The position numbers and the translations under genes are program-made. A DNA stretch of 64,000 nucleotides from Octopus vulgaris (lineage: Eukaryota): positions 7,688,001-7,752,000 of the forward strand of contig OX597817.1 in the NCBI GenBank assembly GCA_951406725.2. Direction: 5' to 3'. Positions within the stretch are counted from its first letter, which is position 1. Each line of letters opens with the position of its first letter. Below are positions 1 to 64,000 of the stretch, one piece after another. The notes under the pieces were generated by a model. That model saw only the letters and a list, made by a program, of their open reading frames with translations, did no database searches and was not told the origin of the DNA.

Positions 1-329
1 AGCATTATTAAGGATAACCAGCAAACAGCCAATTCTAAAAACCAATCATGATAATTTTTATTATTGTTAACACCTTTATTTACGATTTTTACGTTCTGCT
101 TTCAAATGGCATCGAATTCAACTTTTCTTTTATCATTTCAGATTTGAAAATCTAAAATACCAATTATTTGTTTGGAGTCGTTTAAATGGATTATATTTTT
201 TTATCTTAAAATATGTGTCCTTGTATCTGTGCATTACAAATCCTTATTATTTTTAAATCTATTTACGTTAAATTTCAATCAAACTCCATGCTTGGGTTTG
301 AATCTAATATCATTGTTAAAGTTAATTCT

Positions 330-520
330 AAGGCAGCGATCTGGCAGAATCGTTAGTACGCTTAGTACGGGCGAAATGCTTAGCGACATTTCGTATGTCT
401 TTACGTTTTGAGTTCAAATTCCACCGAGATCGACTTTGCCTTTCATCCTTTCGGTGTTGATAAATTAAGTACCAGTTGCGTACTGGGGTCGATCTAATCG
501 ACTGACACCCTCCCTCGAAT
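330..520 (+). mobile_element. SINE family B copy
   Basis: AAGGCAGCGATCTGGCAGAATCGTTAG...GAGTTCAAATTCC...CCTTTCATCCTTTCGG...AGTACCAG...CTGGGGTCGAT; many copies in the window. Confidence 0.85.
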
Positions 521-1451
521 TAACCCATTCTAGCGCATTTCAGAAGGCTGGGACTAAAGAAAATTTTATCTACAGGCCGGGAGACCTGGCACGAACGCTT
601 GCAGCATGGGCGTAAATTGATAATGACACTCAATGCTTCGGTAGTGAGTTAATGACGTGTTGATAAGGAATGAGCATTCGGATTCATTTATACCGAAGTT
701 CTCCCATTACCGCATGGACTATCACCAAGAAAAATAACGGAAATAAGCACGAATCATTATGTAAGGTATATCATTAAACTATTGGTTATCTTTTAACAGC
801 GAATGACAAGTGAAATTAATAGACGTAAAATAAGAACCGTTGCCAAAGTCACAAATTTGTCTGTAGCTTGTACCTCGATAGTATTATCTATAAAAACAAA
901 TTGAATAACAAAAACTTTACTGCAACTTTAAACAATAGATTGGTTGCTTCAATATAATAGCAGACCTTTGCCCGATTCATATACATGAAAATGTGCGTGA
1001 ACAGCCGATTTAGTATCTCCAGAGAATATCTTTTGTTTTGAAATACCCTTTTTAATACCTTGTGGTTTGGGAGGGCAATAACGTTGGCACGTATATCTGT
1101 CTGGATGGTAATCACGATAGAAACTGACGATGATGATGATGATGATGACGACGACGATGATGATGATGATGATCAGCATCATCATCATCATGGTAATGGT
1201 GATGTAACCATTATTGTGAAATCATAAAACTTCAAACGATTCGTGTTTATAAATGTGCTTGTATGCATGTGCATATATGAGTGTGCGTGCGTATGTTACG
1301 CATACACATATCCATATTAGTCTTTGTGTCAAGCTAGCTACTTTTATGTGCGCATGTGTGTGGGTGTGTAGAAATATGTATAGCTAGTTTTATGTGCGCA
1401 TGTGTGTAGGTGTGTAGAAATATGTATATTGTGTATATTTATGTGTGTCAT

Positions 1452-1541
<90 letters not shown>

Positions 1542-2069
1542 CGATAGATAGATAGGTAAATAGAGCTATATATGGATGGATGTTACGTATAGACATATAT
1601 TAGTATGTATGTACATATATATACATATTTAACTTATGCCTACGAGTCATGCGTGGCTGTGTGTGTTTGTGTGTGTGTGTTTTTTATTACGCTAGAAAAA
1701 CATTGGCAAATGATAAAATATTGTATATTTGTTAGTTATTATTGCAGTTTCTTTCTTTGAAATGTTATTTCACCTCATACACTATCACAAAGGACAACTG
1801 TCAACATCAACAAAAATATAATGTTGAAAGTCATTGAAATCGTATCATATTACTATTATTATTACTATTATAGTCATAATAAACATCATATATTTATGAA
1901 AACAATATTAATGACTTCTTATATGGGGGGTGGGAAAAGTCAGTAGCAAACTGTCTTCAAAACTTTATAGGTTCTTATTATTTCGTCCTCGGAAGAATAA
2001 ATGACAAATGTGATCTCGGCGAGTTTTGGAAATGTAAGCATAAAGAAATGTTGCTAAAAACTGGTTTCA

Positions 2070-2290
2070 AATATTGGTACAACACAAGCAATTTTTTTGG
2101 GGGGGGGGGCGGGGGAGTTATTCAATCGATTGCATTGACCCCAGTGTTCAACTGGTACTTACTTTACCAACCCCGAAAGGATGAAAGGCAAAATCGACCT
2201 CAGCGGGAATTTGAACTCTGAACGTAAAGACAGAGGAAATGTCACTAAACACTTTGTCCGGTGTGGTCACGATTCCGCCAGCTCAGACAC
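2070..2290 (-). mobile_element. SINE B copy
   Basis: Reverse complement of the family B body. Confidence 0.75.
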
Positions 2291-2353
2291 TTAGGTTATG
2301 CAAAATATTATAAAAGAGTTTAGTTCGACTCTCTGCTGAACCATTACTACTAT

Positions 2354-2400
<47 letters not shown>

Positions 2401-2587
2401 ATATAATAACAGAAATAATAATTATCAGTGCATGTTTTGTTGTCATGAGAGTAATGAATGGGAAATCTTACAAGGCAGAAAATTGGGAGAGATTTATATC
2501 CAGTGTAAACAAAGGAAACGATATTTGTGGAAATAACGTAATATACATATAAATTATTTTACGTTAGTTCACTATATATACATACAT

Positions 2588-2660
<73 letters not shown>

Positions 2661-3932
2661 TTGCAATGGGAGGCCTTTATAATACAAATTCCACATGAAT
2701 AGGAATTATATGCAATAGAATTCTCGCTTGAAAGATTTCTAAATACATGAATGGAAGGAGAAAAGATTTATTATTGGAAGAATGAAAATGTTCCAACAAA
2801 ATGATTATTTCGAATTCAGTGACACTATTTACATACAAATATGAATGTAGACCGCGATGGGAACAGTGGTTTCCTCAACTTATACTAATATTAGAAATCC
2901 AAATTCACGAACAATCCTGTTGCCACCAATTGTGAATAATGACGAAACACATAGGAAATTATACATACATGATCGTTTTATGCTATAGATATATAGTCTC
3001 GATCAACTCATGGAGTACAAAACTCTAATTAATAGTATAAACAACAATATTCATTTTACAATTATATACAGTTTGAAACGATTCCACTTGGCAGCAGACA
3101 TTTTAATCATTAAAAATAACATCGAGACCGATATCCACTTCAGTCTACCAGACTCACAGTAAATTTTTTTTACCTACTTCATGTCATTTAAAGTATACAA
3201 AAATAAATATATAATTTAATTTATATCATATATAAACGAATAAGAATTACATTCGTGAGATTATTCTATTGCAGGAAAAAAATGGAGACATCACTCAAAG
3301 CACTCAAAATGATTAAACACTAAAGTCAATAAAAGTCATTAAAATAATTTCTAACAAGTACCAGATTACTTGTTAGAAATACAATTTCAACAATCATGAA
3401 TTGTATTAACACTAACCGCAAATTGCGCATAATTTCATTGTAAATACATAACGTGTCAAGACAATTAGTTACGTAAAGATTTATTATACTTTTGCGTCAA
3501 GAAATTTAATCTATGTTATTTAGTGTAGTTAATGTAATGAAAATAAAACAAAATTCAAGTAATAATCGATTGACGGTTTACCGTCAACAAATACGAGAGC
3601 TCAAAGCATTTAGTAGAAAATACAAATCCTGACTCAATAAATTTTGACATGTTGCAAAATTAAAACAACCAGTCAAATCAATACATTCACAGACAGCTGT
3701 AAAATTGTTACTATCAAATTTACATACAGCTATACCAAAAAAGAAAATACCAACGGCTCAAACACAATTGCCGTATAAATTTTAAAATCACATGACGAGT
3801 AAATGTTAATAATTAAGCATGAAACGTTGTGAGAACGGTTAGTATTTTACAGAGTTTGTACGATGCAATTTTGGAAGTAAAGGAGTGGAAGCAAGGAAAA
3901 CAGAAACAGTAATATAAAATTTTCCCATATAT

Positions 3933-4357
3933 AGGCGCAGGAGTGGCTGTGTGGTAAGTAGCTTGCTAACCAACCACATGGTTCCGGGTTCAGTCCCACT
4001 GCGTGGCACTTTGGGCAAGTGTCTTCTACTATTGCCTCGGTTCGACCAATGCCTTGTGAGTGGATTTGGTAGAAGGAAACTGAAAGAAGCCTGTCGTATA
4101 TATGTATATATGCATATATGTGTGTGTGTATGTTTGTGTGTCTGTGTTTGTCCCCCTAGCATTGCTTGACAACCGATGCTGGTGTGTTTATGTCCCCGTT
4201 ACTTAGCGGTTCGGCAAAAGAGACCGATAGAATAAGTACTGGACTTACAAAAAAAAGAATAAGTCCCGGGGTCGAGTTGCTCGATTAAAGGCGGGGCTCC
4301 AGCATGGCCGCAGTCAAATGACTGAAACAAGTAAAAGAGTAAAGAGAGTAAAAGAGT
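3933..4357 (+). mobile_element. tRNA-derived SINE family A, full length
   Basis: A box TGGCTGTGTGG, B box GGTTCAGTCCC, internal (TA/TG)n, tail CCAGCATGGCCGCAGTCAAATGACTGAAAC + (GTAAAAGA)n; several copies in the window. Confidence 0.9.
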
Positions 4358-4590
4358 ATATATCAATATTTTGGTGTTAAACCCTTTTATCAATAAAATA
4401 TGGAGGATAGTTATGAGCCGTCGTTCTTTGCCAACATTTGTGGTGATAAGAGAAGCTATGAAATGTCCAGCTTCGTATTAGTTGCAATAGTAAATAAGCT
4501 AGCGTCTGTTTTTAAGTGATGGGTTTACACTATCTATAAAGGTGACCTCCCACATCCCTAAATTTACTATTCTGTTCAGTGGCTTTGAGT

Positions 4591-5856
4591 TTGTCTTCTT
4601 AATTAAAGTTCTTGTATTATGGTTATACTCAACGGTTTTGTTTATTATTTTCAATTTTTCTGTCTTCTTTGACTATTGCTTCTTCCGCTCTAAACAAATT
4701 GGTTTGCTGAATTCGCCTACGATGTCTTCAGTGGAGCATTTCTTCGGATGATTTTTGAAGAAGTTGTTTCTTTTAGCAAACTCATATAGTCTTCATTTTT
4801 CTTTTACTTCTCTTCTGTCGTCATCATCATTATCATCCTCATTGTCGTCGTCATCATTATCATCCTCGTTGTCATCATCACCATCACCACTATTATAGTT
4901 TAACTCTCAGTCAGCCCTCATCGATTAGATAACAGCCAAAGATGTTCTAATCCACAGTTTCTCGTCTTTCCTTCGACACACATTAAATCTAAAACGACTT
5001 CATATAATTTAATTTGATGGAGATTTTGGTTGCTGATTCTAAAACTGCAATCTACTTCTTTGTGACTTTCTCGTTAGCAATAATATGAATGGGATAATTT
5101 TGGTGGTAGCGAAGACCGTGTTACTATTGAGTAAGTGAATTACGATGAAGACATGCCCAGTACCATCGTTATCATTGGCATTTATAAGATCACCGTCAAT
5201 GCTACCATCTTCGTTAGCTCCGTTACAAAGAGCACACCTCAATAGCGGCGGTGGTTTTAATCACGCGAGCAAATGCAGGATCATCTGCACCACCGCAAAA
5301 TTAATACTTAAAGCCCTAATAAATCACATACCATTGCCTAATATACATCGCCAGAAGGTGTTGTTGACAAACAACAGCAGTAATTTTATTAAGCTGAATA
5401 CACGTCATTGATTGGTTGAAATTACCGAAATACAACAACTTTAACACGAAATAACTTTGAAAATAGAAACTTTTCTCAACAACACTAAGAGTAAAAGATG
5501 TTTTATATGACACATTCTACCAGTGTCCGAATTCTGAAAGCGTTTAGTAACAAAAATTAATTTCTCGATCTGCCGTTCAAAGAGAAAAGATCCGAGATAG
5601 AAAATAAATCATTAGACTAGTGAATAAAAGAAGTGCTCACCAAAAAAGTCTACAAATTTCAGAGGTAAATGAAAGAACTCTCCAAAATCTCTCTAAAGAA
5701 TTGTTTATTAATTCCATAAATGTTCTTGTCTTCTTAATTAAAGTTCTTGTATTATGGTTATACTCAACGGTTTTGTTTGCTATTTTCAATTTTTCTGTCT
5801 TCTTTGACTATTGCTTCTTCCGCTCTAAACAAATTGGTTTGCTGAATTCGCCTACG
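4591..5856 (+). repeat. 131-bp direct repeat pair (4591-4721 and 5726-5856)
   Basis: Identical apart from two adjacent substitutions (AT vs GC). Confidence 0.92.
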
Positions 5857-6289
5857 CAGTCTTCTGAGCTATCGGACATAGACTGTTGTGTTGTAGGTGG
5901 TTTCGGGAGGCCGAGTGCGGCGTAACAGAGTGTATGTACGTATAACACTTTGTAACACGATTTTTGTCTTTGAGTAGCAACTGTGATTTCGTATTTGCAC
6001 TGAATCTGTCTCAAATATAATGGGAAATGGGTCAGTTTCAAAATATTGATGTCCGGATTACAAAGGCAAAGGTTGAAGGGAATAGTAGTCATTTCCTTCG
6101 AGTTTTAGATAGAAGCAAATAGCACTTACTGATCAAAGACAAAAGAACAATTAAAATGTAATGAACAGAAGTTACAGAGTGAATCAAAAGCCGAAAGTTT
6201 CATGAATTGGCACTCATCAAACAGTTTCGAAAGAGCCAATGCAAACAAATATTCGGCCTCGATTATTAATAATTAAATTTGCACTTGTA

Positions 6290-6321
<32 letters not shown>

Positions 6322-6438
6322 TAAAGTATCAAAGGTCCTTCCCGAGGCTTAGACACATAAGACCACTTTCCTAGATTCTGTTGGTATATATTCTTCCATG
6401 GACAAGGTACTGGTCCATCGCATATGTGTGATTGTAAG

Positions 6439-6501
<63 letters not shown>

Positions 6502-6542
6502 TGATATATATATGTGTGTATGTACATGTGTGTGTATGCATG

Positions 6543-6578
<36 letters not shown>

Positions 6579-7016
6579 AGTGCGTATGTGTGAGTGAGAG
6601 AGAGAGTGAACGTATGGCAGTGTGTCTTAAAAAGTATGCTACATCGATTTCTTAAAAAGCTAGTCGAATGAGCCACCGGAATGCATTGTTACCAGTCCTG
6701 TTTTTCCATTACGCAACCAAATTACTTGAAGTCTAGACAAACTTTAGCACGCAGTTTAAATGAGATATATATCTTCGATCTTGATAAAAAGTTAACCATT
6801 ATGTAAAGCTGTAGCGACGAACAGTAAATAACGAGCGATACACGAATCAATGAGATTAAAGACTGGTCAATCAATCAAACATCTCTTATTCCCCCAATCA
6901 ATTGTCTATGATTTTATGATCCAATTGTACGTCTTCGCCAGTCAGATTCTTTATATTGTCGTGGTACCGATTACAATTTTGTATAAGTTATATATAGCTA
7001 CTACTCCTACTAAAAC

Positions 7017-7053
<37 letters not shown>

Positions 7054-7265
7054 CCTTTCTACTATAGACGCAAGGCCTGTAATTTTTGGAGAGGGGGCTA
7101 GTCGATTACGTAGACCCCAGTGTTTCACTGGTACTTTCTTTATCGACCCCGAAAGAATGAAAGGCAAAGTCGACTTCGGCAGAATTTCAACTCAGAACGT
7201 AAAGACTGCCGAAATGCCGCTAATCACTACGCCCGGCGCGCTAAGAATTCTGCCAGCTCACCACC

Positions 7266-7304
<39 letters not shown>

Positions 7305-7390
7305 TCTATTAAAGTCACAAGACCTGAAATTTGTGAGGAGGAAGATAGTCGATTACATCGACCCCTGTATTTGACTATTACTTAATTTCG
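7054..7390 (-). mobile_element. SINE B copy plus the 3' part of a second copy, separated by (AAT)n
   Basis: 7054-7265 is a full copy and 7301-7390 a tail fragment; (AAT)n at 7018-7053 and 7267-7301. Confidence 0.85.
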
Positions 7391-8330
7391 TCTCCTTCCT
7401 TCTGGTCTCCCCCTTTTCCATCTCTTCTCTCTTCTTTTTCTGCTGCTCTGGCGGAGAGCTCACTCTACCATTTTTCTTTCTGTTTTTTTAAACATTGTGA
7501 ACCCTTCCCCCGTTGCTTTCACCTTTATCTTGACCTGTAGGACCTGGTCCGTGCTGTCCTGCCTCTCCGTCTGCTCTATCTGTTGTTCCCTCTGGGAGCA
7601 CCTCGCCTTCATGTGGCCCTTTTCCCCACATGTGTAACATATAGGTGACCTGCCCTCCACCACCACTCTCAATCTTATGTCATCGGGCAACACTATCTCT
7701 TCGACAATTCTGTTTAGGTCTTCCACTGTTTCTTGAACGGTTAACTCTATTCCATATCCCCAGTAGTTAACTCTTTCAGTTCTTGTGGTCTTCAGTATCT
7801 TGGCCTCCTCATTCATGTCATACATTATGGCTATCATCAGCCACACTTCTTTCAGCTCTGGGGGCACTTTGCCAACTCGCATCCTGGCCACACGTTTGCC
7901 ACAGATCGATGGCAAAAGTACCCATTCTTCCGATCTTATTGCCTCCGTGGAATGCTTAATTGCTTCATCTTCTGATGCAAAACGCACCTCCACAGTAGCG
8001 TTCTTTCTCTCTCTTGTTATAAATGTGGTTAGTCTTTTTATATTCTTAAAACATTATTCAATAGCCTCTATTGTCGCTATTTCTATTTTATCTTCATTGT
8101 CACCGTTCTTTTCATTACATTAGTTGTTAGTTCAACAGGCGTTAATTTCAGTGTATTTCCGTCTCTTTCCAGCAACTGCTCGCATTCCTTTTTCGCATTC
8201 ATTTCTCGCATTCATTTTTCGAGGTCCAACCTTTTTTTCTCGTACCTCCAGCGTTTCCACGTCTATTTCTTTTCAAGTTGCAGCCATATAACTGTGACCA
8301 CCTGCTGGCGTTATCTCCATTTTTCCCACA
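7391..8330 (-). pseudogene. Degenerate second ORF1/Gag-like zinc-knuckle retroelement copy
   Basis: ORF 7460-7993 (VEVRF...RMRVGKVPPELK...VNYWGYGIEL...VVVEGRSPICYTCGEKGHMKARC) aligns by eye with the 493-aa protein (VEVRC...RVRVPKVPPEIK...VNWKGFGVEL...VIVEGRKPNCYLCGSRGHIKKEC). A putative start MEITPAGGHSYMAAT at 8320 is followed by a stop; the 3' end is lost. Confidence 0.8.
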
Positions 8331-8999
8331 ATGGGAAAAAACAACAATTCAAAACCATCGTCCGGTTTCTGTAACTAAAGAGGAGATAACCACTCCGAAA
8401 TGCTTGCACCTCACAGTCTGGATATGTGACGCTGCGAGCTAATTTAGGGGTATTTACACCATTTGTCTACAGAGAGAAATTTTCTCCATGACAGAACACA
8501 GTGAATGGCTTGTTTACGAGTTCGAACGTGCCACTGGCATATTCGAACTGTTTAATAACATTGTAAAAAGCAAATAATTTCTGTGACGGTTTTTTGAGGA
8601 CAAGTTTGCCTCGAAATATTTAGCTGTTTATCAATTTCAATAAATTGTTGATTTTAGTCTGGAGAAGTCATTCAATGGTTAAATTACTTTTGCTCAAGAT
8701 ACTTAAATAGGTTTTTAAATGTTCCATAATACATTTGTGTGTGTTTGAGAAGTCATTAAGTTCGCAAACAACGACGAAAGAACTTTGTATAACAAGCAAC
8801 CAATTTATTGTTTAACCAGCACATTAAACAAACAATCGATTAGTTAGTTGGTTAGTTAACAATTTTACTAACACTAAAGAATTGGTAATGACCTTGTGCG
8901 TGTGTTATTATTACTGGCGTAATTGCTCTCTTACGACACAACAAATGTAGTAATATCAACATCATTAGTATCCGGTGGTGGCTCATTCTAGCTCGTCTG

Positions 9000-9830
9000 T
9001 AAAAGTCATTCTTTAAAAACTTGTTAGTGTCTCTATAGAGTTTTTATGCATTTAATTTTGGAGTATTTGATTTGTCCCAAAATATAGAGCAGCCATCGAG
9101 GAAATATTTCCAGTTCTCAATAGTGTACTTCTCAGAACTTTGTCCAAGTATCGACGACTCTACTTCGTGGAATAGGTTTTCTTCTAAATAACCCATCACT
9201 AGGTTAGTATGCGAGGGTGACAACGTTGTATCCATGCCTGTTCTCTTTATATGATTATACGTTTTCCGCCAAAATTAAAGTTTTCTGTTACAGTACTAAG
9301 AGTATAGCTTTGGTGCTAAATTCCGTTTATAGCGCCTCTTTTTCTTCTTTACGAAGGTTTAATTTACACTTGCGAGTGTTCATTGAGAATTTAAATATCA
9401 CATCAATATACGTGTTGAAATGTTTACCGCTCTCTTTATATGGCTGAAATTGTACACATTTTTGTAACATACTCATTATTTTCGTTCCTATTGTCGAAAC
9501 ATTTTAAAGATGGAGATGAGGCATTTAAGTTTTTAATACCCGCTTCTATGTATAGAGATAAACTGAAAAACTAAGAAGAGAAAATTAATTTCAATTCTTT
9601 GATGAATTGATAATTTTAGGCTCCATATATTTCGTAAAGTTATTTAGATTCTATCTTTCGCCAAGTCTCGAGTCGGCTTGTAGTATATTTTCCCTTTTAA
9701 CAGAAAAAATTAATAACATTGCCGCTCTGGAAGTGTCTTGTCGTTTCTTTGTAAGCAAGAGTGCATTCCATGTCCCTTATTTATTTTATGTCTTGTGAAA
9801 TTTATATCTCTTCTCCGTTCCTTCTTACGC
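9000..9830 (-). mobile_element. Decayed Penelope-like element RT fragment
   Basis: MDTTLSPSHTNLVMGYLEE...NWKYFLDGCSIFW (cf. MGT.MAPSYANL.MG..E ... W.RYLDD.F..W). Boundaries approximate. Confidence 0.7.
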
Positions 9831-9970
9831 ATATTAGTCCATCCGGGATGTTCGAATTGTTGGTTGTAATCTCTGGTTTCCTAAATCTTCCATGGTTACT
9901 ATATGTATCTTAATTCTGATTTTATCTGCTTTTTTCATATATATATCTTATGTATGTATATCTATATATG

Positions 9971-10011
<41 letters not shown>

Positions 10012-10624
10012 TCGTGTGCATGTGTATGTGCGCACGTGTGTGTGTACATATATATATATATACGTATTTGTATGCAATGAAGAGAATCTACATGATCACT
10101 CGACCTACTAAAAATCGCAGTCAAAATCTGCCTTCAATCATACTTCAGTACAACGGCGATAAGGAAAGAAATCTCGACTCTTCTGTTAGTAATATATCTC
10201 GACGACCATTCCGGCTCTGACATTTTTTCTATAAATTTCTCATCGCTTTTCGATTCGTATTTTCTTGATATCGCATAGTTTTATTGTTTTTGCTTTATTT
10301 TCCGTTAAAACTTTTTTATTGAATCCTTACATATACAATTCATTAAAATGATTGCTTTTTTTTATTTTAATTAGAAATTTGTAGTCGTAGTGTTGCTGTC
10401 GTTGTTGTTGTTGTTATTATTATGATTATTTGCCATAGTGATAATTATGATGCAGATTATGACTCAGGGAAGAGGAAGGAAAAACGGACGAACTCAAAGA
10501 CTTTAATACTGAGGAGGATGGGGACGTTGCTGATGGCGTTTTATTGTTTCGCGTATTAATGGCTTTCTAATGTTTCAAATTCGCTTTCTCATTTTCACAC
10601 ATTTATGTACATATGTCTACATCG

Positions 10625-10677
<53 letters not shown>

Positions 10678-11227
10678 CAGAAATATACTTGCATATGCGC
10701 ACACGCAAACACATACACTCACGTATATACATATATATACATATATACAAACATATATATACACATATATAAATACATATATACATACATATATATATTT
10801 ATATATATATATATATATACATATACATACATGAATATATACATACATATATATATAAATATATTTATGCATATATACATGCATATATATATACATATAT
10901 ACAATCTAAATACAAAAAGCCACAACAAATACAAGGAGGTCAGTAGAGTTAATACTAGTCTGACCACTTCATTAGCAATACCAAGACTACTTTGATGATA
11001 TCAAAGCGACAACAACAACAATAGTACGTCACCAAGAAGCGATATCCAATATGACGCTTAAGATAATATAACATAAATAACATAGTAATTGGTAATAATC
11101 AAATATCGATTATATAGGATAATTTGCAGGAAAATACGTAGTCGAGTGAACGCAGATAGAGTTTTGGCGGGAAGTTTGACTCTTCTAACTTAGAATAACT
11201 CGCAGAAAAATAATCGACTTTCACATA

Positions 11228-11622
11228 TTTATATATAAAAGTAAGGTTGTGTGTCTGTCTCCTACGATTTAGATTCCTAACTACTCCCACATTTTGCGGT
11301 GCAGTTTAACCAAAACCGGGTATATTATAGTCGTGATTCATATCAAGCCCTTCTGGGTATTAGCGCGCGTTTGCGATGAGTCTACGATTTTAAAAATAAT
11401 TTACCATCATTTTTTTCCATTTTAATGCATTTTTTCGCTATTATATAAGGGAAGTAACTCTCTAAAAATGTCTACGATGAGTCAACGATTTAAAAAAAAA
11501 AATTACCATCATTTATTTTCCATTTTTAATGCATTTTTTTGCTATTTTTGGCTATAACTCTCTAAAAGTGCTTTATAGTTATTTCCCTTACAAACCCGAG
11601 CAACGCCGGGCAATACTGCTAG
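11228..11622 (+). mobile_element. Non-autonomous Helitron-like element
   Basis: 5' end TTTATATATAAAAG...TGTGTGTCTGTC; 3' end is a GC hairpin CCCGAGCAACGCCGGG followed by CTAG|T; no TSD. Confidence 0.7.
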
Positions 11623-14125
11623 TTTTTTATAAGGGAGCATTTATATGATCCAGTTTTGCTTAAACTGCACCATACTGTATTAGTAAAATATTGGATATGG
11701 AATAATGTTGTCCAAGGGAACACTAAATCAGAAAACGAAAAAGCAGGGTGGTCATGAATGGAATATTTTTGATCATAAATCCGCTTGATCAGAGCTAGAC
11801 TGCGGTCAGACGACAACTGCAATAACTGCAGTTTTCAAAAGCCCCAGGGGAAAAAATTACAAGTGTGTTTAACTAAGAATGTGGCACCTGAGAACTTAAA
11901 GATCCAATTTTTGATACGTCAGGGCTGTAAGGACATAAAGAATAAGCTTAATTTTGTGTTCTAAAATTATTCGTCAAAACATATCAATGAATGTGACCAA
12001 TAGGGTAAAGTTGTTGTTGATGATGATGATGATGATGATGATGATGACGATGACGACGATAGTGCAGTTGTTCTTGCAGTTGTTTGAACTCAGGCCACAC
12101 CCAAAAGATCTGACTACCATGACCCACCCTTTTCTTCGTGTACATGGCATTCATGACTACAACATCCAAGTCAATGATCAATAGTACCTATATCGAACCT
12201 ATTGATATTTATGAGGGTAGAAAGAATTAATTATATCGAATTGACTGTCGTTGTTTTAGATTCTTCTGGTAATGCAGCCATGGAACACAAGCTATAACGA
12301 ATTTGTCCGTAGGCACACTTCAGAAGTCATCCAGGAATTTAATATCAGGATTTTGAAACGATCTTTGATTATACAGCGTTGCCATTATTTATTGTGCTCA
12401 GTTGCACACCTTTGCCATAACACTCTCCGCTTATATAGAATGACCCATTTGAGAATTAAGTGTCTTTGTACCATAGTCGCTTTCCTTTGGAGTTTTCCAT
12501 TCAATCGACTCAACGATATGCTTTCACATAATTTTTGTAATCAATATATTCTGGTAACAAAGTAATTCATCTTTCTTTGATTTTTATACGCTCGCGCGCG
12601 TGTGTGTATGTGTGTGTGAGTGCGTATATGTGTGCGCTTGGAGTAGTCCTTTTTAATTTATTACGAATTATTCGTTTGGATCTTAGAGACACGCTGAAGC
12701 TTTTTTACTTGTATCTTTCTACACTTTGTCATAATAGAGGAATCGTGCACGATTTGCGCAGTGAACGATAAGATTCATTTTCCATATAATAAGAAACAAC
12801 TCAGATAAAGAGATTGAGAAAAGAAGAAAGCTCGATATATTGGGAATAGACAGTTAAAACATTGGCCAGAAGTACCATCCCCAATTTAATTACGTCTCTT
12901 TCTACGTGCCGCTTGGTAATATGACACGTCAATGCACTTAGTTTAAGGCAAGGTAACATAGCCATGGATAGTTCATTGAATTCTTTGAGAGCACACTACT
13001 GCGATTCGTACAGTTGTAAATACATATGACTTGTTACAATTCAGATACTTCTGCAGATTGGCAGACTCGTTAGACCGTTGGTCAAAGTGCTTTACAGTAT
13101 TTAGTTGCGATGTTATGCGTTCCGAATTAAAGTTCACCTCGAGGTCAATTTCGTCTTTTTTTCTTTTGCGCTCGATATAATAGAGTACCAGTCAAATACT
13201 GAGGTCGATACAAGCGACTGATCTTGTCCATAAGATTATTAGTCAAGTACCTAAATTAAAAATAATTATTCCAGAGAAAAGGGCGGTATAATAGCAGAAT
13301 CGTTAGATTCTATCAGTATTAAACTACGTTTCTTTAAGTTCAGCATTTGAGTTGAAACCCCGCAGAGGTCAATTTTGCCCTCCCCCACCTCATTCTTGGG
13401 TTGATATATCAAGTCCCTATGAAGTATTGGAAGTGCAGTGAAGGTAATCCCACAATGTGCGTGTGTGGGGGGGTGTCACGAGTAATATCATAGTGTTTCT
13501 TCGATGCTGCTATGGTAGCTGGTTGAGTTAATGAATGGAAATGTTTCTTGGCCGCGTGAAGAAGTAACTGAACACCCACGAATATTTAACAAAATAATTT
13601 ATTGTCGCACATTAAGGCAAATTGCGTTGGCCATTTACAGATAACATCGGCAATTATTATAGACTTGGAGAGAGATACTTCTCTGAGATTACAGAAAGCT
13701 ATTTATATGGCAACATGCAGTTTTCCCAGCATATCTGGAATCAGTTACACTATGTTCGTGACGACAGAGATTCTTTATCATCTATCTGAGCTGCCTGGTT
13801 TTCCTGGGACATCTGCCTGAAAAAATGTGTGTTTAACGGTTTTTATAGGGGACCAGAAGCCAAATTCAAGAACGTTCGAGAAAACCCATTAATCCGTCGC
13901 TTAAGAGAATGAGGGCATGAAACTATGGTGCTTTGCTTGTGGTATCTGAGTGCGTATGCAGAAATTTATATCACAAATACTCATATATTAAAAATAAGGA
14001 TAAAGACAAGTTTATATTAAATTCCTACGCTCGTTTCACCCTTATGTTTGTTTGGAGTCCTGCAATAGATGTTCCAAATGCATCTGGACGCTCACTAACA
14101 ACAAATTACTAGGGAACTGATTGTA

Positions 14126-14160
<35 letters not shown>

Positions 14161-14164
<4 letters not shown>

Positions 14165-14415
14165 CAGCGGACTCTCGGTCGTAGGATCGCGGTTTCGATT
14201 CCCAGACCGGGCGTTGTGAGTGTTTATTGAGCGAAAACACCTAAAGCTCCACGAGGCTCCGGTAGGTGGGGGGGGGCGATCCCTGCTGTACTCTTTCTTC
14301 TGTTGGCCTGCTCGCTTAACGAGCGGGTGGCATCATTTGAAGTCTAAAACAATGCGAAGCGCATTGTGACCAGCGATGTGTAGCAACATCTGATAGCCTG
14401 GTCGGTCACGGTGAT
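14161..14415 (+). mobile_element. tRNA-derived SINE family C, tail type 1, within (TA)n
   Basis: AGGGCAGCGGACTC...GGTTTCGATTCC (B box)...GAGCGAAAACACCTAAAGCTCCACGAGGCTCCGG; tail GCGCATTGTGACCAGCGATG...GGTCGGTCACGGTGA, also seen at about 24790-24885. Confidence 0.85.
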
Positions 14416-16040
14416 ATATATATATATACAGCTTGCTGTTTTTGTTAGAAATCATTATTGCTCAATGACAGTATGCGACGAATTGATAGAGCGTCGATGG
14501 ATCAAAAGCATTCCAGCAATAACGTTTGTTTTGTCCAGGCATAGCATACCACTACTCTTGCATTTTGCGTTCAAATCCTGTTGAGGGTCAGCCTAGCATT
14601 TCATCTTTCCGGCGTCGATAAAATAAATATGTTTCAATTCCCGAGAACAAGTTAATTGATTATACCTTCCCATCAAATTTATAGCTTTCTGTCATATATT
14701 AAAAATCATTATTATTCGATAGAAAAGATATCATTGTGAATTTCAAAGTATCTTTTCTTGGAAGAAATTTCAGTTTATTTTTTACCTTCATAATTGAGAT
14801 ATCGGTTCATATTCCGTTCTTTGTTTCTTGTAGTTTTCCCAGTGTCTTTCTTATTCATTGATTTTTGTTCATTAAAGAATCCTTTAAAATCTCTATTAAT
14901 AATATTGATTTTCGTTTTTTAATTAATATTTCCTTATTAATGCTGTTCGTTCCGTTCTTGCAATTGCCTTAGTAGTTTTTTGATGTTGTTGTTATTCTTG
15001 TTGTTGTTCAGCAGTGGTTGTCATTATTATTGTTTGCAAGGGGTCGTTGGATCACTGAATCATTAAAGACTCGGTATTTAGTTACGTCTTTACGTTCTGT
15101 GTTCAAATTCCACCAAGGTCATATTTGCCTTCTTTCTTCCTGTCAAGTTCAATAGAAAAAAAATACCAGTCATGATATTGGGATTGATGTAATCGACTGT
15201 GTTCCACCTTCATCACAATCTTCGCTTCAAAACATCTGGCTTTGTGCTTATATTTTAAATAATTATTATCATTTAGAAAAAGGCGGCGACCTGGCAGAAT
15301 CGGTAGCACGCTGGACGAAGCTTTTAGCGGTGTTTCATCCGTCGCTATACTCAGAGTTCAAATTCCACCGATGTAGACTTTGCCTTTCGGAGTCGATAAA
15401 ATAAGTACCAGTTGAACACTGGGGTCGATGTAATCGACTCATCCCCCACCTCCCCTAAGCTGCCTGTGTGGCCAAAATTTGAGATAATTATTATCATTTA
15501 GAAAATAAACGGTGAGCTATCAGACTCGTTCGCTCGTCGGATAAAAATGCTTAGCGACATTTCTTCTATCTGTTAAAGTTCTGGGTTCAAATCCCGCCAC
15601 GGCTTTTCATCTTTTGTTGGGCAGATTAAAAAAGTACCAGTTAAGTGCTGGGATCCATGTAACCTACTTACCCCCATAATCGCAGGCCTTGGGCCAAAAT
15701 TTGGAACCATTATTATTCTTTCTTCAAAGACGATACATTGGCAGAATTGTTAGAACATCGAGAAAACTGCACTGCAGCATTTATCCAGATTCTTTACATC
15801 CAAAATTCAAATTCCGCGAAGGTTAACTTTACCTTTCATCTTAATGGAGTCAATAAAATAAGTACCAGTCAAGTAGTGTGTTCTACAATACAGACGACTC
15901 CTACTCTCTTCATATGAAGCTATAAAAAGGCGGTGAGCTGGCAGAATCGTTACTGTCGAAAAAAATAATAAACACTACACACAATTTAATGTTACTCTGT
16001 CGCTCCTGACAACCGATATCATTCAATAATTAATAAATAT

Positions 16041-16438
16041 AAGGCGGTGAGCTGGCAGACACGTTAGCACGCCGGGCGAAATGCGTAGCCGTATTTCGTC
16101 TGCCGTTAGGTTCTGGTTTCAAATTCCACCGAGGTCGATTTGTCTTTCATCCTTTCGGGGTCGATTAAATAAGTACCAGTTACGCACTGGGGTCCATATA
16201 ATCGATTTAATCCGTGTGTCTGTCCTTGTTCGTCCCCTCTGTGTTTAGCCCCTTGTGGGTAGTAAAGAAATAGGTATTTCGTCTGTCTTTACGTTCTGAG
16301 TTCAAATTCCGCAAGAGGTCGACTTTGTCTTTCATCCTTTCGGGGTCGATAAATTAAGTACCAGTTACGTACTGGGGTCGATCTAATTTACTGGCCCTCT
16401 CCCCCAACATTTCGGGCCTTGCGCCTAGAGTAGAAAAG
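16041..16438 (+). mobile_element. Composite (dimeric) SINE B with 16-bp TSD
   Basis: AATAATTAATAAATAT at 16025-16040 and 16439-16454. Structure is head + body + tail 1 (CCCCTTGTGGGTAGTAAAGAAA) + second body + tail 2. Confidence 0.88.
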
Positions 16439-17344
16439 AATAATTAATAAATATTGATGTTTAAAGATGGCACACGAGAGCACAAATGTGTGGCATTTTT
16501 TCCAGTTCTTTATGTCGAATTTTCTTATCATCATTTTAAGGTCGATAGAATAAAACATCGGTTAAGTACTGGGTTCGATAGAGTTGTCTAACCCTCCCCA
16601 CAAAATTGCTGGCTTTGCACGCAAATCAGAAACCATTATTTATTGTTGGCTAGGATCGATGGATGACAAAATCGTTAAAGGATCAGTGGTACCTAAATCA
16701 AAAGCAATTAGTAATATTCAGAGGTCAGTAGATGCACAATCGATACAGAGTAGATATTTAGCTACGTTCTTTTAGGTTCTGTGTTGAAATGTGTTGAAAC
16801 CCTGCCTTGACCAACTATGCTTTTCATATTTCTAGAATCGATAAAAAAAAACAACAGTATCAGCGAAATAATCCTTTCTACAACCGATATTGGTGTGTTT
16901 ACGTCCTCGTAACTTAGCAGTTCGGCAAAACACACCGATACAGTAAGTACTAGGCTTACAAATAATTAGTCCTGGGGTCGATTTGTTTGACTAAAGGTGG
17001 TGGTCTATTATATGTAGAAAAATACAAACTGGGACAAGTACGTATATATATATATATATATATATATGTGTATATACACACACAAAGTTTTGGAATATCT
17101 CGAAGCACACGCGTAAAGCTATAAATAATAGTATGTAAATATTAGGTTGGAAAAGCTCTCCGTGAGGCATGTGAGTTCGAGTCCTAGGAGCAGCCCTCGA
17201 TTTTTTCTATCCAAATGGGTTTTCAACGCAAAATTTACATGCGATTATTTATAACTTTATGTATGTGCTTCGAGATATTACAAAAAATTAATAATAATCA
17301 TTAGCTAACATTCTCTCCAAAGTTCATAAAATTCTTAAGGCATC

Positions 17345-17392
<48 letters not shown>

Positions 17393-17897
17393 TCTGTCTG
17401 TTTCATTTAAAAGATTCCCCAGATTTTCGGTCTACTGATCTGTAATCATTTTATCGACACCAGCAAGATGAAAAGCAGAATCAAACAAGGTAGAATCTTC
17501 ATTTCTATTTTTTTTTTTTTTTTTTTTTCGGATTTGCAACATGAAGTAAAAATGAAATAACGCAAGTAATTTGATCCGAAGCTTTGCCGTTGCTGACATC
17601 CGGAATTATTCTTTTTCTTTTCCTTTCATTTTTCCTAATATTGATTTCTAACGTTTGCTCACAAGAGCAAAATTTAGGGGATAGGATACAGTCAATTAAA
17701 ATCGACGCCGGTACTTATTATATCGACTCTTGAAGGATGAAATGCAAAGCCATCTTTGAACTCAGAACGTAAGAAGGCGCATCTCTGCGCTTATGATTTT
17801 CCTCCGTTGCCCTCTACCCTCCATGCCAATCAGAGCCTTTATGTTGTTAAATCTTAGAATCTAATATTCCTCATATTGCCTTAAAATGTAAATGATC

Positions 17898-17944
<47 letters not shown>

Positions 17945-18005
17945 TTATGTTTGACTTTTGCTTTACATTTGTATTATTACATATTATTATCATTATTATT
18001 ATCAT

Positions 18006-18069
<64 letters not shown>

Positions 18070-18275
18070 TAACGCGGAGGACTGGCAGAATCGCTAGCAC
18101 GCTGGGCAAAATGCTTAGCAGCATTTCGTCCGTCTTCATGTCCTGAGTTCAAATTCTGCCGAGGTCGCCTTTGCCTTTCATCTTTTCCGGCTCGATAAAT
18201 AAAAGTACCAGTTGAGTGCTGGGGTTGATGTAATCGATTTTAAATCCTTCCCCCAAAATTCCAGGCCTTGTGCAT
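18070..18275 (+). mobile_element. SINE B copy within (TAG)n
   Basis: Family B sequence flanked on both sides by (TAG)n. Confidence 0.85.
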
Positions 18276-18290
18276 ATGGTAGTAGTAGTG

Positions 18291-18341
<51 letters not shown>

Positions 18342-19339
18342 ACGTCTCTTCCTCCTTTGTACTTTAGGCCTTCTAACAATATACAGATAAAACTCATACA
18401 ATAAAAATATGTATGTGTGTGTTTGTGTGTGTTTGTGTGTGTTTGTGTGTGTTTGTGTGTGTTTGTGTGTGTTTGTGTGTGTGTTTTTATGTGCGTGTGC
18501 TTTATTATTAATTCGGAATAAGAAAATAGTGCAAATGCGAGATGTTAACGATCTCAAGTGATTAAAAGAGAATTTGAAAGTAATAGGAAATTGGGGTTAT
18601 AGCAGATGTCATTCAGAAAAAAAAAAGAATTCTCATTACATTTTCGAGCACAGGAAAACAATAGAAAGATGTAAAGAATTTAAAGATTCGTGAGAAAATC
18701 TGAAAGGAGAGAGTGATCAAATTATCGTATTGACATGAATAATTGCAGTGGTAGATTAATGGGAAGAATTTATTCATTGCTAAATAAATAGATATTTCCA
18801 TAGATAGACAGATGGATGTGTGTGTCTGTGGAATCATTTGCCAATAATAGCTATGTCTGTATGTACTCAGCGTGTGAGTGTGTATTCATACTCATTATAT
18901 GCATACAAGTATATATGTGTGTGTGTGTAGATGTGAGTACATACATTCATTCGTATATACATACTGATATACATACACTGTATTGTATAAGGTTACTATG
19001 TTTTAGCGATCTGACACAGATGCCATCTCGGGCCTCCTATATTTGACCCAGAGCAACACTGAAACAAAAAGACAGGGAAAAATGGATACAGCAGTATCAG
19101 TTGAGTTAAATGGTAAGTGAATGGATTACAGGAAGATAGAACCACCAACTTAATAAATAGTTTCTTTGTGAACGACCTGAAAGAGCAGACCAAAAATTTG
19201 AATGGTATGAAGAACAGCTTTCACTTGAATACGTCATTCTCAAAGGATGGAGTTTAGCCAGAATAAATGTTCCAACTCGATTGCCGAAACAGTTTAACAA
19301 TATCGCTATGTTGGTTCTATTTTCTCGGTAACAGACGAG

Positions 19340-20335
19340 GAATGCTATGGGTATCAATGGATGAATGAAAATATACCCTATGGAGGCACACTTAACAAGA
19401 GGTATCTTACCAAAGATTATTACACTCGGATAATAAATATACGGTCTCCGAAACTTCCTTCAGGCAATAAATCAGTAACCTAAAGTGTGCTTGCTGTAGT
19501 GTTACTCAATTTGGGATGATTTATTGGATGCTAAATAAGATCCTGGCTTTTGATGTTAAAACCACAATACTATCAACTGGTATCATAAATTCCTACATCC
19601 ATTGCGATGTTGACAATCTTTACATTAAACGAAAACACAGATGCACGGGTTTAACATCAATTAAAATAGCTTTTAAATGACTCACCATATCTTGTCGAAA
19701 GTATTTATCTACCATCAAACAACGAAGAGTAGCAATGGGTCAAGTACTCGAGCAACAGCAAACAGAATCTTTGTAGTTGGAAAGGAACTCGTTCAAAAGC
19801 ATTCTTTGTCAAGTGAACAGAGATGCACACTCAGAGAAGTTGCGCAGAACATCAGATAAATTACCTTTTGCTTATGAACGGAAGGTCATGCGCTGTTATA
19901 TAGTCAGAATGCTGTATAGTGACTATAACATTGGTAACCAGAATTATCTGCCTTAGACCAAGAACGGATGTTGTAGCTGTCACTTTGAAAGATATGCTAT
20001 TGCAATTTAGAAGCAGGAAATATTTAATGTATAAAAAAGAATAAGAATGCGGTTAAAACATTTAGGCGTGATAAAAGTTGTAGAATTTATGAAACAAACG
20101 CAAGAGTGACTCATATAAACAATTACCCTCAAATGTCATTAAGAAACTATTCATTTCTGAAATGTGGTGTAACGTCAAAAGCACAATACATTGTAGTTTG
20201 TGCGAAGGATAGTCCTGGTGATCAAAATATAAGACGTGATTCTGTAAGCATATTTACCTATGATAATATGAAAGAATACTAGTGGAATGTTCCTGTCAAA
20301 ATATCTGTAAATTGTAAGCATAACAGACTAGGCTC
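19340..20335 (+). mobile_element. Decayed R4/Dong-like (restriction-like endonuclease) non-LTR retrotransposon
   Basis: Manual translation gives FDVKT...IHCDVDNLYIKRKHRCTGLTSI (cf. DVDRLY..R..GGRGL), HFERYAIAI*KQEI, a degenerate knuckle DKSCRI...VTHI..YPQMS, and EY*WNVPVKISVNCKHNRL (cf. HNRPD). Many stops. Confidence 0.7.
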
Positions 20336-20794
20336 TTTAATCGGGGTCAGAAACAAATAAGTGCACAAGAGATTAATTATTCGGCACATTAAAAAGCAAG
20401 CATCTAAGCAAGACTAATGAAAAAAATCTACAGATATTATACTTGGATTATTACTTTTTAACCTTTGATTTTAAGAGTAATTATTTATGTTCCTAAATGC
20501 CATTGTATCAATTCCGAGATGCAGATTTTCATAAAACCGGAATGAAACATATAACTAGAAAACTATAGCTACATACCATTAATGGAACTGTGAAAATATA
20601 TATTTAAAACTTTTTTTAATTTTTGGCCAGTAATATGTACATATATGCACATATAAGACATACAAACACCTGTATATAGATATACGTGAAGCAAGACATA
20701 CTGATCCACATATGCTATAACTTGTATCCATGCACAATTAGATACATACAAGACAACCTAGTCTTATATATATATATATGTGTGTGTGAGGGTG

Positions 20795-21555
20795 TATAAT
20801 ACAGAATGGGACAAGAACGCAAAACATCAGGACAGTTAGGTGATACAAAAAGGGACAACAAGACATCCAGATAGACGATACAAAGAAAACAAGGACGGGT
20901 CATTCGAAGCTTTCTTTCCTTGGGCAAGTACCAGATTATCTTCGCAATTTCGGCTGATTACACTTCAGATTGCTCCAATCTGGCCAGCCCCAAGGAAAAA
21001 CTAAGCTAAGAGCATTAGATTACTTGGAAGAAAGCAACGAATGTATACAAAAACAAGGACGAACAAAAACGGACGTTACGCAAATACAATAAAAATAATA
21101 AAACTAATAACAGGACATAACAACAAGTGTCTTTCGACTAAGGACGAATTAAATTAAGCTGGCGTGAGTGGAAATGAAGCCTTACAGCAGGGGTATAAGA
21201 TTACAAAAACACAGGAAGGAATATCGATGTTGCACAGACAACGGCCAGACCAAGAAAGAAAGAACAGGTTTGGCCGAACGCCGGTCACGTGGGAAGAGAA
21301 GAGAGAGAAGCAGAAGCAGAGGGAAAGAAGAATTAAGGAGAGGCGAGAAATAATGACAGGGACACAGGGAAGGGAAAAGTGGAGGGAAAGTGAGCAAGAA
21401 GAGACGGCAAAGAAATGTGAGAGAGAGGGGGAACGAAAGAACGAAGAGTGGAATGAACGAATAAGCGTGAAAGGGCTGATAGACAGAAATAGAGTCGAAC
21501 AAAATTTAGAAAAATATATACTTACATATAAGAGACCAACGTACACTTTAGTCAT
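20795..21555. repeat. Unclassified interspersed repeat between microsatellites
   Basis: Starts ATACAGAATGGGACAAGAACGC, similar to 17020-17042; purine-rich interior; bounded by (TA)/(TG) tracts. Class not determined. Confidence 0.4.
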
Positions 21556-21622
21556 ATATATATATATATATATATATTAAGCTCCTACACGCATTTTTTC
21601 TCTCCTTGTTTTTTTCTTCGGT

Positions 21623-21664
21623 GTATCTTTCTGATGAAGAGCGTAGGCTCGAAACGTAAAATAC
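21623..21664 (+). ncRNA. Minimal hammerhead ribozyme motif (Penelope pLTR type)
   Basis: GTATCTTT-CTGATGA-A-GAGC gtag GCTC-GAAA-CG-TA-AAATAC: intact core, 4-bp stem II, minimal palindromic stem III. Confidence 0.65.
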
Positions 21665-21759
21665 TTTTTCTATTTCTATTCCTGAGCGCTATAGTATTAC
21701 ATTTGTTTGTTTGTATTCCACCTGCCTTCATCTTTTGTTTATTTTCGTAAACCTTCCCG

Positions 21760-21869
<110 letters not shown>

Positions 21870-22179
21870 ATATGAAAATTGTACTGTTTTGCTTCCATAT
21901 TTTCATTCATCCATTGATCAAAGACTCAGTGTTGAGAATGAAATAATTACATCTTGAAAGGATCATTTCTTACATTCATTTTTGTTTGAAGTGTTAACTC
22001 GTTTCGTCAAAGTAGAAATCTGTCAATGAGGAGGTAAGAGCACTACAGTGAGGCATTTTGACACTCCCTATTAGAACGTACTTATAAAGAAATAACGAAA
22101 ACTCAATAAAGTAGATTAGGCCTTCTTATAGAGCTAAAATTACTTCTACTTTGTAATATTTGTGTGAGTGTGCGTGTAG

Positions 22180-22521
<342 letters not shown>

Positions 22522-22524
22522 TCG

Positions 22525-23205
22525 CAGATGTGTCTGTGTGGTAAGAAATTCTCTTCCCAACAACCGAGTTCCAGGTTCAGTCCCACTGCATGCCACGTTG
22601 AGCAAGTGTCTTCTACCATAAGCCCAGACCATCCAAAGACTTCAGTGGAATTGGTAGAAGGAATCTGAAAGCCTGTCGTGCGTGTATTTTTTCCTCCAGC
22701 ACAGCTTGACAACCGGTGTTGGTTTGTTTGCGGACCTGTAAGTTAGCAGTTTGGCTCGATAGAATAAAGCACCAGGGTTAAAACAAATAAGTCCTGGGGT
22801 CGATGATTTGTTCGACTAAAAAGCCTTCAATGTGGTTCCCCAGCATGGTTGCAGTCCAATGAAGAAGATTGAACTTTTAGCCGAATGAATCGACGCCAGA
22901 ATTTATTTCTAAAACCTGGTACTTATTCTATCGGCTCTTTTGCGAACCGCTAAGTTACGGGGACGTAAACACACTAACACTAGTTGTCAAGTGTTGATGG
23001 GTGGAGACAAACACAGACAGATATATATATCTATATATATATATATATATATACGACGGGCCTCTTTCAGTTTCCGTCTACCAAATCCACTGAAAAGACT
23101 TCGGTCGGCCCGCGGCTATAGTAAAAGACATTTGCCCAAGGTTCCACGCAGCGGGACTGAACCCAGAACCATGTGGTTGGGAAGCAAACTTCTTACCGCA
23201 CAGCC
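22525..23205. mobile_element. Two SINE A copies tail-to-tail (+ about 22525-22860, - about 22870-23205)
   Basis: Similarity to 3933-4357 in opposite orientations. Confidence 0.8.
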
Positions 23206-24031
23206 TCTTCTGAAATTTAAAAATCTAGATCACACATAATATGTATGTAAACCATCAATGTTTTCGACTTCTAGCGAGCATCATGATTCTTTTAATATTC
23301 CATAATTGTATACTATTGGAAATAACAGCAATGCAAGATTCCAATATTAGTCACAAGTCATAAGTCATAAGCCACAGGAAAAGTCTGCACAATCACAGCA
23401 AGATTATTAATAGTTGAACGAATGATTCCGTAATTTTTCTAATAAAAATTATTTTGTAAAGGCAAATGTCTCTAACGTTATAGCCGAATAGATAAGATTA
23501 AGAAGTAACATACCATAGAATATATCTCATAAAGAATTTTCTATAAGAACATCTTGATCTGACAACAAAAGAATCCTAATTTCTATACGAATTTCCAGAT
23601 ATATTATTAGAGGATTATTAATTCAAAATATCCATAGATATTTAAACAGTGTAATTGAAAGAGAGCATGAGTACTTCAGACTACACTGGAAGCAGAACGG
23701 CACCCAACTTGTTCAAAATCACGATTCTTAGATTCTGGCATTATTCAAATTCTTTAACCTCGTGTCAACTCTGACTAATCAGCCATATTATCAACGGGGT
23801 TCCAGGCTTCTCTGGAACATTATGAACTGCATCATCCAATGTTTTACAGGTGTTGTTCCTATTTCAAATAAAAACAAGTTGAATTTTGAAGAACACATTG
23901 TTATTTCTTCCAGAGCGAGCGAACACAGAGAGGTTACTAGGTACTGCTTGGTTGCCTAACTGCTTATTCTCTTGTTTTAAACACAGAATCTTTTTCAGCA
24001 AAGGTGCACACACAGACACGGGGACACACAC

Positions 24032-24109
<78 letters not shown>

Positions 24110-24414
24110 GAGAAAGAAGCAACAAGAATGGATAAGTTTTTAGTACAATCGTTTCATACAAAGACAGGCTTTATTAAAAGTTGCAAAAATTGCAGCATAT
24201 AAACGTGTCCCGTACTCATCAGCTAAAATACATGTGAGTTCTCTAGACATCTTAGTGGTTGAGGCTATACTCATGAAGTAATGTAGATAATTAAGTAACA
24301 TAAACAGATTTCCAAAGTTCATTAAAGTTCTTTAAAGATGATGCACAGTCTTATCACAGATTTTTAAAAAAGTTTTAATAGCATCACATAGAAGAAGGTG
24401 ACTTAATCCATAGT

Positions 24415-24690
24415 GTACATATGAATTTCCAGAGATATGAGGAGGGATTACATACTCACAGACGACAAATTTATCCATGGCTAATCACAGCGAGGTGGGT
24501 ATCAATTCCTGCCTATTAGCATTACAGAGAGGGTGAATTAATCCTTTGTATAGGTGCACAATTTCCAATGATGTAGATATAAATTTCCAGAGAAATGAAG
24601 AGGAATTTCATATTCACAGACGATAAATTTATCAATGGTTGAACACAATGATTAGGTATTTGCCACATTAATCACATTACTGCTATTTTC
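24415..24690 (+). repeat. Diverged tandem duplication, unit about 160 bp
   Basis: AATTTCCAGAGA.ATGA.GAGG.ATT.CATA.TCACAGACGA.AAATTTATC.ATGG occurs at about 24424 and about 24582. Confidence 0.75.
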
Positions 24691-24902
24691 AAGAGACTGT
24701 AGCTATTTGACTTTTAAAGGCTGTATGTATGTATGTATATATATGACTATAGATAGATAGATATGACGACCTGTCTGCGTAGCTAGAGGGGTAGAGGGGT
24801 GGCATCATTTCAAAGTTACAACAATGCAAGGAAGCGCATTGTGACCAGCGGTGACCATCTGATAGTCTGGTCGGTACAGTGATGCAGTGATATATGTGCG
24901 CT

Positions 24903-24934
<32 letters not shown>

Positions 24935-24937
<3 letters not shown>

Positions 24938-25503
24938 TGTTTCAGTCATTTGACTGCGGCCATGCCAAAGCTCCGCCTTTGCTCGGGCAAATTCACCCCA
25001 AGACTTATTCTTTGTAAGCCTAGTACTTATTCTATCTGTCTCTTTTGCCGAAGCGCTAAGTTACGAGGACGAAATCACACCAGCATCGGTTGTCAAGCGA
25101 TGGTGGGGGTACAGACACACAACTACACACACATATATATACGAGGGGCTTCGTTCAGTTTCCGTCTACCAGATCCACTCACAAGGCTTTGGTTGACCCG
25201 AGGCTATAGTAGAAGACGCCCAAGGTGCCACGTAGTGGGACTGAACCTGGAACCATGTGGTTGGTAAGCAAGCTACTTACCACACAACCACTCCTGCGCC
25301 TATATATGTCTTTTATCTATCTTTTATTTGTTTCAGTCATTAGATTGCGGCCATTCTGGGGCACCGCCTTGAAGGACTTTTAGTCGAATGTATCTACCAC
25401 AGTACTTTTCAAACCTGATACTTATTCTGCCGACTCTGTAGCCGAAACGCTAGGTTACGGGGGCGTAAATACCCCCAACACCGTTTGTTAAACAGTGATG
25501 GGG

Positions 25504-25538
<35 letters not shown>

Positions 25539-25950
25539 GGTCCCGGGTTGATTCGGGGTTAACCACAGTAAATAAGGTACTCAATACATAGCAGAGTAAA
25601 ATTAATTTATTATATAGAAGGAGCTTCTACAGGACTAGAACTGTTTCATTCAAGAGAAATCTTCAGGAAGCTCCTGAAGATTTCTCTTGAATGAAACAGT
25701 TCTAGTCCTGTAGAAGCTCCTTCTATATAATAAATATATATATATATACGGCAGGCTTCTTTCAGTTTCGGTATACCATGTCCACTCACAAGGCTCTGGT
25801 CAGCCTGAAGCTATAGTAGAAGACACTCACTCAAGGCTGAAATGTCTTTGATGATACGTTTGCAGTGTCAGGGTTGATTTGAGGCTAAATAATAACCCGT
25901 AACCAAGTGTTTGGGAAGCAAGCTTCTTGCCACACAACCATGCCTGCATG
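24935..25950 (-). mobile_element. Two tandem SINE A copies; the second is interrupted within its (TA)n tract by the palindromic insert
   Basis: One copy at 24935-25280; the other split as about 25320-25500 and 25745-25950. Both match the reverse complement of 3933-4357. Confidence 0.8.
25605..25735. repeat. Perfect 64-bp inverted repeat with 3-nt loop, containing a hammerhead motif
   Basis: 25605-25668 is the exact reverse complement of 25672-25735. The motif CTGAAGA-tttc tctt gaat-GAAACAG ttctagtc CTGTA-GAAGC starts next to the axis. Confidence 0.95.
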
Positions 25951-26449
25951 TATTATTCAACTACAGTAGTAGATTAATATATTCTTAAGTCCACCATTTC
26001 CTCAATCGCAGCAGCTTCCAAGCTTCGCCACTAATTCAGTTCCCAACGAATTTGCAAACTGTTCACAATATTAAAGAGGACATTTCCTCATCTATACTTT
26101 GGCATAAATAGTTTGAGATTTGGTTCAGTAGAAAAAAAGTTACATCAAAATATCTGCGACCTCAAGGAGGGCAGTAAGGCACCTATTCACCTTCAATTCA
26201 CATAAACTTTTTAATTTTAAATTAAAAGTATACCTTTCTTAGGCTTAAATGATAGAAAAATGCATGAGGAATTCAGGATCACTAGTCGCATTGAACAAAA
26301 TTTAGTAGAAATGAGGTAAAATGTTACGAAATTTCCTGTCAGTAAGGTAATAACACTTCAGCTATAAGAATAAAGAATATATTCCTAAAAATCAAGGCTT
26401 AATCTCTAAGGCAGCGAGCTGGCAGAAACGTTAGTACGCCGAGTGAAAC

Positions 26450-26840
26450 GCATAACTATATTTCGTCTGTCTTTACGTTTTTGAGTTCAAATTTCGCCGA
26501 GGTCGACTTTGACGTGCAGAATATTTTATTTTTAACTAAACACTTTCAAACTTCCGATACTGGTAGAATGTGTCACAAAGAACAGGGTTTACTCTTAACG
26601 TTTTTGAAAATGTTTCGTATTTTAGAAGCGGTATTTCGTCTGTCTTTACGTTCTGAGTTCAAATTCCGTCGCGGTCGACTTTGCCATTCATCCATTTCGG
26701 ATCTATCCAATGAGACGTACAGATTATTTAATTAATATTTTAACTAAACTCTTTCAAACCTCCAGTACTGGTAGAATGTGTCACAAAGAACAGGGTTTAC
26801 TCTTAGCGTTTTGGACAAACTTTTGTATTTTAGAAGTTAT
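26450..26840 (+). repeat. Tandem duplication of a SINE B fragment plus a second repeat fragment
   Basis: Units at about 26458-26630 and 26631-26840. The second component (TAACTAAAC.CTTTCAAAC...ACTGGTAGAATGTGTCA) is related to the reverse complement of 5450-5570. Confidence 0.75.
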
Positions 26841-27670
26841 TTCGTCAGAATAAATTCGTGTTTGATAAGTGCCAATACACGAAACTCTCAGATTTTCACT
26901 TACTAACTTCTGCCGATGGTATATATACATACTACATATATGTGTAAAGAACTCTCATCACGCAATCGAACCAATGAAAGATCCTCTGCCTGGTCGCTCG
27001 ACAGGCTAAATATAGCAGCCAAAGTATCCACCTACCTAAATCACACACCCATTATCCCTCAAAAGACAGTTTTTTGAAGGTTGGAATGTCTTTGGTGATA
27101 CGTTTGCAGTGTCAGGGTTGATTTGAGGCTAAATAAGAACAACATTATGATCAATTTCTATTTTAACACCCACACGATTTTCACTAAGAAAAAAAATTGA
27201 TTTTTTGCATGGAATCAAGTACCCTGACCTCCTAATATGCTGCAAATCCCTTATTTTGGTTCGGAAAATATGAGGTGGGGGCTTCCGACCCCCCAATCCC
27301 CAAATCATCGGAACCTTTTTTTTTTCGTTGAATGAATTCCTGTGACCTAATATTGCAAAATTAGGTTACTTAAGGGGAGCCTGGTAACCGATAGTTTTGG
27401 GGTCATGTTGTTTGTAACTTTTGGTGAGCTATGGTGCAACCAACAACATGGTAAAAAAATCCCTGCTATTAGTTTGGTGTGGATGGGTAATATCAAATAA
27501 TTCAATCAAAATATATATTTTAATTAAACATGAAAAAAATTGAAATATTATCATCACTTACTCGGAAAAATTGAAATATTATCTTTCAATATTTTATAAG
27601 GTAAAATCTTAAATTATTAATTGACACATTATTAATTATCTTATAACAGCAATGTCTGGAAAAATCATGG

Positions 27671-28190
27671 ATTACATGGAAAAAATGCGAGCATGAAAAG
27701 TCATATTCCTATGATTATAAACCTGGAAAAAGTACAGGAAAAGTTATTACACCTGTAAAAGTATAGGACAAGATATATCTTCAAGTAAAGTAAAGAATAA
27801 GAAACCTTTTACTTAAAATATTGCAGAGAAAATTAAAATTTGAATATTAAAAATTATTTTATTATAGTTTACAAATAACACTATACTTATTTATGCAGAA
27901 TTTTGCTACTTTACTACCTTAAATACAGAAAAAGTGACTAATTAGACAAACTTACAAATTAGCTGAACAGTTTTGTACGATAAATTTAAAAGATGAGAAC
28001 TGTAAAGAGCGGTAAATTAGAAGTGGCATTCTTTGCTGCAATAATTTGAAGTAAAAAGTTTCTTCTTCTTTACTTTACTTGAAGTATTAGTTCGTCCTAT
28101 ACTTTTACAGGTGTAAGAACTTGTCCTGTACTTTTCAATGTTTATAATCTTAAGAATATGACTTTTCATGCTCGCATTTTTCCATGTAAT
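27671..28190. mobile_element. MITE-like element with about 155-bp terminal inverted repeats
   Basis: 27671-27826 (ATTACATGGAAAAAATGCGAGCATGAAAAGTCATATTC...) is the imperfect reverse complement of 28036-28190 (...GAATATGACTTTTCATGCTCGCATTTTTCCATGTAAT). Possible TA target duplication. Confidence 0.8.
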
Positions 28191-28210
28191 ATTAGAATTG
28201 ATGTGCTGAA

Positions 28211-28247
<37 letters not shown>

Positions 28248-28511
28248 CAAGAGAGAATATTCGCTGTAAAATAGAAGCTAGTTCCAGTTTGATAAGATCC
28301 TTGTTAGTAATGACAATTTAAAAACTCTTTCTCTGGATAGACAATGGGGATGAATTGGTTTGAAATAGGGTCAAACTTGTCAGACCGATTTCCTCTTTCC
28401 TGCTCAGGGAGAGATTAAGGTATTTCGTTACATTTGTCCCGTTAGTTCTCTTTGTGTTAGCACCCTCCATTGTGTGCGCACACAAACCTGTATATACACA
28501 CAAACACACTC

Positions 28512-28558
<47 letters not shown>

Positions 28559-28607
28559 CATAGATAGATAGATACATAGATAGATAGATACATAGATAGA
28601 TAGATAC

Positions 28608-28722
<115 letters not shown>

Positions 28723-29055
28723 CTGAGAGAGAGATGTATTGACTGGTTGTTCGGTTAGTTAGTTGATTAGTATATCACTTGATTAGTTGGTAGGCTGGTT
28801 GTTTAACTAGCTGATTATCTCTATTATTTAATCTTAGGTCAGAACTAATAGAAGAGGCTTGTAATCAAAAGCGTTTCGGCCATCACTATCTTCTATTCTT
28901 TCCTTTTTGTTTCTTTTTGTGTGTGTGTTTGTTTCTTTCGTCGTGGTGCACCTCTGATATTTCTTGCCTTTTTCCAGACAACAGTGTTAAATTTGAAGGA
29001 GATCTGACTCATCATGTTTACTAGATTCACATAAAGGAGCCTTCGTTGGTTCCTA

Positions 29056-29187
29056 AGATCCCTCCTATGGCTTGCTTGTTTTGTCCACTAGTGTAACGAC
29101 CAGTCAACTAATGAAACTGCCAGTCGAAGAAGCATGCATGCAAAGCATACAATAGTGGATAAAACAAGCAAGCCAAAGGAGGAATCT
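29056..29187. repeat. Imperfect 40-bp inverted repeat next to (TA)n
   Basis: AGATCCCTCCTATGGCTTGCTTGTTTTGTCCACTA versus TAGTGGATAAAACAAGCAAGCCAAAGGAGGAATCT; spacer of about 52 nt. Confidence 0.85.
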
Positions 29188-29818
29188 AAAATATATATAT
29201 ATATATATAATTTCAACAATTGAGGGTAAAATTAATTAATTATTAATCAATTTCACCAAGTGTTCAGTATGTGAGTTGAATTAAGCAAACGCTATATATG
29301 AGAGAGATTTTCTTTAAGTATTAGAAATAGCTTAAAAAAGTTTTTTAGCTGCTATTTCTAATGAGTTCAGTATGCGGCAAAGTAATTTATTTTACTAAGC
29401 CCTTTTATATAATATATATATATATATATATATATGAGTACGCAATACGAACGATGAGTATATGCAATAGCTTGTTCTTCCTGAAGTCGGTCCAGTTCCC
29501 TGTTTGAAGGCGGCGGCAAGCCGTGCAAACTCCGGGCAAAGAAGCTACTGGACCAGCTTAAGTAAACTCTGTGTGTGTGTGTGTGTGTGTGTGTCTGTCT
29601 GTCTGTCTGTTTGTGTCTGTGTGCGTCTGTGAGCGTAATTTTTTTTTCTTTGCATAGTTAGCTGCAGAGACGGTTATCTTATTTTCTCTCTCTTGTTTAT
29701 CTAATTAGCTAGCTCGATGGCTAGTTACTTGGATAGTCAGTTAACTAGATACTTAACGAGACGGAAAAACACGAAGGCATTAGGATATAACTATATATAA
29801 ATACACACACATACATAG

Positions 29819-29856
<38 letters not shown>

Positions 29857-30960
29857 GTGCTTATATATGTTTTTGTATCTTTATATATGTGTGTGCGAGT
29901 GTGTGTGGCCCGAAATGAATACTGATAATATTGGTAATGACGATGATGATGATGCATATGAAAGAGATAACAACACTAATGATTAAGAGGATGGTGATGG
30001 TGGTGGTGGGCTGATAATGATGATGTTGATGATGATGATCCATAAACATAATGGCGATGACTTTTGAGATTATGACGTGGAAGTGGTGCATTGGGCAGGG
30101 ACGATGAGTAAAATGCAAGCGAGAGAATCCAGGTAAGAGAGCATGGAAGTGAGTGTGGGAAAGGAGTAAATGAAGAGTAACAAATAATGACGACTACATA
30201 ATTAAGATGGCAATTAAAGATTATGGTAAATATGATATTAAGTTGATAAATATGATAATTATGGAGAGGCGGGGGTGAATGACTTCACCACGAATTGAAT
30301 TGGATTGTAATCCATTTCACTTCACCGTTATTAATAGAGGTCAGATGGGTATGATTTGAGAGTTGTTCGGTGGCTATTATTTGCAGATAATGAGAGTCCG
30401 TAGAAGCTCCTTCGATGAAGAATTTTAAATGGTCAGTTATATGTAATTTAAGGGACATTTGGCTGCTATTGTTATCCTGTAGAGAGACCACATAGACGCT
30501 CCATTGTTAAAGAAGTGAAATTGCCAATAAGGTATGATTTGAAGGAGATTTGACTGGTAATTTTATCAAGTACAGTGACCTCTGTCGAAGTTCCCTCGTT
30601 GCAGTGGCTGAAAGGCCAGATGGGTGTGCTATTTTTAGCTGCTATTTCTAACAGGCAATGGGATCCTTGTTGGAGAAGTAGTATGTTTAGATGGCCATTT
30701 TGGCTACTTCATCGGTAGCAGTGTCACCTTCTGGACAGGAGAATCTATTCCATCAATATTATTCCAACACCCACCCACATTTTCATCAATATTGCTGTAA
30801 GCAGAGCTGGTGAGAAAAGTCCCCAAAATTTTAACTTCGCGAGTAAAGTTTCTGAATATCTTCAGCTGAACAAGACTACCAGACTTTAGCTGCATTAAAG
30901 TGGATTTTGAGGGATTTACAACTAGACAACTTGATGTGAAATATTTCACTCTCGCTCGCT

Positions 30961-32413
30961 CTCTAGATCGACAACGTCCTAGTTGTCTATTTATCTAACG
31001 AATTATTTCTATCTCTCTTCTTAATCTTCCTTTCTTTTCTTAATTTCACTATATTTCTCTTGAAAATTATAGCTCTGATATAATTTTACATTATTTAATT
31101 GAATGATAAATTAAGCACTTAATCAGTTAATTTTAGAAGAGGGGTGGTATTTGTTTGTGGTCCCATACGATCTGAGTTTAACTCGCCGAGATCGATTTTT
31201 CCTTCCATCATCCGTTGATCGATAATATAAAATGTCAATCAAGTACTGGGGTCGATATAATCGACTAACACCCTCTCTCCAAATTTCCGGTCTTATGTCT
31301 CTGTTAAAATCAATTATATTATGATTGTTCGTCATCAAAAAGAGGGGCAATAGAACACCGAATAAACTACTTCTCAGAGTTCAAATTCCACCGAGGTCAA
31401 TATTGCCTTTAGTCAAGTACTGGGGTCGATTAAATCGACTAACCTCTACTCCTAAACACTGTTGGCTTTGCACTTAAATTAAACATTATTATAAATGCAA
31501 TAGATTTTCAGAATCCATAGATTGTCGGACAAGCAACCCCAACTATAGAACGAAAATAGAGACGTAATCGAAATCTTAAAACACGTTCAGCAATTAAATT
31601 TTCACCTTAACTATGGAACGACTTTGGTGACATAATTAAGATATTGAAGATAAGAAATAAATTTAAATAGCACACCTTCAGCAGCCTCAAGTATGGAATG
31701 AAGTCGTAGACATAATCGAAATTTTGAATGTAGTGAAACAATGTTATAAAGATCTATAAATTTATGCATGAAAATAGAAATAAGAATACTTATAAATCAT
31801 CATTATTTGATTTATAAGTGATCCTTATATATCATATAAGCAAACTTTAGATCAGGCCAGATATATTTGGGACATACGTGTGTGAACTATAAAAGGCCAT
31901 TTCACTGCTGTTTGCCAAGGAGAAAAATTCCCGCTTTAGGCAAAAGGTATAAAGTCACTGTAGTCAGTTCAGAGCGCCCTCTATGGACAGCAAGGTATAT
32001 TTCGAAATTTCTGGGGCTTTTTTATAACCAGATACTAAGCGGGGCAACTCTAAACTGACTGGAAAACTTATTTTCCTTATAAGGGATCAGTAAAAATTAT
32101 CTACCTACTACGCTCTTCGGTCGTACAATATAAATGAGTGGCGTGTGCACTGATCTAAAGTTTGTTTGCTCACTCTCTATGTATTTTGTTCCAACCTGGC
32201 ATTCGAAGTGCGCAATCAGTAGATATATTTTGCTAATCTCTACTTCGCGCGTTAGCCATATATATTTTACATATTTCATAATTAGTCATTATATAGCGTA
32301 GTAAAATGAAAATTAGGGGCTACCCCTTCAAGAGGATTTCTAGATTGATGGAAAGAAGGATAACAGAAACCACCAGTCACAATCTGCTACACTAGGACGT
32401 TGTCGATCTAGAG
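30961..32413. mobile_element. Possible non-autonomous DNA transposon delimited by perfect 23-bp inverted repeats
   Basis: CTCTAGATCGACAACGTCCTAGT (30961-30983) and its exact reverse complement (32391-32413). No TSD or transposase seen. Confidence 0.45.
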
Positions 32414-32538
32414 TTTTAATCAATCTTAAAACGGGAGACCTTGTCCGAATATTTCCAACAGAGTGCATTCGAATAAGGGTAGATATATTCCAAGCGATAG
32501 TTTTAAGCAGGACGATGGGTTAAGCATATCAATCCAGT

Positions 32539-32926
32539 GGATGGAAGCACTCCGTCGGTTACGACGACGAGGGTTCCGGTTGATCCGATCAACGGAACAG
32601 CCTGCTCGTGAAATTAACGTATAAGTGGCTGAGCACTCCACAGACACGTGTACCCTTAACACAGTTCTCGGGGATATTCAGCGTGACACAGAGAGTGACA
32701 AGGCCGGCCCTTTGAAATACAGGAACAACAGAAACAGGAAGTAAGAGTGAGAGAAAGTTGTGGTGAAAGAGTACAGCAGGGATCACCACCATCCCCTGCC
32801 GGAGCCTCGTAGAGCTTTTAGGTGTTTTCGCTCAATAAACACTCACACCGCCCGGTCTGGGAATCGAAACCGCGATCCTACGACTGCGAGTCCGCTGCCC
32901 TAACCACTGGGCCATTGCGCCTCCAC
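32539..32926 (-). mobile_element. SINE C, tail type 2, with 11-bp TSD
   Basis: Head GTGGAGGCGCAATGGCCCAGTGGTTAGGGCAGCGGACTCGC; TSD ATCAATCCAGT at 32528-32538 and 32927-32937. Confidence 0.9.
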
Positions 32927-33310
32927 ATCAATCCAGTATAGATGCAATCAGAAGAGTTTATTCAATTTATTTATATCTTTGTTGGTTGACCATTGTCAGC
33001 GTAGGAAACGTTTCTTCGTCACATTTCTGACGGCGAATAACATAAGAGCGTCGAGTAACTTGATGTAGAATGTAAATCACAACGAACTTCGTTCAAATGA
33101 CACTGTTTTATTTGTTTTACTTTAATTTACTTGCCGTTGTTTACACACACGTGCATGCATTCATATATGTGTGGATGTGTTGGTATGTGTGTGCGCACGC
33201 CACATACGTGTGTATATGTGACCGAGTGTGTGTATGCGTTCTGGCCTTCATATGTGCTTGCATATGTTTGGGCCTGATGATCAAAAATATACACTTGCAC
33301 GCATATCTGT

Positions 33311-33540
33311 TTCTTTATTACCCACAAGGGGCTAAACATAGAGGGGACAAACAGGGACAGACAAACGGATTAAGTCGAGTACATCGACCCCAGTGTGTAA
33401 CTGGTACTTAATTTATCGACCCCGAAAGGATGAAAGGCAAAGTCGACCTCGGCAGAATTTGAACTCAGAACGTAACGACAGACGAAATACGGCCACGCAT
33501 TTCGCCCGGCGTGCTAACGGTTCTGCCAGCTCGCCGCCTT
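33311..33540 (-). mobile_element. SINE B monomer with tail 1
   Basis: Reverse complement of 16041-16270. Confidence 0.88.
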
Positions 33541-33572
33541 TGACATATGTTTGCACGCATAGCTACCCGCAT

Positions 33573-34018
33573 GGTTCATAGTTCATGGTCTCAAGAATTT
33601 GTCTTATGAAGAAAGGCTGAAGACGCTCGACCTTTATTCTCTAGAAAAACGCCGCCGCCGTGGTGATCTCATTCTCGCCCACAGCATCATAAGCGGAAAG
33701 TGTAACCTCTCGAAAGAGCTGTTCTTCACTCCTGCTCCAGAGCGTCGGCTGCGGGGTCATTCCGAAAAGCTCTACCTGCGACGATTTCATCTCAATCGAA
33801 GGAGAGGAGCTTTCTCCGTACAGGTTGGGATCCGTGGAACAAGCTGCCAGACGAGATGGTGAAGATGCCGACGACCGCTTTGTTCAAAGTCTCCCTTGAT
33901 CTCAAGTGGCCTGAACTCTTTACATGAACACCACTCTGTACATAACTCCATGTCCCCCTACATGGCCTTCCTTTTTGCTTTTGAGCCAAAACATTAACTA
34001 ACTAACTAACTAACTAAC
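33573..34018 (+). mobile_element. 5'-truncated CR1-type LINE 3' end
   Basis: SYEERLKTLDLYSLEKRRRRGDLI...LRGHSEKL...RRGAFS is the typical CR1 ORF2 C-terminus; ends in a (CTAA)n tail. Confidence 0.85.
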
Positions 34019-34169
34019 ATATCTTTTAACATGCAACGGACGTTTCCCGATTTACCTTTCAATGGTTAACCCGAGACTACAGCAAAAGATACTTGTCCAA
34101 GAAACTATGTGATTGCGAAACGAACATCTTGATCATACAACGTGTCTTCGCTCCAATACTTTATCTGAC

Positions 34170-35030
34170 TCTTTGAATTCGGACAGTTTTTTTTTTTTTA
34201 CGCTACCATCTTCCTTTTCTTTGTCTTCTTACTCTTGTCAGCCTCTCTTTCTCTTTTCAATGTTTTGCTTATGTTATATTTTTGCTCTATTTAGTTATTT
34301 TGTTTGCTGAAATTTGTAATTCCTACTTTTGTTCGAAAATTCCTTTTGCTTCTCTCTCGCATTTTTTTTTTCTCCTTCATCTTTGTCTTTACATTACCAT
34401 TATTATCCTTTAGTTTGCTTCTATTTCTTCCTTTCCTACTTCATTCTGCTTCTCATTGTTTTTATAATAAAGTTTCTTTTTTTCTTTTTACATCTCTTCA
34501 TTCACTCCTCCTCCTCCTCCTCCTCCACCTTCTCCTCATCTGTTGAATCTTCTTTTACTTCTATCTTCGTTTACTTATTTTTCTCTTTCACCTACTCTGT
34601 TACTTTTCATTTTTCTTTGGCTGATTTTCTTCTCATTCTTCTACTGTCATTTTGTATTATGCTAATTTCTTTACTCCTCTTTTTCTTCTATTTCTTATTC
34701 TTTTCCTCCTCCTCCTCCTCCATCATATTTTACTTCTATGTCAAACTTGTTTGTTCATTTTCTTCATCTTTTTCTCTTTCTTTCTTCTCCGTCTATCGAT
34801 TTTCTTTCTTACTTCTTCGTACTTGTATCTTAATCTTCTACTACTTTTCTTCATCATGGTCTACTCTTTTTGTCTTTATAGCTTCTTATATTTTTCCTTC
34901 TTTTTTTCGATTCTTAGTTTATTGGTTCGTCGGCTAGTTGGTTTTCGTTTTTCTCCTTCGTCTCATTCTTATTCTACTTCCCACCATCTTCAACCTTTTC
35001 TTCTTGCTTTCTCTTTTTCTTCACATATTG
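34170..35030. repeat. Pyrimidine-rich low-complexity tract
   Basis: T/C-rich degenerate (TTC/CTC) sequence. Confidence 0.85.
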
Positions 35031-35262
35031 TCGGTTTTAAGAAAGGACGTCGGTAAATAAATCACCAATTACGGGCAGACTTTTATTCCTCTTCAGCACA
35101 AGAATAAATTGATCAAACAACATATAGACAGACAGGTACATACAAAAATAAACACAAAACTTGTTACCAGTAGTCAGTAGAAAGTTGAACATGGTTAGTC
35201 AATACACACAAACAAACACATACATACATATGTAGAGAGCAAGAGAGAAAGGGTAAAGGAGT

Positions 35263-35498
<236 letters not shown>

Positions 35499-35511
35499 AG
35501 ATAGACTGATT

Positions 35512-35583
<72 letters not shown>

Positions 35584-35985
35584 TGTTTCTTTAGATAGAT
35601 AGATAGATAGATAGATAGATATGTTTCTTTAGATAGATAGATAGATAGATAGATACACACATACATACATAAATAGATAGATATCATTACGACGATGAGT
35701 ATACATATTTATATATGTAACTAGCACTACACGCACCAACGAATATTCCTACGTACGCACACACATATACACACACATATATATATATATTTGCATGTCT
35801 TTATACGTGTATATGCATGTATGTATATGTGTGTGTAGCTGTATATGGGCATGAAGACAGACAACTACATAGCTATTTCATAAGATATATGTTAATATAA
35901 TGTTTCGATACATAAAGATATATTGCTCGATAAGCAATTCTCTACCATAATAAGGCAAATTCACACGCACAAAAACACAGACACT

Positions 35986-36033
<48 letters not shown>

Positions 36034-36086
36034 CATACATACATACATACATAAATTATATATATATTCATACATATATGTATAAA

Positions 36087-40497
<4,411 letters not shown>

Positions 40498-40517
40498 TGT
40501 ATGTATATATATATATA

Positions 40518-40656
40518 TTCTCTGGATCTTTCCTTCTCCTATGTTTCCGACGAAACGTTAAACCCTCCTTCTTTCCCTCTATCCTGAGCGTCCAATAATA
40601 CTATATTTCTTCCACGTCCTCGCGCTGTTGTGTTTTTTGTGCTTTCTCGTTTGGAT

Positions 40657-40660
<4 letters not shown>
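40518..40660 (+). mobile_element. Penelope-type pLTR fragment (hammerhead stem II deleted)
   Basis: CGAAACGTTAAAC...TCCTGAGCGTCCAATAAT...CCACGTCCTCGCG...TTTGGATTAAC followed by (TA)n; homologous to the reverse complement of 59203-59310. Confidence 0.6.
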
Positions 40661-40717
<57 letters not shown>

Positions 40718-40721
<4 letters not shown>

Positions 40722-40932
40722 ACGTTTTTAAATCAAAACTGGACCTCTTCCTGTCGAAAGTCCCAGATGAACCTACCTCACGGCAAGAGGGGTAAATGAC
40801 GGTAACTACATCAAACTCCATTCTTCTCCACGTGCCACATATTAGAGGAGGCTCTCAGTAATAACAGTGTAGCAAAACGGCGGTGCATCAGCATGGCCGC
40901 AGCTCTGAGATGAAACTACAGAAAAAAAAGAA
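40718..40932 (+). mobile_element. 3'-terminal fragment of a related LINE subfamily, inside (TA)n
   Basis: Encodes DVFKSKLDLFLSKVPDEPTSRQE, homologous to 39652-39725, and ends GGCGGTGCATCAGCATGGCCGCAGCTCTGAGATGAAAC. (TA)n on both sides. Confidence 0.85.
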
Positions 40933-41140
40933 TATATATATATATATATATTAAAACATTAAAGACCCGTCGTTGCCGGGTCATAGTGCTAGTGCATGTA
41001 TATATGTGTATATATATGTGTACATATTACATGTACATCTATATATATATACATCTACACATAAAATGCAAAATACAAAGTTATATCTTGATATCGCTAG
41101 TGATAACAATACTCAAAATATATAACAGACTGGAATTGTT

Positions 41141-43050
41141 TTATTCCTACCCACAAGGGGCAACATAGAGGGGACAATACAATCGGGAAAATAAAATAAT
41201 GAATTATGAAGTTTGTACAATGTGGTGTAATGCCCACTCGATCCCCGAAATCGAGCGGTTACATTTCGTCATTTTTTATTCGTCAACAATATTTTCCAAA
41301 TAAAAACATTTTACACATTTTCAACATACATTTCAAAAATTTTACAAAGTTGAACATTTTTTTTTTTCAGAATTTAAAGACCTTTTTATCATTTCCAAAT
41401 TAAAGTTTTCACAATACCTTTTCTTTTATATATACTCCATTATCTCGACCAAATCTTGGTAAATTTCCATCGTTCGTGGCCACCTTGTAAGACGGCATTT
41501 CATATGTTTTGACACGTTCTTGCCAGCTGCCTCGATGAACGCCTCGGCGTTGTTCTCGTGGACGAGTGCACCTGTTTCTTTCCATTCGGTGCCCATCCTG
41601 ACCCACGTATATCCATCTGTTTCGCTTATTAAATCTTCCATCTCCTCACAGTGCCTGTGATGGATCAATGTTCCATAGTATTTGAATCTTTTATTCGTAC
41701 CTGCATTTTCTCTAGTTTTTCTCTTAGGACTTAATTCCTCTTTTTTCTCCTCTCTCGGTTTCTCTCTTTCTCTCTTTTTGCTTTCTCTTCTTTCTTTTTC
41801 CTTCTCTTGTCTTTTAGACTCTTTGTCTGTCGTCTCTCTACCCTGTGCTTTATGTTCCTTTCCTGTTGTTTCTTTTCCTTTTTGCATACCATCTTTTCCT
41901 TTCTCTTGGTTCTGTTCCTTCTCTTGTTCTTTTCCTGTTTTTTCTCTTTCCTTTAATGTACTTTCCTTTTCTTTCTCTTGCTTCTGCCTTGGCTCCTTCT
42001 CCACTACTTCTGCACCCTGTGAATTTTGCTCCTTTTCTACTATCTTCTTCCCTTTGTTTTCATTTTCCTTCAGTGCGCTGTTACTTCCCTTCTCTTGTTG
42101 TTTCTCCGTTATTTCCTTTTCCTTGTTTTCGCTGTTCTTTCCTTCGTATTCGTTTTCCTTCTCTCCACTTTGTGTCTCTTTTTGCTCCGCTGTGAATTCA
42201 TACAGCGGACATTCCTTTTTTATGTGCCCTCTTGATCCGCACAGGTAGCAATTCGGTTTTCTGCCCTCCACTATTACAATAATTGTTTTCTCGTTTTCTA
42301 TTTCTATTTGGAAGGGAAACCTTTCGATGTCTTCCATTGTGGCCATTAGCCACAACTCTACTCCGAATCCCTTCCAATTTACAACGTTCGTCTCCTTGAT
42401 TGACCCTATTTCTACTTCCTCCTTTGCTGCCCCAATAATGGCTGTTACCAGCATTTCTGTTTTAATTTCTGGGGGCACCTTTGGGACTCTTACCCGTACT
42501 CCTCGTCTTCCTTTATACGTCGGCCACATAGTGAAATTTTCGGCTTTCAGGACAGTGGAAGCTAATGAGGCCGCCACTTCCTTTGTTGCGCATCTCACCT
42601 CCACCGTCCCATATTTCTTTCCTCTGTCTACAAAAGTCGCTTTTTTCATGATGTCCCCCAGACATTTCTCTATTTCTTCAATCGCCACTCTCACCAGTTT
42701 TCTCGTGTTCCTGTCTTGCGTTCTATACGTTATCGTCTTGTTATTTCTCTCCTCTATTGTTTCCACAGGCGGGACCAGCTTCACGCTGTCACCCTCCCTT
42801 TTGACGAACTTCTCGTATTCCTTCAATTGTTCTTTTCTAAAGAACACTTCTCTTATTCTAAGAGACTCGTCACTTTTTGTTGTGGCGACCCCCGCGTAAG
42901 TCTCCATGACTTGAGGGTCGACACACCTTCTATAAAAGGTTCACACACGCAGCGGCAGACGCCTCGCGCGATTCAATTTTTTGACAATTTTTTAACAGTT
43001 TTTTTTCCAAATTTTTCACATACAAAATAACTAACCAACACACTCAATAA
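41141..43050 (-). mobile_element. Complete non-autonomous ORF1-only (HAL1-like) retroposon with 14-bp TSD
   Basis: Flanked by identical AGACTGGAATTGTT at 41127-41140 and 43051-43064. Contains a 143-nt 5' UTR, one 493-aa ORF and a 285-nt 3' UTR ending ...CCCCTTGTGGGTAGGAATAA. There is no space for an RT. Confidence 0.85.
41426..42907 (-). CDS. L1/Tx1-type ORF1 (Gag-like) nucleic-acid-binding protein, 493 aa, intact
   Basis: N-terminal TYAGVA (SYAxxA-like) motif, an RRM-like alpha/beta region, the CCHC zinc knuckle CYLCGSRGHIKKEC, a long K/E-rich linker and a C-terminal region of about 85 aa. No stops or frameshifts. Confidence 0.85.
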   Translation of the reverse strand: METYAGVATTKSDESLRIREVFFRKEQLKEYEKFVKREGDSVKLVPPVETIEERNNKTITYRTQDRNTRKLVRVAIEEIEKCLGDIMKKATFVDRGKKYGTVEVRCATKEVAASLASTVLKAENFTMWPTYKGRRGVRVRVPKVPPEIKTEMLVTAIIGAAKEEVEIGSIKETNVVNWKGFGVELWLMATMEDIERFPFQIEIENEKTIIVIVEGRKPNCYLCGSRGHIKKECPLYEFTAEQKETQSGEKENEYEGKNSENKEKEITEKQQEKGSNSALKENENKGKKIVEKEQNSQGAEVVEKEPRQKQEKEKESTLKEREKTGKEQEKEQNQEKGKDGMQKGKETTGKEHKAQGRETTDKESKRQEKEKERRESKKREREKPREEKKEELSPKRKTRENAGTNKRFKYYGTLIHHRHCEEMEDLISETDGYTWVRMGTEWKETGALVHENNAEAFIEAAGKNVSKHMKCRLTRWPRTMEIYQDLVEIMEYI

Positions 43051-43329
43051 AGACTGGAATTGTTAGCTCTTTTTTTTTCTCTACATTGTATACTTTATAG
43101 ACAATAGTCTTTTCTTTAATTTTTTATTATCCATCTCGACTATTCCATTTCTGCACGCTAATTATATTTTTAATTTATTCCCATTCATGTGAAACCACTT
43201 ATTTAAGTTCAAATTATTGATGCAATTTTATACCAATTGCTATTTTTACTTTTGTATGTTACGATTATATTGTACTTTAGTTTGATTTTAATTATTACTT
43301 ACTATATATAATTCAATTGTTATTATTAT

Positions 43330-43597
43330 TTTTATTGTTAAAGTGAAAGCATCTGACATAAAATAGAGAAATATTTTTGTTTCACTTTTAACACGTAATA
43401 CTGAAATAATGGAGAAGATATGCTATTGCTATGGGCCCGCTCTAGGCAAGAAGTTGAACATTTTGTTTTCCCATGAAACTACATGGACCCTAAGTAAGGC
43501 TTGTGTAAAATTTGAATGAAATTGGTTGGGTAGTTCTCAAGTTTTAGGGAAACATACAGACAGACAGGCACACATTCTCAGTTTTATATATATAAAG

Positions 43598-43598
<1 letters not shown>
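43330..43598 (-). mobile_element. Helitron-like 5' end fragment
   Basis: Minus strand A|TCTTTATATATATAAAACTGAGAATGTGTGCCTGTCTGTCTG resembles the 5' end at 11228. The 3' end was not located. Confidence 0.5.
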
Positions 43599-43653
<55 letters not shown>

Positions 43654-43676
43654 ATGTATGTATGTATGTATATATA

Positions 43677-43712
<36 letters not shown>

Positions 43713-44437
43713 TGTATGTATGTATGTATGTATGTATGTATACACACGGTTTTCTATTTGTTTTACAAGCTTCCTGATGTGAAATCGTGTGTTGAAAGAG
43801 AGACTTATATTTCGGGACGGTCATTTTTTCATTTTTTTTTCGCCACGCACTATACACTCTATATATATATACACGCGCAATATATATACTCGTCCTTCAC
43901 TTCAGCTTTAATATTGTTCTCATTTTAGTCTTTTATCTGAAATCTTTCGTCGCACATCCTGTGACCTCTTTAGCCGCTCTCCATCCGACTTGTCTACTCC
44001 GGGTTTGTTTAGTCCATTCTGTCTTAGAAAGACAGAAGAAGACATGTGGGATGAATAGTCGCTCAAGTGGTCACAGGAGTTGTTATCTCGGGACAAATAC
44101 AGCAGTTATTAACCTAGCGTCAGAATCTATACATTGCATATGATACAGAGATGGCTATTTTAATTAAATACTGCTATCAGACTATCGAATGTTGTTATAC
44201 ACCTTTGGTCACATTGCGCTTTCAGCACTTTTTTGATTGCGTTCTTTATTTCCGTGTTAACATTAATCGTTTAACTAACACCATGGAGGCTTTCCGGATG
44301 TCCTTTTCCGATCCTTTTGTGTACGACTCGGCAACTGTACGGCTTCAATTGTTCTCTGTGGACCTTGTGATTACGTTAAAAATTCCGCTCTGCTCTCGTA
44401 TTACATCATTTCGGATATGCCCTCGCAACGGTATTAC

Positions 44438-44476
<39 letters not shown>

Positions 44477-45139
44477 AACATATATATGTACATACGTGAA
44501 AACAAAGAAGAAATCTATTGATTATCATCATCATCACCATCATCATTATCATCACCATCATCACCATTTTCTTCATCTGGTTTCTGCAGTTCAGAGAAAA
44601 CTACATGGAAAGGTCAAGTTGACTCTGTTTCTTTTTATTTCTTTCACCCTTAACAAACTTGGTTAATATTCTTTTATTAGTTATTTTTTAATTCCTCTGA
44701 GTTTAACTATTTCTCTTTTATTGTTTTAGAAGAAAATATTTTTTACCAATCCTTTATCAATTTTTTCTTAATATTCTTTTTTATCATTCGTCCATATTTT
44801 TTCGTTTTTAGTTATTGATCATATACTTATCTGTATTTTTATTGGTTTTTTTTGCTGTAATTCTTTTGTTTTATTATCCTTCATTTTAATAACAGTACCC
44901 CGGCGGGGTGGAGGATGGGGCGGTGTTGGTTACGTTTCTGTATTTTACGTTTCATTCCCATTGTTCGGTTTGTATTTAAGGAATATCGAGGTTTCATTTA
45001 CTTTCCCAACACTACAAGTCGATAGTTTCTTCGTTTCACTAGCTTCGAAATTCTTCGATTGATAAATAAATTCGATTTTGTCTGTTCTGTACAGGAACAG
45101 TATGTGAGTGTGAGTTTGTCTGTATGGAAGAATGAATAT

Positions 45140-45637
45140 ACGTGAGTGCGCGTATGTGGTTGTGTATATATGTGTGTGACTGTGTGCGTGTTTGTGTAAA
45201 TGTGCGTGAATATATATATATCGAGGGACATAAATATAGATATATATGCATATATATGTATTTATGTACATATAAATATATATATATATATATATACTTA
45301 CACACACACATATATATATATTTACATATACATGTATATATATATACATGTATGTATATATATACATATATATAAATATGTATATATATATACATATACA
45401 TATATATATAAATGTATATACATATTCATATGTATATACATATATATACATATACATATATATACATATATACACACACATATATATACATATATACGTA
45501 CGTATATATACATATATATATATACTTAAATATATACTTAAATATATATATATACATATATATAAACATATATACCTATATACACATATATACATATATA
45601 TACATATATACATATATATACAAACATATATATACGC

Positions 45638-45685
<48 letters not shown>

Positions 45686-45737
45686 GTATACCTGCATATA
45701 TATATATATATACATATATATATTTACATATATAAAT

Positions 45738-45773
<36 letters not shown>

Positions 45774-45880
45774 GTACATATGTATGAATATATAAATCTA
45801 TATATAGATATATATATACATACACACACATACGTACGTATGTGTGTATCCATATATACATATCTGTACCCATATATTTG
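45140..45880. repeat. Compound (TA/CA)n low-complexity tract
   Basis: Read directly; a similar tract lies at 10600-10900. Confidence 0.95.
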
Positions 45881-46113
45881 CATGTATTTGAATGGTTCAC
45901 TTTGTACGTTTCTCTGAGTGTGTTTACGAATTTTCAGGTGCAAGTTTATAAGCGTGAGTGCTTGTATTTATTGCCTATGCCAGTAAACATGTATATGTGA
46001 ATTCATGTGAAAATGTAAAGATATTCTGATGAAGATTTTCGAAATTTACATTATTGACCTCTCAGCAGACAAAGAATGTAAGACTTTGCATTTTTGCTAC
46101 AGGGTGCCCCTCT

Positions 46114-46164
<51 letters not shown>

Positions 46165-46536
46165 TCTATCTCTATCTCTACCTATCTATCTGTCTATCTT
46201 GGTCTCTCACTCTCTTACTGTTTCGCATTCAGACTTTCTACCTCATACCACTTCAATTTTGTTTTGTTCTTTAATTTGTCTCCCTTCTTCATCTACCTCT
46301 CTTCTTTCTCCTTCATCTTCCTCTGTTTTACCGGCGGATATAAACACACCAGCATCGGTTGTCAAGCGATGGTGGGGGGACAAACACACACACACACACA
46401 CACACTTAAATATGTACATATATATGTGCGTGTTTGTTTGTGTGTACATGTGTGTATGTATGTGTGTGCTAAACAAAGTGATACAGCAAAGCCAATGCAG
46501 TGTGAGATGTCTAGGTCGTTAATAATGAGAAAGGTG

Positions 46537-46584
46537 GTCTTACAGCTGTTTCAGAGATATAAGTGATAACCCATCATCAGAGAC
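46537..46584 (-). ncRNA. Hammerhead ribozyme motif
   Basis: Minus strand GTCT-CTGATGA-tgggttatcacttatatctct-GAAAC-AGCT-GTA-AGAC: stem I GTCT/AGAC, palindromic stem III ACAGCTGT, GUA cleavage triplet. Confidence 0.7.
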
Positions 46585-46789
46585 GATATAAGGAAATAGT
46601 AGAAATTTAAATATATGGAAAGGAAGTATGAGAATAAAAATATATATCAGATGCTAAAGCTGCTGTTCCATTATCCAAGAAATGTGCTGTGTAGAATGGG
46701 TAAAGAGGTTTCTTGTCCATGGTTTGTAAATTCCGATAGGAATCGATAATGAACAGCAACTTTAAAATCTAACATATATTTTTATTTTC

Positions 46790-47000
46790 AAAGCTGCTGG
46801 ATGGGCCCGTATGATAGAGACGCAGCATGGCAATGATGGCACAATAAGGTCTAGACTTGTTTGGGCACCTACTGGCATGGTTTTCACCAACTGGCAGCAG
46901 AATGGGTTTATTCCCGGGTCTGTGAGCCGGGGGTGGTGATGCTGCTTAGAAAGGACCCAAACATGGGGGATACTATAAATAATTTCTGGCCCATCAAATA
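46790..47000 (+). mobile_element. L1/Tx1-like RT fragment
   Basis: WQQNGFIPGSVSRG/VVMLLRKDPNMGDTINNFWPI resembles RT domain 0-1 (G.ITLL.K....NWRPI). Confidence 0.6.
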
Positions 47001-47954
47001 TCGATCTGTGGGTGTATGCCCAAAAATCCAAAATCATACCGGAGTCGAAGCAGGAGGAAGTGAACATAACATTCACTGTTAGTTTTCAGTTCCCGAATTT
47101 TGAAGCCGGATAATATATCTCAGTGTCTTAGGTAGAAAAAGGTCAGGGTTCAACCGACACATACATATTCTTAAGTCTTCTTGAAGCCGCTTGCCTGAGC
47201 ACCTGAGTGCTGAGCAATTGGTCTTGTTGATTGTTAACAAGACGAAAGACTCTGGGCCAATCTCCCACTCTTGACTCCTGGCGATTGTGTGATCTGTTTG
47301 CAGTATAATATCACAGCGAATTTAAATGCATCGTTATCAAATATACTTGTTGTATATGCTTTCATATATACATGTTTTGAAAGCAACACTGTATTAGTAC
47401 TTTTGCTGGTGTACATGTGTGTATGTGTATGAGCGTTTAGTGCATGCATGCTATGTACATGTGTGGGCGTGTTTTGTAAATAAAGTATAGTCAGGGAATT
47501 AGCGATTATGATGATGATATAATCTAAATTCAGTGTCAGTAATTATATTGCTGATGTATAAGTGTGGTATTTTAATAAATGTCGACACACATGGGGACAT
47601 GAGGAAACTGCTTTCTTATTTCTGTCCAGTGTTCTAAAACCATGTTGTGCAAAAGAAAATTTTCGTGAATGCATATGTGACAGAGTTGTCACATAGCGAA
47701 GTCTAAAAGTTACCATGAAATGTTATAGCTTTCGAGTACCAATGGTGTATATATCTAAAAACATGGTTACGTTGATTGCATTTTTTATGTGAATTTGTTG
47801 TTTGTTAAACTGATACCATCAGTATCAATGAAATTACATTTTACTGTGCCCAAGTAAACAAGGAACATTTCAAAACATTCGTCATTGATCAGACACAAAT
47901 TTGGTGAGAAGCAGCTGCATATTTCAATCTTGTTGCAGTGTTGTGCAAACTCTC

Positions 47955-48325
47955 TCTCTTTACTCTTTTACTCTTTTACTTGTTTCAGTCATTTGACTGC
48001 GGCCATGCTGGAGCACCGCCTTTAGTCGAGCAAATCGACCCCCAGGACTTATTCTTTGTAAGCCTAGTACTTTTCTATCTTTCTCTTTTGCCGAACCGCT
48101 AAGTGACGGTGACGTAAACACACCAGCATCGGTTGTCAAGCAATGCTAGGTGGGCAAACACACGCACACAAACACACACACATACACATATATATACATA
48201 TATACGACAGGCTTCTTTCAGTTTCCGTCTACCAAATCCACTCACAAGGCATTGGTCGGCCCGGGGCTATAGCAGAAGACACTTGCCCATGTGGTTGGTT
48301 AGCAAGCTACTTACCACACAGCCAA
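47955..48325 (-). mobile_element. SINE A copy (B-box region deleted)
   Basis: Reverse complement of family A including the tail TTGTTTCAGTCATTTGACTGCGGCCATGCTGG. Confidence 0.88.
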
Positions 48326-48670
48326 TCCTGTATATCATTTTCTTATTAATTGATAACGGCATTTTAACAACGTTGTTATTGTTGTCCAATAAAGAGATGC
48401 AACTGCACAAGTTGGTGGTTAGAGATTTTCTAATGAGGTACTAACATTAATTGAATGTGGTAGATTAAATCACAACACTTGTGTTTTCTTGTTATAGTCT
48501 GTGTGCATTTAAAATACTTATTTTTGTCTGTAACAAACTGCTTGCGAGTATGTTATTACATATGTTCAACACCCAATTAAATGCAGCTTCCTCGTAAGAG
48601 ATGGCAAAGATTATCATGCTTGAAATACTGGGTAGGTTTCCAAGATTACTTGGCGGGTATTCGAACTGCA

Positions 48671-48721
<51 letters not shown>

Positions 48722-49099
48722 TGTATATGACATGTTATATAATATTTATGTTATATATTATATCATGTTTTATATTGTTGTTATACATTTTATTGTTGCT
48801 TTGTTTTATAAAAACTATTCCAAGTCTCACTCACAGAATAATAGCAAGCTGCACATCTTACTTTGAATATTATTTATGTTTAGCAATGATATAGTTTATG
48901 TGAAGGAGGCCCAGGAGGCAAAGGCGCTGATCTGACAGAATCGTCAGCACGCCGGGCAAAAATATTTAGCGGCATTTCTTCCGCCTTTACGTTCTGAGTG
49001 GAAGCATGTCTTTGTATGTCTTTGAAAAACGGTCAAACTAAAGCATTCTGTCTAATTTTCTCTGTAATTTTCTAAACTTTGTGTTACTTTGTAACACAA

Positions 49100-49800
49100 T
49101 AAATTTGAGCGAAATAGTTTACTATTAGACGTGGGGTTGCACCATGGTTACCCCCATAGTTGGTAATTTCGCGAACGTTTTCATGACGAAATTCGAAACA
49201 CAGTTAAAAGACATTCAAATAGCTGCACGATCATGAACCAATGCTCTGTTACGGTTCATTAATAACGTCTTTTTTGCTTGGAAAGGATCACCAAACAGTT
49301 TACTTAACTTCTTGAATTTATGTGACTGTTTCACAGAAAACTATAGCTTTAAGTTCACTATAAAATTAACGTCTAATTTTTCAAAAACTTGCGTGGAACT
49401 TTTGGTAAAAAAAATTAACTTTTGAGGCCGAGTAGTTACAGAGTTATTTTGTAAACCCATGTCATGCTACATTTAAATCCACCGCCACTCTAATCATTCA
49501 CATCATGCAATCAAGTGAAATCCGAAATCCCAGTCTTTGAGGATAAAACGGATTCGTACTGACATAGGGGATTACTAGAAACATGCAAATGTTTTGGTCT
49601 GTCATTATGTCAAGCGCAAATGACATTCCTAAAATTAGCCAGGAAAGTCAAACTTTCGAGCCAAATTTTCGCAACCAAATTAAAATTTGTGATCGAATTT
49701 CTTTAGCAATTAACTGACACCGAAATTTCGCTGGCATTTCAAGTGTTTCATGAAAGTTACCCGTATATTTCAGAAGTATTCTCGTTTTCAACAAATATTG
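49100..49800 (+). mobile_element. Decayed Penelope-like element RT fragment
   Basis: GCTMVTPIVGNFANVFMTKFET, LRFINNVFFAWKG (cf. RFIDD) and PKSQSLRIKRI (cf. PYSQFLR..RIC). Boundaries approximate. Confidence 0.65.
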
Positions 49801-50631
49801 CTACATCCGCCGTGTTCGAGATCGAAAATTGCCGACAGTCAAGGGTAAGAAAACTTCTGAGGCAAGATTCTCGTATTAGAGGTTTGAGTATTAGAGGTTT
49901 TGGGGGCAAATCTTCTTGCGATCTAATGAGATAATTCTCAGTCTCTGGGAAGAACAGGGCAAAAGCCTTAAAGGTAATATCAGAGACAGCAGAGATATAT
50001 TTCGGTTGGATCTGGGAAAAGACTAACAAAAACGACCTCCATACCGTTTGAAGGTTATATTTTTGTTTTAATGCCAAAGAAAGCAACTCTGGGTAAGCCA
50101 TTGTAATAACGTTGACGTTTCACGCTACCGTGACAACGTTATTAAGTTTGAAAATTACGGAGAAAATTTACAACCATATGAAATCCCCAGGCGGTTTAAA
50201 AGCACTACTCTCCGATATCCAAGGGGCTAAAAAGTGTCACCAGGATTCATGATCTGGATGCAACCCGTCCTTCTTAGGATATAAGAGGTTAAGGGCCAAA
50301 ACAATTGCCTGAGGGCTGTTTGTTCTCAGAAGACTTTCTGCTGTTCAGCCCTTTTGAGAGTTTCCTACCACTAAGAAAGCTATTAACCACTACCTCTGAC
50401 CCCAATAAAACTATCTTGGACTTACTGAACGCTGCACCTCGAAAAACATCCACAAGATAGGTGAGCCCTGCTCATTGTGTAACAATATGGGTCAAGTCCA
50501 GTATAACAGAAATGTTGATTTATACAGTAGGTGAGACGTGTAAGGATTCCCTATTGGCGTTCGCAGCGAAATTCAGTAAACACAACTTCATTTATGTTAG
50601 TTGCACAACATAACAATTAAATAAAATGTTC

Positions 50632-50995
50632 AGGCGCAGGAGTAGCTGTGTGGTAAGTAGCTTCTTACCAACAACATGGTTTCGGGTTCAGTCCTACTGC
50701 GTGGTACCTTGGGCAAGTGTGTTCTACTATAGCCTCAGGCCGACCAATGCCTTGTGAGTGGATTTGGTACAAGGAAACTGAAAGAAGCCCGTCGTATATA
50801 TATACTTGTGTCTGTGTTTGTCCTCCAACATCACTTGACAACCGATACTGGTGTATTTATGTTCCTGTGACTTAGCGGTTCGGCAAATAGAATAAGTACT
50901 AGGTTTACAAACAATAAGTCTTGGGGTCGATTTGTTCGACTAAAGGCGGTGCTCCAGCATGGCCGCAGTCAAATGACTGAAACGAATGAAAATTA
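50632..50995 (+). mobile_element. SINE A copy, full length
   Basis: Runs from AGGCGCAGGAGTAGCTGTGTGG to GGCCGCAGTCAAATGACTGAAAC. Confidence 0.9.
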
Positions 50996-51496
50996 AAATT
51001 ATAATGGGTATAGGTAGGACGTCAGCACAATAACAATAGTTCGACGGAGCTTGCCGAACGTTTCACATCAAACGGCTATAATTTTGAGGAACTGTATATT
51101 CTCAGAAAATATTCTAACTCTACTACACTTTCAGTCCTCAAAACACGAAGATAAATATACTGCGTCTGTGAATAACGTGACGCTCTGAAAGAACGAACAA
51201 AATGTCTGGCGAATTGCATCACATTTACACAAAACTTTTCCACTAAGTGTTCTCTGTACTGTTTTCTTTTTCTTTCTTTCTTTCTTTTTTCCATTTTCTT
51301 TGTTACCAACAAGAAAAAGTGAAAACTCATGACGCCATTTTGTCTGAAAAAGGAACGCAGGATATTTCCGTTTATATTTCAAAATTCGGTATTTCTGTGT
51401 TCTTTTCATTTTACATTTTGAATCTGAGCAACAGAGGCACTGTTGAAATATCAATGCCTTTTTATTTCAAATCGTATCACGCCCTTCTTATTGTCT

Positions 51497-51720
51497 AGAA
51501 TCGTTAACACACCGGACAAAATGCTTAGCAGCATTTCGTCCGTCTTTACGGTCTGCTTTACGTTCTGAGTTCAAATTCCACCCACGTCGACTTTACCTTT
51601 CATCCTTTCGGGGTCGATAAAACAAGTACCAGTTGAGTACTGGGGTCGAGGTAATCGACTATCCCCCTCCCCCAAATTCCAGGCCTTGTTCCTATAGTAG
51701 AAAGGATTATTATTATTATT
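51497..51720 (+). mobile_element. SINE B copy ending in (ATT)n
   Basis: Family B body ending CCTATAGTAGAAAGGATTATTATT. Confidence 0.85.
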
Positions 51721-51725
51721 TGTAA

Positions 51726-51765
<40 letters not shown>

Positions 51766-52293
51766 TGTAGTTGTAGTAGTAGTAGTATCATCATCATCAT
51801 CATCATCATTATTATTATTATTTACTTTTAATCTGCATGTTTTTTGCAATCACTTGCCGAGACACACCCAGCGTCCTAGGGTGAGTGAAGGATAAGATGT
51901 TACAGAATGATTGAAAGTTTGAGGAGGGAAAGTGGCAGGGTCGGTAGCGAAATGTAATACAACACACATTTAAATTCGTAGAATTTTTCTAAAGATGTGG
52001 GTAGTACTTGTGAGCACAATCTTTTGGATTTCTCTGAGACATGGTTCTCCTGGGATATTATCTAGATGTTTTTGACATCTCTTTCTTATTATACCTTGAG
52101 AACCCACAATAACCAGAACAGTTCTCGCTTTAACATGCCACATCTTTTGCGCTTCAATTTCTAGGACCTTATATTTACTTAATTTCCAAAATGCCTTTTC
52201 AGATATATTTTTATCAGTGGGAACATTTACATCTATTAGTCTACGATACTCGACACATCCACTCTCTGCCCTTGTGGCAAAATTTGATTATTA

Positions 52294-52361
<68 letters not shown>

Positions 52362-53352
52362 CTGATTAACACTGATTAGTTCTGATATAAATAGATTGGA
52401 AATTTCTTATCTATATTAAATGCTATGATGGAAAATTAACTAATTTAAGAGGGTAATTTTAAAATTTAAACAGTGTAATTAGATTTTCCTGAATTTATCT
52501 ACTTGTTATCCGTTATTGTTTTTTAGAGATAGATGCACTGCTACCCCTGTAAAGATAGCCTTGTTGCACATGTCTGAACCTGACATAAATCAAATTGAGA
52601 ACATAAACCTATTAAATTTGAAATTAATGTTGCATCGTTTGCTCGCAAGCAAACATTGAACTTTTTTTTAAAGATTAGATTTTGTAGTATAAAGAACTAT
52701 TTGTATGTCACTACTTCTAACGTAAAACGGCTATTTAGCAAATTTTAAAGATTTTACGAGTAAAAGTTGATATACAAGGGTAGCAGAGTTAATATATAAT
52801 TGTACTTGCAGACGATCGGGGTGGGAATCGTCTACATCAATATCTCACCAGCATAGGAGAGTCAGAAAATATGAGCACTTCGCCTACACCCTTGATAGAC
52901 AGACAGACAGACAGAATATCCATTCAGAATATATGTAATCTGTGACTTCATCAGTTCATCTGATACATGCTAACCGATACATATATACTTTATAAATAAT
53001 TCGTAACCCATCACTTTAGGGTACTCTTCACTTTCAAATGGTTTTATTAACCTCTCCATGAATAAATACTATGATGCACTATATATTACTAACGTAAGAA
53101 TCTGAAGTGTTGTATGGTTCACGAGCAATTCCTCACCTCACAGTGCCGAGTTCAAATCCTTTCATGACGGGGGATAGTTTAGAGAGGGTGAGCTTTATTT
53201 AGATGCTGATTTGTTCAAGCCATTCTACATGAGAGTAAAGTGTTCAAATGATACTCATATAACTTGAAGTTTAATAGAAATAACTCTTTCTCTTTCTGTT
53301 TCCTTCTCTCCTCCTCTATTCCACTTACTTTTTCTCACACACTTCTCTCTCA

Positions 53353-53695
53353 AAGGAGTGAGCCGGCAGAAACGTTAGCGCGCCGGGCGAAATGCTTAGC
53401 AGTATTTCGTCTGCCGCTACGTTCTGAGTTCAAATTCCGCCAAGGTCGACTTTACCTTTCATCCTTTAGTGGTCGATTAAATAAGTACCAGTTACGCACT
53501 GGGGTCGATATAATCGACTTAATCCGTTTGTCTGCCCTTGTTTGTCCTCTCAGTGTTTAGCCCCTTGTAGGTAGTAAAGAAATAGGTATTTCATCTACCG
53601 CTACGTTCTGAGTTCAAATTCCGCCGAGGTCGACTTTACCTTTCATCCTTTAGTGGTCGATAAATTAAGTACCTTGTGCTTGGAGTAGTAAATAA
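53353..53695 (+). mobile_element. Composite SINE B copy
   Basis: Same head-body-tail 1-body layout as 16041-16438. Confidence 0.85.
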
Positions 53696-53784
53696 TATAT
53701 ATCTATCTCTTCCTATCTCACCTTCTCCTCTCTCTCTCTTTCTCTCTCTCTCTTACTATATATGTATATATATTCTTCTCTCTC

Positions 53785-53851
<67 letters not shown>

Positions 53852-54889
53852 AACATAAATTGCACAGACACTGAACTTAACTACTTACATTTTGCCTCAT
53901 GTCTTACAGATTTCATCGAAGTATATTGCATAAGTTCGAATTTAGTACGGATTCATATGTACGCTTTATGTGTGTTCAGATTCAGTAACGTCTCTGGTTT
54001 ATATATGCGTGTATTGCGCACGTGTGAGTGTATAATAAACATACATGAGTACATGTATACATACATGTACACTGTGTTTGTGTTTGTGTGTTTGTTTGTT
54101 TGCGCACGTGCGTGCGTGTATGTATAGAAGTATATATAGCCGTCATATCTAATACATCATCGCTAGGCAAGTTGTACTCTTCGTCCTGAGATTCCATTCT
54201 TAAAGGACGTACTGTGTTAAAAACACAATAAAGGTCGCAAAGAGATGAAAGATCGCCCCAGCATCAGCTAGCGTCTTTATGTGTGGGTGTGTGTGTGTGT
54301 GTGTGCGTGTGCGTGTGTGTGTGTGTGTGTGTATTGCTTTCATTGACTTGTTCTAGCAGCCACAAGATCTCACTGGCTGCTGCTGGGTAATTTTTTCGTC
54401 TCCTTCCGAAATGTATTATTTCACAATACAGCACGTCCCTAAGAGATGTTATCTCAGTATCGAATATCTCAGTAGCTAGCCTATCAACGGTGTATATATA
54501 CATAAAATAAGATGCATAGAAGGATACTGCTTTAACCGCGTATCCAAGATATGCATGTAGCCATATATATAAAACCAAAAGGCACAAGAACAAACATCAC
54601 TAAAAATGACTAAGACTGTTAGAAATAAAATTTCAATCAACTTTTAGCCGCTAGTAGACCATTTTCTGTTACTAAAGCAATTATCTATCGACTGACAAGG
54701 GAGACAAACTCCCTAAGCAAATGAGGGCGCCATATCACGGTGATATCGAATCAAATTGATCCTCATCAGTGGATAGATAAGTGCTTTTGTAACTGAAAAT
54801 GGTCTGTTCGTGCCTAAGAGTTGTTTTAACTCTTATTTTTAACAATGTTGTTTCTTACTTGCACCCTTAGTCACTTTTAGTGACGTTTG

Positions 54890-54944
<55 letters not shown>

Positions 54945-54969
54945 ATACATATATATACATACATACATA

Positions 54970-55003
<34 letters not shown>

Positions 55004-55060
55004 CGTTTAAATATTTGTTGTGCAAGATTTTTTATGTGAAGTCGTGTGTTGAAACAGATA

Positions 55061-55462
55061 TTGTTATATTTCGGAATGGTCATATTGCCAGTTTAGCCAA
55101 TAAAAACACACGCACTATATATTTGGTGTTATTTTGCTTTAGTGATATTTATTTTTTACATTAATCTTAATCTTATTTCGGCCAAAGTTCTTTCGTCACA
55201 CTCCTGTGACCGCATCAGTGGTCCTTTGTTTTCTTCTCACTTACTTGTCTCTCCTTACTAACGGTTAGTAAGGAGAGACACAAGTAAGTGAGAAGAAAAC
55301 AAAGGACCACTGATGCGGTCACAGGAGTGTGACGAAAGAACTTTGGCCGAAATAAGATTAAGATTAATGTAAAAAATAAATATCACTGAAGCAAAATAAC
55401 ACCAAATATATAGTGCGTGTGTTTTTATTGGCTAAACTGGCAATATGACCATTCCGAAATAT

Positions 55463-55467
<5 letters not shown>
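55061..55467. repeat. Near-perfect inverted repeat (arms 202 and 204 bp, 1-nt loop), Penelope-type pLTR palindrome
   Basis: 55061-55262 is the reverse complement of 55264-55467 apart from one substitution and a 2-nt indel. A hammerhead-like CTGATGC...GTCAC/GTGAC-GAAA motif lies at 55304-55348. A related single copy is at about 43750-44000. Confidence 0.95.
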
Positions 55468-55528
<61 letters not shown>

Positions 55529-55876
55529 TGTGTATCTACGAAATATGCATGTGTTGAAATGAATAACAACAAAAAAACAATAAAGGTGCAAGCATAACCA
55601 TATGGTTTAGAAATTGAATTTGGAATGTGAGTAAAACTGAATCCCTGGAAAGTGTATGGAAGCGTTTCGGAGACACACATCTGTGGAATTCTCAACTATT
55701 TATCGTAAATTCAGTGAACAGATGGTACAGTTGATCAAACAACTCAAACACAACGTCGAAACTGACGGAGATCCATTCCTTTATTGCTGAATAATATGAC
55801 TTAATACACAGTAAGTGCTCTTTTACTAAATTATAAATAATATACAATTATTTCTATTTCTTTATTTCCTTCACAG

Positions 55877-56052
55877 ACCTGATGATAGTTTCAGCTAGTA
55901 TCATTGTACTAGCCGTTGGCAGTACTGGTCGAATATTCGCAACTTCCTCATTGCGTGGTCTACGATTCTTTCAGATCTTAAGAATGGTACGCATGGATCG
56001 TAGAGGAGGGACATGGAAACTTCTCGGATCCGTCGTATGGGCACACCGTCAA
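55877..56052 (+). CDS. KCNQ: Internal coding exon of a KCNQ (Kv7) voltage-gated potassium channel: S3, S4 and S4-S5 linker
   Basis: Translates as (D)[58 protein letters not shown], containing the diagnostic KCNQ motif [23 protein letters not shown]. It is preceded by a polypyrimidine tract ending TCACAG (55876) and followed by the donor GTAAGT (56053). Length 176 nt, phase 1 start, phase 0 end. Confidence 0.97.
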
Positions 56053-56412
56053 GTAAGTTATATATTTATATACATATACATATATACATATGTACATTTT
56101 TGTGTTGGAATCCCTGTGATCGCTAGTTTATACATGATGTCTAATGTCCAGTGGAGCAGGCTGTGTATGTTATCTAATGAATACACACATATGCACACAC
56201 ACAGATGTATGTATGTCATTATTCAGTTTATTTCAAGGTTTGTAGCTAATAGAAAAACTTAGATCCATGGCTCCTTCACTGGAATTTCAACATCAACAAC
56301 AGGGTATTTTTGTATGTATGCATATGTGCAGATTTGTGTTTTGTTTTATGTATGTCTTCTCGTGTATATACTTGCATATCTAGACATGCTTGTATGTATG
56401 TATGTATGTATG

Positions 56413-56444
<32 letters not shown>

Positions 56445-56690
56445 CATGTACGTATGTATAAAATCCTGTTGCATAGGATTCATAAAGAATCAAGGTACAT
56501 CAACATGGCTAGCCAAAACCACGCAGAGCAGACAGTTAAGTAAGCCATTATCAGCGCAAAAGGCAGCGATGAAATCAAGACATTGTTGTTGGATAATCTG
56601 CAATTTTAATTGTATACAAGTTATATTCAGCAAATGGTAAGACGTCTGGTGTAGCGCGAAATAACAATAAACGAACAAATGGATTTTAAA

Positions 56691-56794
56691 TGTTGCAACA
56701 ATTGTTTCGCGGAGAATCTCTACTTTAATGCAAGCACAATACTATTTTTGAACTACGCAATACGTTATGCACATCCCACGCTCATCAGGCAATA
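56691..56794 (-). ncRNA. Hammerhead ribozyme motif with long stem II insertion
   Basis: Minus strand TTGC-CTGATGA-GCG...CGC-GAAAC-AATT-GTT-GCAA: stem I TTGC/GCAA, palindromic stem III ACAATTGT. Confidence 0.65.
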
Positions 56795-57976
56795 TTTAAA
56801 AAAAATAATGAAACAATGACTTGTTGAGTATTCGATTCTCAGACAAGTCTAGTCGCAACCAAAGGTACCAAATTATGAGAGTTATAAAGCGTGTGTATCA
56901 GGAAACTGACAATTAAAATTAGTATTGAACAGGAAGGAGAGGGATTATAATGTACTGCCATTGACCTTAAGATAAAAGAATTTCAGAGTTTCATTTATAT
57001 TCAATCGGCGCCGAGAATCAAATTGTCTCTTTTAGACATTTTCGGAGCAAACGTTAATAATCTATCCTAATACCGTTTATCTTTCTATTTTATTTTCTAC
57101 TTGTATGTATATATATATATATACACTTACTTATTTATAGGTTTGTGCATCTGTGTGTATGTTTGTGTGTATACACATCGGCTCACATATATACACATAT
57201 ATACATTATATGCATATATATACACGCATATTTGAATCGTAAATTTTGCACTAGTGATTTAATGTAAGAAAAAAAGGAAATAATAAGTGGAAAGAATATA
57301 TAAAGGAAACATAGAGTTGAAGTAAATATAAACAGAGTAAATACATTATAGAGAAAGGGATAAGGGGCGGAAATGGAAAAGGAGATAAAGAAGTTTTTAG
57401 AAAGAAGGACAGATATAGAAAACAATATAAGGATAAATGTAAACACTCGTCGTCCTAAACTAATAATTTAAACAAGTAAAGAAAAAGCAATAAAAGAAGG
57501 GAATAGGAAAATATGAGGAACCCAAATACTGAAATTCGTATATTTGATATATAATATCTACTGTTCGGTGAATGATTTAATAGAAGAATAAACTACTACA
57601 AAGAGGTCTATACTAAGTGATTAACTGGGAATGATGTAGTTATTATGAAGATATCCCAATACTCACATCAAAGTTAAAATTATAAGATGAAACTATATCT
57701 TCCGTTATCATATATGAGCTATTAGATTATTCACTGTTGCAATATTAGTAATATTCGGTCACACTAACCTATTAGATGTTAGACAAGAAGCCTGTTATTA
57801 AAGATAAATATTTATGGTGTATGATTTTAGATGTGAGTACACTAGCCAAAGTGATCTACAGAACAGGTTTAAAACACAGAATAGGTGTTCCGTATGGAAT
57901 ACGGGAATTAAATCCAAGTTCGTTTGATTTATTAATAACTTCAATTGAAGTTACATAGATACAAACAAGAAGATAT

Positions 57977-58036
<60 letters not shown>

Positions 58037-58096
58037 TCGTGTGTGTGTGTCTATATATATAAATATATACACACACATACAGCCAATATGTGTGTG

Positions 58097-58134
<38 letters not shown>

Positions 58135-58371
58135 GCTGCAAGAGAGGTGAGTATATGCATGCGTGTATGCGTGTATATGCTTCTATATGGCTGATTTGTG
58201 TCTTTACATCCGTAATATGAAATCGCGTTAGTATCTATGTTGTTGGACACAGCGATCTTCAGCAGTATGTCAAAGTTATTGCAAGAGTAAAATACCGAAT
58301 GGTGACTTGAAACTATAGTATGGAAGTAACTAGAAGGTACTGTTATATATGGAGGAGGTGAGTATGTTGAC

Positions 58372-58985
58372 TGAGAGGACGTTCGTTTTCGAGGCGTTGA
58401 TTTTCAGTTCAACTCTTGCGGCGGCGGCAAGGTTTATCCCATCAAGAGCGCGTTGAATGTCGCTATAGGAGTCCCTTATGACGGCAACGTCATTGGCATG
58501 CTCAACGTCAATGACCGGGAAACCACATCTTACCCTGGCCTCGAGGGACCCATCTAGTCCTTGGTTGAGTATTCAATCGATGACGAAATTCAAAAAGAGT
58601 GGACGATAGAACACAACCTTGGCGAACAACCGTTTGAACGGCAAAGGAATCAGTCTCCTCCCCATAGCACCGTACTCTGGTTCCCATATGGGTATGTTAT
58701 GCACGGATAAGGTTGAGATGCTTGGTTGGAAAACCGTCTCGCCTCATGACCTCTCATAAGCTTGTACGGTCTGCTGAATCAAAGGCTGCAATCAAAGCAG
58801 ATGTGGAGATCGTTTCCGGCTCTCCAGGCTTTGGAGTTTGTCGCTGGAACCGAGAATGGCTTCAACACGCTGCAGAATCGCCCGCCGACAGACATGCATG
58901 GACCGTTTTGACTCGAGACGTGGTAAACTCAATAGGAGTGGTCTTAACCCTTCCCAGGTGAATGGCATTACAAGAATGTCATATA
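58372..58985 (-). mobile_element. Decayed RTE-clade LINE RT fragment
   Basis: Minus-strand peptides IAAFDS, VVRQGCVLSSTLF, DVEHANDVAV (cf. DLEYADD) and ELKINASKT. Confidence 0.75.
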
Positions 58986-59128
58986 TACAATGCTCTGCGA
59001 GACCACGAGCTAGTACTGGGTGTTTTTGAAAAATCTCTCTCAAAAACTATTGCTTACAATACATTATAGATAGATAGATCGATAGAGAGAGAGAGATTTG
59101 AAGAAGTAAATAAGTAAATGTGTATTAA

Positions 59129-59202
<74 letters not shown>

Positions 59203-59204
<2 letters not shown>

Positions 59205-59410
59205 TGAATCCAAACAAAGTAGAACAAACAAAAAAATGATAACGCTAGGACGTGGTACAAGTAGGGAATTATCGGACGCTCAGGAAAAGAAGGAAAGATG
59301 ATTTAACATTTCGAGCGAAGCTCTTCTTCAGAAATAGAGGAAAGTCCAAAGGAAGGGAAGACCGAGGAATAAAATTGTCAACAATGCACACGTGGTCACA
59401 TTTTAAAATC

Positions 59411-59412
<2 letters not shown>
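59203..59412 (-). mobile_element. Penelope-type pLTR fragment with hammerhead core (about 59298-59338)
   Basis: Minus strand CTGAAGA-A-GAGC ttc GCTC-GAAATGTTA. Downstream sequence (TCCTGAGCGTCC...CCACGTCCT...TTTGGATT) matches 40570-40660 and partly 21670-21760. Sits between microsatellites. Confidence 0.65.
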
Positions 59413-59473
<61 letters not shown>

Positions 59474-60307
59474 TTATGATTCCTTGTCGTGAAATCAAAT
59501 TTAACACGTATCTTCTAAACGTTCTTCTGAGGCTAAGTCAGTTGGACAAAGCATTTCAGAAAGATGAACGTTTAAATGGAGGTAAAAATCACCTCGCGGG
59601 CTTCCGCACACTTTCTGTCATTCCAAATTAACGATTAAGGTTTGAGAGAATCCGAGTTAAGAGAGAAAAACACTTATTCAAGGTTTCACGCATTGTGATC
59701 TAATCAAAGGTCTCATGATTGTGAAGCAAACATCTTAACCATCTGGCCTTTCCTGCATTCAAGTGGCTGATTTACAGGTTGTTTCGAACGGACATTCTGC
59801 ACTGTGAAGTCATCGACATAGCGTTTAAATTGGGAAGCTTCCAGTTTCTTATATTTCCTATTTCATCCGATAAAGGGCTGTAGAGAACATGGGTTGTAAA
59901 TATGTGTATTATTATTTATTATGAACTAGTGTCAGAGAAAAATTACTTGCTGTCTGCTCTAGGCAAATATGTCTGAAATCCGAAAATTCAGATGCGTTCA
60001 TGTGATGTGCGAAAACAAATTCATAAAGCTGTCTGTGAAGCATCAGAATATTCCATGATTGGTAAATGTCAGGATTCAATCCTATTAGTAAGCCAATTAC
60101 GACAGAATTTGTACACAAGAAAATAGAATTCTAACGCGTATTGGAATCCTGATATAGAAACTCATAGTTAGCATTAGAGTGTTGCATTGGGTGATTTACA
60201 GTATTCTTTCCCGATATTCTTCGTTCTGATTTCGAATGCCACTGAGAACTCTTTTCTTGAGTTTCCCAGATCGATTTTCTACTTAGAATTTTTCATCGGG
60301 CATTCGT

Positions 60308-60628
60308 TCGTCGCCCTTTTCAAGCATAGCCAGGCTCATGGGCCCGGTTTCCCGGTTTCTGTGGCGTATGTGTTCCCCCCCACCCCACCCCACCCAGCTG
60401 GACGGGACGCCAGTCCTTCGCAGCGTTACTCAAGAAACAGGTAGAGAGCGTGGGAGAAAGTTGTGACGAAAGAGTACAACAGGGATCATTACCACCCCCT
60501 GACGGAGCCTCGTGGAGCTTTTAGGTATTTTCGCTCAATAAACACACACAACGCCCGATTTTTTAATCGAAACCGCGATCCTCCGACAGCGAGTCCGCTG
60601 CCCTAACCACTGGACCATTGCGCCTTTC
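60308..60628 (-). mobile_element. SINE C, tail type 3
   Basis: Same head and body as 32539-32926, but tail GGACTGGCGTCCCGTCCAG...CAGAAACCGGGAAACCGGGCCCATGAGCC. Confidence 0.85.
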
Positions 60629-63004
60629 ATCGGGATTATTCTAAGGTAATTCTTTTTTATTTTATGGCTTGCGATCAAATTTAGGAAAAAGATTCATTGA
60701 GAAATGTTAATATTGTTTCAAGACAAACACACGAACATCAAATCATACAGATATACAAATCATAGCTTCATTTTTTTTTTACAATGTAACACCTCTACAA
60801 TCCGACAACATTTTAATAAATTATAAGACACACCTAAAGGAAAGACCACGTGTTTGTTTGTATGCATGTATGTATGTACGTACGTATATATACGTATGTA
60901 TGCATGAATGGATGGATGGGTGGATAGATGGATGGATGGAGGGATGGATGGATCTATGTATGTGTAAGCGCAACAGCGTTGAACGGTTAAGAAGTTCAAT
61001 TCACAATTACGAAATCCCGAGTTGGATCTTACGATGTGACATCTCGAGCAAGTAGCTTTTATCATAGCCTCAGGTCAATACATGTTTTGTTAGGTAAATT
61101 AGACAGACAGAAACTATGCGGAATACATTCGAATGGGCAATACATTTAATTCAAAGTTCCCGCTTTATCACATACTGTGTCCCGCTAATTCTATCTGGAG
61201 ATTACATCAGGAATATCTGTTACTGCGGAATACGCTGCCACCTGCACATTAATTCAATGTGCAAGTAGTTCTCTTGATTGAATAGCTGCATACTCATCGT
61301 CGATCCCCATAGAGAACCATTTAATTCTTTTCTTATACTTATGTGTACGTATATATGTTATATGTGTGTTTGTGTGCGTATGAGAGTGTATTTAAATATA
61401 ACCGTGTTCTCAAATTCATAGCAGCTATTAACTTCTAGAATTGCAGTATCTTATAGTTTCCTCTTCTGCTGCAACTACAGCAATTTCTGTCCTAGCTAAC
61501 TACATACCATTTCCACTAAGTATCAACTGAATACACCGTCCCTCCTCCTTCCGTCATCCCCCACTGTGTCTCATCTGTTAGACTCACAAATGCTTTGCTT
61601 CATTCATTCTCCCAAGAAATGTGACAATCTGGAATGCCTTATCCGTCTACACATTTCCTGCAAACCTTTCTCTGCAAATGTACAATTCAAACATCAAAGA
61701 TATTAATCTCACTATACCGGAAAGAATATTTAGAATTTAAAAAAACTAAAGAGCAAAAATTTTACATATACTTCACAATTTAATTGCGCTCTACAGCTGT
61801 TTCGATGGCATAAAACATCATTATCTCTATAATCTCAATTCAAAATGCATAAGTAATTATAAACTTTAGGAGAGGTGCATTACTCATATCGACGAGAGAA
61901 GAAAAAGATATGGGAGGTGTGCAAAGATTATGGACTCTGCGCCTCGTCTGTTGACTACTATGTAGAAAACAAAAACCTAACGGGCCCCAGTAGATTATTC
62001 GCACCCCAATTCCCAGTGGAGTGCAAAGTAAAATAGAACATGACGAGGGATAATCTGAAGTGAGAATATTAATGAAGCAAATTATTTCGAATTAGATTTT
62101 TTTAAAGTTAGAGCTAATTCAGATTCTGTTTCTCATGTTGATGTATATATATATATTATGTTGATGTATCATTTATAACATTGCTAGCATAAATATGAGG
62201 TGAGATAAAGTGTGGTGTGGTGTGATAGGATGCGTGCGTGTTTGTTTGTCATAGTATGTGTGCGCGTGTGTTGGTGAATATATATGTACCATATCTCTAA
62301 TTTTTTATATTTTCAAAAGCGTGTACTAAAACGTATCTACAAGTACATATCGAAAATTTTGCTCCTATGCGTAAATTTATAAATAGACAGACAGAAAGTC
62401 AAAGAGGTAGATAGGTGGATGGGTGGGTAGATAGGTAGGTAGGTAGGTAGGCAGTGATGTTTGTTTGAATGTGTAACAGTATCAGTTCTATACATAACCA
62501 TTTTTAACATTATACGTGTGTTGTATGTAATCCTGAGAGATAACAGGATTAAGGTATAAATATGGATTCATATCCTAGATTAACATATATGTGTGTAAAA
62601 ATACATTCATATATCGATATACATGTATGTATATACATACATCGATATACGTTCATGTATGTATGTGTGTGTGTGTGTGTGTCTGTGTGTTTGTCTGTGA
62701 ATGTTTTTAATACAGGGGAGATTATGAAGAAAATTTATATATGGACGCATTTCCAGCCGCATTTAGTGAGACACTCTATGAAATTAAGTCTGTGAGCGGC
62801 TTGAAATGAGGATCGAATCGTGCGCTTTCATTGTTGTTTAACATATTATAAAGATTCACTCTTCTCTTTTTTCCCCAAACTTCCGATGATATTATCCATA
62901 AAAATGTTTTGAGCAAGTATGTTTCTGTGTCTAACCATGAACTCACATAATTGTACAAATTTGACGGTCGCATGATGATAACTAAAATACAAATATTAAA
63001 ATGC

Positions 63005-64000
63005 ATACAGTTCTATATTTAAGAGATGAGGAATTATGTACATTATTTACATTTGAGGGATATTTGTCCTCATATTGTTTGTTGTTAACACAATGTTTAG
63101 GCTGATATACCCTCCAACCTTCATCAGGTGTCTTGAGGAAATTTCGAACCAGGGTTCTCATTCCTAAGGTATTTTTCTTCGGGTTAGTAGCCCGCGCTCT
63201 TAACCACTACGCCATATGCCCGTGGACAATTACGGAGTGAATTTTAAGGCTTACAAATCTGATATTTTTCGGTCCTTCCTTAATACCAGTTCCCATATGC
63301 TGTTCCTATCTGTACTTGGTCTGCTTAGGAGGTTGTTGTGTCCAAGCATATGTGCTGCTTCTTTTAGTTTTCGTATTTTCCAGTGGTGTTCTCTGTCTAT
63401 TATTTTAACTTCATCCTACAGCGGGAGGTGGTCTCCATTTTTCCATACATCATCAGCTATACCCGATTTATCAATATCTCCTCGTGTCACAGCTTTGCGA
63501 TGTTCGTCTACCCTTATTTTGAGGGGCCGAAATGTTTCGCCTTTATATAACCTGTTAGATCATGTGAACTCAATAAATCCATCCATACAGTTGACAATGG
63601 AAAAAGAAAAAAATACAATCAGCTGGAATTCCTGGACTTATTAATAACACACACCAAGTATGGATTCAGGACATCCGTATACCGCAAGCCGACCTCCACT
63701 GGACGACACCTCAACTTCAATTCCCACCATCCATACAGTGTAAAGTGATCCTTGTTCTTGATCAAGATCTGTAACAATTTCCTCTCTGTTTTCAGAATTG
63801 GGTCTTTCTTTTCTTTGCTGTAGTTACCATCACTTATAAGACTTGCCAGTTTTTCCGAGTTGTCAGACTTGTTCATCACCATTGCAGCTTTTCCTTGTCT
63901 GCTGGAAGTATTATGATGGAATTGTCACTCTGTAGTCTTTTGATAGTGAACGTTTCTTCCTTAGCGATGTTTGGTTTGGAAAGTTTCGCTTTTTCTAGTA
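63005..64000. mobile_element. Rearranged Penelope-like element: pLTR with hammerhead relic, GIY-YIG endonuclease, RT and N-terminal fragments in mixed orientation
   Basis: Minus strand about 63250-63545: GETFRPLKIRVDEHRKAV...KSGIAD...IIDREHHWKIRKLKEA. Plus strand about 63545-63750: NSINPSIQLTMEKE, FLDLLI, SVYRKPTSTG..LNFNSHHP. Minus strand about 63750-64000: ILPAD..AAMVMNKSD..EKL..LISD..Y. Confidence 0.85.

What the first reader, a model, noticed from the sequence alone, without database searches (positions are those of the whole stretch)
41127..43064. Complete ORF1-only retroposon (no RT) with perfect 14-bp TSDs: a HAL1-like non-autonomous element
Seen: a 1910-bp unit (41141-43050, minus) bounded by identical AGACTGGAATTGTT, with a short 5' UTR, one uninterrupted 493-aa ORF carrying a CCHC knuckle, and a 285-nt 3' UTR ending in AATAA. 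The TSDs show that the unit inserted in this form, so it is not a 5'-truncated LINE, which would keep ORF2 and lose ORF1. Established: L1/Tx1 ORF1 proteins carry RRM and knuckle domains, and ORF1-only HAL1 elements are known in vertebrates. Inference: this is a young non-autonomous family that keeps its own RNA chaperone or packaging protein and borrows RT/EN in trans. I am not aware of a description in cephalopods but could not search.
Basis: partly seen in the sequence, partly recalled or inferred. Interest (0 to 1): 0.85.

Follow-up and report, generated by a model that had tools for sequence, protein, structure and literature searches.

The report
RT-less octopus retroposons queue behind promoters
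An octopus retroposon that encodes only an RNA-binding protein sits, like five related families and a full LINE that likely moves them, about 40 bases after a TATA box inside another transposon, where they form head-to-tail stacks and likely take over that promoter in turn.

Summary
The unit is real and multi-copy: at least 33 near-full copies, none with ORF2. It is not a lone insertion. It lies inside a non-autonomous Helitron; 26 of 30 Helitron copies examined are empty. It shares its last ~50 nt with an autonomous L1/Tx1-type LINE (APE-RT), the likely helper. At least six diverged ORF1-only families exist. ORF1 (two predicted RRMs plus a CCHC knuckle) is under purifying selection (dN/dS 0.05-0.17 outside the linker). 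These elements cut 38-41 bp after the Helitron's TATA box in two Helitron variants with different sequence at the cut, and 40 bp after a mariner TATA box. The identical 14-mer ~330 bp from the TATA was never found filled. They build head-to-tail arrays of up to 23 units, mostly with older and autonomous units farthest from the TATA. The true duplication here is 9 bp; 5 of the 14 bases are the element's own 3' end. Closest precedents: TRE5-A.2, Tx1-Mar/SINEU, HAL1, HeT-A. Promoter activity and the targeting factor are inferred, not shown.

The parts
41136..43059 (-). ORF1-only retroposon, family A, including its 5' target-like tag and AACAA 3' end
41426..42907 (-). ORF1, 493 aa
42260..42766 (-). 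two predicted RRM-fold domains (about aa 48-216)
   Evidence: AlphaFold model, pLDDT about 70-88 per block; Foldseek best hits are tandem RRMs, E 1e-5; VIA Z 7-8; Atlas row with ZCCHC3-type RBD families at 0.90
42206..42253 (-). CCHC zinc knuckle (aa 219-234)
   Evidence: Pfam PF00098
41429..41695 (-). C-terminal domain after a charged linker, shared by ORF1-only families A, B and C; fold not resolved
   Evidence: dN/dS 0.17 A vs B; model pLDDT 48
41136..41185 (-). ~50-nt 3' tail shared with the autonomous LINE; small GC hairpin before AATAA
41127..41135 (-). 3' copy of the 9-bp target duplication
43051..43059 (-). 5' copy of the 9-bp duplication; the cut lies between 43060 and 43059
43093..43099 (-). 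TATA box of the host Helitron; its first T is 40 bp before the cut
43060..43598 (-). 5' arm of the host non-autonomous Helitron, starting with TC after an A
40953..41135 (-). 3' arm of the host Helitron; GC hairpin at 40964-40982; the CTAG end seen in other copies is altered here, so the outer limit is approximate

Best explanation
This is one copy of an ORF1-only retroposon family, likely mobilised by a co-resident L1/Tx1-type LINE with the same 3' tail, that sits about 40 bp after a TATA box in a non-autonomous Helitron and is likely transcribed from that box's promoter. Shown: multi-copy ORF1-only anatomy; shared tail; TPRT marks (5' truncation, duplications of about 13-18 bp at dispersed sites, cut at CA^Y); the fixed distance; head-to-tail arrays; purifying selection on ORF1. 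Inferred: RNA starts about 31 bp after the TATA, so the cut falls about 10 nt after the start site. The helper's ORF2 protein binds the tail and nicks the nearest CA^Y. Each newcomer lands between the promoter and the previous occupant, so arrays grow at the promoter end and the newcomer would take the promoter. ORF1 is likely kept because it packages its own RNA and likely helps bring it to promoter DNA, as proposed for TRE5-A ORF1 and TBP. Homology between target-derived tags on the RNA and the target likely helps the junctions form.
For: Copies. Empty sites and Helitron ends. Helper ORF2 of 1132 aa; best PDB match L1 ORF2p E 3e-63 against R2 1e-24. Shared tail; 323 exact tails, 0 in the reversed control; 67 of the 100 listed lie within 8 kb of another on the same strand, against 0.18% expected. 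Distance: at least 20 short-variant and 15 long-variant junctions lie 38-41 bp after the TATA with different sequence at the cut; mariner site 40 bp after TATAAA, downstream of a CCAAT box. Unused twin site: about 598 long Helitrons carry the same 14-mer ~330 bp from the TATA; 10 of 10 variant copies examined of 15 and 100 of 100 listed of 560 read as empty; short Helitrons number about 136. Start site: five Helitron-derived 5' tags carried to foreign sites begin 31-37 bp after the TATA, none earlier. Polarity: the youngest family C clade is 5'-most in four arrays; in a 23-unit array the first unit starts at TATA+40, the oldest C units and the autonomous unit are last. Independent insertion: filled Helitrons are no closer to each other (96.3%) than to empty ones (96.7%). 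Selection.
Against: No RNA start site, promoter assay or protein interaction was obtained. Targeting is not strict: 21 dispersed 5'-truncated insertions show a TATA-like box at -37..-43 in only 1 of 21 (background about 2%), and on the largest contig 4 of 35 tails are dispersed. Some full-length copies have no TATA at that distance (L292, L166), and a second repeated target is cut at both 42 and about 70 bp after a TATTTAAA. Families D-F also use a site about 28-30 bp after the TATA. Six of 35 mixed arrays, read by hand, have an autonomous unit upstream of an ORF1-only unit. Near-identical blocks in the 23-unit array (0-2 differences) point to local duplication as well. Most family C copies examined have an ORF1 frameshift at a C-run, which weakens a strict need for ORF1 in cis unless it is an assembly error. 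Family A lineages stay with one Helitron variant, which position alone does not explain.
Confidence: 0.68

Rival explanations
1. No tether. The helper endonuclease cuts CA^Y in open promoter chromatin, and target-derived tags at both ends of the RNA pair with the target. ORF1 is only a cis-acting RNA chaperone. Lineages that landed just after a promoter are the only ones expressed and so keep returning to copies of the same repeat.
For: Lineages stay with one Helitron variant or sub-site. 5' junctions often carry element-borne variants of the target. The cut shifts to 38 or 41 with the local CA^Y. Family C frameshifts. Kojima proposed co-transcription from the flanking transposon for SINEU (PMC4494074, passages).
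Against: Pairing alone predicts use of the identical site in long Helitrons, which was not found, so accessibility has to carry the whole effect. The mariner site was hit repeatedly at +40 by elements bearing Helitron tags with no homology to it.
Confidence: 0.4
2. The helper's ORF2 protein reads a DNA motif upstream (the TATA-containing stretch) directly and cuts at a measured distance; transcription factors play no part.
For: Fixed distance in both Helitron variants, which share the upstream 30 bp. Tx1-clade target choice is attributed mainly to the endonuclease (PMC4494074, passages).
Against: The mariner site shares only the TATA hexamer. Dispersed sites share only CA^Y.
Confidence: 0.15
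3. The copies spread mainly as cargo when the filled Helitron was copied by rolling-circle transposition, or by segmental duplication and unequal crossing-over.
For: Some loci share flanks or array order: L016/L022/L024, L003/L004, L029/L030; near-identical units in the long array.
Against: Filled Helitrons form no supported clade and match empty ones equally well. Arrays differ in make-up between loci. Sister units sit on different contigs. Dispersed truncated copies with their own duplications show retrotransposition.
Confidence: 0.06

Closest known systems
TRE5-A.2 / TRE5-A.1 of Dictyostelium discoideum (PMC5391098, PMC5911963; passages read)
   Same: ORF1-only derivative moved in trans by an APE-RT-zinc-finger partner of the L1 group; inserts at a fixed distance from a promoter; forms tandems; its ORF1 binds TBP in vitro.
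   Different: TRE5-A inserts about 47 bp upstream of Pol III tRNA genes in the opposite orientation and has its own promoter module. Here insertion is downstream of a TATA box, in the same direction, inside a Helitron; there are at least six ORF1-only families only about 25-40% identical to the helper's ORF1.
Tx1-clade elements that target DNA transposons: Tx1L in Tx1D, crocodilian Tx1-Mar with SINEU in Mariner-N4_AMi, Tx1-9_AMi in Harbinger (PMC4494074; passages read)
   Same: A DNA transposon as safe target, non-autonomous passengers, sequential tandem insertions, and a suggestion of transcription from the flanking transposon.
   Different: Target here is a Helitron; passengers encode a conserved ORF1 rather than being non-coding; the site follows distance from a TATA box and an identical sequence elsewhere is unused; arrays reach 23 units.
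HAL1 (half-L1) of mammals (PMC5753468; passages read; the primary paper was not held)
   Same: Non-autonomous, encodes ORF1 only, arose several times.
   Different: ORF1 here is two predicted RRMs plus a CCHC knuckle; no poly(A) tail in family A; site preference and arrays were not mentioned for HAL1 in the passages seen.
HeT-A with TART/TAHRE at Drosophila telomeres (PMC5537684, PMC13534243; passages read)
   Same: ORF1-only element in polar head-to-tail arrays mixed with autonomous relatives; promoter lies outside the 5' end of the transcribed unit.
   Different: Jockey clade, chromosome ends, promoter in the upstream neighbour's 3' UTR. Here arrays are interstitial, have target duplications, and the TATA box belongs to the host Helitron.

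Membership tests
ORF1-only non-autonomous LINE derivative (HAL1/TRE5-A.2 type) | Multiple copies with ORF1 joined directly to the 3' UTR, no ORF2 | tested here: met
   33 near-full copies among 40 scored; units of 1.65-1.95 kb in six families
ORF1-only non-autonomous LINE derivative (HAL1/TRE5-A.2 type) | TPRT marks: target duplications and 5' truncation | tested here: met
ORF1-only non-autonomous LINE derivative (HAL1/TRE5-A.2 type) | Autonomous partner with a shared 3' end | tested here: met
ORF1-only non-autonomous LINE derivative (HAL1/TRE5-A.2 type) | Mobilisation in trans demonstrated | not testable with these tools
   needs a retrotransposition assay
HAL1 proper | Derived from mammalian L1 | tested here: not met
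   ORF1 relatives that carry names are octopod proteins; architecture is two RRMs plus knuckle
L1/Tx1 group (helper) | ORF2 with APE, RT and C-terminal zinc motif, nearest to L1-type proteins | tested here: met
   homologues carry PF03372, PF00078, PF13966; best PDB hit L1 ORF2p
Tx1 clade specifically | RT groups with reference Tx1 elements in a tree | tested here: inconclusive
   no labelled Tx1 references were available; ZCCHC3-type RBD likeness of ORF1 and fish ORF2 hits bearing those domains are only suggestive
TRE5-type position-specific elements | Insertion upstream of Pol III genes | tested here: not met
   no Rfam match above gathering score in five target loci; insertion is downstream of a TATA box
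TRE5-type position-specific elements | ORF1 protein binds a promoter factor | not tested
   no complex prediction or binding data
Non-autonomous Helitron (host) | 5' TC, 3' hairpin and CTAG, inserted between A and T, no target duplication | tested here: met
   termini in copies L072-L100; the defining features are recalled; the window copy's own CTAG is altered
HeT-A type telomeric elements | Located at chromosome ends | tested here: not met
   interstitial positions on many contigs

The most novel reading that the evidence does not exclude
An animal L1/Tx1-type lineage uses its ORF1 protein to dock on Pol II promoter complexes and inserts about 10 nt after the start site. A guild of at least six old RT-less families keeps its own ORF1 to compete for that slot, each displacing the helper and one another from the borrowed promoter, so that arrays record a dated queue of promoter takeovers.
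Probability: 0.3. Interest if true: 0.88.

Novelty: new variant of a known kind. Interest (0 to 1): 0.74.

Why it matters
It bears on why RT-less retroposons keep a costly ORF1 gene, and gives a natural swap test: six diverged ORF1s on one helper. It adds a case where a non-LTR element's site follows distance from a TATA box rather than the sequence at the cut, with a built-in negative control (the unused twin site). The arrays give an ordered record of insertion. If the docking is general, these elements would hit host promoters too, and ORF1 could be of interest for start-site-directed gene insertion.

Tried and rejected
Host site as an RNA gene: Rfam on five loci gave only microsatellite-like sub-threshold hits. 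Expression: no RNA holder listed; contigs of two runs only guessed to be RNA and two of unknown kind cover the ORF but cannot show start, strand or level; not used as evidence. C-terminal domain: low-confidence model and no Atlas hit; no fold search was run on it. Pfam found only the knuckle in 13 ORF1s. ORF1 tree could not decide one or several losses of ORF2 (2 changes; one side of a branch in 26% of bootstraps). Order statistic was computed on 24 conforming arrays only (8.2 expected by chance) and is not a valid p-value. One search's pattern was looser than intended and matched empty sites; it serves only as a listing of them. A general TATA rule for dispersed truncated copies was rejected. 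Nine literature searches gave no description of this system. Repbase, Dfam, most subscription papers, the primary HAL1 paper and the external repeat library of PMC13282606 could not be seen, so the families may already be catalogued. Three look-ups of earlier scan findings were empty. No other cephalopod genome was searchable. The 5' ends of a few arrays (L304, L305, L310, L311, L171) were not reached or are lost.

Full report
Observation. The ORF (41426-42907, minus, 493 aa), its CCHC knuckle and the two 14-mers are as described. Named homologues are octopod proteins. A genome search scored 40 of 508 candidates and gave 33 near-full copies at 93-100% identity, all collinear over the ORF1-to-tail junction. 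A one-off deletion is therefore excluded.

The host. The flanks recur at many copies. They form a ~720-bp repeat starting with TC after an A and ending in a GC hairpin plus CTAG before a T, which are Helitron ends (features recalled). Of 30 host copies examined, 26 are empty with one 14-mer and 4 carry an insertion there. AACAA is the element's own end, also found at unrelated targets, so the duplication in the window is 9 bp. A longer Helitron variant holds an extra ~300 bp that resembles a decayed ORF1 piece.

The helper and the other families. Twenty 20-kb neighbourhoods showed head-to-tail arrays inside single Helitrons. They mix ORF1-only units with 4.3-5.3-kb elements that carry ORF1 and an ORF2 of up to 1132 aa. 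ORF2 is closest to L1 ORF2p among solved structures, and its homologues carry APE, RT and zf-RVT domains. Tx1 clade membership was not settled. Families A, B, C and the helper share the last ~50 nt almost exactly, D-F a related tail; upstream UTRs differ. ORF1-only units fall into six families; against the window protein B is 69%, C 61%, D and E 23-25% and the helper 27-28% identical over the alignment. dN/dS between A, B and C is 0.05-0.14 in the core, 0.17 in the C-terminal domain of A against B and 0.20-0.32 in the linker, with dS near or above 1. Within A the core ratio is 0.14 but the C-terminal ratio 0.94 (pooled pairs, not independent). The model shows two RRM-like domains before the knuckle.

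Clustering. The exact tail occurs 323 times, 0 in the reversed control. Strict patterns place 26 before the short-variant tag and 126 before the long-variant tag (the second pattern is two bases shorter). Of the first 100 listed, 67 have a same-strand neighbour within 8 kb; 0.18% is expected. On the largest contig 31 of 35 tails belong to such arrays, one of them judged by spacing only, and 4 are dispersed.

Position, not sequence. In the short variant the cut is ACAA^TTCC, in the long variant AACA^CATG. At least 20 short and 15 long junctions lie 38-41 bp after the first T of the same TATA box (four non-Helitron rows, two mis-sorted empty rows and two rows at another site were left out). The long variant also carries the short variant's 14-mer about 330 bp from the TATA. 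About 598 such copies exist against about 136 short ones. Ten of the 15 copies whose next base suggested an insertion were examined and all were empty; 100 of 100 listed of 560 read as empty. A mariner promoter-like site (CCAAT, then TATAAA) was hit at least twice at exactly +40. Another full-length pair follows CCAAT and E-box motifs without a TATA (L181), and one event lies 42 bp after TTTAAA upstream of an alpha-tubulin-like gene (name from recalled sequence). A second repeated target is cut 42 and about 70 bp after TATTTAAA. Against a strict rule: 21 dispersed, 5'-truncated insertions share only CA^Y (C 15, A 20, Y 18 of 21) and have a TATA-like box at the right distance in 1 of 21; two full-length copies show none (L292, L166).

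Transcription start, inferred. Elements found outside the Helitron carry Helitron-derived 5' tags. Five such tags begin 31, 32, 35, 35 and 37 bp after the TATA and none earlier. That fits the usual TATA-to-start spacing (recalled) and places the cut about 10 nt into the transcript. An internal promoter is not excluded, and no RNA start data were obtained.

Array growth. A fixed site next to the promoter predicts newest units first. In family C the youngest clade is 5'-most in four arrays. A 23-unit, 44-kb array starts at TATA+40, ends with three older C units and one autonomous element, and has one unit whose sister lies on another contig; it also has blocks differing by 0-2 bases, so local duplication contributes. 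By my reading, 29 of 35 mixed arrays have all autonomous units behind all ORF1-only units; six do not. A later age of the ORF1-only families would give the same order. Filled Helitrons are not a supported clade and match empty ones equally (the empty short copies were chosen as best matches to the window), so copying as Helitron cargo is not the main route, though a few loci are duplicates.

Unexplained. Family A splits into a lineage found only in long Helitrons or carrying their tag (support 99/97) and the rest in short ones; families B and C cross over. Pairing of target-derived RNA ends may explain this. Most family C copies examined are out of frame at a C-run, whether real or an assembly error.

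Comparison. TRE5-A.2 lacks ORF2, borrows it, inserts at a fixed distance from tRNA genes, forms tandems, and its ORF1 binds TBP in vitro (PMC5391098, PMC5911963; passages). Tx1-clade elements target DNA transposons with non-coding passengers in tandem, and transcription from the flank was suggested (PMC4494074; passages). HAL1 is ORF1-only (PMC5753468; passages). HeT-A forms polar arrays at telomeres (PMC5537684, PMC13534243; passages). A 2026 octopus repeat annotation lists L1-Tx1 and Helitron counts only (PMC13282606; two of three parts and a supplement search); PMC9115989 has no mention of Tx1 (term search); PMC8869645 gave background only (passages). Each ingredient has a precedent; the combination was not found in nine searches, with the gaps listed under Tried and rejected.

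Verdict. A real, ordinary-looking ORF1-only retroposon that turns out to be part of a promoter-proximal insertion system with a helper and several old parasitic families. New variant of a known kind; interest 0.74.

Noticed in passing
window 7553-8098 (-): Decayed ORF1 of another, older family, about 38% identical to all families examined, with a CCHC knuckle.
   Followed up: partly
window 55882-56052 (+): Exon of a KCNQ-type potassium channel, E 1e-21. No upstream exon was found in the window by motif, so whether the element lies in its intron is open.
   Followed up: partly
window 36929-39443 (+): Unrelated LINE fragment with endonuclease-like and RT frames (RVT_1 E 5e-30).
   Followed up: no
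window near 16249 (+) and 33331 (-); many loci: An abundant short repeat ends in a tail much like that of families D-F and is often followed by a tRNA-like SINE sequence; possibly a non-coding passenger of a related LINE.
   Followed up: no
G000:C7:100087000-100131600 (L284-L289): 44-kb array of 22 ORF1-only units plus one autonomous unit inside one Helitron.
   Followed up: yes
L248, L250, L258, L282, L179, L182, L163: Second repeated target with shared flanks over 1 kb and two cut sites, each used by a different tail variant; its identity is unknown.
   Followed up: partly
L016, L022, L024, L069-L070: One insertion upstream of an alpha-tubulin-like gene, copied with a tandem gene cluster.
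   Followed up: partly
L013 and other long Helitrons: The extra ~300 bp of the long Helitron resembles a captured ORF1 fragment (37% over aa 79-149), so the host may have taken up a piece of its own parasite.
   Followed up: partly
P0092, P0102, P0103: ORF1 relatives in Octopus bimaculoides (P0092 groups with families A-C, support 95/94) and Argonauta hians; whether they are ORF1-only is unknown.
   Followed up: partly
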